Shown in pieces: positions 1 through 64,000 of a stretch of 64,000 nt of DNA. Below the pieces are notes generated by a model. That model was not told where the DNA came from and did not search any database. It saw only the letters and a list, made by a program, of their open reading frames with translations. The stretch comes from Candidatus Spyradenecus sp. (GTDB lineage: Bacteria; Verrucomicrobiota; Kiritimatiellia; RFP12; DVOR01). The stretch is from the NCBI GenBank assembly GCA_045605345.1, contig JAZUPT010000016.1, forward strand, positions 4,363-68,362, in the 5' to 3' direction. The first letter of the stretch is position 1. Each line of letters opens with the position of its first letter. A program made the position numbers and the translations under genes.

Positions 1-1
1 C

Positions 2-1147
2 GACTTTATCGGCGTACATGGCACCCTTTTCACCACACAAGCGGGCGAAAAGACGGTTGAAGTCGCAGAATGGCAGTTACTCTCCAAGGCCATCCGCCAA
101 CCGCCGGAAAAGTGGCATGGTCTTCAAGATACGGAAGAACGCTATCGCCGTCGCTACCTTGACTTGATGTCCAATCCTGAAAGTCGCGCACGCTTCGACA
201 AGCGCCACAAAATCATCCTTGGCATTCGCAACTACTTGACCTCGAAGGGCTTCATCGAAGTTGAGACCCCAATCATGCAGGGGCAAGCAGGTGGCGCAGC
301 GGCAAAGCCGTTCGTGACGCACCACAATGCGCTTGACCGCGAGATGGTGCTGCGCATCGCCCCGGAACTCTACTTGAAGCGTCTCATCGTGGGTGGCTTC
401 GACAAGGTGTTCGAACTCGGCAAGGACTTCCGCAACGAAGGCATTGACCGCACGCACAACCCCGAATTCACCGTCTTGGAAGTCTATGAGGCCTATGGCG
501 ATCGCACCTCCATGAAGAACATCATTGAAGGTCTTTTGCCCTACCTTTGCGACACCGTGCTCGGTACGCGTCAGGTGCCTTACGGCGAAAATGGCGAAAT
601 CATCAACTTCGAACCTCCCTACCGTGAAGTCACCCAGCAAGACCTCATCAAGGAAAAGATGGGCGAAGATTGGTTTGAACTTGACTACGAAACTGCTCGT
701 GCTCGTGCCGCCGCTGCAGGTCTGGAACTTGTGGAAGAAATCACCGATATGGTCACACTCTCCCACGAAGTCTACGACAAGATGATTGAAGGCACGCTCC
801 GTCAGCCCACCTTTGTAACACGTATTCCGAAGCAGTACGTGCCTCTTGCTAAGGCATGCCCAGATGATCCCTCGCTCGTGGACGTCTTTGAATTCGTTGT
901 GGCGGGTAAGGAACTCTGCCCTGGCTATACCGAACAGAATGACCCCGAAGCCCAGCGCGCCGCCTTCGCCAACCAGGTTGAAGCCGATGCTGAGCCCACC
1001 GACCAAGACTTCGTGGAAGCGCTTGAGTACGGCATGCCGCCCACGGGTGGCTTAGGCTTGGGCATTGACCGCCTCGTGATGTTCATGACTGGCGCCGACT
1101 GCATCCGTGACGTGATTCTCTTCCCGCAAATGAAGTCTGAGAAGTAA
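2..1147 (+). CDS. lysS: lysyl-tRNA synthetase, class II (5' end lies upstream of window)
   Basis: The frame is open from base 2. The translation DFIGVHGTLFTTQAGEKTVEV...RYLDLMSNPESRARFDKRHKI...FIEVETPIMQ...GGAAAKPF matches the LysRS catalytic core and ends GIDRLVMFMTGADCIRDVILFPQMKSEK. The first ATG at 164 is internal. Confidence 0.9.
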   Translation, partial: DFIGVHGTLFTTQAGEKTVEVAEWQLLSKAIRQPPEKWHGLQDTEERYRRRYLDLMSNPESRARFDKRHKIILGIRNYLTSKGFIEVETPIMQGQAGGAAAKPFVTHHNALDREMVLRIAPELYLKRLIVGGFDKVFELGKDFRNEGIDRTHNPEFTVLEVYEAYGDRTSMKNIIEGLLPYLCDTVLGTRQVPYGENGEIINFEPPYREVTQQDLIKEKMGEDWFELDYETARARAAAAGLELVEEITDMVTLSHEVYDKMIEGTLRQPTFVTRIPKQYVPLAKACPDDPSLVDVFEFVVAGKELCPGYTEQNDPEAQRAAFANQVEADAEPTDQDFVEALEYGMPPTGGLGLGIDRLVMFMTGADCIRDVILFPQMKSEK

Positions 1148-1171
1148 ATCTCCATACACGGACTAAACTAC

Positions 1172-1203
1172 AAAAACGGGCACCCACACGGGCGTCCGTT
1201 TTT
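1172..1203 (+). terminator. rho-independent terminator after lysS
   Basis: aaaaacggGC..GCgtccgttttt forms a ~10-bp stem with an A-tract before and T-run after, immediately 3' of the lysS stop. Confidence 0.5.
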
Positions 1204-1289
1204 GTTTACGCTTACGCCATCTTCCTTTGCTAAAAAATCCCACTCAACCCCCTCTTTTAATAGCCTTCTAACATTTCATTCGCATCATT

Positions 1290-1300
1290 TTGTGTTACAA
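1290..1300 (+). promoter_or_regulatory. putative extended -10 element (tgtgtTACAAT) for the antiporter gene
   Basis: TGn + TACAAT lies ~20-45 nt upstream of candidate start codons. The same TGnTAtAcT pattern recurs upstream of thrC, pyrF, the MarC gene and the 23120 gene. Confidence 0.3.
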
Positions 1301-1315
1301 TGACAATAGTCGTGT

Positions 1316-3433
1316 TTGGATATTCCTTTTGACAAGGACACTACCATGGCAGAAACGTTTTCTTTCTTTGCTGATCTCAGCATTACCATCGCAGTCGCTG
1401 CGGGCGTTGGCATCCTCTTTTCGCGCTTCAATCTGCCCCTCACCGTGGGTTATATCCTCGCAGGCATCATCATTGGTCCCCACCTTGGTCCAGCGCTCAT
1501 TCAGAACAGCACAAGTATTCAAATGCTCTCTGACTTCGGTGTGATGTTCTTAATGTTCTCCATCGGATTAGGATTCAGTTTCAGAAAAGTCCGCCAACTC
1601 GGAGGACGCGTCGTCTTCCCTGCCATTTGGGACGTCACCTTTATGGTTGTAGGCGGCTTTGTCACAGGCAAACTCTTAGGTTGGGGCAACCTTGAATGCT
1701 TCTTACTCGGCCTCATCCTCTGCGATAGCTCCACCTCCATCGCAGCCAAGACCTTTGAAAGTTTAGGATGGACCCAACAACGGTTTGCCAACAATACTTT
1801 CGCCATCGCGCTCATTGAAGACGTCCTTGCCATTCTCCTCATCGCTGTCCTCAATGGCGTAAGCGGAGGCACTGCAAACGGGAGTAGTATTGACTTCTGG
1901 GGCACCGCGAGCATCATCGGCAAGCAGATGGGCATCTTAGCACTCTTTCTCGTAGGCGTCACCGTCTTCGGCATTCTCTTAGTGCCTCGCCTTATGAACT
2001 ACGTCTCGCGTCAATTCGGTGATGAAATCGTCTTGATGACGGCGCTTGGTCTCTGCTTCGGCGTCTCCTGCTTGGCCCAAGAAGGCCTGGGGCTCTCCCT
2101 TGTGGTGGGTGCCTTCCTTGTTGGTGCCGTGGTCGCCGAGGCGCAAGCGCGTCGGCGTATTGAACGCATTGTACGCCCTGTCACCGACCTCTTCTCCTCC
2201 GTCTTCTTCGTTTCAGTCGGTCTTATGCTTGATCCACGCGTCATCTTGGCGAACATCGGGATTATCCTCTTCATCACAATTGTTATGATTCTTCTCAAAC
2301 TCGCCAACGGCTTTTTCGCCTGCACCCTCGTCGGTGAACACCCCAAAGACGCCTTTAAGACTGGCATCAGCCTCGGTCAGGTGGCAGAATTTTCCTTCAT
2401 CATTGCAGGTATCGCCATGGCAGGTAAGATGAGCGACCAACCCCTCTACCAAATCGCTGCTGGCATCGCCCTCCTCTGCACCGCGACCAATCCCTATCTG
2501 CTGCGCTACTCCGACAAACTCTACGCCCTCGCTTCACGCTTCGCAGGCCCCAAAGTCCGTAACTTCTTCTTCGCCTACAAGTCTGCGCTCTACGATATGA
2601 ACCGCACCCAAGACGAAGGCGGACGCTCGGGTGTGGCGCAAATTCGCACCTATGCCATTCAAATCGGCATTAGCTTGGCAATCATTGCCATCCTCTTCGG
2701 TGCAGTCTACTTCGTTGCACAAATTCCCACAGTTCACAACTTTCTCCTCAATCTCGACACCTATTGGCAACCTGCCCGCTTCAAAATCCTCTGGAGTGGC
2801 CTCCTCTGCAGTGCAGTAGCGATGTTAATTACCTCACCAGGCTTTTGGACTGCACAACACCTTTGGCGCGAACTCACCGACTACATCATGGAGACTGCAC
2901 TCTCTCGCTCCACAGCACGCATTCAACACGTCCGCGCGCTCGTACGGTTTTTGCTCACGGTGGCAGGTTGGGCAGGACTTCTCTGCTATGCATTCCTCCT
3001 CTGTTCCACCTTCATTAGCAATATTTGGGTCCTTGCCGTCGTCATCTATGGCGCCTCCCTCGTAATGGTGTGTTGCTCCAAACGCTTCAAGCACAACTAC
3101 CGCATCTCCCACGCAGAATTAGCGCGCGCCTTTGACATTGGCGCGCTCCCCTGCGAAGACCCTGTCAACATTGGTGAAGTGCTCGCCGTACACACCGAGA
3201 CCATCGTCGTACCACGCTTTGCTCTTGCTGATGGCAAGACCCTTGGCGAACTCAATCTACGTGGCATTACAGGTGCGGCCGTCATCTCTGTCTCCATTCC
3301 TGGCGAACCACCTGTCGTTTCTCCTGGACGCGACACGCGCCTCGTCGCAGGAGCCTCCCTCGTGGTCGTGGGTTCGGACAATGAAATTTTACTGGCTACC
3401 GATTTGCTCACTTGCCCTGCGCAAGACGCCTAA
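1316..3433 (+). CDS. CPA2-family monovalent cation:proton antiporter (KefB-like) with C-terminal TrkA-C/RCK_C domain
   Basis: Polytopic membrane N-terminus (FSRFNLPLTVGYILAGIIIGPHLGP, FLMFSIGLGF). The C-terminal soluble part VNIGEVLAVHTETIVVPRFALADGKTLGELNLRGITGAAVISV...LVVVGSDNEI is TrkA-C-like. The true start may be the ATG at 1346 (MAETFSFF). Confidence 0.75.
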   Translation: MDIPFDKDTTMAETFSFFADLSITIAVAAGVGILFSRFNLPLTVGYILAGIIIGPHLGPALIQNSTSIQMLSDFGVMFLMFSIGLGFSFRKVRQLGGRVVFPAIWDVTFMVVGGFVTGKLLGWGNLECFLLGLILCDSSTSIAAKTFESLGWTQQRFANNTFAIALIEDVLAILLIAVLNGVSGGTANGSSIDFWGTASIIGKQMGILALFLVGVTVFGILLVPRLMNYVSRQFGDEIVLMTALGLCFGVSCLAQEGLGLSLVVGAFLVGAVVAEAQARRRIERIVRPVTDLFSSVFFVSVGLMLDPRVILANIGIILFITIVMILLKLANGFFACTLVGEHPKDAFKTGISLGQVAEFSFIIAGIAMAGKMSDQPLYQIAAGIALLCTATNPYLLRYSDKLYALASRFAGPKVRNFFFAYKSALYDMNRTQDEGGRSGVAQIRTYAIQIGISLAIIAILFGAVYFVAQIPTVHNFLLNLDTYWQPARFKILWSGLLCSAVAMLITSPGFWTAQHLWRELTDYIMETALSRSTARIQHVRALVRFLLTVAGWAGLLCYAFLLCSTFISNIWVLAVVIYGASLVMVCCSKRFKHNYRISHAELARAFDIGALPCEDPVNIGEVLAVHTETIVVPRFALADGKTLGELNLRGITGAAVISVSIPGEPPVVSPGRDTRLVAGASLVVVGSDNEILLATDLLTCPAQDA

Positions 3434-3490
3434 AAAATGCCTTTTTCCCGTAAGAAGACCGTATTCTTTTCCCTTTATTTACCTTAAATT

Positions 3491-3499
3491 TGCTATACT
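3491..3499 (+). promoter_or_regulatory. putative extended -10 (TGCTATACT) for thrC
   Basis: tgcTATACT lies 33 nt upstream of the thrC ATG, and an AAGGAG Shine-Dalgarno at 3520-3525 precedes the start. Confidence 0.35.
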
Positions 3500-3531
3500 G
3501 AACATGCTAATTTGACCTTAAGGAGTTATCA

Positions 3532-4953
3532 ATGGACTACATCTCCACGCGCGGACTTGCCCCAAAAGTTACCGGCACCCAAGCATTACTCAATGGCATC
3601 GCCCCCGATGGCGGCCTCTATATCCCCGCGCAACCCCTCGCCCCATTACCCGCTGGCGCAGATTTTAAGACCACCATGGAAGCCTTGCTTGAGCGCTTCT
3701 TTGACGATATCCCCGAAGCCGTTCGCAAAGATGCCATCGCTCAAGCGCTCTCCCGTTTCCGTGACGCAGAGATTGTCCCCCTCAAAACCTTTGACAATCT
3801 CTCCTTCCTCGAACTCTTCCACGGTCCGACCTATGCCTTCAAGGATGTCGCCCTTACGCTTTTGCCTCACTTGATGCGCTATGCAGCACAGGTCTCTGGC
3901 ATCAATCGCGTCTGCGTCCTTACTGCCACCAGTGGTGACACTGGTAGCGCCGCAATGCGTGGTTTCGCCGATATCCCTGGCACCTCCGTCCTCGTCTTCT
4001 ACCCGAAAGTCGGCACCTCTGAGATCCAACGTCGCCAGATGGTTTGTTGCCCTGGCGGAAATGTCTCGGCTTGTGCAATTGAGGGCAACTTCGATGACGC
4101 GCAGGCTGCCGTGAAGGCCGCCTTTGCCGACCCCGTACTTGCCGACCGTGCCCGCGCCGCAGGTTGCCTCCTCTCTTCGGCCAATAGCATTAATATCGGT
4201 CGCCTCTTCCCGCAGATTTGCTACTACCTTGACTGCGCACGCCGTTTGGGTCGTCCCTTTGACGTGGTTGTCCCCACTGGTAACTTCGGCAACATCCTCG
4301 CCGCACACTACGCTTGGCAGCTCGGTGCCCCGATTGAACGTCTCACCGTTGCCTCTAATGCCAATCGTGTCGTCTGCGACTTCGTCCGAACAGGTTGCTA
4401 CGATTCCCGCCGTGAATTCCGCATTACCAATTCGCCCTCGATGGATATCCTCGTCTCGTCGAATGTCGAACGCCTCTTGTGGTTGCTCTCCAAGGGCAAT
4501 GATGTGGAAGTGCGCACATGGGAATCCCAACTGAAGGCCGAAGGTCACTTCGCCCTTTCGGGTTATCCTTTGCACGACTTGAAGACCAAGTTCGCCTCGG
4601 GATGGGCCACGCCGGAAGAAACCGAAGCCGCCATCGCCGACATTTGGCGCAACTATCACTACCTCGCCGACCCCCACACGGCAATCGGTTGGAAGGTAAA
4701 TCGCGATCTCCCCATGACTGGACGCCCCACCGTCATTGCCGCCACGGCATCGCCTTGGAAGTTCCCTGTCACGATGCTTCGCGCACTCACAGGCAAGACC
4801 ATTTCTGATGAATTCGCTGCTGCAGGTGGCCTCGCCGCCTTGACAGGCGAAACGCCGGCCTTGGTGGACCTCAAGAATGCGCCCATCTTGCATGACGCAG
4901 TCACCTTCCGCGATACGGTGCCCGAAACCATTTGCCGCACCTTCTCGCTCTAA
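3532..4953 (+). CDS. thrC: threonine synthase
   Basis: MDYISTRG...ALLNGIAPDGGLYIP matches the threonine synthase N-terminus, with a PLP-fold body (FKDVALT, TSGDTGSAA). A strong RBS aaggag lies 7 nt upstream. Confidence 0.9.
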   Translation: MDYISTRGLAPKVTGTQALLNGIAPDGGLYIPAQPLAPLPAGADFKTTMEALLERFFDDIPEAVRKDAIAQALSRFRDAEIVPLKTFDNLSFLELFHGPTYAFKDVALTLLPHLMRYAAQVSGINRVCVLTATSGDTGSAAMRGFADIPGTSVLVFYPKVGTSEIQRRQMVCCPGGNVSACAIEGNFDDAQAAVKAAFADPVLADRARAAGCLLSSANSINIGRLFPQICYYLDCARRLGRPFDVVVPTGNFGNILAAHYAWQLGAPIERLTVASNANRVVCDFVRTGCYDSRREFRITNSPSMDILVSSNVERLLWLLSKGNDVEVRTWESQLKAEGHFALSGYPLHDLKTKFASGWATPEETEAAIADIWRNYHYLADPHTAIGWKVNRDLPMTGRPTVIAATASPWKFPVTMLRALTGKTISDEFAAAGGLAALTGETPALVDLKNAPILHDAVTFRDTVPETICRTFSL

Positions 4954-4963
4954 TTGTTTAGCA

Positions 4964-4991
4964 CCTGCCGATTCGTGCTTGAATCGGCAGG
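4964..4991 (+). terminator. perfect 11-bp stem-loop 3' of thrC (putative terminator, no T-run)
   Basis: cctgccgattc-gtgctt-gaatcggcagg lies 10 nt after the thrC stop. Confidence 0.35.
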
Positions 4992-5072
4992 GCGAAAGCT
5001 TTCTGCCGACACGCACGAAGTGAAGGTCACATGTTGGCCTAACATGCTTGAAGCGTTTCCAACTGCGCCCGT

Positions 5073-7613
5073 ATGATTCTCCATCTGCGCCACGAGCCCA
5101 ATCACCTCTCTCTCACAGGAGAGGCGTTTGGGGTTATGGTTTCAGATGAAGCCTTGCGCCCTGCCCTCGCCTTTCTCTTCCAAGGATGGCGCGAAGTTGT
5201 CTTGGAAGGGCGTGGCGTTTTGCAGGTTTTGCAACTCATCGCACGCGGCGCCACCTCTCCTACCCTTGTTTATGGCAATGATATCCGCGAAGCGGCCGCA
5301 CTCTTTCCCATCATGCTCCGCACCATCTCTGCGGGATGCGTTGCGCCAATTGTTGAAAATGGCGAGGCACGTTGGCGCGCGACCGTCATTCCCAAAGATG
5401 CCAATATCGCCCTATTCCAAACGCTGACCGACCTCTGGATGCGCACCACCTCATCCACGGTACTGACGCGTGCGCAAGCCATCAAGGGAAAATACTACTC
5501 CCCCGACGACGCCTTTCTGACCGCACTTCGCTCGCCAGATGCCACGATTGCGCTTTCCTCCGAACCGCTTGCGACAGAGTTAGGGCTCTGGGCCGCACCC
5601 CTCTTTGAAGGCGGACGCTCTGCCTTACCCTTGATTCCTCATCGCGATGCGCGCGGATGGTGGATTGACTTTGCCGTCAATGGCTCCCGCCCTGGCAAAT
5701 TCCCCTCTGTCACCAAATTACGCTTGTTAGGGCAAGCGGTTGCCGTCGCACCGATGTTGGGCCTCCCCCAACCTTGGAATGATGCCTTCTTCGCGCGTTT
5801 TTTACGTGAAGCCGTGCCCGTGCTCCGTGCCGCCGCATTTACTGTTGAGCTGCCACAAGCCCTCGAAGTACACGTGCCCGAACTGCATGAGACGGCGACG
5901 GGCATTGAAGATGATGCGGTAAAAATCGTCCGAATGATTCGCTTTGGCGATATTGAGTTGAGCTTGGAAGAGGCGCAAGCAATTGTTGATGCGGGCGAGC
6001 CCCTCGTTTTCATCAATGAGTCATGGCATTGTATTGACCTACAAGCGTTAAAGCGAATCCTGGACAATCTTGGCCCCGAGACGCTCTCTGCACGACGAGC
6101 CCTCCCGCTCCTCCTGGCTGGTGCACTACGCATTGCCCCAGGCGCGCAAGATGTGCAGGATTTCTTGCGTGAAATGACGCAACCTCCCGAAGGCGAATTA
6201 CCCCTCCGCGAGGTCCTTCGCCCCTACCAGGCACAGGGGGTCTGTTGGTTAATGCAAGCCGCCGCACACGGATTGGGCGTCTGTCTCGCCGATGATATGG
6301 GCCTTGGTAAAACGTTGCAGTCAATTGCCTTCCTCTTGTCCCGTCCAGGCCCAGTTCTCATCGTTGCGCCCCTCACGGTCTTACCTGTGTGGGAACGTGA
6401 ATTAGCGCACTGGGCACCCGAGGTGAAGGTCTTGCGTCACGATGGCCCCGAACGACTCCATGGCGAGAGCTTCATCAAGTACGCAAGCGCCCACCAGGTC
6501 ACATTGACAGCCTATGGTTATCTTTGGCGTGACTATTCCACCTTGCGTCGTGTTCATTGGCAGACCTTAATCCTTGACGAAGCGCAGCAAATTAAAAATC
6601 CACACACGCGTCAATCGCAAGCGGCGCGTTCGCTTCCTGCAAATTTCCGCCTTGCGCTCACGGGTACGCCGATTGAAAATAAATTGGAAGACCTCTGGAG
6701 CATCCTTGACTTCTTGAATCCAGAACTCTTCGGCTCCAAGCGTGAATTCACTGAACGCTATCGTGATCCCACGCGCTTACGCCGTGCAGTCTCGCACTTC
6801 CTCTTGCGCCGTCTGAAATCTGACCCAGGTATTCTCGCCGAATTGCCACCGAAGATCCAGCAGGAACACTATGCACCCTTAACCAGTGCTCAATCCGCAG
6901 AATACGATTTAGCTTTGGCAGAATACGCTCGCGACTCGCGCAATGGCGAAGCCTCTGGTCGCACAGGTGCAGTTTTGGCATTGCTCACACGCCTAAAGCA
7001 GATCTGCAATGGTGTAGAAGTCGAGGCAGACCACGGTGCAGAGTTCAGTTCGGGTAAGCTGGATGTCCTCATTCCCTTGTTGGATGAAATTCTTGAGCGT
7101 GGCGAAAGTCTCCTCATCTTTACGCAATTTGCTCGCGTGGGGGCACGACTCCAAACCCTCCTCACCGAACGCTTTGGTGAACGCGTTCCCTTCATTCACG
7201 GCGAACTCTCAGCCAAACAACGGCGCGCAGAGATAGAACACTTCAATGAAACCCCTCGCCCAGGGGTCTTCATCCTCTCCCTCCGCACGGGTGCATTTGG
7301 TCTCACGCTCACAAAGGCCAACCACGTCATCCACTTGGATCGTTGGTGGAATCCTGCCGTTGAGGCGCAAGCGACCGACCGTGTCCACCGCATCGGCCAA
7401 AAGCGCACCGTGGTGGTGCACCACCTTATCTGCCGTGGCACGTTGGAGGACAACATCTCCAGAATGTTGAATGAAAAACGCTTCCTCGCAGAAACCGTGG
7501 TTGCCCCCACCCCTGCCGCCTTGTTGGCGCGCTTGCCACAGGACACCTTGATGGGCATCTTGCGTCGGAATAACGGCCAAGCCCCTACGTTGCCACCCAC
7601 ACCTTCGCGCTAA
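5073..7613 (+). CDS. SNF2/Swi2-family DNA-dependent ATPase/helicase with ~400-aa N-terminal domain of unknown function
   Basis: Motif I [16 protein letters not shown], motif II [37 protein letters not shown], and helicase-C motifs [44 protein letters not shown]. The start codon is uncertain (alternative ATG at 5137). Confidence 0.8.
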   Translation: [846 protein letters not shown]

Positions 7614-7636
7614 CGCATCCCCACAGGAGCTTTCTT

Positions 7637-8944
7637 ATGCAGACACTTGATTGGGACCAACTCCTAAATGACAGCCGCCTGCGCACGGATGAAGCGGGCA
7701 AGCCAACTTGTTATCATCAGCCTGAGACGCCTCCACGTACCCCTGCAGAGGCAGACATCCAGCGCATCATCTTCTCTTCTCCTTTCCGACGTCTCGCTGG
7801 CAAGACACAAGTTCACCCCTTGGCAAAGGTGGACTATGTCCACAATCGTTTGACGCACTCTTTAGAGGTTGCTGAAACTGGCGCAGGCTTGGCCCAACGT
7901 CTCGCCGCGCGTTTATCCCTCTCTCCCTCACAAATCTCCGCCTGTTCACTCCATGTAAAGGCAGCCTGCCTCGGCCATGACATTGGCAATCCACCCTATG
8001 GTCACGCGGGTGAATACGCCATTCAATCTTGGGTAGAAGAACATCTGGAAGCACTCGGAAATTTACTCGCCGAAGATGCCTCCAAGCCCAATTCCCCCTC
8101 CTTGGCGGCTCTCCTTGAAGATTTCCGTAAATTTGATGGGAATGCACAAGCCTTTCGCCTCTTGAGCCACCCAGACCCCAGCGATGGCGCCTATTTTCGT
8201 CTCACCTGTGCGAGCTTAGGGGCATTGATTAAATATCCGCGCTGCGCCGTCGACACCCCTACCGCAAAATTCTCTTGCTTCCAAACCGCGCGACCGTGTT
8301 TTGATTGTGTCACCACTGCGCTCGGGCTCAATGGATCCGATGGCGTCCATCGTCACCCGCTTTCCTATCTCACCGAAATCGCTGATGATATCTGCTACTG
8401 CGTCACCGACTGCGAAGATGCGGTACTCATGGGAATTTTGGACGAACGTCTTGTGCGCGATTGGTATCTCCAACTCCTTGAAGATCCCAACAGTGTCTCC
8501 CTCAAGCCTGGTGCCACCGTCTCCTTCTTACGCGCAAAGGTGATTGGGGATTTGATGCACTGCTTCACAGAAGACCTCGTACGCGCCTTCCAAACGCCTG
8601 AATCCCTCGCCACCTTTGAGCAGACCTCACCCACGTGGCAACGCCTTCAGACGTTAAAGCGCAACTACAAAATCGTCTTTGATGACGCCGCCAAGGTGCG
8701 CAAAGAACTCAATGCCCAAGCGCACTTCCACCACGTCTTGGACACCTTTTTCGCCGTTACGCGTAATGTCCGCACCCAACGCCCCACTTACAGTGAAAGC
8801 CTCTTGCGCAAATATACCTTTGGCGAGGCATTTATTGCCGCTCATCGTGAAAAGCCCTTCCTCTGGTGGTTGCACACCATGTTTGACTTTGTCACTGGCA
8901 TGACCGATGCCTATTTACATCGTTTTAGCGAGGGATTGCGTTAA
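7637..8944 (+). CDS. dgt: dGTP triphosphohydrolase-like HD-domain protein (Dgt family)
   Basis: VDYVHNRLTHSLEVAETG...LGHDIGNPPYGHAGE matches the HD/dGTPase signature. It lies 23 nt downstream of the SNF2 gene on the same strand. Confidence 0.8.
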   Translation: MQTLDWDQLLNDSRLRTDEAGKPTCYHQPETPPRTPAEADIQRIIFSSPFRRLAGKTQVHPLAKVDYVHNRLTHSLEVAETGAGLAQRLAARLSLSPSQISACSLHVKAACLGHDIGNPPYGHAGEYAIQSWVEEHLEALGNLLAEDASKPNSPSLAALLEDFRKFDGNAQAFRLLSHPDPSDGAYFRLTCASLGALIKYPRCAVDTPTAKFSCFQTARPCFDCVTTALGLNGSDGVHRHPLSYLTEIADDICYCVTDCEDAVLMGILDERLVRDWYLQLLEDPNSVSLKPGATVSFLRAKVIGDLMHCFTEDLVRAFQTPESLATFEQTSPTWQRLQTLKRNYKIVFDDAAKVRKELNAQAHFHHVLDTFFAVTRNVRTQRPTYSESLLRKYTFGEAFIAAHREKPFLWWLHTMFDFVTGMTDAYLHRFSEGLR

Positions 8945-9036
8945 GGCCTTACGCCACTTTGCCCAATAAAACAATCGCGGAAGCCAAGGCCTCCGCGATT
9001 CGTCTTTGATGATGCATCTTAGCGTGCAGATGCAAA

Positions 9037-10230
9037 TTAGTCCTTCGCCAAACCGCCCGTCGACGTTTCCTTGTAGAGATTCGGCAAGTCATGCCCCGTC
9101 TCCAACATCGTCCGGACAACCTTGTCAAAGGAGATATTGTGTCGGCCATCAGAAAGACACGCATACATATTCGCATCCATTGCACGCGCCGCCGCGAAGG
9201 CATTGCGTTCAATACAAGGAATCTGCACTAACCCGCATACGGGGTCGCACGTCAAGCCCAAGTGGTGCTCTAAGCCCATTTCAGCGGCGTACTCAATCTG
9301 ATTCGGCGACCCACCAAAGATCTGATTCACCGCCGCAGCCGCCATTGCGCACGCCACACCAATTTCCCCCTGGCATCCCACTTCAGCGCCAGAGATGGAA
9401 GCATTATGCTTCACAATCGCACCTATCAGACCTGCCGTAGCCAACGCACGAATGATGCGCTTCTCTGGCACCTCATGGTGTTTGTAAAGATAGTAGAGCA
9501 CCGCCGGCAGAACGCCCGCACTGCCGCAGGTGGGTGCCGTAACAATCAAGCCCGTGCCAGCCGCGTTCTCTTCCGAGACCGCGAGTGCATAGGCGAAGAG
9601 CAGACCGCGTCCGCGCAAGCCTTCACGCATCCCTTCTGCACGGCGAAAATAGGCGCTGGCCTTGCGTTGCAGGCCCAAGCCACCCGGCAATACGCCCTCT
9701 GCTTCAAGGCCACGCTCCACGGCATCACGCATCACTGCCCAGACTTCACGCAAATGGTCAAAGACTGGCTGTCCTTCATACTCGAGCACGTACTCCCAAA
9801 AGATGCGCCCCGTCTCACCATACCACTTCAAAATACCGTCCATGGTGGTGTACGGATAGGCCACCGGCGTCACCTTTGTTTGGCCAAGCCCCTCACTGAG
9901 GAAGCCGCCGCCGATGCTGTACACTTCCCATGCAGTAATGGTCGTGCCGCCATCGGTCAGTCCTTCAAACTTCATCCCATTCGGGTGAAACGGCAGGAAG
10001 GTGTTGGGCTCCCAAACGATCTCCGTACGTTCCGCGCCGAGCACATCGAGTATCGCCTTATCGGTGAGGTGACCTTTACCTGTTGCAGCCAATGACCCAT
10101 AGAGCGTCACGCGGAATTTCACCGCTTGCGGAGCGCGCTTTAAGAAGTCCAGCGCTGCACGGCGTGGTCCCATGGTATGCGAACTCGAGGGGCCGATGCC
10201 GATTTTGAAGATGTCTTTCACCGAATCCAT
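9037..10230 (-). CDS. sdaA: L-serine dehydratase, iron-sulfur dependent, single chain
   Basis: The N-terminal IFKIGIGPSSSHTMGP motif, the central GSAGVLPAVL and the C-terminal GGEVGCQGEIGVACAMAAA match the SdaA/SdaB family. Confidence 0.85.
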   Translation of the reverse strand: MDSVKDIFKIGIGPSSSHTMGPRRAALDFLKRAPQAVKFRVTLYGSLAATGKGHLTDKAILDVLGAERTEIVWEPNTFLPFHPNGMKFEGLTDGGTTITAWEVYSIGGGFLSEGLGQTKVTPVAYPYTTMDGILKWYGETGRIFWEYVLEYEGQPVFDHLREVWAVMRDAVERGLEAEGVLPGGLGLQRKASAYFRRAEGMREGLRGRGLLFAYALAVSEENAAGTGLIVTAPTCGSAGVLPAVLYYLYKHHEVPEKRIIRALATAGLIGAIVKHNASISGAEVGCQGEIGVACAMAAAAVNQIFGGSPNQIEYAAEMGLEHHLGLTCDPVCGLVQIPCIERNAFAAARAMDANMYACLSDGRHNISFDKVVRTMLETGHDLPNLYKETSTGGLAKD

Positions 10231-10231
10231 C

Positions 10232-11143
10232 TCAATGTCTCCTTAAGGCGCGGCGACGGAAAAGTTCTCGCACGGCGTCTACGTAGGGTTTATCTGTTGC
10301 GATGTCTAACAAATCAATGCCCGCTCGGCGGAATAAGCGCGTCTCATTCAGACGTTGTTCCGCTGCCTGTTCAGCAAATTGACGGCGCACCTCTGGAGAG
10401 GCCGTATCCACCAATACCGTGCGCCCGCTCTCGGGGTCAAGCAATTCCACGATACCGACATTTGGCAACGTCACTTCTGCCGGATCCGTCACACGGCACG
10501 CAATCACATCATGACGACGCGAGAAGGCGGTCAACTCTTTCTCAAACCCCTCATCTTGGAAGTCTGACAGCAGGAAGACCACCGCCTTTCGATGTTGCGT
10601 CGCAGAGACAAAGCGCAGTGCCGCACGGATATCGGTACCTTCAGTCGTTTCCTCTGTGGCCAAAACCTCGCGCACGAGGCGTTGCACCGCAGTGCGTCCC
10701 TTCCGCGGAGGAATAAATTGAATCACGCGATCTGAGAAGAGGACCAAACCCACCTTATCATGGTTGTCCATCGCCGTCATTGCAAGGAGCGCGGTCAGTT
10801 CTGCTGCACGCGCCGCCTTTGAACGCCCCCCTGTGCCAAAGCTCTGGCTGCCAGAGACGTCAACCATAAAGAGCACGGTCAATTCGCGTTCTTCGCTAAA
10901 GCGCTTAACAAAGGGCTCTCCCGTGCGCGCCGTGACATTCCAGTCAATCGCACGCACGTCATCTCCGGGTTGGTAGGGACGCGCCTCGTCAAATTCGATG
11001 CCTTGCCCCTTGAAGACCGAGTGGTAATCCCCACTCAATTGGTCATCCAAGAGACGTCGGGTCAGGATGCGAATACGCCTGACCTCTTTCATCAATGCTT
11101 CGGTATTGATATCCATCTGCTCAATAGCCTCTGCGGAATGCAC
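10232..11143 (-). CDS. DUF58 (vWA-like) protein, partner of MoxR ATPase
   Basis: DYHSVFKGQGIEFDEARPYQPGDDVRAIDWNVTAR...LTVLFMVDVSGS matches the DUF58 signature. It is 5 nt downstream of moxR. Confidence 0.75.
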   Translation of the reverse strand: MHSAEAIEQMDINTEALMKEVRRIRILTRRLLDDQLSGDYHSVFKGQGIEFDEARPYQPGDDVRAIDWNVTARTGEPFVKRFSEERELTVLFMVDVSGSQSFGTGGRSKAARAAELTALLAMTAMDNHDKVGLVLFSDRVIQFIPPRKGRTAVQRLVREVLATEETTEGTDIRAALRFVSATQHRKAVVFLLSDFQDEGFEKELTAFSRRHDVIACRVTDPAEVTLPNVGIVELLDPESGRTVLVDTASPEVRRQFAEQAAEQRLNETRLFRRAGIDLLDIATDKPYVDAVRELFRRRALRRH

Positions 11144-11148
11144 CCACC

Positions 11149-12135
11149 TTACGGCACAGGCACTTCGGTTAAGAGACGATCAATCACGCTGTCCGGCGTG
11201 AGATTTTCCGCTTCAGCTTCATAAGAGAGCAACAAACGATGACGCAGCACATCATGTGCCACATCCTTCACATCCTGCGGTGTGGCATAGGTGCGCCCAC
11301 GCAAAAGGGCCGTAGCACGTGCCGCCAACTTCAGGCAAATCGAAGCACGTGGCGACGCGCCCAACTGAATCGCCCCTTCAAGGCTTTCCAAGCCCTTGAA
11401 CAACGTCGGATTACGCGTTGCGAACACCAAATCCAAGATGTAATCATCCACCTTCGCATCGCAGTGCACCTCGCCCGCCGTGCGACGCAAAAGCGCGATG
11501 TCTTCAGACGTTACGCAACACGTCGGTGCGGGCACCGCCACGGCTTCAGGACGCGTATTGCCATTCATGATGCGGCGTTCATCCTCACGGCCAGGATGTT
11601 TCACCACGCACTTGAACATAAAACGGTCCGTCTGCGCTTCAGGCAAAGGATATGTGCCTTCCTGTTCAATCGGGTTCTGCGTTGCCATCACCAAGAAGGG
11701 TTCTGGTAATGCATACGTGGTATCACCCAAGGTCACCTGACGCTCCTGCATCGCTTCAAGCAGTGCCGACTGCACCTTCGCCGGTGCGCGGTTGATTTCG
11801 TCAGCAATCAAGAGATGCGTGAAGACCGGCCCCTTGCGCGGCGTGAAGGTGCCTTCTTTGTGGTTGTAGGTCAAACCACCCGTCACATCCGCAGGCAACA
11901 AATCTGGCGTAAAGGAAATACGACGCGTGTCCAATCCCAATGCCGCCGCCAAAGCACGCACAGCCGTAGTCTTTGCCAAGCCAGGCACACCTTCCAAAAG
12001 AATGTGGCCACCCGTCATGAGTGCAATTAAAAGGCTATCCAAAAGATGCTCTTGCCCCACAAGCATCTTATTCACTTCGCCACGAATCGCCGCAAGAATC
12101 TGCGTGCACCGAGTAGAACCATCTGCAGAAGACAT
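11149..12135 (-). CDS. MoxR-family AAA+ ATPase
   Basis: HILLEGVPGLAKTTAVRALA (Walker A), LIADEINRAPAKVQSALLEAMQERQVT, MoxR-type C-terminus. Confidence 0.85.
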   Translation of the reverse strand: MSSADGSTRCTQILAAIRGEVNKMLVGQEHLLDSLLIALMTGGHILLEGVPGLAKTTAVRALAAALGLDTRRISFTPDLLPADVTGGLTYNHKEGTFTPRKGPVFTHLLIADEINRAPAKVQSALLEAMQERQVTLGDTTYALPEPFLVMATQNPIEQEGTYPLPEAQTDRFMFKCVVKHPGREDERRIMNGNTRPEAVAVPAPTCCVTSEDIALLRRTAGEVHCDAKVDDYILDLVFATRNPTLFKGLESLEGAIQLGASPRASICLKLAARATALLRGRTYATPQDVKDVAHDVLRHRLLLSYEAEAENLTPDSVIDRLLTEVPVP

Positions 12136-12269
12136 AAAAATCCTTTCAAATTCAACTGTATTACCCTACATTATAGCTTATCTTCACCCACTCCTCAAGT
12201 ATTCTTCACACCAAATTCACCCCTGCATCTTCTCCCACCTCCGCGCCTCCGGAGGTCTGCTAAACAAGC

Positions 12270-12625
12270 GGGGGTGTAGAGGTGAATCGCCGTATGGAAG
12301 GTGGGCTTGAAAGTCGCCTGCAGTCCTCACCAGCCGAGGGTTTAACTGTCACAGAGGGCAGAAATAAGCCGCCGTGGTGAGGCGAGGGGACGGCTACTTC
12401 CCGTGCCATCGGCGAGGGATGATTCCCGTGTCTTCGGCGAGAGAGCATTCGGGGGTTCGGGGGGTACCCCCGTCGTTTGGTACCACTCTGGACAGCAGAT
12501 GGCTAAGAGACGGAGAGGGTGACGTGGGGGAGCACGCCGCCCCACACCCCTGCGGCAGGACTAGTCCTGCACGCTACGCATCCTAACGGATGCTTTTACT
12601 GGTGCTCACGAGGATGAAAAGAAAG
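12270..12625. repeat. mosaic intergenic repeat cluster A: two GTGARYCGCCG modules plus a three-hairpin module shared with 50.9 kb
   Basis: 12523-12614 (gtgggggagcacgccgccccacac ccctgcggcaggactagtcctgcacgctacgcatcctaacggatgcttttactggtgctcacgagga) is ~90% identical to 50887-50981. 12346-12375 ctgtcacagagggcagaaataagccgccg matches 51136-51165 ctgtcacaaaggcagaagtgagtcgccg and 43668-43690. There is no ORF longer than 77 aa in the 870-bp gap. Confidence 0.55.
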
Positions 12626-12765
12626 AGCTCTGGGGACGAAGCGCACAGCGACTGGTTAGAAGACGGCATTTATCGTAGCCACGGCCCACTGCGGCCGTAG
12701 TGCACTCTGAATAACGGGTGGTTGAAATGGACGAAGCGGGACTGTGGGTGGCTAAAATCTGGGCA

Positions 12766-12822
12766 TTATCTATCCTTAATCTATCTGATAGACGGGCCGC
12801 AGCCCGTCTGATCTATCCCTTA
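12766..12822. repeat. CTATC-flanked hairpin module (inverted copy of the core of the 38-kb tandem repeat)
   Basis: atctatccttaatctatctgatAGACGGGCcgcaGCCCGTCTgatctatccc is the reverse-complement homologue of ctatccataacctatctgacAGACGGGCcgttGCCCGTCTcatctatctctatccc at 38370-38420. Stems are identical and loops differ. Confidence 0.55.
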
Positions 12823-12986
12823 TAGGCTTCTGGGAGAGGCTCCTTCGGCACGGCACCGAGGTGGCGATTCGGAAGGTGGCACCCTATCCCGCGTTTAAGC
12901 CACTCAAAACGCCCTAATCCCCTTTACTTTTTCACGATTTTCTTGCCTTTCGCCTTCTTTTTTACTTCACGTTTTTTCTTTTTTAT

Positions 12987-12994
12987 TGTATACT
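12987..12994 (+). promoter_or_regulatory. putative extended -10 (TGTATACT) for pyrF
   Basis: tgtATACT lies ~30 nt upstream of the MADLIV start. It favours the ATG at 13024 (RBS aaagga 13009-13014) over the ORF-track start at 13006. Confidence 0.35.
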
Positions 12995-13023
12995 AAATGT
13001 GTTGAATGAAAGGATGCATTGTC

Positions 13024-13737
13024 ATGGCAGATTTAATTGTTGCACTTGATGTTTCGACCAAGGCAGAAGTCGCAGATGTGCTGCGTCGACTTGGGGATTC
13101 TGTCGATTTTTACAAAATTGGCCTTGAATTATTCTCGGCAGAGGGCCCGGATGTGGTGAAGTTGGTGAAAGATGCGGGCAAGCGCGTCTTTCTTGACTTG
13201 AAGCTTCACGACATTCCTCGCACGGTAGAACGCGCAGTGAAGTCTGGCGCGACCCTCGGCGTTGATTTGATGACCATTCACTCTACGGGTGGCAAGGCCA
13301 TGATTCGTGCAGCGGCAGAGGCGGCAGCGTCCTTTGGTGCGGCGGCACCGAAGATTTTGGCGGTGACGGCTTTGACCTCGCTTGACCAGGATGACTTGAC
13401 TGATTTGGGCATTACGCGTGCAATGCCAGACCAGGTGGAAGCAATGGGCTTGCTGGCGATTACCAACGGTGCCGACGGCATTGTGTGTTCGCCCAAGGAA
13501 GTGGCCAACATGAATAAGGTCTTAATCCCTGCGGCAAATGGTCGCAAGGTCGTCTTTGTCACCCCTGGCGTCCGTCCCGCAGGTGCCGCAGTGGGCGATC
13601 AGAAGCGCGTTGCTACACCCGCTGGCGCCGTGCGTGATGGCTCCACCCACTTGGTGGTGGGTCGTCCGATTCTTGAAGCAGTCGATCCCGTGGCGGCAGC
13701 AATTGCCATCCGCGCTGAGATGGACTCTGTCCGCTAA
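13024..13737 (+). CDS. pyrF: orotidine-5'-phosphate decarboxylase
   Basis: MADLIVALDV...FYKIGLELF...FLDLKLHDIP matches OMP decarboxylase motifs. The ORF track starts 18 nt earlier at 13006, but the RBS and promoter position favour 13024. Confidence 0.85.
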   Translation: MADLIVALDVSTKAEVADVLRRLGDSVDFYKIGLELFSAEGPDVVKLVKDAGKRVFLDLKLHDIPRTVERAVKSGATLGVDLMTIHSTGGKAMIRAAAEAAASFGAAAPKILAVTALTSLDQDDLTDLGITRAMPDQVEAMGLLAITNGADGIVCSPKEVANMNKVLIPAANGRKVVFVTPGVRPAGAAVGDQKRVATPAGAVRDGSTHLVVGRPILEAVDPVAAAIAIRAEMDSVR

Positions 13738-13745
13738 GGAGCGGC

Positions 13746-14195
13746 TTGAAAAAGTCGAGCACATTCGTTTCAAAGGGCACCCCAACGCCACTCGAAGTGG
13801 CGGGTGCCCCTGATTATGAAGTGCCAACAACTTACACCTCACACCTTCACCCGGCTGATTTACCGCGTGACTATGGCATGTCTGGCGCAGTGGGCGCTTA
13901 CGAAGTAAAGCCCCTCGCCGGATTTTTGCAAAAGACGCTCAATGCCTTAGAGCAACAGCTTGGCACGGGCGACTCGGCCGAAGCACTGGTCGTTGCGGCA
14001 TTAGACCATTTAATGCCCGCGGCAGAGCGTTATCGCCTCGCAGTAGAATCCGTGAGCGCAGGCATTATCACCCTCTCCCTCGCGCGCAAGGGTGATCGTT
14101 ATCTCTACAATCGAACCTTAGTCCCCAAACTCAAAACCGCATTAGCGCCACATTTAGGCGCGGTGCGCATCCAATTGACGGACCGCATGCGATGA
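13746..14195 (+). CDS. hypothetical protein (weak DUF721/DciA-like C-terminal pattern), translationally coupled to kdtA
   Basis: TTG start at 13746 is preceded by AAGGAG (13736-13741). The stop overlaps the kdtA ATG (ATGA). The N-terminus is disordered and there is no confident homology. A nested GC hairpin lies at 13773-13811 inside the putative 5' coding region, so the real start may be the ATG at ~13869. Confidence 0.4.
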   Translation: MKKSSTFVSKGTPTPLEVAGAPDYEVPTTYTSHLHPADLPRDYGMSGAVGAYEVKPLAGFLQKTLNALEQQLGTGDSAEALVVAALDHLMPAAERYRLAVESVSAGIITLSLARKGDRYLYNRTLVPKLKTALAPHLGAVRIQLTDRMR

Positions 14196-15487
14196 AATGG
14201 TTCCTCTATAACTTCCTTTTTACCATCGCTTACATTTGCATGATGCCCAAATTCCTGTGGCGTATGGCGCGACGTGGCGGTTATGTCAATCGCTTCGCCG
14301 ACCGCTTCGGATGCTATCCGCCAGAGATTTTGGCCCGCTTTAATGATGGTCGAAAGCGCTTTTGGATTCACGCGGTCTCCGTGGGCGAAGTGGCGGTGGC
14401 AGGCCAGCTCATGGAAGAACTGCGCCAACAGTCCCCCGACATCGCCTTCGTCCTCTCGGTGACGAGCAGTACAGGGTGGACGCAAGCGCAGAAACAGGTC
14501 CGCGACAATGACATTTTGATTCATAATCCATTGGATATGCCGCGCTGCGTCAAGCGCGCATTAGACGCCATCCGTCCAGAGGCCTACATCATCACAGAGA
14601 CCGAACTCTGGCCGAACATCATCCGTCTGGCAACCCAACGCGACATCCCTGTTTTCTTGGTAAATGCCCGTATCTCCGACCGAAGCGCGCCGGGATACCG
14701 CCGCTTGAAGTGTTGGTTCGGGCCTGTACTCAACATGATGACGCGCATCTATGCCCAGTCCGACCTTGATGCCCAGCGTCTCTGCGATGCAGGATGTGAC
14801 GCCGAACGCATCGAAGTCACCGGCTCCATGAAGTTTGACGTGGCCCATCGCAACGAAGCCAAAGAAGCCGAACTGCGCGACTATCTGACCAGCGCAGGCT
14901 TCTCCTCCAATGCACGCATTCTGCTCGGGGGCTCCACCTGGCCAGGCGAAGATGCCTTCCTTTTAAAGGTTTACGCCAAAGCTCGCGCGATTGACCCCAA
15001 CTTACGCTTAATCCTCGCCCCGCGCCACTTTGAAAAGGCCGACGCAGTGGAAGCAAACATCCGTGCAGCGGGCTTCACATGCCTCCGCCGTTCACGCGTA
15101 GCCACCCCCACCCCCATGCCAGAAGACACCGTTCTGCTCGCCGATACCACAGGAGAACTGATGGGGCTCTATGGCCTTGCCGACGTGGCATTTGTGGGTA
15201 AATCCCTCTATGAACATGGCGCTCAAAACATGATTGAACCCTGCCTCTGCGGATGTGCGACCGTAGTCGGCCCCAATACGGAAAACTTCCGTCCAGTGAT
15301 GAGCGACTTATTAGCACATGAAGCCATTTTGCAAGCCCCCGATGAAGCCGCGCTTGAAAAAACGTTGCTTGAGCTTTTGGAAGACCCCACCTCAGCGAAA
15401 GCCCTTGGTGGACGGAGTTCAAAAGCCGTCGCGTTACGTTGCGGTGTCACACCGCGTCTCGTTTCAGATTTGCTAAAGCGCATCTAA
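14192..15487 (+). CDS. waaA: 3-deoxy-D-manno-octulosonic acid transferase (Kdo transferase)
   Basis: N-terminal membrane anchor plus WIHAVSVGEV, and the C-terminal glycosyltransferase domain (VGKSLYEHGAQNMIEP), are typical of KdtA/WaaA. Confidence 0.85.
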   Translation: MKWFLYNFLFTIAYICMMPKFLWRMARRGGYVNRFADRFGCYPPEILARFNDGRKRFWIHAVSVGEVAVAGQLMEELRQQSPDIAFVLSVTSSTGWTQAQKQVRDNDILIHNPLDMPRCVKRALDAIRPEAYIITETELWPNIIRLATQRDIPVFLVNARISDRSAPGYRRLKCWFGPVLNMMTRIYAQSDLDAQRLCDAGCDAERIEVTGSMKFDVAHRNEAKEAELRDYLTSAGFSSNARILLGGSTWPGEDAFLLKVYAKARAIDPNLRLILAPRHFEKADAVEANIRAAGFTCLRRSRVATPTPMPEDTVLLADTTGELMGLYGLADVAFVGKSLYEHGAQNMIEPCLCGCATVVGPNTENFRPVMSDLLAHEAILQAPDEAALEKTLLELLEDPTSAKALGGRSSKAVALRCGVTPRLVSDLLKRI

Positions 15488-15536
15488 ATCGTGGAGCCTG
15501 CCTACATTCAACACCCCAAAGGAAAGTGAGACTGAC

Positions 15537-16742
15537 ATGTCAGAAGTCACATTAGAAAAAATCCGAGAAGCTGCCGAAGTCCTTAAAGGGATCGCCCGCC
15601 GGACGGATATGATCTATGCTCCCAAACTCTCCATCCGTTCTCAAGTCTATTTGAAAACCGAAAACCTGCAGATCACGGGTTCCTTCAAAGTGCGTGGCGC
15701 GTACTACAAACTCTCTACGCTCACCGATGAAGAACTCTCTCGCGGTGTGATTGCTTGCAGCGCAGGCAACCATGCTCAGGGCGTGGCATTAGGCGCGCAA
15801 CAGCGCGGCGCGAAGGCAATCATCTGCATGCCCGACATCGCACCGATTGCCAAGGTGGAAGCCACGAAGAGCTACGGTGCAGAAGTTCGCCTTGTGCCGG
15901 GCACTTACGATGATGCGAGCGCCTACGCTGCAAAGCTCTGCCGTGAAGAAAACATGACCTTCGTCCACCCCTTTGACGACCCGAATGTCATTGCGGGCCA
16001 GGGCACGGTCGGTCTTGAAATTTTGGAACAGCTCCCCGATGTGGAAGCAGTTATGATTCCCGTGGGTGGCGGCGGCTTAATCTCTGGTGTGGCCTATGCG
16101 ATTAAGCAACTCAAGCCAGACTGCAAGGTCTATGGCGTTGAAGCCGCAGAAGCAGCGAGTATGAAGCGCTCTGTAGAAGCGCAGGATCGCCTGACCCTCG
16201 CCTCTGCCAACACCTTTGCAGATGGTATCGCCGTGAAGCACCCTGGCAGCTTGACCTTCGACATGGTCAATAAGTACGTGGATGGCATCGTGACCGTATC
16301 TGAAGATGAAATCGCCGCCGCGATCCTCTTCTTAATTGAACAGCGCAAACTCGTCTGCGAAGGCGCAGGTGCTGTCTCTGTGGCCGCCATGATTTATGAC
16401 AAGGTGCCCGAGTTGCAGGGCAAAAAGGTCTGCTGTTTGCTCTCTGGTGGTAACATTGATGTCAACATCCTTAGCCGCGTGATTTATCGTGGTCTCCAGG
16501 CCAGCGGTCGCCGTACCGAAATTCGCCTCTGCCTGCCGGATAAGCCCGGTCAGCTCGCAGCCGTTTCTGAAATTGTCTCCAAGTGCGGTGGCAATGTCAT
16601 CAACGTGAGCTACGGCCCCTCCGCCATGGATACCGCCCTTGCCACCTGCGTGCTCAACCTGCAACTCGAAACCCGTGACTTCGTCCAGATTGGCGAAATC
16701 CATGGCGCACTTGAAGCGGCAGGCTATAACCTCTTACACTGA
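15537..16742 (+). CDS. ilvA: threonine ammonia-lyase (threonine dehydratase), short form with one C-terminal ACT-like domain
   Basis: GSFKVRGAYYKL, the PLP-lysine region, SAGNHAQGVA and GGGGLISG match the fold-type II PLP enzyme, with a C-terminal regulatory domain. Confidence 0.85.
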   Translation: MSEVTLEKIREAAEVLKGIARRTDMIYAPKLSIRSQVYLKTENLQITGSFKVRGAYYKLSTLTDEELSRGVIACSAGNHAQGVALGAQQRGAKAIICMPDIAPIAKVEATKSYGAEVRLVPGTYDDASAYAAKLCREENMTFVHPFDDPNVIAGQGTVGLEILEQLPDVEAVMIPVGGGGLISGVAYAIKQLKPDCKVYGVEAAEAASMKRSVEAQDRLTLASANTFADGIAVKHPGSLTFDMVNKYVDGIVTVSEDEIAAAILFLIEQRKLVCEGAGAVSVAAMIYDKVPELQGKKVCCLLSGGNIDVNILSRVIYRGLQASGRRTEIRLCLPDKPGQLAAVSEIVSKCGGNVINVSYGPSAMDTALATCVLNLQLETRDFVQIGEIHGALEAAGYNLLH

Positions 16743-16767
16743 TTCCCGTCAACACCGGAACCTTGAT

Positions 16768-17496
16768 ATGCTGAACCTGGAGAATGTCACCCTACTGTAC
16801 GCGCCGAACCGTGGCATCCAAGAGGCCTCCCTCTCGGTTGAACCCGGCGAAGTCATTGGCGTAGTCGGCGGCAATGGCGTCGGCAAAAGTACCTTGTTAG
16901 GATTAATTGCCGCGGCGCTTGTCCCGCAGTATGGCAGGGTTACACTCTCCTTAGCGGGAATTGGCGGACGCGTTCGCCGACTTCAGTCTGATATCGGCAT
17001 CGGTTATCGACGCCATGTCGGTTATCTCACTGAGTCGGCGCCCGTCTATGGCGAACTCACCGTAAAGCACTATCTCGCCTTCCGTGCACGACTTCATGGG
17101 GTGGGTCTCTTCCGTCTGCGTCGTCGATTGAACGAAGCAATGTTGCGCTGCGGCCTGCAACCCCATAAGAAGGAACTCCTTGGGCGACTTTCCCTGGGTC
17201 TCCAGCGTCGCGTAGCACTCGCAGAAGCACTGCTCTCTGCGCCAGCAGTGCTCGTCTTGGACGATCCATTCGTGGGCATTGATGCCGCCCAACGGAGCAC
17301 GATTGCCAATGTCATCCGTGAAGTCTCCACCCGTTCACACGTCTTCATCAGTGGCCATGACCCGCTCCTTTTGAAGGCCTGTTGCACACGGTTTGTCCTC
17401 ATTGAAAATGCACGCATCGTTGCGGACGACTTGGATGCCGACACCGCCATGAATCGGCTCTTACCCGAACCCCTTCGGAAGGAAACAGAAGCATGA
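16768..17496 (+). CDS. ABC transporter ATP-binding protein
   Basis: Walker A GGNGVGKST, signature LSLGLQRR and Walker B VLVLDDP. The start is placed at ATG 16768 (MLNLENV), just after the ilvA stop, whereas the ORF track begins inside ilvA. Confidence 0.75.
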   Translation: MLNLENVTLLYAPNRGIQEASLSVEPGEVIGVVGGNGVGKSTLLGLIAAALVPQYGRVTLSLAGIGGRVRRLQSDIGIGYRRHVGYLTESAPVYGELTVKHYLAFRARLHGVGLFRLRRRLNEAMLRCGLQPHKKELLGRLSLGLQRRVALAEALLSAPAVLVLDDPFVGIDAAQRSTIANVIREVSTRSHVFISGHDPLLLKACCTRFVLIENARIVADDLDADTAMNRLLPEPLRKETEA

Positions 17497-18245
17497 TTTT
17501 CTTCACACTCTTACGACGGGAATTCCCGCAATTGGTGCGCTCGGGGCACGGCATTGTGCCGATTTTCCTCTCGTTGGCAGGCGCCAATGCACTCTTGGTA
17601 AGTTTTTTAATGAAGGCCGAAGGCACCACCGAGACCCTGCCCTCATTGTGGGGATTAGCGGTTGCATTTGGGCTCCCCTTCTTGGCAGCAGTGGCGGCAT
17701 CAAGAGGGTTTACACAAGACCGTGAAAACGGCATGCTCCGATTGATGTTCTCAACGCCCGTACGTGCGCGGTGGTGGGTTTTGGGAAAGGTCGGCGCAGC
17801 GTGGATGCTCTGCCTCTTTTATCTCTTAGGGATGGCGACCTCTTGCTATGTGCTCCTGCGGTGGCTCCTCCCCGAAGATGCGCAACTCTCTTACTCATGG
17901 ACAGGCTTCCTCTTCGCAGGTGGCGCACTGATGCTACAGGCTCTCTTATGGTGTAGCCTTGGAACCTTTGTCTCCCTCTTTTCACGAAGCTCTGCCTCCA
18001 CCTTCCTCTTTGCATTGGTCAGTTGCCTCTTCGCACCGCCTTTGGTGGTATTCGCTTTAACGACCTTGACCACTGGAAGCATGACGCAATGGCCGTGGTT
18101 CCCCTTACAAACGATGGTGTATGACTGCGCGAGTGGGCTCATTGATGTCCGCTTAGCAGTTGGGTGCCTCACTGGCTCACTCGTGTTAATTTACGCATCG
18201 GGCATGGTATTTGACGCATTACGACTCTGTGCGACTGAACGATAA
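17493..18245 (+). CDS. ABC-2-type transporter permease (6 TM)
   Basis: Hydrophobic polytopic protein overlapping the ABC ATPase stop by 4 nt (ATGA). Confidence 0.55.
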   Translation: MIFFTLLRREFPQLVRSGHGIVPIFLSLAGANALLVSFLMKAEGTTETLPSLWGLAVAFGLPFLAAVAASRGFTQDRENGMLRLMFSTPVRARWWVLGKVGAAWMLCLFYLLGMATSCYVLLRWLLPEDAQLSYSWTGFLFAGGALMLQALLWCSLGTFVSLFSRSSASTFLFALVSCLFAPPLVVFALTTLTTGSMTQWPWFPLQTMVYDCASGLIDVRLAVGCLTGSLVLIYASGMVFDALRLCATER

Positions 18246-18253
18246 TCTGAAAC

Positions 18254-19186
18254 ATGACGCATCTCGAACAGATTAAGACCTATCTTCAGAACGCCTTTTC
18301 AACTGGGCGCCCTGCACAGGCGTATATCATCATTGGACCTGTCTACCAAGATGGTGCCGCGCTTGCAACATGGATTGGCTCCCAACTCATCGGAGAGATG
18401 CCCTCAATCGCAGATCGTGCGCATCCAGACATGCCATGGTTTGAGCCAGAAAAGGTCAGTCGCATTATTGACGTGGAGATGATGCGCGACCGAATCCTAC
18501 CGATGGCGCAACAATCCTCACTCTCTGGTGGATGGAAAGTGCCCGTCATTGTCTCTGCAGACCGCATGAAAGCAGAGGCGGCGAATGCCTTCCTAAAGAC
18601 CTTGGAAGAGCCCCCACCACGCACCCTCTTTTTACTCTTAGCCGACTCCCTCGCGGATATGTTACCTACGATTATCTCTCGTAGCCAAGTCATCCACGTG
18701 GGCGGTACGCGTGAACTGGATGAGCCGTGGCGCACGACGGTATTGGATTTACTCACCAACATCCGTGAGAAATCCGCCTTACTGGACACCGTTCGCGCAG
18801 AAGTGCTCTGTGGCATCTTGGAAGATATGGCTGATCGCGCAGGAAAAGCGGTACGAGAGGAACGCAAAGACAGCCCCATCGATGATGATGCCGACACCTT
18901 AAAGGCGCTCATTGGAGCAAAGACAAAATCGTGGCGCAACGACCTACTCCTCTTAATAGAACGCTGGATGCGTGATTTGGTTCGCCTCAAAGCCTCTGGC
19001 GAAGCGACTGACGTCCCCCTTAACTTCCCCGAACATCGAACAGTTTTACAACAACGTGCCGCGTGTTATACCCTCGCGAAACTATTAGAAAACCTCACGA
19101 TGTTAGAACAATTTACCGTTCATTTGGAGCGCAATATCTCCCCCGCCCAGGTGCTCCCCTATTGGATGGATCGCTTTTATCTCTAA
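18254..19186 (+). CDS. holB: DNA polymerase III delta-prime-like subunit
   Basis: ANAFLKTLEEPPPRTLFLLLA is the clamp-loader TLEEPP box. The P-loop is degenerate, consistent with delta'. Confidence 0.65.
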   Translation: MTHLEQIKTYLQNAFSTGRPAQAYIIIGPVYQDGAALATWIGSQLIGEMPSIADRAHPDMPWFEPEKVSRIIDVEMMRDRILPMAQQSSLSGGWKVPVIVSADRMKAEAANAFLKTLEEPPPRTLFLLLADSLADMLPTIISRSQVIHVGGTRELDEPWRTTVLDLLTNIREKSALLDTVRAEVLCGILEDMADRAGKAVREERKDSPIDDDADTLKALIGAKTKSWRNDLLLLIERWMRDLVRLKASGEATDVPLNFPEHRTVLQQRAACYTLAKLLENLTMLEQFTVHLERNISPAQVLPYWMDRFYL

Positions 19187-19194
19187 GGAGAATT

Positions 19195-19632
19195 ATGAAA
19201 TTACTCTTACTCAATGGCCCCAATCTTCGCCTTTTAGGCACGCGTGAGCCCGATATTTACGGTTCTTTCACCCTCGCCGATGCGGAAGCCTTAGCGAAGA
19301 CCACCGCAGAAAAGCACGGTGCCACGTTGGATGCGTTCCAAAGTGACATCGAGGGCGAACTCGTCTCGGCAATTGGTCAAGCGCGTGGCGTTTATGATGG
19401 CATCATCATCAATCCCGCCGCCTACACGCACACCTCCGTGGCGCTGCGTGATGCCATCGCCGCCGCCAGCCTCCCAACCGTAGAATTGCACATCTCCAAC
19501 ACCCACAAGCGCGAAGCCTTTCGTCACGTGAGCTACACCGCCCCCGTCTGCGTCGCGCAGTTGCAGGGATTTGGCTTGATTGGTTACGCACTTGCAGTGG
19601 AAGGCCTTGTCGCTTATTTGAACCAACATTGA
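19195..19632 (+). CDS. aroQ: 3-dehydroquinate dehydratase, type II
   Basis: MKLLLLNGPNLRLLGTREPDIYG...INPAAYTHTSVALRDA matches the type II DHQase signature. The ORF-track start at 19063 lies inside holB; the real start is ATG 19195 with RBS aaggag. Confidence 0.85.
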   Translation: MKLLLLNGPNLRLLGTREPDIYGSFTLADAEALAKTTAEKHGATLDAFQSDIEGELVSAIGQARGVYDGIIINPAAYTHTSVALRDAIAAASLPTVELHISNTHKREAFRHVSYTAPVCVAQLQGFGLIGYALAVEGLVAYLNQH

Positions 19633-19645
19633 TTAAGGAAAACTT

Positions 19646-20368
19646 ATGGAACCCACCTCTACCTGCTCTCTCACACAAATCGCGCTTGATTTCGGCTTGC
19701 CCGCACTTGCGCTTGTGATTGCCTACCTCTTCGGCGCAATCCCCTTCGGCTTATTAATTGGTAAGGCTCGCGGCATTGATGTGCGCACGGTGGGAAGTAA
19801 GAACATCGGCGCGACCAATGTTTTCCGTTGCGTTGGTGCCAAGTTTGGCATTGCAGCCTTTGTCCTCGACATGCTCAAAGGCATCTTCGGCACCCTCTGC
19901 GGCTTTTTGCCGGCGCTTCTCATTGAAGACATCCCTGCAAACACCACCCTACTCCTGCGCGTGCTCTGCGGCACGGCCGCAATGTTAGGCCACATCTTCC
20001 CGATTTACCTCGGCTTCAAGGGTGGCAAGGGCGTCTCGACTGCATTAGGTCTGCTCTTCGGCGTGGCACCGCTCGCAGGTCTCTTAGGTTTCGCGGGATG
20101 GGGCATCTTCTTCGTCTCGTCGCGCTATGTCTCCCTGGCCAGCTGCTTGGCCGCAGTCGTGGTCGGTGGCGCAATGTGGTCTCCGCTCTACGCAGGCACA
20201 CCCCTCTGGTACTCCATCTTGATTACTGCTTTGGCAGCCTTAGCCATTTTCAAACATCGTACCAATATTGTTCGTCTTTGCAAGGGCACGGAAAACCGCT
20301 TTGCATTTACCGCTAAACAGCGCGCCGCTCGCGATGCTAAGCGCGCACAACAGGAGGAAGCGAAATGA
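19646..20368 (+). CDS. plsY: glycerol-3-phosphate acyltransferase PlsY
   Basis: GSKNIGATNVFR and FKGGKGV motifs, 5-TM membrane protein. Confidence 0.85.
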   Translation: MEPTSTCSLTQIALDFGLPALALVIAYLFGAIPFGLLIGKARGIDVRTVGSKNIGATNVFRCVGAKFGIAAFVLDMLKGIFGTLCGFLPALLIEDIPANTTLLLRVLCGTAAMLGHIFPIYLGFKGGKGVSTALGLLFGVAPLAGLLGFAGWGIFFVSSRYVSLASCLAAVVVGGAMWSPLYAGTPLWYSILITALAALAIFKHRTNIVRLCKGTENRFAFTAKQRAARDAKRAQQEEAK

Positions 20369-21354
20369 ACATTGCAGTCATCGGTGATGGCGGCTGGGGC
20401 ACAGCGGCCGCGCAACTCTTAGATTCGTATGGCCACCAAGTAACCGTTTGGGGGCCCTTTGCCGACTACATTGAAGAGATTCGCACGACCCTTGAAAACC
20501 CTCGCTACCTCCCTGGTATTCATTTCCAGCCCTCCATTAATTGGACGGCCGATATGAAGACCGCGATTGAGGGTAAGGAGGTGGTTGTCCTGGCGGTGCC
20601 CTCCAAGTTTTACAAACCCATTTGCGAACAGGTCGCCCCGCTCATCGACCCCGAAAAGACGTTGATTATCAGCCTCACCAAGGGCGTCTGCCCAGAAACG
20701 CATCGTCGCATGAGTGAAGTGGCTGAAACGACCTTGAAGACAAAGCGCATTGTGGTGCTTTCGGGTCCCTCGCACGCAGAAGAAGTGGCACGTCGCATTC
20801 CGACGGCAGTGACCTGCGCCTGCGCCGACCATAACCTCGCCATTGAAGCCCAAAACCTCTTCAATGGGCCGCGCTTCCGTGTCTATACCACCGATGATGT
20901 CCTTGGTGTTGAAATCGGCGGCTTAGTCAAAAACGTTCTCGCCATTGCCGTTGGCGTGAGTGATGGCTTTGGATTTGGCGACAACACCCGTGCCGCATTG
21001 ATTACGCGTGGCCTCGCAGAAATGATGCGGCTCGGCCTTGCCGTGGGCGCGAAACCGCAGACCTTGAGCGGCTTAGCGGGCGTCGGCGACTTGATCGTGA
21101 CCTGTACCTCCACGCATAGCCGCAATCACTCCGTGGGTGAACGTCTCGGTAAGGGACAGACCATTCAGGAGATTATGGGCTCCATGCAAATGGTGGCAGA
21201 GGGCGTGGATAATGCAATGTTGTTGCGTGAATTAGCCGCAGAGCATGGCGTGGAGATGCCAATCGCCGAAGTGGTCTATCGGATGTGCTACGAAAATCTC
21301 ACCGCAGAAGATGCCGTCGGCATGTTGATGGAACGCGCCGCCAAGCCGGAATAA
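20365..21354 (+). CDS. gpsA: NAD(P)H-dependent glycerol-3-phosphate dehydrogenase
   Basis: MNIAVIGDGGWGTA (Rossmann), LSGPSHAEEV, GVEIGGLVKNVLAIAVG. It overlaps plsY by 4 nt, the classic plsY-gpsA pair. Confidence 0.9.
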   Translation: MNIAVIGDGGWGTAAAQLLDSYGHQVTVWGPFADYIEEIRTTLENPRYLPGIHFQPSINWTADMKTAIEGKEVVVLAVPSKFYKPICEQVAPLIDPEKTLIISLTKGVCPETHRRMSEVAETTLKTKRIVVLSGPSHAEEVARRIPTAVTCACADHNLAIEAQNLFNGPRFRVYTTDDVLGVEIGGLVKNVLAIAVGVSDGFGFGDNTRAALITRGLAEMMRLGLAVGAKPQTLSGLAGVGDLIVTCTSTHSRNHSVGERLGKGQTIQEIMGSMQMVAEGVDNAMLLRELAAEHGVEMPIAEVVYRMCYENLTAEDAVGMLMERAAKPE

Positions 21355-21394
21355 TCCCACTTTCTCTATTCTATCTCACTAAAGGAGTACAACA

Positions 21395-22132
21395 ATGGCT
21401 GTTATCGGAGTGATTCCTTCCCGTTGGGGAAGTTCTCGTTTTCCTGGCAAACCCCTGACGCCGATTTTGGGTAAGCCGTTGGTCTTATGGGTGGTCGAAG
21501 CGGCAAAGCGCGCCAAGCGTTTGGATCGCGTCCTCGTTGCCACCGATGACGAACGTATTCGTGATGCCATCGGCGCCGACTGTGAAGTCGTCATGACCGC
21601 AAGCGAATTGCCCTCTGGCACTGACCGCGTGGCTGTCGCCGCGAATGCAGGCCCGGAAGATATCGTGATTAACATCCAGGGCGACGAACCGCTCATGGAC
21701 CCCGGTCTCATTGACGCCCTTGCCGAACGCATGATTCGCACAGGTGAAGAGATGGCGACCGCCGCATGCCCCATCAAGTCGATGGAACAACTCATGGCGC
21801 GCACCGTGGTGAAGGCTATTTTGCGCGAAGATGACAGCGCGATCTACTTCTCGCGTCTGCCGATTCCCTGCCGTCGCGATGGCGAGCCCGACCTCAATTC
21901 TGGTCTCTACTGGCGTCATTTGGGCATCTATGCCTATCGTGGCGACTTCCTCAAGAAACTCATCACCACCCCGCCCTGCGCATTGGAACAAACCGAATCA
22001 CTCGAACAACTCCGTGCCCTTTGGCTCGGGGGGCGCATCGGCGTGATTCGTTGCGACGATGAAGGCGTTGGCGTGGACACCCCTGAAGACGTGGCCATCG
22101 TGGAAGCCCTCTTGAAAAAGCGAGGTGAATAA
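21395..22132 (+). CDS. kdsB: 3-deoxy-manno-octulosonate cytidylyltransferase (CMP-Kdo synthetase)
   Basis: IPSRWGSSRFPGKPL, VATDDERI, NIQGDEP. Confidence 0.9.
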   Translation: MAVIGVIPSRWGSSRFPGKPLTPILGKPLVLWVVEAAKRAKRLDRVLVATDDERIRDAIGADCEVVMTASELPSGTDRVAVAANAGPEDIVINIQGDEPLMDPGLIDALAERMIRTGEEMATAACPIKSMEQLMARTVVKAILREDDSAIYFSRLPIPCRRDGEPDLNSGLYWRHLGIYAYRGDFLKKLITTPPCALEQTESLEQLRALWLGGRIGVIRCDDEGVGVDTPEDVAIVEALLKKRGE

Positions 22133-22453
22133 ATGACGAAGGCTCACGCCCTCTTTACAGCTGTGCCTAAATTACACAACTGCGCACAAGCCGTTGTGGA
22201 AGGCGCTGGTGGCACCCCAGAACAGATTGCCGAGATGGCTGCTTGTGGTGGTGGTCGCGCCCCAGACGGTCTTTGTGGTGCACTCTACGGCGCACTCGTA
22301 ATGTGCCCCGAACGCGCAGAAGAAATCAAAGCCGCCTTCGCCAACGAAGTCGGCGCACTCACCTGTCGCGAAATCAAATCGGCCGCCAAGACTCCCTGCC
22401 CCATGTGCGTGGAAGCTGCGGCAAAGATTCTTGAATCCCTCTCTCACTCATAA
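22133..22453 (+). CDS. C_GCAxxG_C_C family small cysteine-rich protein
   Basis: CAQAV...ACGGGRAPDGLCGALYGA...CREIKSAAKTPCPMC matches the C_GCAxxG_C_C spacing. The start codon abuts the kdsB stop (TAAATG). Confidence 0.7.
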   Translation: MTKAHALFTAVPKLHNCAQAVVEGAGGTPEQIAEMAACGGGRAPDGLCGALYGALVMCPERAEEIKAAFANEVGALTCREIKSAAKTPCPMCVEAAAKILESLSHS

Positions 22454-22476
22454 CTCCCCTTTTGAAAGGAACAAAC

Positions 22477-22848
22477 ATGAACGTTATCTCTACAGACAAA
22501 GCACCCGCCGCTATCGGTCCCTACTCTCAGGGCATCATCGTCAATGGCATGCTCTTCGCCTCCGGTCAGATCCCTGTGGATCCTGCCACGGGCACCATCC
22601 CTGAAGGTATCACTGCTCAGGCAGAACAGTCCTGCAAGAACTGCGGCGCACTCCTCGCTGCCGCTGGCCTTGACTTCACCAAAGTCATCAAGACCACCTG
22701 CTTCCTCGCAGACATTGCTGACTTTGCCGCATTCAACGAAGTCTATGCCAAGTATTTCATCTCCAAGCCTGCACGCTCCTGCGTGGCAGTGAAGGATATC
22801 CCGAAGGGATGCCTCTGCGAGATCGAAATCCTCGCCAAGGTTGACTAA
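22477..22848 (+). CDS. ridA: RidA/YjgF reactive-intermediate deaminase
   Basis: APAAIGPYSQG...FASGQIP...ARSCVAV, a ~124-aa RidA. Start taken at MNVISTD. Confidence 0.85.
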   Translation: MNVISTDKAPAAIGPYSQGIIVNGMLFASGQIPVDPATGTIPEGITAQAEQSCKNCGALLAAAGLDFTKVIKTTCFLADIADFAAFNEVYAKYFISKPARSCVAVKDIPKGCLCEIEILAKVD

Positions 22849-22878
22849 TTCGACAAAAATCTTTCGCAATGAAAGCCT

Positions 22879-22907
22879 AAAACGCGAGCCTCTGGCCCGC
22901 GTTTTTT
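22879..22907 (+). terminator. rho-independent terminator after ridA (ends the 13-22.8 kb co-directional gene string)
   Basis: aaaacgcgagcc-tct-ggcccgcgtttttt forms a 12-bp stem with 1 mismatch, followed by a T6 run. Confidence 0.65.
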
Positions 22908-22987
22908 ATATCCCTCACCATGACTCTTCTGAGCATGATAAAAGTTTTCTATCTTATTAATTAATGTAAGGGAATCCTTCAAAATAT

Positions 22988-22996
22988 GCTATACTT
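22988..22996 (+). promoter_or_regulatory. putative extended -10 (TGCTATACT) upstream of the beta-propeller/cytochrome c gene
   Basis: The same TGCTATACT 9-mer occurs upstream of thrC. Confidence 0.3.
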
Positions 22997-23119
22997 ACAG
23001 TAAGCGTTTGGACGTGGTTACCATAGAAAGCAACTCCATTTTGGGGAGGGGTTTTCGGCAGTCGCCGTTGGCAAACGTGCTATACTTTTGCGCATTTGAT
23101 TTTATTAGGAGCAGAGACG

Positions 23120-25012
23120 ATGACACGTTATCTTCTTTTAGCAGGTTTGATCAGTTTCGGTTTTGCCGCAAAGGCGCAGTATCTTTCGCCTGAAACGGTG
23201 GCAATGACCCCGCAGAAGGATGCCTTAATCATCGCAGAAAAGCGTGCACATCGCGTGACAGTGCGTGATTTGAACGGCGTAATCAAAGCCTCTTATGGTG
23301 CTGAGAAGTACACTGGTGGTTTCTTCGGATTCTTCAAAGATCAAGTAAAATTGCCTGTAACAGGTGCATGTGTCGCCCCTAACGGCACGATTTTCTACAC
23401 CGCTGACGATGGTAATGAGGGCCGCCTCTTCCGTGCGGACGGCGAATCGGTCATCACAGGCAATTATCCAATGGCTCCGATTGTCTCGGCAGATGGTCGC
23501 TATGTGTACGTTTGCAACCGTTTTGATGCCACGGTGCAACAGTATGATGCCGCAACAATGAAGTTGCTCAAATCGGCAAAATGCGTGCGCGAAACGCACG
23601 GATGCGCCTTGGGCAAGGATGGCAAGTTGCTCTTCGTCATCAATATGTTGCCAGATGATGCTGCCGAACCCGTGAAGTATGTCGGCGCAAAGGTAACCGT
23701 CATTGATACGGCCACCTTTAATGTAATCGCGAACATTCCTTTACCAGATGGTTCAACAGGTGTGCGCGGCATTACGGCTTCGCCCGATGGTGCCAATATC
23801 TACTTGACCCATACGCAGGCGCGCTATCAGTTGCCAACGACGCAGTTGGAACGTGGATGGATGAACACTGCGGCGCTCTCTGTTTTGGATGGCGTGACGG
23901 GGGCGTACATCAACACAGTGCTTTTGGATGACATTGACCTCGGCGCCGCAAATCCTTGGGGTGTGACGGTAACGCCAGACAATCAGTACATCGTCGTGAG
24001 CCATGCTGGCACGCGTGAAGTTAGCGTGATTGATCGCACCGCTCTGCATAAACGTTTGGACGATGCGGCGGCAGGAAAGAAGGTGACGGAGGTCACGTTC
24101 TCTGCCGATGAAGTGCACAATGACCTCTCCTTCCTCACAGGAATTCGTCGCCGTTTCCGCTTTGATGCAGATGGTCCGCGTGGCGTGGTGGCTACGGAGG
24201 ATTGCGTGTATGCAGTCTGCCACTTCGCCGATGCTTTGGTGAAGGTGCCCTTCAAGGATCGTCGCGTGGTGCGTCCTGAGGTGATTCCATTGAATGGTAC
24301 TGCATTGGCAGACTTAAAGGCAGACAAGGTTTTGCGTGGTGAAATGCTCTTCAATGACGGCACCAAGTGCTTCCAACAGTGGCAGAGCTGCGCATCGTGT
24401 CACCCGGATGCAATTGTGGACGGTTTAAACTGGGACTTGATGAACGATAGCATCGGCAACCCCAAGCAGTCCAAGTCGCTTTATCTCAGTGGCGTAACGC
24501 CTCCGACCATGATTACGGGCATTCGCAAGAGCATGCAACACTGTAATCGTGCCGGTTTCCGTCACATCCAATTCTGCGCAGTGGCCGAAGAGGATACGCT
24601 CTGCATTGACGCCTATGTGATGAACATGAAGGCACAGGTCTCGCCGTGGGCACGTCCAGAATATGCCGATGCGATTGCCCGTGGTAAGGAAATCTTTGAT
24701 AGCCCTGAAAAGGCAGACTGTGCGCGTTGTCACAAGCCTGACCTCTACTTCACCGCTTCGGCCGATCCAAATGATGGCTCGAAGGCACCGCTCTATGACT
24801 TAGGGCTCGGCACACGTGATGAACAGGGACAGAAGTTTGACGTGCCGACGTTGAACGAAGTCTGGCGTACGGCTCCTTATCTGTATGACGGACGCGCAAA
24901 GACTCTCCGTGAAGTGTTGACCGTTTGGAACCAGGATGACTACCACGGCGTCACTTCGGATTTGACAGAACAAGAATTGAACGACCTCGAAATTTACGTC
25001 TTGTCGCTCTAA
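23120..25012 (+). CDS. secreted beta-propeller (YVTN-type repeat) protein fused to a C-terminal diheme cytochrome c (CCP/MauG-like) domain
   Basis: Signal peptide MTRYLLLAGLISFGFAAKAQ. Repeated G..IY/TPDG..YVVV-type blades (ASPDGANIYLTH, VTPDNQYIVVSH, VSADGRYVYVCN). Two CxxCH heme motifs (CASCH, CARCH) and an APYLYDG motif reminiscent of the APYFHDG of bacterial cytochrome c peroxidases. Confidence 0.7.
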   Translation: MTRYLLLAGLISFGFAAKAQYLSPETVAMTPQKDALIIAEKRAHRVTVRDLNGVIKASYGAEKYTGGFFGFFKDQVKLPVTGACVAPNGTIFYTADDGNEGRLFRADGESVITGNYPMAPIVSADGRYVYVCNRFDATVQQYDAATMKLLKSAKCVRETHGCALGKDGKLLFVINMLPDDAAEPVKYVGAKVTVIDTATFNVIANIPLPDGSTGVRGITASPDGANIYLTHTQARYQLPTTQLERGWMNTAALSVLDGVTGAYINTVLLDDIDLGAANPWGVTVTPDNQYIVVSHAGTREVSVIDRTALHKRLDDAAAGKKVTEVTFSADEVHNDLSFLTGIRRRFRFDADGPRGVVATEDCVYAVCHFADALVKVPFKDRRVVRPEVIPLNGTALADLKADKVLRGEMLFNDGTKCFQQWQSCASCHPDAIVDGLNWDLMNDSIGNPKQSKSLYLSGVTPPTMITGIRKSMQHCNRAGFRHIQFCAVAEEDTLCIDAYVMNMKAQVSPWARPEYADAIARGKEIFDSPEKADCARCHKPDLYFTASADPNDGSKAPLYDLGLGTRDEQGQKFDVPTLNEVWRTAPYLYDGRAKTLREVLTVWNQDDYHGVTSDLTEQELNDLEIYVLSL

Positions 25013-25050
25013 GCATGTGCGGTACAAACGCTAATTTTGGAGATTAAATC

Positions 25051-26034
25051 ATGTTAAATTGGCTAAACGGAACGCTCTGGCAGACCCTTGAAACACCCAC
25101 GCGTGGTGTAGAAATTGCCCGCAATGGATGGGGCTCTCCTGCGCAGATTGCAATGTTACCGCAAGGGGATGTGCCAGGGATTTGGTTGGTGAATGAAATC
25201 ACTGGCGATGTGCCACCGATGGTGCAACGTTTTATCTCCACAAAGGGGCCCGTCGAAGTGGTGATGCAAAATGGCCGCGCCGTGGGGGCAAAGTATGAAG
25301 ATGCCTATGCTGAATACGTGCTCTTAATGGGTGTGGCACCTGATGATCTCTCTGCTTCCCGCGAAGTGCAGGCGCGTTCGGCCTTTGACAACATTGATAA
25401 GTTGTTAAAGGAACAGGGCTACTCCTTCCATGATGTGGTGCGCACGTGGCTCTACTTGGACAAACTCTTAGAGTGGTACGATGTCCTCAATCGCGTGCGC
25501 GATGAGTTCTTTGAAGAGCACAACGTCTTTGGCGGCTTTGTCCCGGCAAGCACAGGAATTGGTTGTGCAAATACGCTTGGCGCCGAAATTATCGTTGGTG
25601 CAATCGCGATGCGCCCGAAGGATGGTCGCACCACGAAGGCTATTTTGGACTCGCCTTTGCAGTGTTCTGCACTGGATTATCGGAGCAGCTTCAGCCGCGC
25701 TGCAGAGATTGTCACGCCTGAATGGCGCACTGTTTTCGTCTCTGGCACAGCGAGTATTGAACCCGGTGGCGAAACGGTGCACCATGATGATGCCGACAAG
25801 CAGGTCGAACTGACCATGGAAGTGGTCAAGGCAATTCTTGAAACGCGCAATATGACCTTTAAGGATTCGGTGCGTGCAATCGCCTATATCAAGCGTCCTG
25901 AAGATCGTCCTGCATGGCAGAATTGGTTGAAAGCCAATGGGCTTCCTGCAGATTATGCGCAGGAAATCATCGCAGATGTGTGCCGAGACGACTTACTGTT
26001 CGAGCTTGAATTAGACGCAGTCCAGCGTCTGTAA
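25051..26034 (+). CDS. protein with two tandem RidA/YjgF-like (chorismate-mutase-like) domains
   Basis: Both halves end in the L-PSP-like pattern (GFVPASTGIGCANTLGAEIIVGAIAM and RAIAYIKRPEDRPAWQN...ELELDAV). Confidence 0.5.
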   Translation: MLNWLNGTLWQTLETPTRGVEIARNGWGSPAQIAMLPQGDVPGIWLVNEITGDVPPMVQRFISTKGPVEVVMQNGRAVGAKYEDAYAEYVLLMGVAPDDLSASREVQARSAFDNIDKLLKEQGYSFHDVVRTWLYLDKLLEWYDVLNRVRDEFFEEHNVFGGFVPASTGIGCANTLGAEIIVGAIAMRPKDGRTTKAILDSPLQCSALDYRSSFSRAAEIVTPEWRTVFVSGTASIEPGGETVHHDDADKQVELTMEVVKAILETRNMTFKDSVRAIAYIKRPEDRPAWQNWLKANGLPADYAQEIIADVCRDDLLFELELDAVQRL

Positions 26035-26046
26035 GGTGTCAATGAC

Positions 26047-26781
26047 GTGGTAAGCCTGCGGAATTTCGCCGGTACAATGTGCATCATTGGGGCGCTCTGC
26101 GTCCAAATGACGGGTTGTGTAACGGCGCTCCCAGACTCCTTACACGTAGCACCCCAACAACGTGATGACTACAATTGGATGGCGCGCCACGCAGAGGTGT
26201 TGGCGCGCCATACTAATGTAAAGCCAGAGATTGTCTTCATTGGGGATAGTATCACACACCAATGGGGCGGCGAACCCAAGGGGCATCGTATCGTTGGGCA
26301 AGCAGCCTGGACGGATTTGTTCGGCGAACGCGTGGTGACGAATCTGGGCTTTGGCTTTGACTACGTGGATAATGCGTACTACCGCGTGGCGAATGGCGAA
26401 CTGGATGGAATCGCGCCCCGATTGATTATCGTTAACATCGGCACGAATAACTTAGGTCATCGTGGTGATACTGCAGAAGCGTGTGCGGCGAATGTTGCGG
26501 CATTGCTGACACTCATCCGAACGAAACAACCCGAGGCTAAGATTTTACTCTTGGGGATTTATCCACGGAGAGAACCCCACTTAAAGTCTACTATCGCTCG
26601 AACCAATAAACTTTTGCAAACCTTAGCAGATGGCAAGCAAGTCCGTTTTGCAGATATTGGACAAGTGATTACTGGCGCAGACGGCTTGGCCAATCCTACG
26701 TATTTCAGAGATGTTGTGCATCCCAATGCAGCAGGTTATGCACAATTGGCAACGGCATTGCGTCCGCTTTTGGATGACTAA
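26047..26781 (+). CDS. SGNH/GDSL-family hydrolase (lipoprotein-type signal)
   Basis: Block I FIGDSITH, block III NIGTNNL, block V DVVHPNAAG. The N-terminal CVQMTGC lipobox-like sequence supports a lipoprotein signal. Confidence 0.7.
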   Translation: MVSLRNFAGTMCIIGALCVQMTGCVTALPDSLHVAPQQRDDYNWMARHAEVLARHTNVKPEIVFIGDSITHQWGGEPKGHRIVGQAAWTDLFGERVVTNLGFGFDYVDNAYYRVANGELDGIAPRLIIVNIGTNNLGHRGDTAEACAANVAALLTLIRTKQPEAKILLLGIYPRREPHLKSTIARTNKLLQTLADGKQVRFADIGQVITGADGLANPTYFRDVVHPNAAGYAQLATALRPLLDD

Positions 26782-26796
26782 ACAACGGAGCATGGT

Positions 26797-27933
26797 ATGC
26801 ATTTAACTGTGGCAGCAGCCCTAATTTTGAATGAGGCGGGTGAAGTGCTCTGTGTGAAGCGGGGCGCTTCGAAGTTTCAGTCCACCGCATTTAAGTGGGA
26901 ATTTCCTGGCGGCAAACTTGAGGCGGGCGAGACACCTGCGCAGGCCGCCGTGCGAGAAATTGAAGAAGAGCTTGGGATCACCGTAGAAGCCATCGCAGAT
27001 GCGCCAATCGTGGAGCATGTTTATCCAGAATTCTCCATCACTTTACATGGCGTATTATGCGTGCAAGCGGATGAAAAGGTGCCGCGATTGAGCGAACACA
27101 TTGAGCAGTGTTGGTGTGCGCCAGATGCGCTCTGGAAATTAGACTTCGCAGAAGCGGACGTCCCCTTACTCGCTTATCTGCGTGAAAAAGCCTTTGGGGC
27201 GGTGTTAAAAACGAAGTGTTTTGGCCGTTATCCCCACTTCTTAGCCGCGTGTACGAGCACAAATGACGAACTCTTAAAGTTGGCAGAGGCGGGTGCACCC
27301 GAAGGCACCATCGTCATCTCTGAGGTGCAATCTGCTGGACGGGGGCGCCTCGGACGGAGTTGGTTAGCCGAACCCGGACAGGGCTTGCTCTTCTCACTCT
27401 TGGTACGCCCCACGTTGCCACCAGAGATTGCCGTCACATTACCCTTAGTTGCAGGTCTTGCCGTGACATTGGCACTCCGCGAGATTGGGTGCGAGGCGGG
27501 CCTGAAATGGCCAAATGATGTCCTTATCGGCGACCGTAAAGTCTGTGGCATCCTTTGTGAAGCACAGACCTCTGCCCGTGGACTTGAGGGGATTATCATC
27601 GGCATCGGGATCAACACCGGTGCAGTGCCAGAGGCGGTCGCCTATCGTGCAACACAAATCCCGGGCAATATTGACCGATTGGTCTTGCTTGCTCAAGTCC
27701 TCAAACACTTTGAACTGCTCCATGAACGTTGGACACAACAGGGACTTGCCGCACTGCGTTCTGAACTTGATGCCTGCGATTGCAAAGTGGGCTTACCGAT
27801 TACAGTCAAACTGTCCGATACGCCGACCGAGGGGATTTCGCGTGGCATTCGCGAAGATGGTGCCCTCCTTTTAGAAACAGCTGATGGGACGCTTACTCCC
27901 ATCGTCTGCGGAGAAATTGTACAATGGGAGTAA
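26797..27933 (+). CDS. birA: NUDIX hydrolase domain fused to biotin--[acetyl-CoA-carboxylase] ligase (BirA catalytic + C-terminal domains)
   Basis: Perfect Nudix box GGKLEAGETPAQAAVREIEEELGI at aa 35-60. BPL motif SAGRGRLGRSWLAEPGQGLLFSLLVRP and KWPNDVL follow. There is no HTH. Confidence 0.75.
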   Translation: MHLTVAAALILNEAGEVLCVKRGASKFQSTAFKWEFPGGKLEAGETPAQAAVREIEEELGITVEAIADAPIVEHVYPEFSITLHGVLCVQADEKVPRLSEHIEQCWCAPDALWKLDFAEADVPLLAYLREKAFGAVLKTKCFGRYPHFLAACTSTNDELLKLAEAGAPEGTIVISEVQSAGRGRLGRSWLAEPGQGLLFSLLVRPTLPPEIAVTLPLVAGLAVTLALREIGCEAGLKWPNDVLIGDRKVCGILCEAQTSARGLEGIIIGIGINTGAVPEAVAYRATQIPGNIDRLVLLAQVLKHFELLHERWTQQGLAALRSELDACDCKVGLPITVKLSDTPTEGISRGIREDGALLLETADGTLTPIVCGEIVQWE

Positions 27934-28658
27934 TCATGCGGTGGTGGACAATGCTCCTCTCGCTGTTTACGGCGAGTTTCGTGGTCGCAGAGACGGTGAT
28001 GGTGGAGGGACGAACCACCCCCATCCCACCGCTTACCCAAAGTGTGACAGCGGTGCATCTAAAAGCAATTGGCGCGGATCGCGTCTATGCCCAACACTTT
28101 CCCGAGGCCCTCATTGACTTAAACCTCTCCGCCAACAATCTCATGCTCCTACCCGAGGGTTTTGTCCCTCAAGGAATTCGACGGCTATGGCTCGCGGATA
28201 ATCGTCTGCTTTCTTTGCCCCAAGATGCAAGTCAGTGGCAAAATCTCACCTACCTGAATCTTGACCGTAACCTCATTAATGCCTTACCCGATCTCTCTGC
28301 TACCTCATTACGTTGGCTTAGATGTAATGGCAATCACCTCACCCAAGTGCCACCTTTGCCCGATTCGGTTGAACGCCTCTACCTCGCCGACAATCAACTC
28401 CGTGAGGCCCCCGCCAAACCCAAGGCCTTACGCCATTTGACGTTGGCAAACAACCCGCTTGAGCGCGTGCCTGATACATTGGGATGTGGGTTAGAAGAAC
28501 TTGACTTAAGTGGCACCAAGATCAGCCAATTGCCCGCAGATTTAACGGGTTGGCGAACGCTTCGTGTACTCAATCTCGCCCACTGCCCCCTTTCTCATGA
28601 GGAAAAAGACCGTTTGGAAGCCTTCTTTGATCCCCTCAAAACCCTCCTGGTTTTCTAA
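27924..28658 (+). CDS. secreted leucine-rich-repeat (LRR) protein
   Basis: Signal/TM peptide, then seven ~22-aa LxxLxLxxNxL repeats (LNLSANNLMLLP, LWLADNRLLSLP, LNLDRNLINALP, LYLADNQLREAP, LTLANNPLERVP, LDLSGTKISQLP). Confidence 0.65.
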   Translation: MGVIMRWWTMLLSLFTASFVVAETVMVEGRTTPIPPLTQSVTAVHLKAIGADRVYAQHFPEALIDLNLSANNLMLLPEGFVPQGIRRLWLADNRLLSLPQDASQWQNLTYLNLDRNLINALPDLSATSLRWLRCNGNHLTQVPPLPDSVERLYLADNQLREAPAKPKALRHLTLANNPLERVPDTLGCGLEELDLSGTKISQLPADLTGWRTLRVLNLAHCPLSHEEKDRLEAFFDPLKTLLVF

Positions 28659-28741
28659 CACCTCATGCGACTTCGGCGCGAACATTTTCTACGCACGCGC
28701 ACATGTAGCCCTTTCACCTTTTAATTCTCGGACCTTTTCTT

Positions 28742-31099
28742 ATGCAACTTCCAGAACTCCTTGCGCCCGCTGGGTCTTTTGATGCAGCCCTTGCCGCCTT
28801 TGCTTATGGTGCAGATGCGATTTATTTGGGGCTCTCTCGCTTCTCAGCGCGCGCGGATGCCGCCAATTTCTCCGATGATGAATTGGCTCAAATCGTTGCG
28901 TATGCCCGTAATCTTGAGCGCCCGCGCAAGGTGTATGTCACATTAAATACGTTGATTGAGGCACATGAGATGGAGGCGCTCTTACCCTCATTGGCGCTCT
29001 TAGAGAAGATTGCAATTGATGGCGTCATCGTGCAAGATCTTGGACTTGCCGCACGTATCCATCGCCAATTCCCCAAAATCCCACTCCATGCTTCCACGCA
29101 ATTGGCGTGTACCTCGCTTGCAGGAGCACGTGCATTAAAGGCGATGGGCTTTGTTCGCATTGTAACTGCGCGTGAATTAACTTTAGCAGAAGCCGCCGAA
29201 ATTGGTCGTAAGGCGGGGGTGGAGATTGAGGTTTTCGTTCATGGCGCACTCTGTTATAGCATCAGCGGGCTCTGCCTTTTCTCCTCGCTCACCACGGGCC
29301 GTAGTGGCAATCGTGGCCGTTGTGCCTACTGTTGCCGCCAACCCTTCCGCGAACTCAATCTTGCTACAGGCGAAACGGTCACGTGTCATCCCTTTTCCAT
29401 GCGCGATTTAGCGTTGATTGACTGCGGCGAGGCTTTACGCACACTCCCCTTGGCGAGCTTGAAAATTGAAGGGCGCATGAAGAATCCGCTCTATGTGGCG
29501 GCCGTAACTGATCTTTATCGTACCCTCTTAGATGGCAAGTTGACACCCGCCCTGCGCGCGAAAAAGACAGAAGACTTGCGCACCATCTTCTCTCGTCCGT
29601 GGACTACACTTTACGCGACCGACCTAAAAACACCCGTGGAGGCCATTATTGATCCGCTCTGTGTCGGACATCGCGGAGCGCCGATTGGCCGCGTCTTACG
29701 CGTGATGCGCGACACCGATGGGATTCGTTGGATGACCTTTGATACGATGCGCGCCATTGAGAAGCATGATGGGTTACAAATTGACCCACCCGAAGGCGGA
29801 CGCCCTATCGGCTTCGCGGTCTTGAAAATGCGTGACAACCGCACCAAAAAGAGCGCACTTTCATTGCCAGGCGGCACGCGTGTTGATGTGGCATTACCTC
29901 CTGACGTAAAGGAATTGCCGCATGGTGCAACGGTCTATTGTTCGGCATCGCAAGCAGTGCGTCGCGCCTTCCCCGTAACAAAGCCACGTAGCACTGAATT
30001 GCGTTCACTCAAACCCGCTGACCTCACACTGACCCTTTCGCCAAACGCCATCACCCTTTCCGGCAATGGCATAACCCTCTCCACGCCTGCCACCCTCACC
30101 CCCGCCAAGGATCCCTCGCGCACTGCGGAAGCGGCCCAGAAGTTATTGTCGCGATTGGGTGATGATGGCTTCTTCTTGCGTCGCCTCACCTTAAAGGACA
30201 ATGGACTCTTTTTGCCCGCAGGATTGCTCAATGCCACGCGTCGTGAATGGGCAGAAGCGGCCAGAGAAGCCGCAGAATGCACTGAAGCCCAACACCCTGA
30301 AGGTGCATCGCCTGCAGCCGAAATCAGGCCACGTACACCCGTCTCTGAAGCAACCTACACCCTCAAGGTGTCGGCATTGCAGCCTCCCTCCCTTTTAGGT
30401 GGAGAAATTCCTGCCCAGATTATAGTCGCCTTGGCGTCCGACACGACCATGAATGACCTCAAGCCGTGGCTTAATGCGGTCCCTTACGAACGACTTCGCT
30501 TTGCATTGCCGGTTGCATTGCGTGAAAAAGACATTGATGTCATGTGCGCTACCATTGGCGCACTCTTAGACAAAGGCTTTAGGAAGTTTGAGTGTGCCGA
30601 TTTAACCTCGTGGCAACTCCTACAAGATTGGTCACCCACTTGCGATGCCTTGGATATCACTGCCGACTGGACGTGGTACGCCATCAACCCAGACGCGGAG
30701 CAACGCCAACTCGCCTGTGGCATCACCGGTAATGTCTCCGGTCCCGAAGCCAACCTGCCCAATCTCACAGACTTGCCCTCAGTTCTCCCTAAAGAGATTC
30801 TCATTGCGCAGTATGCACCACAGTTTATTGCCTTTACGCGTCCTCACGCAGAAACGAATCTGCTCATTAATCGCGAAGGGAAGCGCCTGCGCATTGCCCG
30901 TCTAGGGTCACTTTGGATTACCTTTGATGAACGTCCTTGGTCGGCACAACGTCACCAATGCGAATTAATGCAAGCCGGCTTCGGCACCTTCCGCGTGGAC
31001 CTCTCTTGGGCTGGCACAGCCCTCCCCGTTGCCACCTGGCGCGACACGCTCGAAGCCCAAGAGATTCTCCCCGCCCACTTCTTCGAGCATCGATTATAA
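28742..31099 (+). CDS. peptidase U32 family protein with ~380-aa C-terminal extension
   Basis: The N-terminus LLAPAGSFDAALAAFAYGADAIYLGLSRFSARA and the CxxC cluster region (GRCAYCCRQPF) match U32 (RlhA/TrhP-like). Confidence 0.8.
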   Translation: MQLPELLAPAGSFDAALAAFAYGADAIYLGLSRFSARADAANFSDDELAQIVAYARNLERPRKVYVTLNTLIEAHEMEALLPSLALLEKIAIDGVIVQDLGLAARIHRQFPKIPLHASTQLACTSLAGARALKAMGFVRIVTARELTLAEAAEIGRKAGVEIEVFVHGALCYSISGLCLFSSLTTGRSGNRGRCAYCCRQPFRELNLATGETVTCHPFSMRDLALIDCGEALRTLPLASLKIEGRMKNPLYVAAVTDLYRTLLDGKLTPALRAKKTEDLRTIFSRPWTTLYATDLKTPVEAIIDPLCVGHRGAPIGRVLRVMRDTDGIRWMTFDTMRAIEKHDGLQIDPPEGGRPIGFAVLKMRDNRTKKSALSLPGGTRVDVALPPDVKELPHGATVYCSASQAVRRAFPVTKPRSTELRSLKPADLTLTLSPNAITLSGNGITLSTPATLTPAKDPSRTAEAAQKLLSRLGDDGFFLRRLTLKDNGLFLPAGLLNATRREWAEAAREAAECTEAQHPEGASPAAEIRPRTPVSEATYTLKVSALQPPSLLGGEIPAQIIVALASDTTMNDLKPWLNAVPYERLRFALPVALREKDIDVMCATIGALLDKGFRKFECADLTSWQLLQDWSPTCDALDITADWTWYAINPDAEQRQLACGITGNVSGPEANLPNLTDLPSVLPKEILIAQYAPQFIAFTRPHAETNLLINREGKRLRIARLGSLWITFDERPWSAQRHQCELMQAGFGTFRVDLSWAGTALPVATWRDTLEAQEILPAHFFEHRL

Positions 31100-31192
31100 C
31101 CGAAGCGTCATTAGCACCATTAGTCATGGCAAATCCATTGAACAATTCGGCTCTAATTTGTCTAGGTTGTCTCTACCAATGATGAATAAATT

Positions 31193-31223
31193 AAACGTGC
31201 TCGGGGAACACCTGAGCACGTTT
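31193..31223. terminator. bidirectional rho-independent terminator between convergent U32 gene and folE
   Basis: aaacgtgctc-ggggaacacct-gagcacgttt forms a 10-bp stem, flanked by an A-rich 5' side and a T-rich 3' side. Confidence 0.55.
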
Positions 31224-31247
31224 AAATTCATTCTTTTAACAAAATAT

Positions 31248-31817
31248 TTATCGGACGAGGCTCATGAATTCGGCGCGGACGCCGGCGTCTTCACGGAAGG
31301 AACCCAAGACTGAGGAGGTCACGGTGATGGCATTTTGCTTTTCCACACCGCGCATCATCATGCAAAGGTGGGCGCAATTCATCACCACGCCAACCCCTTC
31401 TGCCCCAGTAATCTCTTGAATCGCATGGGCAATTTCTTCGGTCAGGCGTTCCTGAATCTGTAATCGACGCGCAAAGCAGTCCACAATACGCGCCACCTTG
31501 CTGAGCCCGACCACCTTACCATTGGCGATATAGCCCACATGACAACGCCCATAGAAGGGCAAGAGATGATGCTCGCAAAGCGAGTAAATCTCAATGTCAC
31601 GCACAATCACCATGTTGTTCGCCGTTGACTCAAACACTGCGCCATTGAGTACTTCTTGCGGGGTCTGACGATATCCCTGCGTGAGATAGGTCATTGCCTT
31701 CGCCACACGATTAGGCGTCTTCAACAGACCTTCACGATCAGGATCTTCGCCCAACTCAATCAAAAGTTCTCGAACGAGCGATGCGATGCATTCTTGATTT
31801 GGTTCTTTCTTTAGCAT
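31248..31817 (-). CDS. folE: GTP cyclohydrolase I
   Basis: [30 protein letters not shown] and [11 protein letters not shown] match FolE. The start is placed at MLKKEP (31817) to avoid overlap with the upstream M24 peptidase; the ORF track extends to 31859. Confidence 0.85.
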
Positions 31818-32890
31818 GGGATCACAATCTCGTGCGGGGTGTGAGAGAGCGATTCGCATCCATCTTCAGTGATGAGCAGCAAATCTTCGATACGAACACC
31901 TGTGTCTCCGGGGATGTAAATGCCGGGTTCATTGGTGATAATCATGCCAGGTTCAAGCACGGTTTCACAGGTAGCAGCGAAGGCTGGTTGTTCATGCACT
32001 TCCAGGCCCACGCTATGACCGAGCGAGTGGTCAAAGTATTCGCCATAGCCATAATCCTTGATGATATTGCGTGCCACTGCATCAATATCGCAACAACGCA
32101 CCCCAGGCTTCACCGCGGCCTTTGCGGCCAAGTTTGCTTCCAAGACAATCTTGTGAATTTCGCGGAAGCGCGCGGTGGGCGTCCCAAAGAACACGGTACG
32201 CGTCATGTCCGAACAGTAATCGTCGACCACCACACCCATGTCAATTAAGAGTTCGCTATTGGGTTGCAACACCGTCTCATCGGGTTGGTGATGACATTCC
32301 ACGGCATTGACACCTGCGCACAAAATCGGCGAGAAGGATTCGGTCAAACCACGTGCAGCGAGCTTCATGCGGAACTGACGCAACATCTCCAATTCGCTCA
32401 TACCCACCTTGAAGGTATCCATCAAATCGGCGAAGAGCGCGTCATTCGCTGCCGCGGAACGACGAATTGCATCGATTTCTCCAGCAGTCTTCACCGCACG
32501 AAGCGTGGAAACCATTGCCGAAATACTGACCCACTTCGCACCAGACATTGTCTCTTGAAGCGGCAAGAACTGTGCCACAGTAAGATTACCTTCGTAGCCA
32601 ATCGTCTTCCAAGACTTTGCCGCAGCAGCATAGTCTGCGAGTTGTTCCTTTGCAGGCTTGAACTTACGGATATCCATCCCCTTCAGCACGCGATGCGCCA
32701 CTTCAAGATAACGGAAGTCTGTGTAGAACACCGGCGCACCTTGTTGCTCAACCAAGAGCAAGCCATTGCTGGTGGTCAGGCCAGTGAAGTAGTTGCGATT
32801 GACGGTGGAATACAAGAAGACGGCATCCACATTCGCGGCGGTCATTGCCGCCTGAAGCTTTCCAATACGATTCAGATGTTCGTTATTCAT
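31811..32890 (-). CDS. Xaa-Pro aminopeptidase / M24 family metallopeptidase
   Basis: Creatinase-like N-terminal domain plus pita-bread metal ligands ([30 protein letters not shown]). Confidence 0.85.
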
Positions 32891-32971
32891 CGTTGCATTT
32901 GCCTTTCTGGAAAGAGCGGGCGGCGGGAGGTCCGCCGCCCTAATAAGGGTGGTAAACGCCCCGACGTGAAC

Positions 32972-34531
32972 TTAGTCCACGAAGAGGTTGTTTGCCGTCA
33001 TCTGCACGGGCTTTTCGAGACCGAGCAGGTCAATGCAAGCCACTGCGATGTCAGAGAGCTTACCATCGGCACGCATGGTACGCTTGTCAGCATCCTTAGC
33101 CACATAAATGCACTCCACCTTGTTAAGCGTGTGAGAGGTCTTAGGCATGCCGGTGACGTAGTCCACCATCTGTTCTGCGTTACCATGGTCTGCGGTAATG
33201 AGCACGTGAGCATCGAGTTCCAAGAGGCGTTCCACCACCTTGCCAACGCATTCATCCACGATTTCCACAGCCTTCGTAGCGGCGGCGAGGTCACCAGTGT
33301 GACCGACCATGTCGCAGTTAGCGTAGTTCACCACGATGAAACCATAGGGATTATCTTCCAAACGCTTGAGCAATTCGGTCGTGACGTTGTAAGCTTCCAT
33401 CTCGGGGTGAGAGGCGAAGGTTGCGGGGTCGAAACGGCTGGGCACGTCAACCTGATCTTCACCTTCGTAGGGCTTGGTGCTCTTACCATTGAAGAAGGAG
33501 GTCACATGACGGAACTTCTGCGTTTCTGCGATGCGGAGCTGACGGATACCCGCCTTGGAAACGACTTCGCCCAAGAGCATATCCATGCCACCGTCACCGC
33601 CCATCGCACCGAGCAAGTAGGCTTCGAATTCATCCCAGTAACGAGTGAAGCCGAGGAAGGTCACTGCCGGACGCACCGAGCGCGTACCAGCATAGTCATC
33701 GCACACAAAGGCCTGCGTAAGCTGAATTGCGCGGTCCTGACGATAGTTCGTGTGCATCACGCTATCGCCATCCTTCACACCTGCGTAGTCGCCGATGATG
33801 CAGCACGGAATGTATTCATCCGTCATTTCGGTACCATCGGGCGTCTTCAAATTGTCATAAGCATCCTTGACGGCATCTTCCACCTTCGCGTAGGGCTTGC
33901 CCTTCGCAGAGACGATGCATTCATAGGCTTCAGAGGTGAGCACCCAGTTCTTAGAACGATCCATGCCGTAGTAGCGGCCCATTGCGGTACCAATGACGCA
34001 ACCGCCCACTTCTGCCATCACCGTCTGGAGCTTGGCAAGATATTCGAGCGTAGAGCGCGGCGGGGTGTCACGACCATCGAGGAAGGGGTGAATCACGATG
34101 CGACCTTCAGGATATTCCTGACGGGCACGCTTCATAATCTTGAAGAGGTGTTCCTGGTGCGCATGCACACCTTCGTCCTGCAAGAGGCCCATCAAGTGGA
34201 GCTGAGAAGCGTTCTGCTTCCAGTTTGCGATGAGGGCCTCCCACTTGTCGCTCTTGAAGAGTTCGCCGCTCTTCAGACCGTCGTCAATACGCTTCAGTTC
34301 CTGTTCCACAATGCGGCCAGCGCCCATGTTCAAGTGGCCGACTTCAGAGGAGCCCTGATAACCGTCAGGCAAGCCCACTTCTTCGCCGGAGCACTCAATG
34401 CGGCACCAAGGATAACGCGTACGCAACGCATCAATCACCGGCGTCTTCGCGCTGAAGACAGAGTTGCCATCAAAACGGGGATTCATCCCCCAGCCATCGC
34501 GGATAATCAAACAAACAGGACGTTTCGACAT
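32972..34531 (-). CDS. gpmI: 2,3-bisphosphoglycerate-independent phosphoglycerate mutase
   Basis: MSKRPVCLIIRDGWG...SSEVGHLNMGAGR, C-terminal ADHGNAE. The start is set at MSKRPV (cat at 34529-34531, RBS ggaaaccgtt); the ORF track begins 105 nt further upstream. Confidence 0.9.
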   Translation of the reverse strand: MSKRPVCLIIRDGWGMNPRFDGNSVFSAKTPVIDALRTRYPWCRIECSGEEVGLPDGYQGSSEVGHLNMGAGRIVEQELKRIDDGLKSGELFKSDKWEALIANWKQNASQLHLMGLLQDEGVHAHQEHLFKIMKRARQEYPEGRIVIHPFLDGRDTPPRSTLEYLAKLQTVMAEVGGCVIGTAMGRYYGMDRSKNWVLTSEAYECIVSAKGKPYAKVEDAVKDAYDNLKTPDGTEMTDEYIPCCIIGDYAGVKDGDSVMHTNYRQDRAIQLTQAFVCDDYAGTRSVRPAVTFLGFTRYWDEFEAYLLGAMGGDGGMDMLLGEVVSKAGIRQLRIAETQKFRHVTSFFNGKSTKPYEGEDQVDVPSRFDPATFASHPEMEAYNVTTELLKRLEDNPYGFIVVNYANCDMVGHTGDLAAATKAVEIVDECVGKVVERLLELDAHVLITADHGNAEQMVDYVTGMPKTSHTLNKVECIYVAKDADKRTMRADGKLSDIAVACIDLLGLEKPVQMTANNLFVD

Positions 34532-34739
34532 AACGGTTTCCTTTCTGAAAATAAACATACTCATTATAGCAAATTCCGCCACACAATAAATCACTAAAAA
34601 AATCCTCCCTCCCCCCAAGGTGCACAAAGGTATCAAACACCCTCCACCGCTTCTCTATTGCGCCTAACACGCTGTCATTTTGCACGCGCTGAATTAAAAG
34701 TTACACATTGTATTGACGCACGTTAAGCAGACTTTGTGC

Positions 34740-34745
34740 TATACT
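34740..34745 (+). promoter_or_regulatory. putative extended -10 (tgtgcTATACT) for the MarC-family gene
   Basis: It lies 34 nt upstream of the ATG, with an AAGGAG RBS at 34768-34773. Confidence 0.35.
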
Positions 34746-34778
34746 TTTAACCATCTACTTATCTTTTAAGGAGAGGTC

Positions 34779-35447
34779 ATGACTGAAGCATTACTATTCG
34801 CTTGGGGCAACTTCGTAAAACTGTTCTTCCTGTTTTGTCCATTCTTCGTTCTCAACATGTTCCTCTCGCTGACAGAAGGTGCATCGCGAAAAGACAAGCG
34901 CTATGTCGCGGTACATGTCACGTATGTGGTGCTTGTCGTTGCCATCATCTCTTACTTCGCCGGCAATGTCTTTCTCAACCTCTTCGGCTTAGACTTAGAC
35001 GGATTCCGCATTGGTGCGGGTATTCTATTGATGATTATGGCACAAAAGTTGGCGCTCGGTAGCGACACCCCCACCGCCTCTTCGCGTCCCACGAGCGTTC
35101 GCGACATCATTGTAGTTCCCCTCGGCATTCCGATTATCATGGGCCCCGCCTGCGTTTCGCCGATTATCATTATCGGTGCTGAGGCATTAAAGGCTCCAGA
35201 TGTCTCTTGGTTTACCTTTGCCTTTGGCATTGTGGGCTTCTTTGGCGCGATTCTTGCGCTTGGCACGATTCTCTACTTCGCTGAAGCGTTAGAACGCATC
35301 TTTGGCAAAAATATCATCCGCATCTTCTCCAAAGTTTCTGGCGTCATCCTAATGGCGATGGCGGCCCAAATGATTGCCCGCGGCCTCTTTGCGTTCTTGG
35401 ACAAGTCCGCCGTTGGCGCAAAAATTCTTGAAACAATTACCCAATGA
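34779..35447 (+). CDS. MarC-family (UPF0056) integral membrane protein
   Basis: Six predicted TM segments and the FRIGAGILLMIMAQKLA motif typical of the MarC family. Confidence 0.65.
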   Translation: MTEALLFAWGNFVKLFFLFCPFFVLNMFLSLTEGASRKDKRYVAVHVTYVVLVVAIISYFAGNVFLNLFGLDLDGFRIGAGILLMIMAQKLALGSDTPTASSRPTSVRDIIVVPLGIPIIMGPACVSPIIIIGAEALKAPDVSWFTFAFGIVGFFGAILALGTILYFAEALERIFGKNIIRIFSKVSGVILMAMAAQMIARGLFAFLDKSAVGAKILETITQ

Positions 35448-36811
35448 ATGACTTTTCAGTAACACTCTCCGCCCGCACCTGGACCCTCAAGGCGGGCGAA
35501 CAATGGGTTGTCTCTGGCCCTGTCGGCAGTGGCAAAACCCTCCTCACCACCCAACTCGCCCGCCTCTATCCTGACGCCGCTTGCCTCGTCACCTTTGGAG
35601 ATCAAGCAAATGCCACAGGCAGTTCCTGGGCTGAAGCGCGTTATCACGCCTCGATTGAATACGATTTTCGCACAGTAGCCGATCGTCTGACCTACGAATC
35701 CATCCACTGCGTAAGCCCCTTTGAAGTGCGTCCGCCAGAGAAAAAGGAACGTGCCGAATTTAAACGGATGCGCGCCTGGCTTGATGATGCCCTACAGTTG
35801 ACGCCCCTCCTTAATTCTTGGACCGTACACTTGAGTAATGGCGAACACCGCCGTCTCCTTTTGGCCCGCGCCATCCTGCGCCAATCCCCCATCCTAATTT
35901 TGGATGACCCCTACGCAGGCCTTGATGAAGTCATGCGAGAGGCGCTCACCCAAACGCTCTCCACGCTTGTGAAAGAGGGACGCACCCTCATCTTAACCGT
36001 TCGCAACGAAGATGAAATCCCGCCCTTCATCACCCATCGCCTGCGCTTGGAAAACTGCGAAATTCGCTCGCAGGGTCGCTATCGTCCCCGTATTCAAGCG
36101 AGCAAAAAGCTCTCCTTCTCTCGGAATCCACCCGCATTAGACACGCCCTGCGTCCTTTCCATCCGTGCACTCTCGCACAAACCTGGCGGTCGCGAACTCT
36201 TCCACGACTTGGACTGGGAGGTCCACCAAGGGGAACGTTGGGTCATTACGGGCCCCAATGGTTCGGGTAAGACCACCCTTTTCTCTTTGATCGCAGGAGA
36301 CAATCCCTACGCTTACGCCTGCGACATTACTCGCTTCGGCCAAAAACTCGGCCCTGGCGTTCCGCTCTGGAAGATTCGCTCGCGCATTGCGAGTGTCTCC
36401 CCTGAAGCCCAGGCTGCGATTGATCCCACGCAGACCGTTGAAGCGGTCGTCTTTTCTGGCATTTTTACCAAAAATGGAGTCCGTAAGGCCCCCTCTTCGA
36501 CCCAACGCGCCACTGCGCGCCACCTCCTCACCACGTTGGGCCTCCACGAACGTCTCCATGACACCCTTGGCACCCTCTCTGCGGGATACATCCGCTTGGT
36601 GCTCATCATTCGTGCATTGGTCGCCGCGCCTGACCTCCTCCTCTTGGATGAGCCTTGCCTCAATCTTGAAACTGCCGAACGCAAAAAGCTCCTGCGCCTC
36701 ATCTCGCGCCTCTTGTGCGAAATCCCCACACTTACGGTGCTTTGTATCGCCCATCGTCCAGAACATATCCCCGAGGGCTTTGACCGCCACCTGCGCCTCG
36801 GCGCCCACTAA
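35444..36811 (+). CDS. ABC transporter ATP-binding protein with two tandem ABC domains (ModF-like)
   Basis: Walker A GPVGSGKT and GPNGSGKT, two LSxGxxR signatures (LSNGEHRR, LSAGYIRL), two Walker B (ILILDDP, LLLLDEP). It overlaps the MarC gene by 4 nt. Confidence 0.75.
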   Translation: MNDFSVTLSARTWTLKAGEQWVVSGPVGSGKTLLTTQLARLYPDAACLVTFGDQANATGSSWAEARYHASIEYDFRTVADRLTYESIHCVSPFEVRPPEKKERAEFKRMRAWLDDALQLTPLLNSWTVHLSNGEHRRLLLARAILRQSPILILDDPYAGLDEVMREALTQTLSTLVKEGRTLILTVRNEDEIPPFITHRLRLENCEIRSQGRYRPRIQASKKLSFSRNPPALDTPCVLSIRALSHKPGGRELFHDLDWEVHQGERWVITGPNGSGKTTLFSLIAGDNPYAYACDITRFGQKLGPGVPLWKIRSRIASVSPEAQAAIDPTQTVEAVVFSGIFTKNGVRKAPSSTQRATARHLLTTLGLHERLHDTLGTLSAGYIRLVLIIRALVAAPDLLLLDEPCLNLETAERKKLLRLISRLLCEIPTLTVLCIAHRPEHIPEGFDRHLRLGAH

Positions 36812-36822
36812 TCCACCCACTT

Positions 36823-38100
36823 ATGCTCGATACGCTCCAAATCACCGAACTCTCCAACGGCATCAAAGTCGTCTCCCTTGAAAAGCCCAACGCCGAAAGC
36901 GTCCAAGTCGCCATTCATGCGCGCGTGGGCAGCCGCAACGAAACCGAAGCGCAAAACGGTGCCAGCCACTTCATTGAACACATGCTCTTCAAAGGCACCG
37001 CCAAGCGTAACGCAAAGGCAATCTCCCAAGCTATTGAGGGCCAAGGCGGCTCCATCAATGCCTTCACGGATAAAGATAACACCTGCTACTACGCCAAGGT
37101 CCCCTACGACCGCGCCCTCGCCGCCCTTGAAGTCCTCGGCGACCTCTACTACAACTCGACCTTTGATGAAAAAGAACTCAACCGCGAACGGCAAGTCATC
37201 GCCGAAGAGATTCTTATGTACGATGACCAACCCGATAGCGTCGCCATGGATCGACTCGGTAGCCAACTCTGGTCTGGCCACCCCCTCGGGCGTCCCATCC
37301 TCGGCTCCCTTGAAAATGTCCTCAATATCCCCCGCGAAACCTTGTTGAACTACCGCGCATCACAGTACGCCCCCTCCAGGACGGTCTTCTCCTTCGCCGG
37401 CAGAATCTCCCACGAAAAGTGCGTCAGGGCAGTTGAGAAACTCGCGGGACATCTCCGTAATCCTACCACCCTGCGCGCCCCCGAGCCCTTCTCCCGCGCC
37501 TGCCCCCAAGACTCTCTCACCATCACCCGCCGCGCAATCCAACAGACCCAACTCGCCTTCGGATGGCGCGCTCCCGGCCTCTTAGAGTCCTCCCGCCTCC
37601 CCGCGCTTTCTTTTCTCTCCTGCGCACTCGGCGAAACCATGATGTCGCGCCTCTTCCAAAACATCCGCGAACGCAAGGGCCTCTGCTATAGCGTAACCAG
37701 TGGCACCACCCTCTGCCTAGACTGCGGCGCCCTCTTAATTACCGCAGGATGCGATGCGGCAAAGGCGGCCAACTGCACCAAATCAATCCTCGCAGAAATT
37801 CGCAAAATCATTGAAAAGCCCCTTCCTGCCGCTGAACTCCGTCGTACGCGCGACTACCTCTGCGGACGCTTCCGCCTACGCATGGACGGCGCCCCCATCG
37901 GCTGGGCTGCAGGTCGCGTCCTCTTCGGTCTCCCCCCCGACCCCGAAGCCATCCTCGAAGGATTTAGAAATGTCACCGCGGCAGACATCCAAACCCTCGC
38001 GGCCGAAATCCTCACCCCCGAGCGCCTCTCCCTCGCCGTCGTCACCCCCGAAAAAGACCGCCGTACCCCCACCACCTGGTCCAAATTAATGGACTACTAA
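36823..38100 (+). CDS. M16-family (pitrilysin/insulinase-like) zinc peptidase
   Basis: Inverted zinc motif HFIEHMLFKGT (HxxEH) and the downstream Glu region (NAFTDKDNTCYY). Confidence 0.8.
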   Translation: MLDTLQITELSNGIKVVSLEKPNAESVQVAIHARVGSRNETEAQNGASHFIEHMLFKGTAKRNAKAISQAIEGQGGSINAFTDKDNTCYYAKVPYDRALAALEVLGDLYYNSTFDEKELNRERQVIAEEILMYDDQPDSVAMDRLGSQLWSGHPLGRPILGSLENVLNIPRETLLNYRASQYAPSRTVFSFAGRISHEKCVRAVEKLAGHLRNPTTLRAPEPFSRACPQDSLTITRRAIQQTQLAFGWRAPGLLESSRLPALSFLSCALGETMMSRLFQNIRERKGLCYSVTSGTTLCLDCGALLITAGCDAAKAANCTKSILAEIRKIIEKPLPAAELRRTRDYLCGRFRLRMDGAPIGWAAGRVLFGLPPDPEAILEGFRNVTAADIQTLAAEILTPERLSLAVVTPEKDRRTPTTWSKLMDY

Positions 38101-38118
38101 GGCGAAACCCGCTACACA

Positions 38119-38669
38119 GCCGCTTATCTATCCCTCACCTATCTGAGCGGCAGGCCATCCTCCTCAAACAGCGCAACCTCATGCATCAGTGAAGGCGAAG
38201 TGAAGCGCTTTCTCCACTGAAGGGGCCCCATTAGGCGCCCGCGGCGAGGGGCTTATCTATCAATCACCTATCTGAGCGGCAGGCTGTTGCCTGCCTTATC
38301 TATCCTGAAGCAAGAAAGCCGCCATCGATGGATAATAAAAGCATAGAAGATAGATGAGACGGGATAGAGATAGATGAGACGGGCAACGGCCCGTCTGTCA
38401 GATAGGTTATGGATAGGTTATCAGATAGGTTATGGATAGATTATTTAAGGGGACTCGCAGGTGGTCGCCTCATGGTATCTGCGGCGCAGCCGCTTATCTA
38501 TCGATCACCTATCTGAGCGGCAGGCTGTTGCCTGCCTTATCTATCCCGAGGCAAGAAAGTTTCCATCAATGGATAGATAAAAGCATAGAAGATAGATGAG
38601 ACGGGATAGAGATAGATGAGACGGGCAACGGCCCGTCTGTCAGATAGGTTATGGATAGATTATTTAGGG
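38119..38669. repeat. tandem array of ~190-bp CTATC/GATAG-rich units (two near-identical full copies with 239-bp period, plus a partial third) in a convergent intergenic region
   Basis: Copy 38252-38450 and copy 38491-38669 are >95% identical. A partial copy lies at 38119-38175. Each unit has hairpin GGCAGGctgttGCCTGCC, hairpin AGACGGGCaacgGCCCGTCT, and direct GATAGATGAGACGGG x2 and CAGATAGGTTATGGATAG x2-3 motifs. Confidence 0.8.
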
Positions 38670-38821
38670 CTCCTCGCCACGCCACCACTTCACACTCTGA
38701 AGCTATCCTCCTCTCTATCACCGCGGCCTCGTGGCGAGACGGGGATGCGGCGCAGGACTGCATGTAAAGTTTCCGCTATCCAAATGGGCCCACGAAGGCT
38801 GTGGGACACGCGATGCGGGGA

Positions 38822-38852
38822 TAAAAAGAGAGCCGCATCCGAGGATGCGGCT
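38822..38852 (-). terminator. rho-independent terminator of acpP
   Basis: Minus strand reads agccgcatcc-tcg-ggatgcggct followed by ctctttttat, 30 nt after the acpP stop. Confidence 0.6.
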
Positions 38853-38882
38853 TGTTCTCTTCCGTACTTTGAGTACCAACGC

Positions 38883-39125
38883 TTATTCAGCGGTGATGCC
38901 CTTTTCCGTGAGGTACGAAATCACAGCGCCAACGGTGGTCAGCTTTTCTGCGTCTTCGTCCGGGATTTCTGCGCCGAATTCTTCTTCGAAGGCCATGATG
39001 AGTTCGACCTGGTCGAGGGAGTCAGCGTTGAGGTCATCGATGAAGGATGCTTCCGGAACGACCTGAGCGGCGTCCACACCAAGCTGATCGACGATGATGT
39101 CAGTGATTTTCTGTTCGAGGGACAT
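38883..39125 (-). CDS. acpP: acyl carrier protein
   Basis: MSLEQKI...LGVD...[21 protein letters not shown] carries the phosphopantetheine-Ser DSLD motif. Confidence 0.95.
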
Positions 39126-39191
39126 GTTATGTACTCCTTGGGTTGTTTAAGGTCCCGGCACCCGCCGGGACACGATGTTGTGAAAAAGTGA

Positions 39192-39953
39192 TTAGAATGC
39201 CATGCCGCCGCTGACTGCGAGGGTCTGGCCAGTGATGTAAGAAGCTTCGTCGGAGGCGAGGAAGCGGATGGCGCGTGCCACGTCTTCGGGTTCGCCAAGT
39301 TCCTGAAGGGGAATCATCTTGGCCATAGCGTCCTTGGCTTCCTGAGAAAGCACTTCGGTCATCTTGGTCTTGATGAAGCCCGGTGCAACGGCGTTGCAAC
39401 GGATTTTCTTCTTACCGTATTCCTTGGAGATGGTCTTGGTCATGTTGATGACGCCAGCCTTTGCAGCGCCATAGTTGAGCTGACCAACGTTACCGAAGAG
39501 GCCGATGACCGAAGCGGTATTGATGATGACACCACCGCAGGGCTTACCATCAGGGCCCTTGTTCTTACCCATGGGACGGATGACGGCCTTGGAGAAGAGA
39601 TAGACGGACTTGAGGTTGGTCGCGATGACGGCATCCCATTCGGACTCTTCCATACGGAGGAGGAGGTTGTCGCGGGTGATACCTGCGTTGTTCACGAGGA
39701 TGTCCAAGCGGCCGAAGGCATCGACAGTCTGCTTGACGGCAGCTTCGACCTGATCGGCCTTAGAGACGTCGCACTGAATGGTGATGACCTTGTGACCATA
39801 GGCTTCGACTTCAGCCTTAGCGGTTTCGAGGAGGGCGGGGTTGAAGTCGAGGACTGCAACGTCTGCACCTGCTTCAGCGAGAGCCTTCGCGGTAGCGAGA
39901 CCAATACCACCACCAGAACCGGTGACGAGAGCAACTTTACCTGTGAAATCCAT
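39192..39953 (-). CDS. fabG: 3-oxoacyl-[ACP] reductase
   Basis: ALVTGSGGGIG, NNAG, and the SxnYxxxK catalytic signature. Confidence 0.9.
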   Translation of the reverse strand: MDFTGKVALVTGSGGGIGLATAKALAEAGADVAVLDFNPALLETAKAEVEAYGHKVITIQCDVSKADQVEAAVKQTVDAFGRLDILVNNAGITRDNLLLRMEESEWDAVIATNLKSVYLFSKAVIRPMGKNKGPDGKPCGGVIINTASVIGLFGNVGQLNYGAAKAGVINMTKTISKEYGKKKIRCNAVAPGFIKTKMTEVLSQEAKDAMAKMIPLQELGEPEDVARAIRFLASDEASYITGQTLAVSGGMAF

Positions 39954-39994
39954 GAGGTATTTCCTTTCTTTTCTCTTTGAGATTGGGGGAACGC

Positions 39995-40915
39995 TTAGGC
40001 AGTGACCTTGGCGAGCGTCGCGGTGAGCGAAGCGGTGTCCTGCACATTCGTGACGGCATTGGCCTTGTCAATACGACGGATGAGGCCAGAGAGCACCTTG
40101 CCGGGGCCAAATTCAGCGAAGAGACCACCATTCGGCATGACAGCCTTCACGCAATCAGAGAAGTGCACGGGGCTATCAACCTGCGTGAGCATGGCGGCCT
40201 TGATGGCTTCGCCGTCTTCTGCGTGGAAGGTGCCGGTGGCGTTGGAGAGCACAGGTACGGAGGGCTTGCCGAAGGGGATATCCTTGACGAATTCAGCGAG
40301 CTTTTCGCGTGCGGGGGTCATAAAGGGAGAGTGGAATGCGCCAGCAACCTGGAGCACCACGTTCTTGATACCAGCGGCTGTGGCGATTTCTGCGGCCTTT
40401 GCCACGGCTTCGTGGGTACCAGAGATCACCTGCTGAGCATCAGAGTTGATGTTCGAGACGGTGCAACCCGAGCCTTCGCAGATTTCCTTGAGCTGGTCAG
40501 GGCTTGCACCCATGATGGAAATCATGCCAGAGGGCTTGGCTTCGCAGGCTTCCTGCATGTACTTGCCACGAGCCTGGAGGATTTTGAGGGTGGTTTCGAA
40601 ATCGAGCACGCCAGCGGCGCAGAGTGCGGTCCATTCACCGAGTGAGAGACCTGCCATTGCGGCGGCGGGTGCATCGGGGCACTGCTTGCGGAAGGCGGTG
40701 TAGCAGGCCATCGAGACGGTGAAGATTGCAGGCTGGCAAACGTCAGACTTGGTCAGCGCCTCTGCTGGGCCTTCAAAGCAAATGGTTTTCAAATCGAATC
40801 CGAGCACTTCATTGGCCTTATCAAAGAGGGCCATGATTTCGGGATCGTTTTCAGCGAGGTCCTTGCCCATTCCGGGGAACTGAGCGCCTTGACCAGCAAA
40901 GAAACAATTCAACAT
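39995..40915 (-). CDS. fabD: malonyl-CoA:ACP transacylase
   Basis: FAGQGAQFPGMG, active-site GLSLGEW and GAFHSPFM. Confidence 0.9.
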   Translation of the reverse strand: MLNCFFAGQGAQFPGMGKDLAENDPEIMALFDKANEVLGFDLKTICFEGPAEALTKSDVCQPAIFTVSMACYTAFRKQCPDAPAAAMAGLSLGEWTALCAAGVLDFETTLKILQARGKYMQEACEAKPSGMISIMGASPDQLKEICEGSGCTVSNINSDAQQVISGTHEAVAKAAEIATAAGIKNVVLQVAGAFHSPFMTPAREKLAEFVKDIPFGKPSVPVLSNATGTFHAEDGEAIKAAMLTQVDSPVHFSDCVKAVMPNGGLFAEFGPGKVLSGLIRRIDKANAVTNVQDTASLTATLAKVTA

Positions 40916-40997
40916 GTTAAGGTCCTTTCAGTAAAACTAACGCATAGTTTAACGTTTTCCGCAAAAAGTTGCAATGGAAAATCCACCGTTAGGGCAA

Positions 40998-42089
40998 TTA
41001 TTCTGCTGCCGTACGGGTGGGTTGTTCCAATTCAGCTTCAAGCGGGATTTCGGGAAGTTGGGCAATGTTCTCAGCGATTTCCTTCGAAACATTGTTCGCT
41101 GCGGCACGAGAACCCGCACGGCAAGCATAGAAGATGGCCTTGTAGGTCGAAGAGCCGTGCGTGATAATCACTGCACCAGGCACACCCAAGAGGGGCGCAC
41201 CGCCGTGCACTTCGGGGTCCATCTGTTGCTTGAACTTCTTCAGCGCGGGAATCAGGAGGATTGCGGCGAGCTTATAGGCCAAGCGCGACTTGATGATGCG
41301 CTTCAACCATCCGCCCATTGCGTGAGCGGCGCTCTCCGCGGTCTTTAGAATCACGTTGCCAATGAAGCCATCGCAGACGATGACGTCGGTCTGGCCTTCA
41401 AAGACGTCGTGACCTTCCACGTTGCCCTTAAAGGTAATGCCGGGCGTGTAGTCGCGCAAAATCGGGAATGCATTTTTGGTCAATTCATTTCCCTTGCAAT
41501 CTTCCGTACCGATGCTCATCAAGCCAACTTCAGGCTTTTCACGACCGAGCACCAAGCGGCTATAGACATCGCCCATCACGGCGAATTCGCGCAACCATTC
41601 ATGATTGCAGTCGGTATTTGCGCCAGCATCGAGCAACAACAAGGGTCGATCTGCGTCGGCCGTCGGCAATACGGTAGCAATTGCCGGACGGGACACGCCC
41701 TTAATGCGGCCGAGGATAAAAAGCGCAGATGCCGCCATTGCCCCGGAGTTACCGGCAGAAACGGCGGCATCGGCAGTACCTTCCTTCACCATGCGCATAC
41801 AGACATTGATGGAACAATTCTTCTTGCGACGCACGGCGGCGGCTGGCGCGTCATCCATTGCGATGGATTCATCGGTATGGATAATCTTGACGCGGCCAGA
41901 CTCCAGCAACGTATTCACATCGGGAAGCGGACGAATTTTGGGATGACGTTGTGCAAGCGCGTTGCGGATAGCCGCTTCGTCGCCGACCAACATAATTTCA
42001 TCGTCCGTCTTAGCAGCGGCGAGCATGCCGCCCCAGACAATTTCATACGGCGCATTGTCGCCGCCCATGGCATCAAGTGCAATCCGCAT
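40998..42089 (-). CDS. plsX: phosphate acyltransferase PlsX
   Basis: MRIALDAMGGDNAP...GNSGAMAAS matches the PlsX signature. It lies directly upstream of fabD with no fabH between them. Confidence 0.9.
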   Translation of the reverse strand: MRIALDAMGGDNAPYEIVWGGMLAAAKTDDEIMLVGDEAAIRNALAQRHPKIRPLPDVNTLLESGRVKIIHTDESIAMDDAPAAAVRRKKNCSINVCMRMVKEGTADAAVSAGNSGAMAASALFILGRIKGVSRPAIATVLPTADADRPLLLLDAGANTDCNHEWLREFAVMGDVYSRLVLGREKPEVGLMSIGTEDCKGNELTKNAFPILRDYTPGITFKGNVEGHDVFEGQTDVIVCDGFIGNVILKTAESAAHAMGGWLKRIIKSRLAYKLAAILLIPALKKFKQQMDPEVHGGAPLLGVPGAVIITHGSSTYKAIFYACRAGSRAAANNVSKEIAENIAQLPEIPLEAELEQPTRTAAE

Positions 42090-42132
42090 CTCCGCCCCCT
42101 TTGTTTGTCGTTGCGAGAATGGTAATTATCGC

Positions 42133-42312
42133 TTAGGCCTCAACTTCGAGCACCTGGCGACCGTCATACTTACCGCAAGAGGGGCAAGCGCGGTGAGCCA
42201 AGCGAACTGCGCCGCATTCGCAAGTCACGGTGCCGGGCACGGTTGCCTTGATGTGTGCACGACGCTGACGAACGCGCATTTTGGACTTTTTACGTTTAGG
42301 AACTGCCATTTT
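42133..42312 (-). CDS. rpmF: 50S ribosomal protein L32 (59 aa; below the ORF-track length cut-off)
   Basis: Manual translation of the minus strand gives MAVPKRKKSKMRVRQRRAHIKATVPGTVTCECGAVRLAHRACPSCGKYDGRQVLEVEA, with the L32 N-terminus and Cys4 zinc ribbon. The stop is 40 nt upstream of the plsX start. Confidence 0.85.
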   Translation of the reverse strand, partial: KMAVPKRKKSKMRVRQRRAHIKATVPGTVTCECGAVRLAHRACPSCGKYDGRQVLEVEA

Positions 42313-42352
42313 CTGACTCTCTTTCTTTCTGTAAGCTTCTCGCTATTATGCT

Positions 42353-42832
42353 TTAAGCCATCCATCCGTCCAGCGCGTCCCAAGGAGAATTCCCCTCTCC
42401 TTTCGCGCAGCTACACGTTCTTTCATTCAGGTCTTGCCCGCAATGAAAACAGATGCCTTTGCAGTCTTCCTTGCAAATCGGATACGAAGGAAGAGCGAGT
42501 ATAATACCTTCTCGCACGGATTCCGTCAAGTCTAATATCTCTGTCCCAGCAATTTCAAAGGACTCGCAATAGGCTTTTTCCGAGAATTTTGTGTGATAAG
42601 TCTGCCCGCATCGGCTGCAAATGCACGCGCAAGCGAGCTGTAATGTCCCGCGAACCAAGAGCTCGTCGCCCAGTAATTCGCACTGTAAATCGTATTCAAC
42701 GTCCCCTTCAGGACGCAACTGCTCAAGGTCGTCCACCTCTAAGAAAATACGGCTCAGAGCACCTTTTAAGTGCTCATAACGCCCCTCGTCCAAACGGCCG
42801 AGATCAACGGTCAAACGCGCCGGTGTTTCCAA
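42353..42832 (-). CDS. yceD: YceD/DUF177 family protein (large-subunit rRNA maturation associated), start uncertain
   Basis: Paired CxxC...CxxC cysteines (CSRCGQ, CKGICFHC), a glutamate-rich acidic tract, and position immediately upstream of rpmF. The ORF-track ORF runs to 42982 but overlaps coaD by 180 nt. A TTG at 42832 (LETPARLTV...) reduces the overlap to 29 nt. Confidence 0.6.
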   Translation of the reverse strand: METPARLTVDLGRLDEGRYEHLKGALSRIFLEVDDLEQLRPEGDVEYDLQCELLGDELLVRGTLQLACACICSRCGQTYHTKFSEKAYCESFEIAGTEILDLTESVREGIILALPSYPICKEDCKGICFHCGQDLNERTCSCAKGEGNSPWDALDGWMA

Positions 42833-43355
42833 CAGATGCTCCTTGGATGCGTTGTTCCGGGTGTGCAGCAAGATACTCCTGCAGGTGCCGTTGCACACAC
42901 GCAGGCACAAAATGTGCCGTGTCACCGCCATAACGTGCCACTTCGCGCACGGTCGAGGCCGTGATGTAACTGTGCTCTTCATTCGGCATCAAGAACAGCG
43001 TCTCCACATCCGGGGCTAACTGACGATTGGTCAGCGCCATCTGGAATTCATACTCAAAGTCGCTGTAAGCACGCAGACCGCGCACCACAGCTCGTACGTT
43101 ATTCCGGTGGCAGAATTCGACCAACAGACAGTCCAACGGCTTCACCGTGGCATTCGTAATGCCCCCTTCAGCCAAGCACTCGCGCACCATCGCAACGCGT
43201 TCTTCAATCCCAAACAAGCGCGTCGGCTTCGGAGAAATCCCCGCCACCGCCACAATCAGATGATCAAAGAGCGCCGCACTACGACGAATAAGGTCGAAGT
43301 GCCCCTTGGTCATGGGATCAAATGTCCCTGGATAAACCGCTGTTGTCTCTTTCAT
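42804..43355 (-). CDS. coaD: phosphopantetheine adenylyltransferase
   Basis: MKETTAVYPGTFDPMTKGHFDLI matches the CoaD nucleotidyltransferase motif. The start is set at MKETT (cat at 43353-43355), 102 nt inside the ORF-track ORF. Confidence 0.85.
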   Translation of the reverse strand: MKETTAVYPGTFDPMTKGHFDLIRRSAALFDHLIVAVAGISPKPTRLFGIEERVAMVRECLAEGGITNATVKPLDCLLVEFCHRNNVRAVVRGLRAYSDFEYEFQMALTNRQLAPDVETLFLMPNEEHSYITASTVREVARYGGDTAHFVPACVQRHLQEYLAAHPEQRIQGASVGNTGAFDR

Positions 43356-43420
43356 GCACATAATTGTAACACAAAGTGCGCGCGCAATGCAAATGAGGGC
43401 ACCGAGGAGAGGTGGGAGGA

Positions 43421-43695
43421 TTACATGGGGGCGACGCCGCTCGTGGTTAGCGATCATAAACCATAAAGATTAGAGCAGCGATGAGACCTCCGAAGGCACG
43501 CCCCTTAGCATATGGCCACTTACAGACCGTCGCTTTTCTGCGCCCCCGCTCCCCCAGTAGTGTGATAATGATGCTCCCCAGTCACTGGTCTAAAGGGCCC
43601 ACCTAATGACGGGGGGCACCCTGCGAAGGGACACATGGGAGAAGGCCCCGAGGAGCTCCCCTGCTAAGGGGACAGAAATAAGCCGCCATTTCTCT
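43421..43695. repeat. intergenic region B carrying degenerate copies of the dispersed repeat modules
   Basis: 43425-43452 catgggggcgacgccgctcgtgg corresponds to gtgggggcgacgccgcccccac (50887). 43668-43690 ggacagaaataagccgcc corresponds to gggcagaaataagccgccg (12354). Confidence 0.4.
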
Positions 43696-43728
43696 GCGCT
43701 CCCTATAACAAGAGCGCTTGCGGTGGGA

Positions 43729-45015
43729 TTAGAGGGTGGCGAGGGCGTCTTCCATGGCGGAGATGAGGGTGTCGACGTGGGTGTCGGTGTGGGCGGCAGA
43801 GATGAAGTTGACCTCAAAGGCGGAGGGTTCGATGTAGATGCCGCGGGCTAACATGGCATGGAAGAAGCGGGCGTAGAGGGCAGTGTCGGCGGCTTGGGCG
43901 TCGGCGAGGTTGCGCACCGGGAGGGCGTTGGTCGCGAAGGGGGTGAAGACGGTCTGGTAGCTTTGGATGCGCATGGGAACGCCTGCTCGCGTGGCGGCAG
44001 CATTGAATGCGTCTGTGATGCGCGTCACCTTTGCGGCCATTTCAGCGTAAGGCGGGCGGGCGCGGAGTTCATCCAACACGGCAATGGCGGCGGCGACTGC
44101 GACTGGATTGCCCGAAAGGGTGCCAGCTTGGTAGACCTTTCCGTGTGGGGCAAGGGCATCCATAAACTCTGCTTTTGCACCAATTGCAGCCAAGGGGAAG
44201 CCGCCACCAATGACCTTTCCCATCGTGATGATGTCGGGTTCAATTCCTGCGGCATCACTGTAGAGACCATAACGGAAGCGGAAGGCATTGATGACTTCAT
44301 CGCAAATCAACAAAGCTCCTGCGCGATGGGCGAGGGTTTCTAATCCCTTCAAATAGCCCTCCACGGGCAGGACGCACCCCATGTTGCCCGCGACGGGCTC
44401 CACAATGACGGCGGCAATCCGTTCACCATGTGCAGCGAAGGCGCGTTCTGCGGCGGCGAGGTCGTTATACGGGATGACCAACGTATCGCGAGCGATGATT
44501 GCGGGCACCCCTGCGCTTGCGACTTCCGTGCCGTCACCTGCGGTCAATACGCCACTCCCTGCGCTCACAAGCAGGCTATCGCTGTGCCCATGGTAGCATC
44601 CCTCACACTTCAAAATGAGGTCACGGCCCGTCACGCCGCGCGCCAAGCGCACTGCGGTCATCACGGCTTCGGTGCCAGAATTGACTAAGCGCACCTTTTC
44701 AAGAAGCGGGCTCACGGCGACGAGACGTTCGGCCAACTCCACTTCACCAGGGGTGGCGATGCCGAAGGTCGTGCCCGTGGCGGCGGCCTTTGTGACCGCT
44801 TCTGTTACGAGTGGCGCGGCGTGGCCCAAAATCATGGCGCCCCACGAACAGCAACAGTCAATCAGTGTGCGTCCATCTGCGAGGGTAATCTCTGCGCCCT
44901 TACCCGAAGTCACGAAAATGGGCGTGCCCCCTACTGCATTAAAGGCACGCACAGGGGAATTGACGCCGCCTGGGATGAGTGTGCAAGCGCGGGAGTAAAT
45001 TTGGTCATGTGTCAT
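43729..45015 (-). CDS. hemL: glutamate-1-semialdehyde 2,1-aminomutase
   Basis: GGVNSPVRAF, the PLP region GTEAVMTAVRLARG, and MGKVIGGG with the PLP-lysine context. Confidence 0.9.
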   Translation of the reverse strand: MTHDQIYSRACTLIPGGVNSPVRAFNAVGGTPIFVTSGKGAEITLADGRTLIDCCCSWGAMILGHAAPLVTEAVTKAAATGTTFGIATPGEVELAERLVAVSPLLEKVRLVNSGTEAVMTAVRLARGVTGRDLILKCEGCYHGHSDSLLVSAGSGVLTAGDGTEVASAGVPAIIARDTLVIPYNDLAAAERAFAAHGERIAAVIVEPVAGNMGCVLPVEGYLKGLETLAHRAGALLICDEVINAFRFRYGLYSDAAGIEPDIITMGKVIGGGFPLAAIGAKAEFMDALAPHGKVYQAGTLSGNPVAVAAAIAVLDELRARPPYAEMAAKVTRITDAFNAAATRAGVPMRIQSYQTVFTPFATNALPVRNLADAQAADTALYARFFHAMLARGIYIEPSAFEVNFISAAHTDTHVDTLISAMEDALATL

Positions 45016-45027
45016 GAAAAAGAGTCC

Positions 45028-45474
45028 TTAAATGCCTGTGGATCCGAATCCACCTGTGCCACGTGCTGTGCAATCTGCTATTGCGCCCTCAGCAATCCCA
45101 ACGCGTAACACAGGCGCAATCACTAACTGTGCAATACGCATGCCCTGCGTAATCTCAAAGGCCTCCTGACCCAAATTGACGAGCAAGACCTTCACTTCTC
45201 CACGATAGCCCTCATCAATTGTGCCTGGGGCATTGATAACGGTGACGCCATGCTTAATTGAAAGCCCACTCCGCGGACGCACCTGCCCCTCTGTATTCGG
45301 GGGCAAGGCAATGCGCAGCCCCGTGGAGACTGCGGCGCGCTCGCCGGGTTGCAAGAGACGCGCCTCATCGGCGCAGAGATCCATCCCAGCATCACCAGGA
45401 TGGGCGTAAAAGGGAATCTGCGCAGTTGGGGTGAGCCGTTCAACGCGCAATGTCATCGGCTTAAAACTCATCAC
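45028..45474 (-). CDS. dut: dUTP diphosphatase
   Basis: PGDAGMDL, PRSGL, and the GTIDEGYRGEV motif 3. The start may be the internal MTLRV. Confidence 0.85.
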   Translation of the reverse strand: MMSFKPMTLRVERLTPTAQIPFYAHPGDAGMDLCADEARLLQPGERAAVSTGLRIALPPNTEGQVRPRSGLSIKHGVTVINAPGTIDEGYRGEVKVLLVNLGQEAFEITQGMRIAQLVIAPVLRVGIAEGAIADCTARGTGGFGSTGI

Positions 45475-45482
45475 ACACTCCT

Positions 45483-47966
45483 TTAGTTCGCAGATTTGAA
45501 TTTTATGGTAAAGGTACCTGAAGAATTCCCGCCGTTATGTCCCGAACAATGGATGCGCAAGACGTAATCCTCTAGGCCTGCACGGAGTTGATTCACGCGT
45601 AACTGGTAAACATTATTACTCGTGCGCCCCCCTGTATAACCCTCATGCACATCCTCTGCCACCTTCTTTTCACCTTCAAAGAGCTCTACCGAGTGAATCT
45701 GAAGGGCATGCCGGCCAGATGTCCAGCAAATAGCAACTTCATAAACCCCCGCACGGGTGATATACTCAGAGACACTGAAATCAAGGTGCGTTTTTCCTTT
45801 GACGCCATTGAGGCTCCACGGCACCCCTGCGGTAGAAGCGAAAGCTTCGGGCCACAGCTTATGCACCTGCACGGCCAAGGAGAGCGCCTCAGAGACACGG
45901 CTCATCAACTTTTTCTTACGATTCGGCGAGAGGACACCGCGATTTAAGAAGCGCGTATTCAGGGCATCCAAGGCGGGGCTAGGATTGCGTTTTTCCGCCT
46001 CTGCGTCAAAGAAGAGCTGCCAACGCTTCAAGTAGTAGTCACGCATCAAGCCTGCGAGCTGACGGTGGGCGTAATCATTCAACGAACCTCCGCGCCCGCT
46101 CCACGTGGTATACATACGGCGAATTGCCTTCGCGGCGGCCTCACCACCTGTGCGACGAGCAATCTCCTCACGCCATTCAAGCGTCCAACGCGGTTCGCAG
46201 GCGAGGAGTGCATCCATTTCACGAATAGCCTCAAGGAAATAGGCCGATGCGGCACCATCCTGACCCTGAGCCAACAACGGACGCGCCAAGTCAGAGAGCG
46301 CCTGACGTGTGGCATCAATGAGATCATAACGGAAGGTTTCTTGTTGCAACAACTCCGGATTCTCCTTCGCGGCATTGGCGAGTTGGAGTGCGGCGCGAAG
46401 CGTATCCTTAGCGGAATAGTACATCTCACCGCTCGCCCACGAAGAAGCCTTGCGCGCCGTCCAGGAAGGTTTCGCACAAAAGATGCTTTCGGTGCAACCC
46501 TCTTGGTCACGCAAGGGTTTATAGACCGACTTCGTGAGCAGTTTTAAGGCCTGAAGAATGCGCGGCGTAACCGTGCCATAACGGCGGCGCGCGTAAGCCT
46601 TCAACCATGTATCATAATCCTGGGTGGACATCACCTTTTCACGTGGCATGAAGAAACGTTCGGTGAACAATTCGTAGAAGAGCGGATTCGTTTCAAGCCC
46701 CTCAGAGAGCAAGCCGTAGCCCACCATTGTGGAAGCGCCCGATTGTCGCGTCAATTCACCGAGCTTCATCAACATCTCCACGCCACCATAGAGACCGTGA
46801 TTGCCACCAAAGTTCAACAACTCACACCACACCCACGGGACCCCCTGGAACGAACGGTTGTAACGTTGGCCATTCGCCTGATCCTTCACAAGGGCCTCAA
46901 TGAGGGCGTACCGAGGATCAAGGCCGGCGAGGAGTTCGGCGCGAGGATTGCCATGCCATGCTTGGATGACCCAGATGGCGCCCGGCGAGGCGAGCTGTTG
47001 AGCGGCCTGAACGGCGCGAGCGCAAGCGGTGACATCTACCCCTGCGGTGCTGCCACCCTCATGGAAAAGGTCACCCGCGAAGGCATCGGCGCGTTCAATG
47101 CCGTAGACCGTGAGCAGATTCTTGTACCAGATGGCGGCAATCTTTGCATACGTTTCACTATTGGGCAAGAGCAAGGTCGGACGCACAAAGCCATCGACCC
47201 AACGCCCCTGATTCACGAATTTCGCATCGACATATTCCGTCTTGGAGAGATACTGCGGTAAATCGTGGGGCAAGAGACCCACAAACCCCTGCAAAATCGG
47301 TTTCATGCCGAGCGCCTTTGTCTCAGCAACAATGTAACGGCCCAACTCGGCATCCGCATCAATACGCTCCTGAGAGAGCGGGCCGCCGAGACCTTCTAAG
47401 TTACCCATATTCCACCATGCGGCGGCGGCTTCATCAGGGATAAAGGCGGCGATGCGTTCTTCGGGGTAACCCAATTCGCGCAAGGTGAGTTGCCACACCT
47501 TCGGGAGACCCGCTTGGACGAGCGGCATCTCAAAGCCATACAAAGCGAGACGGTCAATCTCCTCGCGCCATTCGGGTTTGCCCCAAAAGGCCATGGTGTA
47601 AGAGAGCGTGCAATAATTGTAGGCAACCGTGCGCGTAAAGGCCGGTGTGTAGTGATGCGTCTTGCGCGGTTGGGGCATCGGCACATTCAGACGGTTGCCA
47701 CACCACGACCAGTGCGCCTGCGCCACATCACGGAGGTAGCAACCCAAACCTGCGGCAGCCAAGCGTTTGTCGGGCGCGATAATCTGGATATTGCTTCCGC
47801 CTGCGGGCGCCACAGTGATGCCATCGGCAGATTCATCTACCGTAAACTGCACGCGTTCCCTCAAGGAGGGCGAGATACGCGCGGCGAGATCCGTCAACGC
47901 ATCAGCGTATGACCACCCTGCGGCAAATAGTGCCACGGCGGCGATTAGGGTTCGAAAAACGTTCAT
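45483..47966 (-). CDS. secreted glycoside hydrolase family 89 alpha-N-acetylglucosaminidase with C-terminal ~130-aa beta-sandwich (CBM-like) domain
   Basis: Signal peptide MNVFRTLIAAVALFAAGWSYA. WWNMGNLEGLGGPLS...GMKPILQGFVGLLP parallels the human NAGLU WGRMGNLHTWDGPLP...GMTPVLPAFAGHVP block, and the NAGLU N/TIM/C architecture is present. Confidence 0.8.
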   Translation of the reverse strand: MNVFRTLIAAVALFAAGWSYADALTDLAARISPSLRERVQFTVDESADGITVAPAGGSNIQIIAPDKRLAAAGLGCYLRDVAQAHWSWCGNRLNVPMPQPRKTHHYTPAFTRTVAYNYCTLSYTMAFWGKPEWREEIDRLALYGFEMPLVQAGLPKVWQLTLRELGYPEERIAAFIPDEAAAAWWNMGNLEGLGGPLSQERIDADAELGRYIVAETKALGMKPILQGFVGLLPHDLPQYLSKTEYVDAKFVNQGRWVDGFVRPTLLLPNSETYAKIAAIWYKNLLTVYGIERADAFAGDLFHEGGSTAGVDVTACARAVQAAQQLASPGAIWVIQAWHGNPRAELLAGLDPRYALIEALVKDQANGQRYNRSFQGVPWVWCELLNFGGNHGLYGGVEMLMKLGELTRQSGASTMVGYGLLSEGLETNPLFYELFTERFFMPREKVMSTQDYDTWLKAYARRRYGTVTPRILQALKLLTKSVYKPLRDQEGCTESIFCAKPSWTARKASSWASGEMYYSAKDTLRAALQLANAAKENPELLQQETFRYDLIDATRQALSDLARPLLAQGQDGAASAYFLEAIREMDALLACEPRWTLEWREEIARRTGGEAAAKAIRRMYTTWSGRGGSLNDYAHRQLAGLMRDYYLKRWQLFFDAEAEKRNPSPALDALNTRFLNRGVLSPNRKKKLMSRVSEALSLAVQVHKLWPEAFASTAGVPWSLNGVKGKTHLDFSVSEYITRAGVYEVAICWTSGRHALQIHSVELFEGEKKVAEDVHEGYTGGRTSNNVYQLRVNQLRAGLEDYVLRIHCSGHNGGNSSGTFTIKFKSAN

Positions 47967-47995
47967 GATCTCATTTCCTTTCCGTAGAACAAAAC

Positions 47996-50041
47996 TTAGT
48001 TTAAGCCATACGTCTTACGCAACGTACGCATCTCATCGCGGAGCAAGGCCGCGCGTTCAAATTCCAAATCCTCAGCGGCCTTTCGCATCTCCGTCTCCAA
48101 TTGCCGCAAGGCGTCCAACACCTCTTCTGTACTCAAGTCGCCCTCAGCAACCTTCAGTGCGCCCGTGTCACGTTTTTTACTCCGCGGGGCGGGATCATTC
48201 TCTGCGCCTGGCATGACCTGCAAGTCTTCATTAATGGCGCGCTTAACCGAACGCGGCACGATGCCATGTTCGGCATTGTATGCCTCCTGCTTCTCACGGT
48301 GGCGACGCGTAATCTCCTTGAGCGCGGCGATGGCGGGCGTCTCCTCATCTGCGTAAAGAATCACCTTGCCACCCGTATTACGTGCACAACGTCCTGCAGT
48401 CTGCACCAACGAGGTCTCGCTACGCAAGAAGCCTTCCTTATCTGCATCCAGGATTGCCACGCGGGTCACCTCGGGGAGGTCAAGCCCTTCGCGGAGAAGA
48501 TTGACGCCGATGAGCGCATCAAAGTCGCCCCTTCGCAAGCGTCCCAAAATCTCTACGCGGCCAATCGCATCAATATCCGAGTGAAGATATTCGCACCGAA
48601 TCCCCACATCCGTGAGATACTGCGCCAAATCCTCACAAGAACGTTTCGTGAGCGCGGCGACCAAGGTGCGCCCCCCCTGCTCTGCGGCGGCACGAATCTC
48701 CTCCATCACGTCATCTATCTGATTCGCGAGCGGGCGCACCTCCACAATCGGATCAAGCAAGCCCGTGGGGCGAATCACCTGTTCAGCCTCAAACTCCGCT
48801 ACGGCGCGTTCGTGAGGGCCTGGGGTGGCAGAGGTGTAGAGAATGCGCGGCATGCGTTCATCAAACTCATCAAAGGTCAGCGGGCGGTTATCCTTCGCCG
48901 ACGGCAAACGGAACCCATTATCCACAAGCACCTGTTTACGCGCTTGGTCACCATTGTACATCGCGCGAATTTGCGGTAAAGTCACGTGGCTTTCATCAAT
49001 GATACAGAGAAAATCAGGGCCAAAATAGTCTACTAAGGTTGGCGGAGGGATGCCTGGACCGCGACCTGCTAAGGGCGCAGAGTAGTTTTCAATCCCCGTG
49101 CAGTAGCCCATCTCCGCGAGCATAGCGAGATCGTACTCGGTGCGTTGGCGGAGGCGTTGCTCCTCCAAGAGCTTACCATTGGCGGCGAGCTCGGTGAGAC
49201 GTTCTTTGAGTTCTGCCTTAATGCGATCCACGCCGTCGAGCAATTGCGAACGCGGCATGACAAATTGTTTTGCGGGAGAGATGAGGCACGATGGCAAAGA
49301 GCCGGTGACTTTGCCCGTGGTTGCGTTGAAACTCTGGAGCGACTCCACCTCATCGCCAAAGTAATTCACGCGGATGCCCTCTGTGGCATAAGAAGGGAAG
49401 ATATCCACCACATCCCCTCTAACGCGAAAGACGCCAGGGCGGGGTTCGTAGTCATTCCGTTGGTATTGGATTTCTGTCAGTTGCGCAAGGAGGTCATCGC
49501 GGGGCAATTCAATGCCAGGGCGCAACGAAATCATCAAACCACGATAGTCCTCTGGCGAGACCAAACCGTAGATACACGACACCGAAGCAACGATGATGAC
49601 ATCCTTACGGCCTAAGAGGCTATGCGATGCAGCAAGGCGAAAACGTTCGAGGTCCTCATTGATGCTGGCATCCTTTTCGATGTAAGTATCGGTCTGAGGG
49701 AGGTAGGCTTCGGGTTGGTAGTAATCGTAATAAGAGATGAAGTACTCGACCGCGTTGTCGGGGAAAAAGGCCTTTAGCTCTGCGTAGAGTTGGGCGGCGA
49801 GGGTTTTATTGTGGGAGATGACGAGTGTGGGGCGCTTAAAGCGGGCGATCACATTGGCCATCGTAAAGGTTTTGCCGCTTCCCGTCACACCACGAAGAAT
49901 CGCACGACGCGCCCCCTTCTCAAAGCCCTCCACTAAGGTGTCGATGGCTTCAGGTTGGTCACCTGTTGGCGCAAAAGCAGAAGCCAAGCGAAATTCCGCA
50001 GGGGCTCCATTCACTTCATTTTCAAATTGCGTTTCCAACAT
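47996..50041 (-). CDS. uvrB: excinuclease ABC subunit B
   Basis: GVTGSGKTFTMAN, beta-hairpin YYDYYQPEAY, helicase motifs, and the C-terminal UVR domain (EAQLAPRATK-like coiled tail). Confidence 0.95.
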   Translation of the reverse strand: MLETQFENEVNGAPAEFRLASAFAPTGDQPEAIDTLVEGFEKGARRAILRGVTGSGKTFTMANVIARFKRPTLVISHNKTLAAQLYAELKAFFPDNAVEYFISYYDYYQPEAYLPQTDTYIEKDASINEDLERFRLAASHSLLGRKDVIIVASVSCIYGLVSPEDYRGLMISLRPGIELPRDDLLAQLTEIQYQRNDYEPRPGVFRVRGDVVDIFPSYATEGIRVNYFGDEVESLQSFNATTGKVTGSLPSCLISPAKQFVMPRSQLLDGVDRIKAELKERLTELAANGKLLEEQRLRQRTEYDLAMLAEMGYCTGIENYSAPLAGRGPGIPPPTLVDYFGPDFLCIIDESHVTLPQIRAMYNGDQARKQVLVDNGFRLPSAKDNRPLTFDEFDERMPRILYTSATPGPHERAVAEFEAEQVIRPTGLLDPIVEVRPLANQIDDVMEEIRAAAEQGGRTLVAALTKRSCEDLAQYLTDVGIRCEYLHSDIDAIGRVEILGRLRRGDFDALIGVNLLREGLDLPEVTRVAILDADKEGFLRSETSLVQTAGRCARNTGGKVILYADEETPAIAALKEITRRHREKQEAYNAEHGIVPRSVKRAINEDLQVMPGAENDPAPRSKKRDTGALKVAEGDLSTEEVLDALRQLETEMRKAAEDLEFERAALLRDEMRTLRKTYGLN

Positions 50042-50061
50042 AACGACCTTCCCCGCTATTA

Positions 50062-50101
50062 TCGCATAAATACGGGGGCTATCGCAATAGCGAAAGCCCC
50101 C
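50062..50101 (-). terminator. stem-loop terminator downstream of the nitroreductase-like gene
   Basis: gggggct-atcgcaatagcgaa-agccccc, followed on the minus strand by gtatttat. Confidence 0.45.
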
Positions 50102-50122
50102 TCAAGAGGTCAAATTAAGCTG

Positions 50123-50731
50123 TTAGCGGATGCCGATGCGCATGCCGTAGAGCACTTCATCCGCATCACACTCCAAGGCTCGCGCCAATTTCGCGCGATC
50201 AATGGAGCCCAAGAAGACGCAGTTCCACTGTTGGGACGTGCAGTAGAGATAGGCATTTTGACCCACGAAGCCACAGTCCACCTGCGCATAGGCGGGGCTC
50301 TGGTCATCCTTGTCATAGGTGAAGATGAGCATCACCGAAGCGCCATTCAACTGATCAGAGAGGTCCTCGCGCGTCTCTTCGCGTTCGAGTTCGTTCTCCT
50401 CCTCATCCCACTCATAGAGACCTTCTGCCGTGAGGACGGCGATATCAATCTCCTGACGATTCATCGCCGAGGGGGCGGTGCGCTTGCCATCCGGACGGGT
50501 AATGCCATTGGCCGCCCAGAGGAGATTGGCCAACTGCTGATGCGTCGGCGCAGCACCCGTTGTACGGCGGCTCGTTTTACGTGCAGCCAACGCATCCAAG
50601 AGCGGCATCCCGCCACTCTTCTCAGGTGTCGGTAGACGGATATCGCCTGCATCATCGGCCAACACTGGTGCGGCAGCGAGGGTAAGTGCCGCCAAAGCGG
50701 CGAGACAACAAGTGCGGAACAAAGTTTTCAT
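50123..50731 (-). CDS. secreted nitroreductase-family protein
   Basis: Signal peptide MKTLFRTCCLAALAALTLAAAPVLA. RTAPSAMNRQ and LLWAANGI match the nitroreductase (PF00881-like) pattern. Confidence 0.55.
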   Translation of the reverse strand: MKTLFRTCCLAALAALTLAAAPVLADDAGDIRLPTPEKSGGMPLLDALAARKTSRRTTGAAPTHQQLANLLWAANGITRPDGKRTAPSAMNRQEIDIAVLTAEGLYEWDEEENELEREETREDLSDQLNGASVMLIFTYDKDDQSPAYAQVDCGFVGQNAYLYCTSQQWNCVFLGSIDRAKLARALECDADEVLYGMRIGIR

Positions 50732-50884
50732 CGTTTGTATCCTTTCGCATTACGAGTTCACACACGGGGTGACAACGCCTTCAGTATAGCAAAGCATTAG
50801 CGCAGGCTAATGCGACTTATTCCATCAATTTCACGCCTGTATACAAGACGTTACAGGTGGAGCGCCAAAGGAAGGCGGTGGATG

Positions 50885-51172
50885 ATGTGGGGGCGACGCC
50901 GCCCCCACACGCCCCTGCGGCAGGACTGAGTCCTGCACCCTACGCATCCTGACGGATGCTTTTACTGGTGCTCACGAGGAGGAAGCAGAAGTGAGCCGCC
51001 GAGGAGGTGACCCGTGGGGTGAGGCGGGGATGGCAGGCTACGGCCTGCCAATCAGATAGGTGAGCGGCTAACGCCGCAAAGCCGCGCAAGCGCGGCCCTC
51101 CTGAGGTGATGAGGTACATAGCCAGCTCACACTTGACTGTCACAAAGGCAGAAGTGAGTCGCCGAGGTTATA
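50885..51172. repeat. mosaic intergenic repeat cluster C (three-hairpin module, two GTGAGYCGCCG modules, inverted CTATC-hairpin module)
   Basis: 50887-50981 is homologous to 12523-12614. 50984-51030 and 51136-51170 carry cagaagtgagYcgccgagg. 51034-51066 ggcaggctacggcctgccaatcagataggtgagcgg is the reverse complement of cacctatctgagcggcaggctgttgcctgcc in the 38-kb tandem unit. Confidence 0.55.
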
Positions 51173-51206
51173 TCGTGGCACCGCCCACCGCGGCGGTGGT
51201 TAGCAC

Positions 51207-51239
51207 AAAAAAGAGGCACCCTTTCGGATGCCTCTTTTT
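51207..51239 (-). terminator. rho-independent terminator of pckG (bidirectional form)
   Basis: aaaaaagaggcaccc-tttc-ggatgcctcttttt is an A-run/hairpin/T-run, 19 nt after the pckG stop. Confidence 0.6.
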
Positions 51240-51257
51240 CGGTAATCGGTCGAAGAC

Positions 51258-53150
51258 TTACTTGTTGAGTGCTTCGGTGATTTCTGCGAGCTTAGCGGTG
51301 AGAGCCGCGGGAATGCGGTCGCCGAACTTCTCCCAGGATTCCTTCACGCCAGCAACTTCCTTCTTCCAACCTTCGACGTCGACGGTGAGGAGTTCCTTGA
51401 GCGTTTCAGGAGTGGTTTCGCAACCAGTCAAATCGATGGCATCATCGGTCGGCATGATACCGATCGGGGTGACCTTGGTGGAAGCCTTGCCTTCGATTGC
51501 TTCGCAGACCCACTTGAGGACGCGGCTGTTGTCGCCGAAGCCAGGCCACATGAAGTTGCCATCAGCATCCTTACGGAACCAGTTCACAAAGAAGACCTTC
51601 GGGAGCTTGTCAGCGGCAACCTTTTCGCCCATTGCGAGCCAGTGACCGAAGTAGTCAGCCATGTTGTAACCGCAGAAGGGCAACATAGCCATCGGGTCAC
51701 GACGCACCTGACCAATCTGGTCGGAGATCACAGCAGCGGTCACTTCGGAGCCAGCAGCGGAACCCATGTACACGCCGTGTGCCCAGTCGGTAGCCATGTT
51801 CACCAAGGGGATGGTGGAGGGGCGACGGCCGCCGAAGAGGATAGCGTCAACAGGAACGCCAGCAGGATCTTCCCATTCCTTAGCAATCACAGGGCACTGT
51901 TCTGCAGGAGCGGTGAAGCGAGAGTTCGGGTGAGCAGCCTTGATGAATTCGCCGGTGCCGTCAGCATTAGCGACCATCTTGTTGGGCTTTTCCTTGGAAG
52001 CGTAGCAGTCATTGCCCTTCCAGTCGATGCCGTGTGCAGGAGCGGGCACGCCCATGTCTTCCCACCAGATGTCGCCGTCGTCGGTAAGCACCACGTTGGT
52101 GAAGATGGTGTTAGCGCGGCAAGCTTCGAGTGCGTTGGGGTTGGAGATCTTGGAGGTACCAGGAGCAACGCCGAAGAAACCGTTTTCAGGGTTAATCGCG
52201 TGGAGCTTACCGGTGTTCTTGTCAACGTGGATCCATGCGATATCGTCACCGCAGGTTTCAACCTTCCAGCCGGGGAGCGTGGGGAGCATCATGGCGAGGT
52301 TGGTCTTACCGCAAGCAGACGGGAATGCAGCGGTCACAAAGTAGCTCTTGTTTTCAGGGCTGGTCAGCTTGAGGATGAGCATGTGTTCTGCCATCCAGCC
52401 TTCCTTCTTCGCGAGAGCGGAAGCGATACGGAGTGCGAAGCACTTCTTACCGAGGAGGGCGTTGCCGCCGTAACCAGAACCGAAGGACCAGATAGCTTCT
52501 TCGCCGGGATCGGTGAACTGAGTGATGTACTTCTTTTCCATCGGAGCGCAAGGCCATGCGACATCTTCCTGGCCGGGTTCAAGCGGAGCGCCCACAGAGT
52601 GGTAGCACTTCACATATTCAGCGCCCTTGTTGATGAGATCGAGAGCAGCGTCGCCCATGCGGGTCATGATGCGCATGTTGCAAACGACGTATGCAGAGTC
52701 GGTGAGTTCCACGCCGAGCTTGGAGAGAGGAGAACCGATGGGACCCATAGAGTAAGGGATGACGTAGAGGGTACGACCCTTCATGCAGCCCTTGTAGAGT
52801 TCCCACATGATCTTCTTCATTTCGGTGGGGTCCATCCAGTTGTTGGTCGGACCTGCGTCATCCTTGTTCTTGCAGCAGATGTAGGTGCGACCTTCCACGC
52901 GAGCAACGTCAGATTCGTGGGAGCGAACGAGATAGCAGCCAGGGCGCTTTTCTTCGTTGAGCTTAATCCATGCGCCGCGAGCGACTTCAGCCGCTGCGAG
53001 AGCATCGTATTCTTCCTGGGAACCGTTGCAGACAACGATTTTGTCGGGGGTGGCGTGATCAGCGAATTCCTTAACCCATGCCTTCAGCTCAGGGTTGGTG
53101 ATTTTATCAAGACAGCAGCAGCTCATGTTGCTTCTCCGGTTGTTGTTCAA
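51258..53150 (-). CDS. pckG: phosphoenolpyruvate carboxykinase (GTP)
   Basis: The N-terminus (NPELKAWVKEFADHATPDKIVVCNGSQEEYD) and the kinase-1a and nucleotide motifs (FPSACGKTN, NWFRKDADGNFMWPGFGDN) match GTP-PEPCK. The start is possibly MSCCCL (53126). Confidence 0.9.
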   Translation of the reverse strand: MNNNRRSNMSCCCLDKITNPELKAWVKEFADHATPDKIVVCNGSQEEYDALAAAEVARGAWIKLNEEKRPGCYLVRSHESDVARVEGRTYICCKNKDDAGPTNNWMDPTEMKKIMWELYKGCMKGRTLYVIPYSMGPIGSPLSKLGVELTDSAYVVCNMRIMTRMGDAALDLINKGAEYVKCYHSVGAPLEPGQEDVAWPCAPMEKKYITQFTDPGEEAIWSFGSGYGGNALLGKKCFALRIASALAKKEGWMAEHMLILKLTSPENKSYFVTAAFPSACGKTNLAMMLPTLPGWKVETCGDDIAWIHVDKNTGKLHAINPENGFFGVAPGTSKISNPNALEACRANTIFTNVVLTDDGDIWWEDMGVPAPAHGIDWKGNDCYASKEKPNKMVANADGTGEFIKAAHPNSRFTAPAEQCPVIAKEWEDPAGVPVDAILFGGRRPSTIPLVNMATDWAHGVYMGSAAGSEVTAAVISDQIGQVRRDPMAMLPFCGYNMADYFGHWLAMGEKVAADKLPKVFFVNWFRKDADGNFMWPGFGDNSRVLKWVCEAIEGKASTKVTPIGIMPTDDAIDLTGCETTPETLKELLTVDVEGWKKEVAGVKESWEKFGDRIPAALTAKLAEITEALNK

Positions 53151-53370
53151 TGTTTCAAGTTTCCCCGCTGGACTTGGCCGCGCACTCGCGCTTCCGCCAC
53201 AACGGGCGCTAAAACGGATTCATTATACCGCAGTTTTGGGGTCTTACGCAAGCATCCTTTTTATCAACCCCCGATTTTGCATCATTTTGACACCCTCCCA
53301 CGCCCCTTTTTATGAGTCCATTGGACTCGCAAGCCCCATTTTACGCCCTTCTCCACATCTCCAACTTCCC

Positions 53371-53409
53371 TATAAATAAAACAAGAGACGCCGACCTGCG
53401 ACGTCTCTT
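53371..53409 (-). terminator. rho-independent terminator of rubrerythrin
   Basis: Minus strand reads aagagacg-tcgcaggtcgg-cgtctctt followed by gttttatttata. Confidence 0.55.
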
Positions 53410-53433
53410 CGTGATTAATTAAGCGTGATACAC

Positions 53434-53967
53434 TTAGTAATTCCGAGCTTCGAGTGCGAAGTAAGCCTTCGGGTGCTTGCACACGGGGCACAATTCAGGC
53501 GCCTTGTCGCTGATGACAATCGCGCCGCAGTTCAAGCATTCCCAACGGTTCTTGCCGCTACGCACGAAGACCTCTCCGGTCTCAACATTCTTAGCGAGCG
53601 CATTGTAACGTTCTTCGTGGCGAGCTTCCACTTCAGCCACAGCGCGCATCTGACGAGCGATTTCAGTAAAGCCTTCTTCTTCAGCTTCATCTGCCATGCG
53701 CTTGTACATGTCGGTCCATTCGTAGTTTTCGCCAGCGGCAGCGGCCTTGAGGTTGTCAATGGTCGAACCGATGCCCTCGAGGTGCTTGAACCACAACTTA
53801 GCATGTTCCTTTTCGTTGTTGGCCGTCTCTTCGAAGATCTTTGAGATCTGGACATAACCTTCCTTCTTAGCGACGGACGCGAAGTAGGTGTACTTGTTGC
53901 GTGCTTGGGATTCGCCTGCGAAAGCTTCCCAGAGGTTCTTTTCGGTCTTGCTACCCTTGAGTTCCAT
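53434..53967 (-). CDS. rbr: rubrerythrin
   Basis: N-terminal diiron ferritin-like domain ([28 protein letters not shown]) and C-terminal rubredoxin CxxC...CPVC. Confidence 0.9.
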
Positions 53968-54234
53968 TGTCTCTCTCCTTTTGTTGTTTAAGTGCTACGA
54001 GGACACGTCGTCCTCTCAACGCCACAAAGTATACGATAACTCCACAAATAAAATCAAGCACTTTTTGTAATTATTTCAAAAATAATTTTAAAACAATTGA
54101 AAAATCAGTACTTTCTAAAATCTACTTCTTCCTAAAATCACCCCTTTTAACAAAAACTGCGTATTAAGACCCCCCCATCTACTCCACAAAAAGACAAAAA
54201 AGACCTGCAAACTGACGCTTGCAGGTCTTCAAAT

Positions 54235-54309
54235 GGTCGGCCTCGCGGGGATCGAACCCGCGACCCCAACATTAAAAGTGTCGTGCTCTACCAACTGAGC
54301 TAGAGGCCG
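54235..54309 (-). tRNA. tRNA-Lys (anticodon TTT)
   Basis: Minus-strand sequence CGGCCTC-TA-GCTC-AGTTGGTA-GAGC-A-CGACA-CTTTTAA-TGTTG-GGGTC-GCGGG-TTCGATC-CCCGC-GAGGCCG-A-CCA folds as a cloverleaf with a 7-bp acceptor stem, a TTCGATC T-loop, the anticodon loop CTTTTAA and an encoded CCA. A hairpin (agacctgcaa...ttgcaggtct, 54201-54230) lies immediately 3'. Confidence 0.9.
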
Positions 54310-54321
54310 AAAACGCGCATA

Positions 54322-54330
54322 ATGATACCA
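54322..54330 (-). promoter_or_regulatory. putative extended -10 (TGGTATCAT) for tRNA-Lys
   Basis: Minus strand reads tttGGTATCATtatgcgcgtttt immediately 5' of the tRNA 5' end. Confidence 0.35.
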
Positions 54331-54530
54331 AACGACTCCTCAAGACGCAAGCAAATTCTTTACGCAAGCGGCGTGGCCGAGGGCTAATGCCGTGGGGATT
54401 AAACCGCAACACACGCCAGACACTCAAAAAAGAGGTTCAAGTCCCAAGTGTATGGATAAAATTCAATGTACGGGGAGTTCTTCCTTTACTTTTGCATAGC
54501 TTTGGTTAGGAAAAAGGGCGAAATCAGCTT

Positions 54531-54620
54531 AAGTTTGTAACAAACTGGATTTAAGTTTGTAACAAACTGAGATTGAGTTTGTAACAAACTGGATTTGAGT
54601 TTGTAACAAACTGAGATTGA
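54531..54620. repeat. four tandem 22-23-bp direct repeats, each with palindrome GTTTGTAACAAAC, alternating TGGATTT / TGAGATTG tails (2 x 45-bp super-unit)
   Basis: aagtttgtaacaaactggattt / aagtttgtaacaaactgagattg / agtttgtaacaaactggatttg / agtttgtaacaaactgagattg. The repeats lie in an AT-rich segment about 220 bp upstream of tRNA-Lys. Confidence 0.8.
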
Positions 54621-55104
54621 AAACTGCCCTTATTGCTTAGTTATTTTGTCTCACATGAGATGGTAATTGGGAAGAAGTGTGGATTCTCTAAAGCTAAAAA
54701 CGTGCGTTAAGCCTATGCGCTTAAGTTTTTTGTGTGGGTGGTATGCTTTTAGCACGCTACATGTTTTATTGTTTCTACTACATAGGTTGCACATTTGCGC
54801 AAAATTCTTGCCTTACCTTAATGGAAGGACTATCCTATTTCGCCATTTTTCAAGTTCAGCATCTAATTCACGCGTTGCTCGAAAACTTATGCTGCACTAA
54901 CATCTACACCACAAGGTACATGGAATATATCCTAAACCTTATGCGTTGAAACACCTTAAATGATGCTTTTTGAATTTAAAAATTGAAGTCGACGAATTAA
55001 CTCGTTGTCTTACCTTTATAAGCCTTTTATTCTTTTACCCACACACTTGGAACTTGAACCAAAAAAGATTACCAAAAGGGAATTTAGAATTCACGAAAAA
55101 CACG

Positions 55105-55146
55105 ATCCAAACAAAAAGATAACCTCACGGCACCGTGAGGTTATCT
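55105..55146 (-). terminator. rho-independent terminator of the giant CotH-family gene
   Basis: A perfect 14-bp stem agataacctcacgg-ca-ccgtgaggttatct is followed on the minus strand by ttttgtttgg, 19 nt after the stop. Confidence 0.6.
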
Positions 55147-55164
55147 TTGGAAAAGTGGCGTTCT

Positions 55165-58100
55165 TTAGCGTTCAATCTTCGCCTTGAAGAAACGCGGAAC
55201 GACGCTTGACTTCGTCGCGCGCGGTGCGAGTTGTGCCTCACCCTCCGAGCCAAAATCCTGTTCTTGGGCAACTTCAGTCCATGCGGTATCGCTCAAGTTT
55301 TCCTTGGCGTAGAGTTTGATTTGCCCCTTGATAGAGCCTGTCTTTTCCTTACCATTCACCGTAAGGGTCGCAGTAAGGGTAACATTCCCCTCTGCATCAA
55401 TGGTGAAGGCTGCAATATCCAGTTCCGTGGCCGCTGCCATATCAGCGATCGGTGCTTCATCCAAGAGATAGGCGAGTTCGTAGTCGGCTGCAGCGGTGAC
55501 TTCTGCGAGTGCCGCAGCTTTCACCTTACCATCGGTGATGGCTTCATTCAACCACGTCGCAATTTCCGCCGGCAAGACATTATCCACTGCGACATCGCCA
55601 TCTGCCTTCTTGAGGACGATAGACGTTGCTTCCGTATTCGGTTCAGGAATCCACGTCTTATCATCGCCATAGACGGCAAGACCGATGACAAAGCAAGGAT
55701 CGTTGTTTTTGACGTATTCCTTACGATCATACGCCAAGACAAGCGACTTACCACCCAAGAGCACCGTGCCAGGCGGCAAGGTGAAGACATCTTCAGAATC
55801 CTCAGGGAGTGTCGAGACATCCATCATGCCCTCCACGGTCCAACCGCTCAAGTCGATGGAATCAACATTGGGGTTCGTGAGCTTAATGCCGCCTTCAACC
55901 TTTTCCATCAAGATGGGCGCGAAGGTTTCAGGATGCGCAGCAGGAATGCCCGCATTCTTATCAGAAGCATAACCCGTTTCCCACTCGGAATTATTAATGG
56001 AGTGAGTTTCATAGAGGTGTGTACGACGCGGCACAACGTACTTTTCCCACAAATCTTCAAAAGCCTCATCCCAACCAAGGATGTGATCCCAAACGTAAAT
56101 CACGGTATCCTTGTACTCGGTGCCCCACTTGGCGCGGTCAAGTTCTGCATCGGCAGCGACCACTTCCTTGAAAAGCGTGACGTAATCCCAGAAAGGCGTC
56201 TCCTCTTGCGCGGTGTCAGGCGCCTTGAGGTGTTCATCCATCAAGGTGCGCAAACGGCGCAAGTACATCTGACGAATCTCAGGATTCTGCCAAAGGGCTT
56301 CCACAGCGTAGTTGCCGCTACCAACGGTAGCCCCACTCTTCGCATGCGCACGCACCTTCCAACCGCTGTAGAAGGGATGCGACTTGAATTCGTCGGCTGT
56401 CGGACGAAGACCGATGCGACCTGTTGCGCGATCATCACCAAAATACCATGCGCCAAAGGAGAGGTTATGGTCATAGGCGAGTGGCATCCAGACGTCATTG
56501 CCGTTCTTATCCCAATAGAGGCTGATATTCGCCCAGATGTCGTCCGCTTCCTGCGTAATACGTGCCATCGCGAGATAGTTAATCCACGCAGGGATATCAA
56601 AGGAATCATAGACTGCATTCTTCAATGCTTCGCGTTTAGCAACGATGTCGGCAGAGACTTCAGTGCCCGCCTTTTCAGCAGCGAGTTCAGCTTCGGCCAC
56701 GGCCTGAGAGGTGGAGAAGGTTTGTGCCCATGCAACCATGGGTGCATAAGCCGTTGGACTGGTTTCATCGCCATCATCCGGGGTCTTCTTTTCCACAGAT
56801 CCTGCGGTAGTGCCAACATTTGCGGAAATCGTGCCCACATTCTTATAACCATAACCCATGGGGTCAAGGCCGTAGTAGTCCTCAATGAGTTCGTCCGTAA
56901 AACGATTTGAGTGGAAGGCGAGCTGATAGAATTCGCCATTCAACTGCAACCGCACCGGATAGTGGAAGGGCACCTTATTGCCCGCATTACGCCACATGTG
57001 GAACGAGAGGCTCTGACGGATAAAAGTCGGGTCTGCATATTCCGCCGTAAAAGAGGTCTTGCGGATTTCCTTGAGTTTCGTCCCCTTCTTGCCTTCGAGC
57101 ATATTCTTGCAGGTGAGGGGTTGGCACTTACTGAAACGCAAACCGTGCGACTTCTTGGGGAAGTGTGCAGAGGTGTTGCCGCGCAGGTCAATGCGCACGT
57201 TGTCATAATACGTATCAGTCTGAGCATCGTAGATACCGCAACGTGCGCCCAAAGGATACGCCTTTGAAATGTCGGCATAGTCCTTATCCATCAAGTCAAG
57301 ATTCGTGCTCCCCTCCACAAAGAGATGGAAGGTCTGCAACTTCTCATGGAGCGACGTCTGGTCTGCGGTTGGTTCCACAATCGTACCATACCAATTCGGG
57401 CAGTCATCGGGATTATTGCGCGAAGGCGAAATCCACTGGCGCCCTGCCCCATCGGTAATCCGCGCACCGAACTGAATGAGCAAGCCATTCGCAGGAAGAT
57501 CTTTCGCAGGGATCACGCCCACATAAGCAGGGAACAACTTCTCCACTTCAATGGTTTCTCCCGCTTCATCCTCTTCTTCCACGGTGCGTTGGAAGGCCTC
57601 TTCGGTGAGAGCCATCTCCACATACTTCGTTTCGCCGAAGTTGCAACGATACATGAGTTCCACCTTTGTAATCGCATTTTCTGCGTCATCAGCAATCGGG
57701 TGTACATCTAAAACAACCGTGTAATCTTCGCCAGGCGTTGCCATCGGCTCGGGCAAATAGTAACCAAAGTCTTCAAAGACTTCCTTGTTCGACGGACCGA
57801 TATTCGGGCCATACGGAATTGCAGTGGAGGTGTTGTTCTCAGTGCCAGGGGTCATATCTGGCATGATGACGCGCGTTTCACCTGCAATTTCGCCAGCGAG
57901 TTCTGCCGTAATCAAGACCGACATGCGGCTTGCGTCTTCATCTGCCGTCAACGTCCAAGCCAAAGTGCCAGCCGTAGCACCATCCAATTCAATCGGCGCG
58001 TCCAATTCAATCGCTTTACCTTCCCACGCCAAAGCCAACAAACCTGCGGTCTCAGGTGCAGAGAAGGTCAAAGTCGCGCCCTCTGCATATTCAGGCAAGG

Positions 58101-60132
58101 TCACCGTCATTTCACCCGTCACCGTAGAGGGCAATGTCTCCACGGATTCATAGACATCCGCAGAATCATCCGTGCCGGCTTCGGTGACCTTCGTCGTCGC
58201 GAGCGTTGAAGCATTGTACGCCTTCGCCACTTCGCGTGCAGGGAGCACACCAGAGAAGATGTTGATTTCCGACATCTCACCACGGAAACCGCGCCAATAT
58301 TTATCGTGTGCACCCCCAAAGCGACGCGTTGTTATTGCCGGAATGTAACCTGTAATAACCTGCGAAGCAACGGCCACACCATTGATGTAGAGCGTTCCTG
58401 TTTGAGTCTTCGCATCAATCGAGAAGGTTACATGTGTCCACTCATTCACTGGCAGCACCTCCTGACCTGCGAAAGCCACATTTACCTTTGTCTCACCACC
58501 GCGCTGAACATAAATCTTTTGTTTTTGACCATCGTCATTTGTACCAACCAAGAGCAGATAACCATTCTCGTCCTGCGAACCATTACGCGAATCCATTAAG
58601 ACAACCGCTTCATTGCCCGTCGCATCAAAAGAGGTGGGCTTCACCCAGAAGGCAAGCGTTTCACCAACAGAGACAAGGGTGTCCGTGGCTTGAAGGGAGT
58701 TCTCAACATAGGCTCCAATTGCCTGATAGTCCTCATCCCCCGCGCCCACAGTTGCAAAAGTGTAGGTATCTGTTTCACCGTTGTAAGTCAGGTACTTCTT
58801 CGTTGTCTCATTCACGCGAGACACCAAACCGCCATACTGCGATGTAATATTACGCGAGGCAGAATTTTCATCAGCCAACCAAGAGACTTCAGTTGCACTC
58901 AACCCACGATTAAAGACCTTAATGTCCGCAATCTGGCCATAGAACGTGTGCCACGAGGTGGAGTCATAGGCGTGACCAAAGCAATAAGGGATGGTATTCT
59001 GCAATGCGCAGTCAAACGGCATCTCCGTTGTGATTTCGGCCTTACCATCGATGTAAAGCGTTAAGGCATCACCCGCCTTCTGCCCTGCCACCAACACCAG
59101 ATGGTGCCACTTGTTATCGGCGTAATTGGCATCCGTATTGGAGAGGAATTGCGCAGAATTGCTCGCATTACGCGGTTGAATGGTGATTTGGTTCTCATCA
59201 TTCAAGAACAGGTTTATGCCCATCTTATTGCCCGTCTTTGATGGACGGCATTCGAAGAGCGGCATCCCACGTCCTGTGGTGTTATCGGTAATATCTTCAG
59301 TCGTAGGTTCGGAACGGAACCAGAGCGAAACAGCGTACATACCTTCAGGATAAGCCTGAGGCGTCATCTGCACACCCTTATTGCCAGAGGTCATCCCAGA
59401 GAAGTCATACACATTCGCCTGGAGTATGCCATCTGCATCCTTTGAGCCCGTGTAATCTTCCAACACCGCGACGGCGGCGTCTACTGTAGGCGTGAGCGTC
59501 ACCTGACCTGCGACATCACTTGGCAACTGCGTTGTGCTCACGGTCAAACGGCCTACGCCAGTTTGCTTTTCGCCATCACCCAATTGATAGGTGTATTCAG
59601 AAGCTTCATTCACCACAGGAATGCGGTTATACGCATCCCCAGGACCAAAACTTTGGTCGTCAGGCAAATCCACCGGCACAATCAAGGTCTGCAGAAGCGT
59701 CTTTTGGTCAGCACGATAGAGGGCCACATTGGGGAACTTCTTAGGGTTGACCTTGGAGGGGAAGACCATCACATCCTTGTCGTACACCGCGACCTTTTCG
59801 CCATCCCAATAATTCGGATAGGCTTCGCTCGTGTACACAAGTGTACGTTCACCAGGACCTAATTCGCGGTCACACAAGATGCGACGATTCTTTTTCTTGT
59901 CTTCCTTACCGCGATTCCAACGAATCAAGGCAAAATCCTTCAAATTCACCGTTTCGGTGGTGCTGGTATTCGTCAATTCAATCCAACCCGCCTCCTTCCC
60001 ATTCGGGTCAAGCGCATCCGGGCGAGGGCAAATTTCTGTAATACGCAATGTCGCAAAGAGGCTCGCTGCCATCGTTGCACCCAATACACTGCTCAACATC
60101 TTCAACGTCTTCATCTTTGAGCATCCTTCCAT
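55165..60132 (-). CDS. giant (1655 aa) secreted multidomain CotH-family (atypical kinase fold) protein: signal peptide - lamin-tail domain - two LamG/ConA-like lectin domains - CotH domain - second lamin-tail domain - C-terminal tail
   Basis: Signal peptide MKTLKMLSSVLGATMAASLFA. LTD ITEICPRPDALDPNGKEAGWIELTNTS...LKDFAL. LamG blocks WHHLVLVAGQ...LYIDGK...GQIADIKVFNRGLSATEV and EWTHVTFSID...LYINGV...GEMSEINIFSGVLPAREV. CotH block YYDNVRIDLRGNTSAHFPKKSHGLRF...YDHNLSFG. Second LTD IDLSGWTVEG...FTLPPGTVLLGGKSLVLA. Confidence 0.75.
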   Translation of the reverse strand: MEGCSKMKTLKMLSSVLGATMAASLFATLRITEICPRPDALDPNGKEAGWIELTNTSTTETVNLKDFALIRWNRGKEDKKKNRRILCDRELGPGERTLVYTSEAYPNYWDGEKVAVYDKDVMVFPSKVNPKKFPNVALYRADQKTLLQTLIVPVDLPDDQSFGPGDAYNRIPVVNEASEYTYQLGDGEKQTGVGRLTVSTTQLPSDVAGQVTLTPTVDAAVAVLEDYTGSKDADGILQANVYDFSGMTSGNKGVQMTPQAYPEGMYAVSLWFRSEPTTEDITDNTTGRGMPLFECRPSKTGNKMGINLFLNDENQITIQPRNASNSAQFLSNTDANYADNKWHHLVLVAGQKAGDALTLYIDGKAEITTEMPFDCALQNTIPYCFGHAYDSTSWHTFYGQIADIKVFNRGLSATEVSWLADENSASRNITSQYGGLVSRVNETTKKYLTYNGETDTYTFATVGAGDEDYQAIGAYVENSLQATDTLVSVGETLAFWVKPTSFDATGNEAVVLMDSRNGSQDENGYLLLVGTNDDGQKQKIYVQRGGETKVNVAFAGQEVLPVNEWTHVTFSIDAKTQTGTLYINGVAVASQVITGYIPAITTRRFGGAHDKYWRGFRGEMSEINIFSGVLPAREVAKAYNASTLATTKVTEAGTDDSADVYESVETLPSTVTGEMTVTLPEYAEGATLTFSAPETAGLLALAWEGKAIELDAPIELDGATAGTLAWTLTADEDASRMSVLITAELAGEIAGETRVIMPDMTPGTENNTSTAIPYGPNIGPSNKEVFEDFGYYLPEPMATPGEDYTVVLDVHPIADDAENAITKVELMYRCNFGETKYVEMALTEEAFQRTVEEEDEAGETIEVEKLFPAYVGVIPAKDLPANGLLIQFGARITDGAGRQWISPSRNNPDDCPNWYGTIVEPTADQTSLHEKLQTFHLFVEGSTNLDLMDKDYADISKAYPLGARCGIYDAQTDTYYDNVRIDLRGNTSAHFPKKSHGLRFSKCQPLTCKNMLEGKKGTKLKEIRKTSFTAEYADPTFIRQSLSFHMWRNAGNKVPFHYPVRLQLNGEFYQLAFHSNRFTDELIEDYYGLDPMGYGYKNVGTISANVGTTAGSVEKKTPDDGDETSPTAYAPMVAWAQTFSTSQAVAEAELAAEKAGTEVSADIVAKREALKNAVYDSFDIPAWINYLAMARITQEADDIWANISLYWDKNGNDVWMPLAYDHNLSFGAWYFGDDRATGRIGLRPTADEFKSHPFYSGWKVRAHAKSGATVGSGNYAVEALWQNPEIRQMYLRRLRTLMDEHLKAPDTAQEETPFWDYVTLFKEVVAADAELDRAKWGTEYKDTVIYVWDHILGWDEAFEDLWEKYVVPRRTHLYETHSINNSEWETGYASDKNAGIPAAHPETFAPILMEKVEGGIKLTNPNVDSIDLSGWTVEGMMDVSTLPEDSEDVFTLPPGTVLLGGKSLVLAYDRKEYVKNNDPCFVIGLAVYGDDKTWIPEPNTEATSIVLKKADGDVAVDNVLPAEIATWLNEAITDGKVKAAALAEVTAAADYELAYLLDEAPIADMAAATELDIAAFTIDAEGNVTLTATLTVNGKEKTGSIKGQIKLYAKENLSDTAWTEVAQEQDFGSEGEAQLAPRATKSSVVPRFFKAKIER

Positions 60133-60261
60133 TCTAACTGTACCAATAAAGACTCGTCTAACACGTTGTCTTTACGAAACTTACATCTTTTAAATAATAA
60201 CAAAGCGGCGCAGTTTTCACAACCGCACCGCCTCATTTTAAGGACTCTACTCGCTCGCGTA

Positions 60262-61209
60262 TTACTTTGTATTCATACTACCAAAAGCTTTTAGAATACC
60301 CTCAGCGATTTGATTTGCAATCTTTTTCTGTTGCGCCACATCGGTTATGCGCGCAAAATCTTCTTCATTTGTGATGAATCCGGTCTCAATCAAAATCGCA
60401 GGTGCGGGCGTATCACGCAAGACCTTAAAGTGTGCATGACGCACGCCACGATCTGCCACCGTTATTGCGCCAGACGTCGCCTTATCCTTCGCCAAAAGTG
60501 CCTGATGGACATAGTACGCCAAGCGCGTAGAAGTCACCACATGCGCATGCCCTGCGAGTGGTCCGCGCGCTGGCGAATTCGGAAGCGTCCCTTCGCAACC
60601 AAAAGCAGGCAAGGTGTAGGTTTCCACACCCTTTGCCTCTGGATTTGCCGAAGCATTCACGTGAATACTCACAAAGGCATCAATCTTCAACGATGCGCCC
60701 AACTGCGTACGCTCATCCAATGTCCGCGTTGTCTTCTCATTCGGGCGCGTGAGATTCACATTGTGTCCCTTTGCCTTCAAGATTGCTTGCACTTCGCGCG
60801 CAATGGCGAGCGTAATCTTCTGTTCGTGCACATCCCCCTTTCGGCAACCGCTATCCGTGCCGCCATGACCAGGATCAATGAGCAGATTGAGCGTCCGTTT
60901 CGATGCCACTGGCGCCAAAAGCGCCGCCCGCAAGATGCGAATATCATCACGGCTCAAGTTACGCGTTCCTGCGGGACGATTGAGGTAGTAGGAAATCCCA
61001 TCAATGAAGGCGGGACGTTGGCCGACCGTAAATTCAAACGTTTGTACAGGCGAACCTGCCGGCGCGACCAAGCGAACCTTCCCCTCCTCCACCGTTCGCT
61101 CCGCATCGGGGATTCCCAATTCTCGGGTGGTGGTTCGGTAAGCCGAATTACACCCCAAAATCAATAACAAGGCAGAAAGGCAACACATCTGTAAAGGAAA
61201 CTGCATCAA
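60262..61209 (-). CDS. N-acetylmuramoyl-L-alanine amidase (Amidase_3 family) lipoprotein
   Basis: Lipoprotein signal LLLILGCNS. LIDPGHGGTDSG...FVSIHVNA...GVETY matches the Amidase_3 zinc site. Confidence 0.8.
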   Translation of the reverse strand: MMQFPLQMCCLSALLLILGCNSAYRTTTRELGIPDAERTVEEGKVRLVAPAGSPVQTFEFTVGQRPAFIDGISYYLNRPAGTRNLSRDDIRILRAALLAPVASKRTLNLLIDPGHGGTDSGCRKGDVHEQKITLAIAREVQAILKAKGHNVNLTRPNEKTTRTLDERTQLGASLKIDAFVSIHVNASANPEAKGVETYTLPAFGCEGTLPNSPARGPLAGHAHVVTSTRLAYYVHQALLAKDKATSGAITVADRGVRHAHFKVLRDTPAPAILIETGFITNEEDFARITDVAQQKKIANQIAEGILKAFGSMNTK

Positions 61210-61275
61210 AAAACTCCACGTACGTTCAAAAGATTTAAGTCAACAACTAAGATACGCCTCACCCATTCATCGGGC

Positions 61276-61788
61276 TCAAATGGATTCGGGTTGCAATGCC
61301 AAGACACCCGTTGTGCGATGGATATGCGTGATTGCCATCGCCAAGGCATCTGCCGCGTCATTCTGGATGGGCGGAGGTAACGAGAGAATGCGCGCGACCA
61401 TCGCCTGCACCTGTGCCTTTTCAGCGGCACCAGTCCCCGTCACGGCGCGTTTAATTTCCGACGGTGCATACTCATACACAGGGATGCCGCGCTTGGCACA
61501 GTTCATCACCACCACGCCACGAGCATGACACAAAATCATCGCCGTACGCGCATTTTTGGCATAAAAGACCGTCTCTAACGCAGCTTCTGTGGGGTGAAAG
61601 GTATCCAACAGTCGCCCCACTTCTTCATCAATCATCTGCAAAGCCTGCGACATTGGGCGACTCTGCGGCACGCGAATCGGCGCAAAGTGCAATGCCTTAC
61701 GCACCGATCCCAAGACCTGTACAACCCCCACGCCAGTGGAACGCAACGAGGTATCAAAGCCAATCACGATTCGTTCAAGCGCCGCCAT
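61276..61788 (-). CDS. ruvC: crossover junction endodeoxyribonuclease RuvC
   Basis: IGFDTSLRSTGVGV (catalytic Asp), EAALETVFYAKN, and the C-terminal DAADALAMAITH. Confidence 0.85.
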   Translation of the reverse strand: MAALERIVIGFDTSLRSTGVGVVQVLGSVRKALHFAPIRVPQSRPMSQALQMIDEEVGRLLDTFHPTEAALETVFYAKNARTAMILCHARGVVVMNCAKRGIPVYEYAPSEIKRAVTGTGAAEKAQVQAMVARILSLPPPIQNDAADALAMAITHIHRTTGVLALQPESI

Positions 61789-62795
61789 TAAAAGAGCTCC
61801 ATCTCTGGCCAGAAACGTGTCGGCTCCACACGCTCCAACTGCGCCTGATCCGCTTCTGAAAGCGCACTGAAGAAGTTGAACCCTGTCATCTCCTCAATTG
61901 CGTCAATTGAGGTCAGGCAGTACCGAGGATGCTTGTCACTGCGAATATTTTGCGGCATATATGCGCCGATTGCGCGCAAACGCCCCTCCTTAACTGAAGC
62001 GATAATCTTAAAGAATCCTTTCGGGATGCGTGCCTTACCTCGACTGATGTACGTTTGCTTTGCGGCGGGGACTGGGCCCGTAATCACCCACAGTTCCACG
62101 TCCTGCTTCGTCAACTCTTTCGCAACAATCTGTTCAAGAATCCGCCACGGACCACGATTCAAATCGGGTGTCTGTGGCACAATGTTACTCATGAAGAAAG
62201 TTTCGCGTTGGGCCGCCTTTCCATAGCGGGTGGCGATGAGATAATTCGGTGCCATATGCCCGCGGTCATAACCCGTGCGCGTGTAATCACTTGGGTCAGG
62301 ACAGTCAGGTGCTTCGAGGTCAACCATAAAGGCGGGGCGCTCTGGGGGTTCATCCAAGACCTTTGACGTGGGCACCGTGTACACCGCATACGCAGGATGA
62401 CCGCACATCGGTGACCAACCCAACCAATACCCTTGGCGTTTTAGGAGTTTAATATCCTTGACGGCCTTCTTGCTATTGGTAATCTCAATCTTACCGAAGA
62501 AAAACTTATTTTGCGTTGGCAGCTTCGCCGAATACGGCACCGACGCATCACGGCCTGTTAGTCCAATTGCGTCCGTAAAGCCCGCCGTCACAAGCCCCAA
62601 TTTCTCTAATGAGGTCTCCAATGCACCAAATTCCGTACGCCTTGCCGCTGGCAAGTGCGCAAACCAATTGCCAAACCCTAAGACAATCACCAGAGCCACC
62701 GCCGAGAGAATCCCCTTCATGCGTCGGGATAAACGAAAAGAGGAGGAAGCCGATGGCTTCTTTTTAGACTTTTTAGGAGCAGCCTTACGCGCCAT
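61788..62795 (-). CDS. membrane-anchored DNA/RNA non-specific endonuclease (Endonuclease_NS/NUC family)
   Basis: Lys-rich N-terminus MARKAAPKKSKKKPS, a TM segment ILSAVALVIVLGFGNWF, and the active-site DRGHMAPN (the DRGH motif of Serratia-type nucleases). Confidence 0.7.
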   Translation of the reverse strand: MARKAAPKKSKKKPSASSSFRLSRRMKGILSAVALVIVLGFGNWFAHLPAARRTEFGALETSLEKLGLVTAGFTDAIGLTGRDASVPYSAKLPTQNKFFFGKIEITNSKKAVKDIKLLKRQGYWLGWSPMCGHPAYAVYTVPTSKVLDEPPERPAFMVDLEAPDCPDPSDYTRTGYDRGHMAPNYLIATRYGKAAQRETFFMSNIVPQTPDLNRGPWRILEQIVAKELTKQDVELWVITGPVPAAKQTYISRGKARIPKGFFKIIASVKEGRLRAIGAYMPQNIRSDKHPRYCLTSIDAIEEMTGFNFFSALSEADQAQLERVEPTRFWPEMELF

Positions 62796-63594
62796 GGGAA
62801 GCCTTTCGTGTCAGTGCTGCCGCTGCGATGGAGCAACACTTCATTACGTTTGCGTGTTCACTTGCCGGCAGAATCGAACACAGATAATCTCGGCGGATCG
62901 TGAGACAATTCCGCGCCAAGGTTAGCGCGCAACTCGCCGGAAAGTGCAGACCACCGTTGCACCACGCCACCTGAATCAAAACAAAATCAGCAAAACTGCG
63001 AATTGCACCGTAGTCCACCGAAGTCCCCGCCTCAATCGCCTGCACGACCTCTTTCGAGAGAGGTCCAGTAAAGGGAAGCCCCCAATAGACCTCTGGGTGA
63101 GAGGGCAAGTAATCCGTTGCAATCGCTTCTTCCAACACAGTAAAGATATCCAACTTATCAGCATCGCGCACGACATGCGCCACCTTTGCATCCGCCTCAG
63201 AGAGAGTTGAGGGCAAATCGCGCACATTGTGCAATTCCACAGCCTTTAACACGCGTTCCCGTAGCTCAGGCGAAGCCTCATCCAACCACCCTAAGCGCAC
63301 AATCTCTGCGCAACTCAACACTGCATGATTCTCACTGTTGCGATCGCTAAACGTGCGATACTTCATAAACTGCGGGAAACGTCCCACATCATGCAACCAC
63401 GCCGCTATCGCGCCAGCCGTTTGCAAATCTTTAGAAAAGTGTTCGCGATGCATGATTTCAATTGCATCTGCGACGACACGTTCTGTATGGTGAATCTTTA
63501 ACTGAATCATCTCCTCTTGCGGAAATGACTCTGTATAACGTTTAAACAACGAAGCAATGTGCGCGACATCCATAGCGCGTATTGTAACAAACAT
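62785..63594 (-). CDS. HD-domain phosphohydrolase
   Basis: HTERVVADA...WLHDVGR...DADKLD carries the H...HD...D metal ligands. Confidence 0.65.
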   Translation of the reverse strand: MFVTIRAMDVAHIASLFKRYTESFPQEEMIQLKIHHTERVVADAIEIMHREHFSKDLQTAGAIAAWLHDVGRFPQFMKYRTFSDRNSENHAVLSCAEIVRLGWLDEASPELRERVLKAVELHNVRDLPSTLSEADAKVAHVVRDADKLDIFTVLEEAIATDYLPSHPEVYWGLPFTGPLSKEVVQAIEAGTSVDYGAIRSFADFVLIQVAWCNGGLHFPASCALTLARNCLTIRRDYLCSILPASEHANVMKCCSIAAAALTRKASHGA

Positions 63595-63754
63595 CCCTTA
63601 GGCAAATGCCCAAAAACAGAGGAAAATCAAACCCGACTCAAACAGGCTCCACCCCTACACACCACCCGATTCGCGCCCCTGAAGGAGGGAAGAAAACAAC
63701 AGCACACGGCATCAAACCGCGTGCTGTTGCATCCATTCGCGCAAACGATGATTA

Positions 63755-64000
63755 GTTGGAAGCGCGACCCGCCACACCAGCTGCCGTAGCGGCATTTGCC
63801 TTAGCAGCTTCATTCGGACGGAGAGAGCGCACGGCAGCGCCAGCACGCCACAATTCGCTGTTGCGAATTTTGTCCAACTTCGCTTCGAGGCGTTCCTTGT
63901 AATCCTTACGACCGCAGTCGCGAATCACGGCCTTAGCTTCAGTCTTGTCAGCCACAGACTTGTAGAGCTTTTCGAAAACGGGCTTGGTAGCCTTTTCAAA
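63755..64000 (-). CDS. 3' end of an unidentified gene running off the window (C-terminal 82 aa visible)
   Basis: Open minus-strand frame from the window edge to the stop at 63755 (…FEKLYKSVADKTEAKAVIRDCGRKDYKERLEAKLDKIRNSELWRAGAAV…ASN*). No confident family assignment. Confidence 0.4.

Follow-up and report, generated by a model that had tools for sequence, protein, structure and literature searches.

BOX elements, described from S. pneumoniae and S. suis, consist of a variable array of boxB units between the complementary modules boxA and boxC; they are regarded as MITE-like, are predicted to form stem-loops, and in S. suis the same boxB is found inside different end modules (PMC3049150). MITEs such as the Correia elements of Neisseria, RUP and Nezha are small, AT-rich, non-coding intergenic sequences that occur in multiple contexts and are characterized by terminal inverted repeats, target-site duplication and a strong predicted secondary structure. 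Their size ranges from tens to a few hundred bp and rarely reaches about 1 kb. In the REP/BIME sequences of enterobacteria and pseudomonads, short palindromes are clustered between genes in mosaics with other modules; REPs are 20–40 nt long, GC-rich and imperfect, carry a 5′ GTAG, alternate in orientation, are mobilised by RAYT transposases, and have neither inverted ends nor a target duplication. Also, head-to-tail units of about 22 bp in exact helical phase are found in the iterons of theta-replicating plasmids and in the tandem centromere repeats sopC and parC. Contiguous 22-bp iterons in AT-rich DNA are known from the pPS10 and R6K gamma origins, while sopC units additionally hold an inverted repeat.

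Here, we analyzed a 64-kb stretch of DNA, in the following called the window, in which four palindrome-bearing direct repeats are located near a tRNA-Lys gene. The original prediction for this locus had offered two interpretations, namely a regulatory array for the tRNA-Lys promoter or what is left of the replication or attachment region of a mobile element since lost. In the present work, we demonstrate the anatomy of the sequence around the repeats, its dispersal, and the absence of a link to tRNA-Lys. The four repeats probably form the tandem module at the centre of a dispersed repeat that is modular, non-autonomous, MITE-like and BOX-like. Loci retrieved for comparison are denoted by L and a number.

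Structure of the repeat array

The four 22-bp direct repeats of the original prediction were confirmed by direct reading and by Tandem Repeats Finder. Each unit is composed of the 15-bp palindrome AGTTTGT-A-ACAAACT (7-1-7) followed by a 7-bp spacer. In direct reading, AGTTTGTAACAAACT is followed by GGATTTA in unit 1, by GAGATTG in unit 2, by GGATTTG in unit 3, and again by GAGATTG in unit 4. Tandem Repeats Finder reported a repeat with period 22 at 54529–54618 (4.0 copies, 91% matches) and one with period 44 at 54532–54620 (2.0 copies, 97% matches). The palindrome, previously given as 13 bp (6-1-6), is therefore extended to 15 bp, and the proposed super-period of 45 bp is corrected to 44 bp. 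Two alternating tails, as had been described, are indeed seen in the window, but the units occur in other orders in L011, L017 and L019. Because the alternation is absent from these homologous copies, it reflects local duplication of a two-unit block and is not a design feature. The window array would then be a recent duplication of a 44-bp block of two units, and the number of 22-mers may shift through slippage or unequal exchange.

The segment is AT-rich as predicted, with a GC content of 0.35–0.40 compared to 0.50–0.58 in the flanking genes. The 13-bp core GTTTGTAACAAAC has four sites in the window, all of them in the array, compared to 0.06 expected, and none of 100 shuffles reached this count. 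Outside the array, the 15-mer was not found anywhere in the 64-kb window, even when three mismatches were allowed.

Some other assignments of the array were tried and rejected. A CRISPR was dismissed since the spacers are only 7 nt long. A Bacteroidetes-type promoter (TTTG / TAnnTTTG) at the unit junctions was discarded as well, because the motifs occur at two junctions only, have the wrong spacing and are lost in other copies.

A 627-bp element with inverted ends surrounds the array

The positions of all features are compiled in Table 1. The array is part of an element of the type designated T1, the two 28-nt ends of which are inverted copies of each other. The right terminal repeat agrees with the family consensus at 26/28 positions and with the left repeat of the window at 25/28 (89%), whereas shuffling the region 200 times gave no 28-nt inverted repeat with more than 24/28 matches. 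On the left side, the family consensus GGTTCAAGTCCCATGTGTGTGGGTAAAA is identical at 28/28 positions in L017, L019 and L021, and homology to these three loci begins precisely at position 54434. The only ORFs inside the element are 47–77 aa long, and indels break their frames in L021, L017 and L011. Judged from its sequence, the combination of an 8-bp duplication and terminal inverted repeats is a transposition footprint, and the element has the appearance of an intact miniature transposable element. A transposase supplied in trans would have recognised the 28-bp ends, introduced cuts staggered by 8 bp and inserted the element, and the AT-rich insertion target would have been duplicated as AAAAAAGA.

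Table 1. Positions of the repeat array, the element containing it and neighbouring features in the 64-kb window
Feature	Position	Strand	Remarks
Rubrerythrin gene	53434–53967		best named relatives are Kiritimatiellia MAG proteins
tRNA terminator	54199–54230		
tRNA-Lys(UUU)	54234–54309	-	
Candidate tRNA-Lys promoter TTGCGT-17-TATCAT	54350–54322	-	weak, by-eye sequence reading
Left 8-bp target-site duplication AAAAAAGA	54426–54433	.	identical to 55061–55068, abuts left terminal inverted repeat
Whole MITE-like non-coding element, type T1, 627 bp	54434–55060	+	bounded by inverted repeats and duplication
Left terminal inverted repeat GGTTCAAGTCCCAAGTGTATGGATAAAA, 28 nt	54434–54461	+	
Conserved sub-terminal segment, T1 shell	54462–54509	+	nearly invariant, 5 aligned copies
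Arm A GAAAAAGGGCGAAAT, left bracket of array module	54510–54524	+	inverted partner of A′ arms
4 × 22-bp array	54532–54619	+	palindromes at 54532–54546, 54554–54568, 54576–54590, 54598–54612
Arm A′ (degenerate) AAAACTGCCCTTATTGC, right bracket of array module	54620–54636	+	aligned by blastn with TTTCGCCCTTTTTGC of L006
Conserved hairpin-forming stretch, T1 shell	54636–54671	+	predicted, RNAalifold with 4 copies
Weak terminator-like hairpin and T-run	54702–54732	+	homology to L011 and L017 stops here
Second A′-like arm ATTTCGCCATTTTTC	54837–54851	+	93% complementary to 54510–54524; common to L021
Right terminal inverted repeat GGTTCAAGTTCCAAGTGTGTGGGTAAAA (minus-strand reading), 28 nt	55033–55060	-	
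Right 8-bp target-site duplication AAAAAAGA	55061–55068	.	abuts right terminal inverted repeat
CotH gene terminator	55115–55148		

Within the element, the 22-mers are bracketed by an inverted pair consisting of AAAAAGGGCGAA on the left (arm A) and TTCGCCCTTTTT on the right (arm A′). Arm A is located directly 5′ of the arrays in L006, L010, L011, L017, L019 and L021, and in predicted folds of the window it pairs with the arm A′ at 54620–54636. The complete arrangement of A, two to six 22-mers and A′ was found in the window, L006, L010 (twice), L011, L012, L017, L019, L020 and L021. This sub-module, A-(22-mer)n-A′, is present in at least three different flanking contexts or shells. The T1 shell occurs in the window, L011, L017, L021 and L019, with the module of L019 running straight into unrelated DNA; a second shell is common to L006 and L010, and further contexts are present in L012 and L020. 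In L006, the module forms one imperfect palindrome of 103 bp overall. Farther right in the T1 shell, the stem of the hairpin at 54702–54732 is missing from some copies. These Kiritimatiellae genomes also carry several other short intergenic repeat families, which form mosaics.

Dispersal in Kiritimatiellae DNA

For the genome scan, one genome per species was used and two exact cores within 30 nt were required. Arrays were detected in four contigs (L006, L010, L011, L012) of the Kiritimatiellae MAG RGIG7486 (JAFYWN01), which originates from water-buffalo colon; at the DNA level, the repeat has its closest relatives there. Together with the relatives of the rubrerythrin (Table 1), this assigns the window to the genome of an uncultured gut member of Kiritimatiellae. 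In JGI metagenomes, the scan detected arrays in five further contigs (L017–L021), which all belong to one assembly, JAEIGA01. Dispersal to multiple sites was thus observed across related genomes and one metagenome, and with four array loci in RGIG7486 under a scan requiring two exact cores, the copy number is apparently low. The ten Kiritimatiellae arrays have a strict 22-bp period and comprise two to six units each. The exact 15-mer is present in 35 of 47 units, of which 41 belong to these ten arrays and 6 to L014. In two cases, the array is located at a contig end.

The left ~300 bp of the element including the array can be aligned to L011, L017, L019 and L021 with 85–93% identity over 180–425 bp; the module in L011 matches the window from position 54453 on. 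No flanking gene is common to the window and any of these four loci. The genes next to the copies are ordinary ones, encoding GH20 hexosaminidases, MlaD, RNase HII and a CBM9/GHL10 protein or representing dnaE and dnaN, and neither transposase nor integrase nor rep genes were found adjoining any copy. Both terminal repeats are present in the window copy only, while L017, L019 and L021 show the left end only, with 0.6–7 kb of sequence available. In the alignment, the right halves differ among the T1 copies, and searches of the 27 retrieved loci and of viral contigs gave neither further matches to the element ends nor an autonomous element carrying them. A direct repeat of 26 bp borders the L021 copy, and a transposase with an 8-bp stagger does not account for it.

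Comparison with described repeat systems

BOX is the best analogue of the repeat described here, and the likeness is one of architecture only. Both are dispersed intergenic non-coding repeats in which two complementary end modules enclose variable tandem internal modules. The arms A and A′ enclose two to six 22-mers and are found in at least three shells, comparable to boxB within the varied ends in S. suis. No sequence relationship is expected between a repeat of the PVC group and one of the Firmicutes. Moreover, the unit has 22 bp with a perfect 15-bp palindrome, while boxB has 45 bp, and far fewer copies are apparent than the more than 100 in a pneumococcal genome. Around the window copy there is also an additional, larger shell, the ends of which are inverted over 28 bp and flanked by an 8-bp duplication.

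With MITEs, the element shares that it is small (627 bp), AT-rich, non-coding and intergenic, that it has terminal inverted repeats, a target-site duplication and a strong predicted secondary structure, and that it occurs at multiple unrelated sites. It differs in that a parent insertion sequence was not found among the retrieved loci and viral contigs, that most recovered copies have one recognisable end, and that an internal palindrome array is unusual for classical MITEs. REP/BIME sequences are likewise intergenic clusters of short palindromes in mosaics with other modules, but the units described here are perfect AT-rich palindromes that all point the same way and keep a strict phase, in contrast to the features of REPs given above. 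GTAG is absent from the Kiritimatiellae units and was found in the spacer of the Bacteroidetes array L014 only. Other tandem repeats, namely of cyanobacteria (L007, L008), Methylococcaceae (L013) and other MAGs, were set aside as different families that have only the core GTTTGTA(A/G)CAAAC in common with the repeat. A literature search for the palindrome returned as its only match an unrelated Drosophila primer.

Relation to tRNA-Lys and to replication or attachment sites

The array had been placed about 220 bp upstream of tRNA-Lys, which agrees with the measured distance of 222 bp from the 5′ end of the tRNA. Since this is the promoter side, the array might be regarded as acting specifically on the tRNA-Lys promoter, either as an operator or as an upstream activating array. 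Another array, in L010, is located near a tRNA-Pro, so that a tRNA is found near the array in 2 of 11 loci. The L010 array, however, is downstream of the tRNA-Pro and its terminator, and in the other nine loci there is no tRNA in the retrieved DNA. Also, the array starts ~180 bp beyond the candidate tRNA-Lys promoter, with the element end 84 bp away from it; this plausible promoter (54322–54350; a weak, by-eye reading) is outside the element, whereas the array belongs to inserted DNA that has ends and a target duplication of its own. Of the other loci with the module, which number at least ten, a single one is near a tRNA. The operator proposed for tRNA-Lys was rejected, and we consider it extremely improbable, since the inserted element comprising the array is mostly located away from tRNA genes.

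Synteny was compared for both sides of the locus. The same-species contigs L001 and L002 (98–99% identity) stop at or before tRNA-Lys. Homologues of the rubrerythrin gene with 88–93% identity have different neighbours and show no synteny. The DNA downstream of CotH orthologues with 72–85% identity is unrelated to the window and contains neither the element nor a tRNA, again without synteny. A clean empty site was recovered from neither side.

The second interpretation, which takes the repeats for iterons from the decayed origin of a plasmid or phage or for arm-type integrase att sites at a tRNA hotspot, is very improbable, too. A run of four adjacent 22-bp repeats in an AT-rich setting is reminiscent of the pPS10 and R6K gamma origins, and in L021, DnaA-box-like clusters are found upstream of dnaN at ~400 bp from the copy. 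For an att-site remnant, the adjacent tRNA gene and the left end of the element, GGTTCAAGTCCC, which is similar to a tRNA T-arm, could be adduced. Against an origin stand the ordinary chromosomal intergenic regions, at several loci, in which the copies reside, and the genes around them: a rep gene was not found within ±6 kb of any copy, nor were par or integrase genes found near one, and the original statement that the locus has no integrase holds for the window copy as well as for every other copy. Plasmid and phage homologues of the repeats, the search for which had been proposed, did not emerge: blastn of the element against plasmid and phage collections gave no match, and pattern scans of viral contigs returned nothing or only a coding 27-bp repeat (L016). 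Furthermore, iterons are normally asymmetric, whereas the units here are perfect palindromes. An iteron origin was rejected on the grounds of the missing rep gene, the chromosomal housekeeping contexts and the lack of plasmid or phage matches.

As for attachment, the T-arm-like end has no T-stem and mismatches both tRNA-Lys and the tRNA-Leu of L020, the other tRNA 3′ end that was compared; the origin of the left end from a tRNA fragment was discarded for these reasons. Instead of direct att repeats, inverted ends and an 8-bp duplication delimit the element. An att site was rejected because there is neither a duplicated tRNA 3′ end nor an integrase, the array is 5′ of tRNA-Lys, and the adjacency to tRNA genes is inconsistent. 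From the second interpretation, only the assignment to mobile-element DNA was retained, while by context the repeats are neither an att site nor an iteron origin.

Conservation of the palindrome

The MITE-like and BOX-like dispersed repeat, as the preferred reading of the locus, leaves room for different views on what is selected in the 22-mers. Among 31 full units, taken from various genomes and shells, the palindrome arms are 94–100% conserved, compared to 81% for the centre base and 45–84% for most spacer positions, one spacer position being at 97%. In L014, a contig of a Bacteroidetes MAG, at least six units with the identical 17-bp core GAGTTTGTAACAAACTG are combined with an unrelated spacer and a 21-bp period. 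This conservation pattern and the L014 array suggest selection on the palindrome sequence. A purely selfish minisatellite does not predict such selection. The conserved palindrome would be equally compatible with a site for a dimeric DNA-binding protein and with a hairpin module.

As a protein site, the palindromes would be bound by a putative dimeric DNA-binding protein (a host regulator, a nucleoid protein or a mobiliser protein), and the element would spread the binding platform. This view, which can coexist with the transposon-like anatomy, since the rivalry concerns what is selected, is possible but rather doubtful in our judgement. Near-invariant arms combined with a free centre base and spacer are in line with it. 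The period of 22 bp in the ten Kiritimatiellae arrays and of 21 bp in L014 corresponds to about two helical turns in both cases, and a 22-bp phase would set successive dimers on one helix face. Odd-length 7-1-7 palindromes are a typical format of helix-turn-helix dimer operators, which the units fit. In addition, the L018 array is located 85 bp upstream of a gene for an HU-like DNA-binding protein.

However, a candidate binding protein is not consistently adjacent to the arrays. A constant period is automatic when units arise by tandem duplication, and apparent conservation can result from concerted evolution among the units of an array. A symmetric G↔C swap, AGTTTCTAAGAAACT, in terminal units of L012 and L019 keeps the pairing and alters bases that a protein would read. 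The operator regulon that had been envisaged did not materialise either: isolated promoter sites are absent from the 64-kb window at up to three mismatches, the position and orientation of the arrays relative to gene starts are inconsistent, and no regulator is consistently found next to them.

A more far-reaching version takes AGTTTGT-N-ACAAACT as the site of a DNA-binding protein in gut Kiritimatiellae and at least one Bacteroidota lineage, for which the mobile repeat plants phased platforms; we regard this as speculative and quite unlikely. If true, the repeat would be a mobile operator or nucleoprotein array of two to six sites, spaced by two helical turns, that rewires or insulates chromosomal neighbourhoods. 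The phased platforms between genes would then include one beside oriC in L021 and one upstream of dnaE in L019.

Predicted hairpin of the module

Because its units are palindromic and its arms inverted, the module is predicted to fold into a long hairpin with a T-run end once it is single-stranded or transcribed. For DNA, one long hairpin with a dG of −26.7 kcal/mol and a z-score of −8.1 was predicted, and the predicted RNA fold of the + strand has a z-score of −4.95. With a T-run in either direction, the predicted hairpin is shaped like a two-way intrinsic terminator. The module might therefore act in RNA, as a bidirectional terminator or insulator or as a stabilising or processing hairpin that is spread by the mobile shell, a prediction that we consider unlikely to be correct. 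In this case, the layout would comprise an A-run, a GC-rich closing stem, a long internal hairpin and a U-run.

Several observations are consistent with this role in RNA. The arms AAAAAGGGCGAA and TTCGCCCTTTTT have the shape required for two-way termination, and the 103-bp palindrome of L006 goes along with strong predicted folds. The arms of L019 and L020 are changed on both sides, from GGGCG/CGCCC to AGGCG/CGCCT and from AAGGGC/GCCCTT to ACAGGC/GCCTG(A). In 6 of 9 interpretable loci, the module is located between co-directional genes, downstream of the end of one of them. There is also a precedent, since MITE and BOX-type repeats are known as terminator/insulator or stability elements at the RNA level (PMC3049150).

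On the other side, several neighbouring genes already have their own terminators (CotH and tRNA in the window; also in L010 and L011), and the A′ arm of the window is degenerate. The individual 6-bp AU-rich hairpins are weak, and structural need alone does not explain the near-invariant stem sequence. In the T1 shell, RNAalifold with four copies, which are too similar to each other, gave no compensatory pairs and only one-sided wobble changes. Half-swapped AGTTTCTAAGAAACT hybrids are present in L017 and L020. The AGTTTCTAAGAAACT swap and the two-sided arm changes would favour pairing, and each may trace to a single ancestral event. When Rfam models were applied to the window, L006, L010, L011 and L012, only tRNA passed the gathering threshold; the sub-threshold matches were generic microRNA-precursor hairpins. 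Under the preferred reading of the locus, an effect of the dispersed repeat on neighbouring genes, if there is any, would most likely be that of a terminator, an insulator or an RNA-stability element.

Implications

The analysis removes a false lead, as the array is neither a tRNA-Lys operator nor a relic plasmid origin, and it adds to the repeats of Kiritimatiellae a BOX-like, MITE-like family that had not been described before. Kiritimatiellae are an uncultured and poorly annotated lineage of gut and rumen, the long intergenic regions of which are mosaics of short repeat families. Such repeats break short-read assemblies and are open to misidentification as regulatory sites, CRISPR-like arrays or origins; they may also be used as variable-number markers for strain typing. 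If the palindrome were a protein site or a functional terminator, the family would provide a clear case of regulatory or insulating modules spread by transposition outside the well-studied phyla.

Palindrome arrays and their neighbourhood in related contigs

In contig L018 of the metagenome JAEIGA01, a palindrome array of the type found in the window lies at the edge of the retrieved sequence, likely the contig end, and 85 bp separate it from the start of a gene for a protein with an HU-type DNA-binding domain (Table). This protein is a possible candidate for binding the array. In L010, a contig of the Kiritimatiellae MAG RGIG7486, two array modules, each with 22-bp units between two arms, follow each other in tandem, separated by an AT-rich stretch of about 270 bp; they are located downstream of tRNA-Pro and precede a large gene for a leucine-rich-repeat-like protein.

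The truncated copy of the 627-bp element in L021, another JAEIGA01 contig, is flanked by a 26-bp direct repeat, whose length exceeds that of an ordinary target duplication. About 400 bp from this copy, two clusters of 11-bp-phased TGTTGATAA repeats (= TTATCAACA), which are DnaA-box-like, were found upstream of dnaN and probably represent the chromosomal origin of that genome. One end of the element in the window, GGTTCAAGTCCC, is similar to the T-loop and T-arm of a tRNA; no matching T-stem was found for this end, and it matched neither the tRNA-Lys nor the tRNA-Leu of the JAEIGA01 contig L020.

Repeats with a shared core in contigs assigned to other groups

In the Bacteroidetes MAG contig JANYDQ010000178 (L014), units with an identical core, GAGTTTGTAACAAACTG, occupy one end of the contig, and a gene for a secreted protein of >1283 aa follows 320 bp downstream. 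This identity reflects cross-phylum sharing, convergence or mis-binning. The repeats in L013 (Methylococcaceae) and in L007 and L008 (cyanobacteria) are distinct tandem repeat families, having only the core GTTTGTA(A/G)CAAAC in common.

Further dispersed repeat families

A separate dispersed repeat family is present in the window as two tandem copies, with a further occurrence elsewhere in the window, and was also detected beside the palindrome arrays of L010 and L006, the latter likewise from RGIG7486. Short GC-rich dispersed modules of the window are shared with L006 at 86-93% identity. In these Kiritimatiellae genomes, several repeat families together make up the long intergenic regions in a mosaic pattern.

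Table. Positions of repeats and genes in the window and in other loci
Locus	Positions	Feature	Details
Window	38100-38680	Separate repeat family	2 copies, ~242 bp each; motifs CTTATCTATC / CACCTATCTGAGCGGCAGGC / GATAGATGAGACGGG (x2) / GATAGGTTATG (xN)
Window	12760-12820	Same family	
L006	~3230-3430	Same family	
L010	~4540-4600	Same family	
Window	12300-12720; 50927-50984	GC-rich modules	
L006	2662-2757; 2934-2989	GC-rich modules	
Window	54434-54445	tRNA-like element end	
L010	3996-4127	Array module	6 units
L010	4420-4470	Array module	~2 units
L018	11038-11745	HU-type protein	Minus strand; 235 aa; PF14848, E 3.9e-18
L018	11830-11870	Palindrome array	
L021	411-436; 823-848	Direct repeat	TCTCTAAAAATAACAGTYCAAAATTT
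L021	994-1072; 1248-1315	DnaA-box-like clusters	
L021	1835-2947	dnaN	
L014	1-125	Tandem repeat	At least 6 units of 21 bp; GTAGG spacer
L013	880-1210	Tandem repeat	8 x 42 bp
L007	1610-1760	Tandem repeat	21-bp units, GTTnGyArCAAACGCCTwCTy
L008	1400-1550	Tandem repeat	Form as in L007

Follow-up and report, generated by a model that had tools for sequence, protein, structure and literature searches.

What does a bacterial cell do with a CotH kinase fold that it exports, and does the gene studied here differ in any way from its many relatives? Secreted CotH-domain proteins abound in bacteria (a CotH profile finds about 14,000 clusters at 50% identity) and, to our knowledge, none has a known substrate. 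The window, that is the whole 64-kb stretch of DNA that was analysed, contains one such gene on its reverse strand, a single long reading frame with a strong hairpin on either side:

55165..60132, reverse strand: whole open reading frame, 1655 codons, uninterrupted
55115..55148, reverse strand: intrinsic terminator of the CotH gene, a 15-bp stem followed by a T-run (-24 kcal/mol, z -5.3)
60194..60237, reverse strand: terminator hairpin of the upstream amidase gene (folded segment 60199-60237, -25.3 kcal/mol, z -6.1)

These two hairpins agree with the first-pass annotation, which had described a monocistronic unit with its own strong terminator. The length of 1655 amino acids given there corresponds to the uninterrupted frame, but the identical NCBI-derived protein P0001 comprises 1649 amino acids with Met7 (60114) as its start, and Met7, at 60112-60114, is probably the true start of the gene. 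A promoter-like site (TTGTGA-17-TATTAT), which is a consensus match only, overlaps the terminator hairpin of the amidase gene. A 559-aa antisense open reading frame (55231-56910, forward strand) is regarded as a side effect of the long coding frame on the opposite strand.

The neighbours of the gene are all housekeeping genes (amidase, RuvC, rubrerythrin, PEPCK and UvrB), and none of the orthologue loci examined contains a conserved operon partner or substrate gene. Orthologues occupy at least five different housekeeping contexts, the distant ones lying amid unrelated housekeeping genes. As previously noted, the gene is flanked by an AT-rich island (spacer GC 0.36-0.43) and a tRNA, here tRNA-Lys(UUU) at 54234-54309. 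Such surroundings could suggest that a mobile element or phage remnant has inserted at the tRNA-Lys and brought the gene along, the AT-rich spacer then belonging to the element. The spacer is indeed an indel, missing from other contigs of the same lineage, and the genomic site of the gene differs among lineages; nevertheless, no integrase, transposase, tRNA-end direct repeat or phage gene lies nearby, and the gene occurs with or without the spacer. Integration at a tRNA usually takes place on its 3' side, whereas the spacer lies on the 5' side. Apart from the tRNA, the spacer contains no Rfam family above threshold and no convincing open reading frame, and its repeat motif has no match in viral contigs. 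We therefore consider a mobile origin highly improbable.

Because the Pfam matches fall in the order PF00932, PF13385, PF13385, PF08757 and PF00932, the LTD-LamG-LamG-CotH-LTD arrangement proposed earlier is correct. It overlooked, however, a stretch of about 340 aa between the second LamG and CotH as well as a C-terminal module of 135 aa. The complete order of modules is signal peptide, LTD, LamG, LamG, mid1, mid2, CotH, LTD and C-terminal module:

60052..60114, reverse strand: Sec-type signal peptide, aa 7-27, MKTLKMLSSVLGATMAASLFA, the sole hydrophobic segment
59776..60054, reverse strand: LTD1, the N-terminal lamin-tail domain, aa 27-119 (PF00932, 27.7 bits alone)
58882..59385, reverse strand: LamG1, a ConA-like module, aa 250-417 (PF13385, 65.8 bits)
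58225..58692, reverse strand: LamG2, a ConA-like module, aa 481-636 (PF13385, 81.3 bits)
57895..58125, reverse strand: mid1, a predicted beta-sandwich spacer, aa ~670-746 (AlphaFold, local pLDDT 83-96)
57376..57723, reverse strand: mid2, a predicted beta-sandwich, aa ~804-919, which accompanies CotH in relatives P0001-P0060
56002..57246, reverse strand: CotH atypical-kinase domain, aa ~963-1377 (Pfam match aa 981-1303)
55576..55887, reverse strand: LTD2, the C-terminal lamin-tail domain, aa 1416-1519 (PF00932, 27 bits alone)
55168..55572, reverse strand: C-terminal module, aa 1521-1655, 135 aa, ending in RFFKAKIER

Both Laminin_G_3 copies exceed their cut-off of 27.6 bits. For LTD, the whole-protein score of 45.8 bits is above the 34.3 cut-off while each copy alone (27-28 bits) stays below it; in relatives, the LTD domains give clean Pfam hits. 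A TafC fimbrial NCBIfam match over LamG2 (42 bits against a cut-off of 410) was dismissed as generic LamG similarity. The approximately 340 aa separating LamG2 from CotH are modelled by AlphaFold as two beta-sandwiches, and a fold search with the model of aa 641-945 returned just generic Ig-like and GH2-accessory beta-sandwich matches (TM ~0.2). The RFFKAKIER-type motif recurs as the C-terminus of most homologues. A profile search with the C-terminal module found only seven short proteins, located on contigs of 0.8-2.2 kb and devoid of Pfam domains, which are probably fragments of the same CotH protein family; furthermore, no other open reading frame of the window terminates in the FF[KR]x[KR][IL] motif. 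A role of this module as a shared sorting signal is unsupported by these profile and motif searches, the sensitivity of which is limited.

The leader occupies the same place in all homologues and always ends right before the conserved LRITEICPRP, just ahead of which cleavage would presumably occur; a signal peptide had already been recognised in the earlier reading. The end of the leader (SLFA/TLRITEIC) has no L-x-x-C lipobox, and outside the leader no 19-residue window exceeds a Kyte-Doolittle value of 1.5, leaving no candidate transmembrane segment or C-terminal anchor. The relatives of the protein come from Kiritimatiellae MAGs of ruminant hindgut, in line with the host-associated source initially proposed. 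The gene would encode a soluble protein of several modules that a gut Kiritimatiellae bacterium exports by the Sec route to its envelope or to the extracellular space.

The identity of the kinase domain is supported at the level of both family and fold. The match to PF08757 (83.2-87.5 bits, well above the cut-off of 23.8) spans aa 981-1303 and profile positions 1-269 of 322. While the full protein has no match among PDB sequences at E 0.01, a profile of the CotH segment reaches Bacillus cereus CotH (5jd9_A, E 4.4e-24). The AlphaFold model of the domain (pLDDT 78.7, pTM 0.85) is matched by Foldseek to B. cereus CotH (5jda/5jd9, E 1.6e-14, probability 1.0, TM 0.50-0.67), with PI3-kinases as the runners-up. 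Whether the catalytic residues are intact, a point raised by the first-pass annotation as a matter for an AlphaFold model, can be addressed at the following positions, the CotH fold being predicted and the key residues being present by alignment:

57151..57156, reverse strand: K993-K994, aligned with B. cereus K55-K56, candidate nucleotide-binding lysines
56542..56544, reverse strand: D1197, aligned with B. cereus D224, the presumed equivalent of the B. subtilis catalytic Asp228
56527..56529, reverse strand: N1202, the catalytic-loop Asn, aligned with B. cereus N229
56470..56472, reverse strand: D1221, the metal-binding Asp, aligned with B. cereus D247, the presumed equivalent of B. subtilis Asp251

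D1197, N1202 and D1221 are invariant in 67/67 relatives with identities between 24% and 100%, and K993 and K994 are kept in 99% and 96% of the 67 homologues, respectively. In B. subtilis, CotH is inactivated by D228Q, and D251A is catalytically inactive (PMC7821199). The active-site roles assigned here rest on that study and on alignment, with the B. subtilis numbering transferred to B. cereus from the identical 23-residue spacing rather than from an alignment. Because the Pfam match, the fold match and the conserved catalytic residues coincide, the CotH domain is, as far as sequence and model can tell, more likely to be a working phosphotransferase than a dead scaffold.

Bacillus CotH works inside the mother cell, where the coat proteins CotB and CotG are its substrates. 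The window protein has the Pfam family and the predicted fold in common with Bacillus CotH (B. subtilis; B. cereus 5JD9/5JDA) and, by alignment, possesses equivalents of its catalytic Asp, Asn, metal-binding Asp and Lys pair. Nonetheless, its kinase domain is only about 17% identical to the Bacillus enzyme and adds a variable helical segment at aa ~1111-1176. Bacillus CotH consists of one domain (about 360 aa) and lacks a signal peptide, whereas the window protein is exported, 1,649 aa long and composed of eight modules; moreover, its lineage is not known as spore-forming and no CotG/CotB-like neighbour is found. With its leader, its eight modules, its Kiritimatiellae origin and its housekeeping neighbours, the protein falls outside the Bacillus-type spore-coat class.

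It belongs instead to the LTD-CotH multidomain proteins of PVC and other bacteria, which NCBI names 'CotH kinase family protein' or 'LamG-like jellyroll fold domain-containing protein'; our literature searches found no tested function for any of them. A CotH profile search returned 13,877 cluster representatives (50% identity clusters), many of them 1,000-4,700 aa long. In NCBI, a relative with 85% identity already bears the name 'CotH kinase family protein [Kiritimatiellae bacterium]', and LTD and CotH occur together in 7/7 sampled relatives, with LamG present in more distant ones as well. Relatives P0001-P0060 have the core in common (leader-LTD followed further on by mid2-CotH, with or without the second LTD) and many carry LamG_3, while the exact LTD-LamG-LamG-mid1-mid2-CotH-LTD-C-terminal arrangement was encountered in only about 40 gut Kiritimatiellae-type sequences. 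Together with published precedents for CotH joined to carbohydrate-related modules, these relatives show that the novelty of the protein had been overstated. The protein is a member of a large, already annotated family, and module swapping is its one unusual trait.

What is new at this locus is the mosaic allele structure of the gene, a strain-level variation that had gone unnoticed in the earlier reading. The gene is a mosaic hotspot in which strains swap whole modules by recombination, as follows from three observations made on metagenome contigs, some of which may be chimeric: its alleles diverge far beyond the flanking genes, non-syntenic loci carry closer segments than same-lineage alleles do, and module classes are shuffled. 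More specifically, the flanking genes at L001, L007 and L015 have 92-100% protein identity (all but one at least 95%), whereas the CotH-protein alleles of these loci are 88%, 85% and 72% identical to that of the window. Relative to L001, dS in the flanking genes is 0.02-0.30 (at most 0.13 except for RuvC), compared with about 2 in LamG2, the most variable module, which has 59% amino acid identity. The CotH_C segment of the window is separated by a dS of 0.17 from the non-syntenic L017 and of 1.0 from the same-lineage L015.

Furthermore, when the modules of 28 orthologues are grouped at 80% identity, LamG1 falls into 8 allele classes, LamG2 into 10, mid1 into 11 and the C-terminus into 9, and these classes are shuffled around a conserved LTD-CotH-LTD core. 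Combinations are free: a LamG1 of class A can be accompanied by a LamG2 of any class from A to E, and one of class B by a LamG2 of class A or B. Conservation is highest in the CotH core and the two LTDs, and the lowest dN/dS of the gene (0.05-0.07) is found in the CotH N-lobe. Positive selection is not demonstrated, because domain-wide dN/dS is below 0.4 everywhere; the differences between alleles include indels and saturated synonymous change.

Hypervariable CotH proteins have been described in another group of gut bacteria. The 'domain group 3' proteins of Bacteroides combine CotH-kinase-like and carbohydrate-binding motifs in more than 2,000 aa, and are likewise giants with a hypervariable ligand-binding part (bioRxiv 10.1101/2024.11.15.621889). 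In that system a retroelement (DGR) diversifies a C-terminal variable region, whereas the window gene exchanges whole divergent modules. Nowhere in the 64-kb window is any part of the gene repeated, and a DGR as the source of hypervariability is ruled out there because a template repeat is absent. Judged by the template repeat and the allele differences, the gene stands apart from the DGR-type CotH proteins.

Variation reminiscent of a surface antigen, concentrated in the LamG, mid1 and C-terminal modules, would also be expected of a non-catalytic adhesin or structural envelope protein, in which the CotH fold serves for binding or as a scaffold and the LamG modules attach to host mucus, food particles or other cells. 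Such a use of the fold has been proposed for the CotH invasins of Mucorales, and it would fit both the lectin-type modules and the export into a compartment for which we know of no ATP source, be it the periplasm or the outside of the cell. The invasins (e.g. Rhizopus CotH3) had been invoked earlier as an analogy, being cell-surface CotH-family proteins of a host-associated organism, but they are eukaryotic and differ in architecture from the window protein. Of the GRP78-binding surface peptide of Rhizopus CotH3, which we take to be MGQTNDGAYRDPTDNN, the whole protein has no counterpart, the best ungapped match comprising 4/16 residues. For cellulosomal CotH proteins, a structural role is still considered possible (PMC12484212). 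A mere scaffold is unlikely, however, because the catalytic Asp and Asn and the metal-binding Asp, invariant down to 24% identity, and the Lys pair, kept at 96-99%, would not be expected to persist so exactly; the kinase N-lobe, moreover, is under the strongest purifying selection of the gene. We regard the adhesin as possible but unlikely.

The same intact active-site residues, found on one polypeptide with two ConA-like modules of carbohydrate-binding type, are compatible with an exported kinase-fold enzyme acting on a non-protein substrate, namely a glycan or polymer kinase or a nucleotide-dependent transferase working on LamG-bound polysaccharide. Among the kinase-fold relatives of CotH are sugar kinases (Fam20B) and AMPylases (SelO), which adds to the appeal of this explanation. 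In Streptococcus intermedius, SIR_1594, a secreted CotH+FN3 protein encoded in the pel cluster, contributes to Pel-polysaccharide-dependent aggregation (PMC12345266). SIR_1594 and the cellulosomal CotH-dockerin proteins resemble the window protein in having a CotH domain with predicted secretion, linked to beta-sandwich or carbohydrate-related modules, and in occurring in non-sporulating organisms or non-sporulation contexts. They differ in that SIR_1594 lies in a polysaccharide operon and the cellulosomal proteins carry dockerins, whereas the window gene is standalone and encodes LTD and LamG modules. Polysaccharide-synthesis genes adjoin the gene in none of the loci examined, and the CotH enzymes characterised so far phosphorylate protein Ser/Thr only (PMC7821199). 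A glycan or polymer substrate thus appears clearly unlikely to us.

With somewhat better than even confidence, we favour a Sec-exported, soluble envelope or extracellular CotH phosphotransferase that is targeted by its LamG modules and whose alleles are traded by recombination. What we infer here, namely final location, substrate, ligand binding and catalytic activity, would fit together as follows. The conserved core would consist of LTD, mid2, the CotH atypical kinase and the second LTD, and since its active site looks intact, CotH is taken to be a working phosphotransferase, one that would use a nucleotide triphosphate and a divalent metal. LamG1, LamG2 and mid1, plus the C-terminal module, would form a variable arm, in which the LamG/ConA-like modules may bind a glycan or glycoprotein ligand and so bring the kinase to its substrate. 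Related lineages, and strains within them, would trade divergent alleles and segments of these through homologous recombination, with each allele kept under purifying selection. An exposed protein that binds ligands would be expected to show such a pattern if a presumed selective agent exerts diversifying or frequency-dependent pressure on it.

A bolder version, which we hold to be rather unlikely, sees in the protein an extracellular kinase or phosphotransferase, guided by its lectin modules, whose target would be host mucin, a dietary glycoprotein or the surface of a neighbour, with LamG1, LamG2, mid1 and the C-terminus as cassettes traded among gut Kiritimatiellae. If so, recombination would do here what DGRs do for the CotH proteins of Bacteroides, and retargetable secreted CotH kinases would represent a general, unrecognised tool of gut bacteria. 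Should the kinase simply be active outside the cell, extracellular phosphorylation would extend to gut commensals, and the occurrence of two unrelated routes of diversification, DGRs in Bacteroides and module exchange here, on CotH giants would be explained. If CotH is inactive, the protein would be one more variable adhesin. For now, it is a family member that was already annotated and whose population-genetic pattern is of interest. The locus nonetheless offers a clean test case: its active site appears intact, its catalytic core is separate from the variable lectin-type arm, and most of the difference among its natural alleles lies in the putative targeting modules.

The open reading frame at 55165-60132 (minus strand) is real and spans 1655 codons; P0001, the identical NCBI-derived protein, starts at Met7 and counts 1649 aa. 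Pfam bears out the order LTD-LamG-LamG-CotH-LTD proposed in the first-pass annotation:

Pfam domains of the CotH protein (numbering of the 1655-codon frame)
LTD1, aa 27-119, about 27 bits alone
LamG1 (Laminin_G_3), aa 250-417
LamG2 (Laminin_G_3), aa 481-636
CotH, aa 981-1303
LTD2, aa 1416-1519, about 27 bits alone

CotH and both LamG modules score well over their cut-offs. Each LTD copy reaches about 27 bits versus a cut-off of 34.3 and the family passes at protein level only (45.8 bits); LTD matches in the relatives are clean. The proposed signal peptide is also present, as an N-terminal hydrophobic leader found at the same position in every homologue and followed directly by the conserved LRITEICPRP...GWIEL that begins LTD1. 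This leader is the sole hydrophobic segment, and the protein sequence contains neither a lipobox nor an additional membrane segment.

Three parts had been missed: modules mid1 and mid2, and a C-terminal module of 135 aa. In the AlphaFold model, the 340-residue stretch from LamG2 to CotH forms two beta-sandwiches, mid1 (aa ~670-746) and mid2 (aa ~804-919), for which a fold search returned generic structural neighbours only. Because mid2 accompanies CotH across relatives P0001-P0060, the family core is leader-LTD-...-mid2-CotH(-LTD); this subgroup carries LamG1, LamG2 and mid1 as insertions between LTD1 and mid2. The last residues of the C-terminal module are RFFKAKIER; most homologues close with variants of this ending (FFKxK, FFRLR, FYRL), and neither the ORF ends of the window nor a profile search revealed it in other protein families.

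Profile, predicted fold and catalytic residues identify the CotH domain as a CotH family member. A profile of 15 sequences matches Bacillus cereus CotH (5jd9, E 4.4e-24), and the AlphaFold model (pLDDT 78.7, pTM 0.85) matches the B. cereus structures 5JDA/5JD9 with probability 1.0, PI3-kinases being distant seconds. When 67 relatives at 24-100% identity were aligned with the B. cereus sequence, the candidate catalytic Asp, catalytic-loop Asn and metal-binding Asp (D1197, N1202, D1221) were invariant, K993 was kept in 99% and K994 in 96%; these residues align to B. cereus D224/N229/D247 and K55/K56. D1034, R1039 and N1065 are likewise invariant. In B. subtilis CotH, the substitutions D228Q and D251A abolish catalysis (PMC7821199), and we infer that D228/D251 equal B. 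cereus D224/D247 since both species have the same 23-residue spacing between the two Asp. Within the gene, dN/dS is lowest in the kinase N-lobe (0.05-0.07), and conservation among 28 orthologues is highest in the CotH core and the two LTDs. Taken together, the profile match, predicted fold, invariant residues, low dN/dS and conserved core favour a probable active phosphotransferase over a decayed scaffold.

The gene was compared with its orthologues on metagenome contigs, and the allele pattern described here is therefore provisional.

Orthologous loci compared with the window (aa identity)
L001, syntenic; flanks 98-100%, dS 0.02-0.13 (RuvC 0.30); CotH allele 88%, dS 0.31 overall
L007, syntenic; flanks 92-100%; CotH allele 85%
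L015, syntenic; flanks 95-99.5%; CotH allele 72%
L008, upstream flank only; flanks 70-87%, dS > 1.9; CotH allele 81-82%
L017, non-syntenic; flanks not comparable; CotH allele 82%

LamG2 is only 59% identical between the window and L001, with indels and a dS of about 2. Against L015, dS is 0.6-2.4 from LTD1 through CotH and 0.30-0.36 in LTD2 and the C-terminus, which suggests that a breakpoint lies within the gene. L008 shows dS of 0.36-0.8 in most modules, far under that of its flanks, and the CotH subsegment CotH_C has a dS of 0.17 in non-syntenic L017 versus 1.0 in same-lineage L015, which places L017 far nearer to the window in this segment. Clustering each module of the 28 orthologues separately at 80% identity gave few classes for the conserved parts (CotH 1, LTD1 2, LTD2 2, mid2 5) and many for the variable parts (LamG1 8, LamG2 10, mid1 11, C-terminus 9), combined in shuffled sets; dN/dS is < 0.4 in every module. 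Judged from these comparisons, the CotH gene is a mosaic, exchanged gene, apparently composed of old alleles exchanged under purifying selection and not of simply fast-evolving sequence.

In the best-supported reading, the protein would be exported, the conserved LTD-mid2-CotH-LTD core would carry out catalysis, the variable parts (LamG, mid1 and the C-terminus) would serve in targeting or be exposed to a selective agent (candidates are ligand polymorphism, phage and host antibody), and recombination would reshuffle these parts. The phosphate donor is the main weakness of this mechanism, since neither the periplasm nor the extracellular space has a known ATP source. That leaves two rivals: a role in adhesion or structure alone, which we consider rather unlikely, and a substrate other than protein, for instance a glycan, which we consider less likely again.

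A Bacillus-type spore-coat CotH is ruled out by the leader, the many modules, the lack of a CotG/CotB neighbour and the lineage, which is not known to sporulate. The nearest functional descriptions concern three sets of proteins, none with a known substrate. In one set, the DGR group-3 variable proteins of Bacteroides, CotH-like motifs occur together with carbohydrate-binding motifs (bioRxiv 10.1101/2024.11.15.621889); the other two are a secreted CotH+FN3 protein of the Streptococcus intermedius pel cluster (PMC12345266) and the CotH proteins of cellulosomes (PMC12484212). No DGR-type template repeat was found in the 64-kb window.

Kiritimatiellae MAGs from the cecum of roe deer, the colon of buffalo and the rectum of yak encode close relatives, as does a 'Candidatus Spyradenecus' MAG. 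The CotH profile matches 13,877 cluster representatives (1,105 at E <= 1e-30). The family-level pairing of CotH with LTD, claimed earlier, recurs in all seven sampled relatives, one of which also carries LamG. The protein belongs to a very large, already annotated set of LTD-CotH multidomain proteins, an 85%-identical relative being called 'CotH kinase family protein [Kiritimatiellae bacterium]' at NCBI. Its identity stands, and the earlier account is partly supported, the surface location and host interaction it proposed being putative. Strain-level module exchange might be the sole feature that a specialist would find noteworthy; it yields testable natural variants.

Features around the CotH gene
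45483-47966 (-), NAGLU, 827-aa alpha-N-acetylglucosaminidase (GH89-type) with signal peptide; NAGLU_N/NAGLU/NAGLU_C by synteny with L001
50870-51300, intergenic between GTP-PEPCK and nitroreductase
54361-55113, non-coding AT-rich spacer, GC 0.36-0.43
54529-54620, repeat array within the spacer
55231-56910 (+), 559-aa ORF antisense to the CotH gene
60262-61209 (-), exported Amidase_3, directly upstream of the CotH gene
61276-61788 (-), RuvC
61788-62795 (-), Endonuclease_NS, DNA/RNA non-specific, N-terminal hydrophobic segment, one-base overlap with the RuvC start

As first described, the gene is monocistronic: strong hairpin-plus-T-run terminators, its own (-24 kcal/mol, z -5.3) and that of the upstream amidase gene (-25.3 kcal/mol, z -6.1), bracket it and make it a standalone unit. 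Its window neighbours are housekeeping genes (upstream Amidase_3, RuvC, the endonuclease and an unassigned ORF; downstream tRNA-Lys, rubrerythrin, GTP-PEPCK, nitroreductase, UvrB and NAGLU), and orthologues of 44-82% identity are spread over four or more other, unrelated housekeeping contexts, so that genomic context names no partner or substrate. An origin of the gene in a mobile element we regard as highly improbable.

The AT-rich island and adjacent tRNA noted earlier are the spacer, between the CotH terminator and tRNA-Lys(UUU). Its array has four tandem 22-bp units (five in L001), each with the near-palindrome AGTTTGTAACAAACT, which gives 8 strand hits versus 0.04 expected and none elsewhere in the window. 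The whole spacer is absent from same-lineage L007 and L015; it has no Rfam family, convincing ORF or match in viral contigs. The array resembles a set of sites to which a dimeric DNA-binding protein would bind, or else an iteron-like remnant.

The endonuclease, amidase and CotH genes form a short run of envelope or exported proteins amid repair genes, and the NAGLU fits a host-glycan-degrading lifestyle. We read the antisense ORF as a side effect of the long CotH coding frame on the opposite strand. At protein level RuvC does not differ from L001 and L007 (100% identity), yet its dS of 0.30-0.41 is several-fold over most neighbouring genes, suggesting either unusually strong constraint or exchange here too. 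The 50870-51300 interval, only 38-53% identical to L001 with indels between genes of 98-100%, is probably a second local replacement hotspot. Synteny breaks 3' of the CotH gene: in L008 (9972-15971) the upstream genes match the window and, by eye, a secreted GH16-type-glucanase-like protein and two ExbB/ExbD-like membrane proteins lie downstream, while in L014, L016 and L017 both flanks differ.
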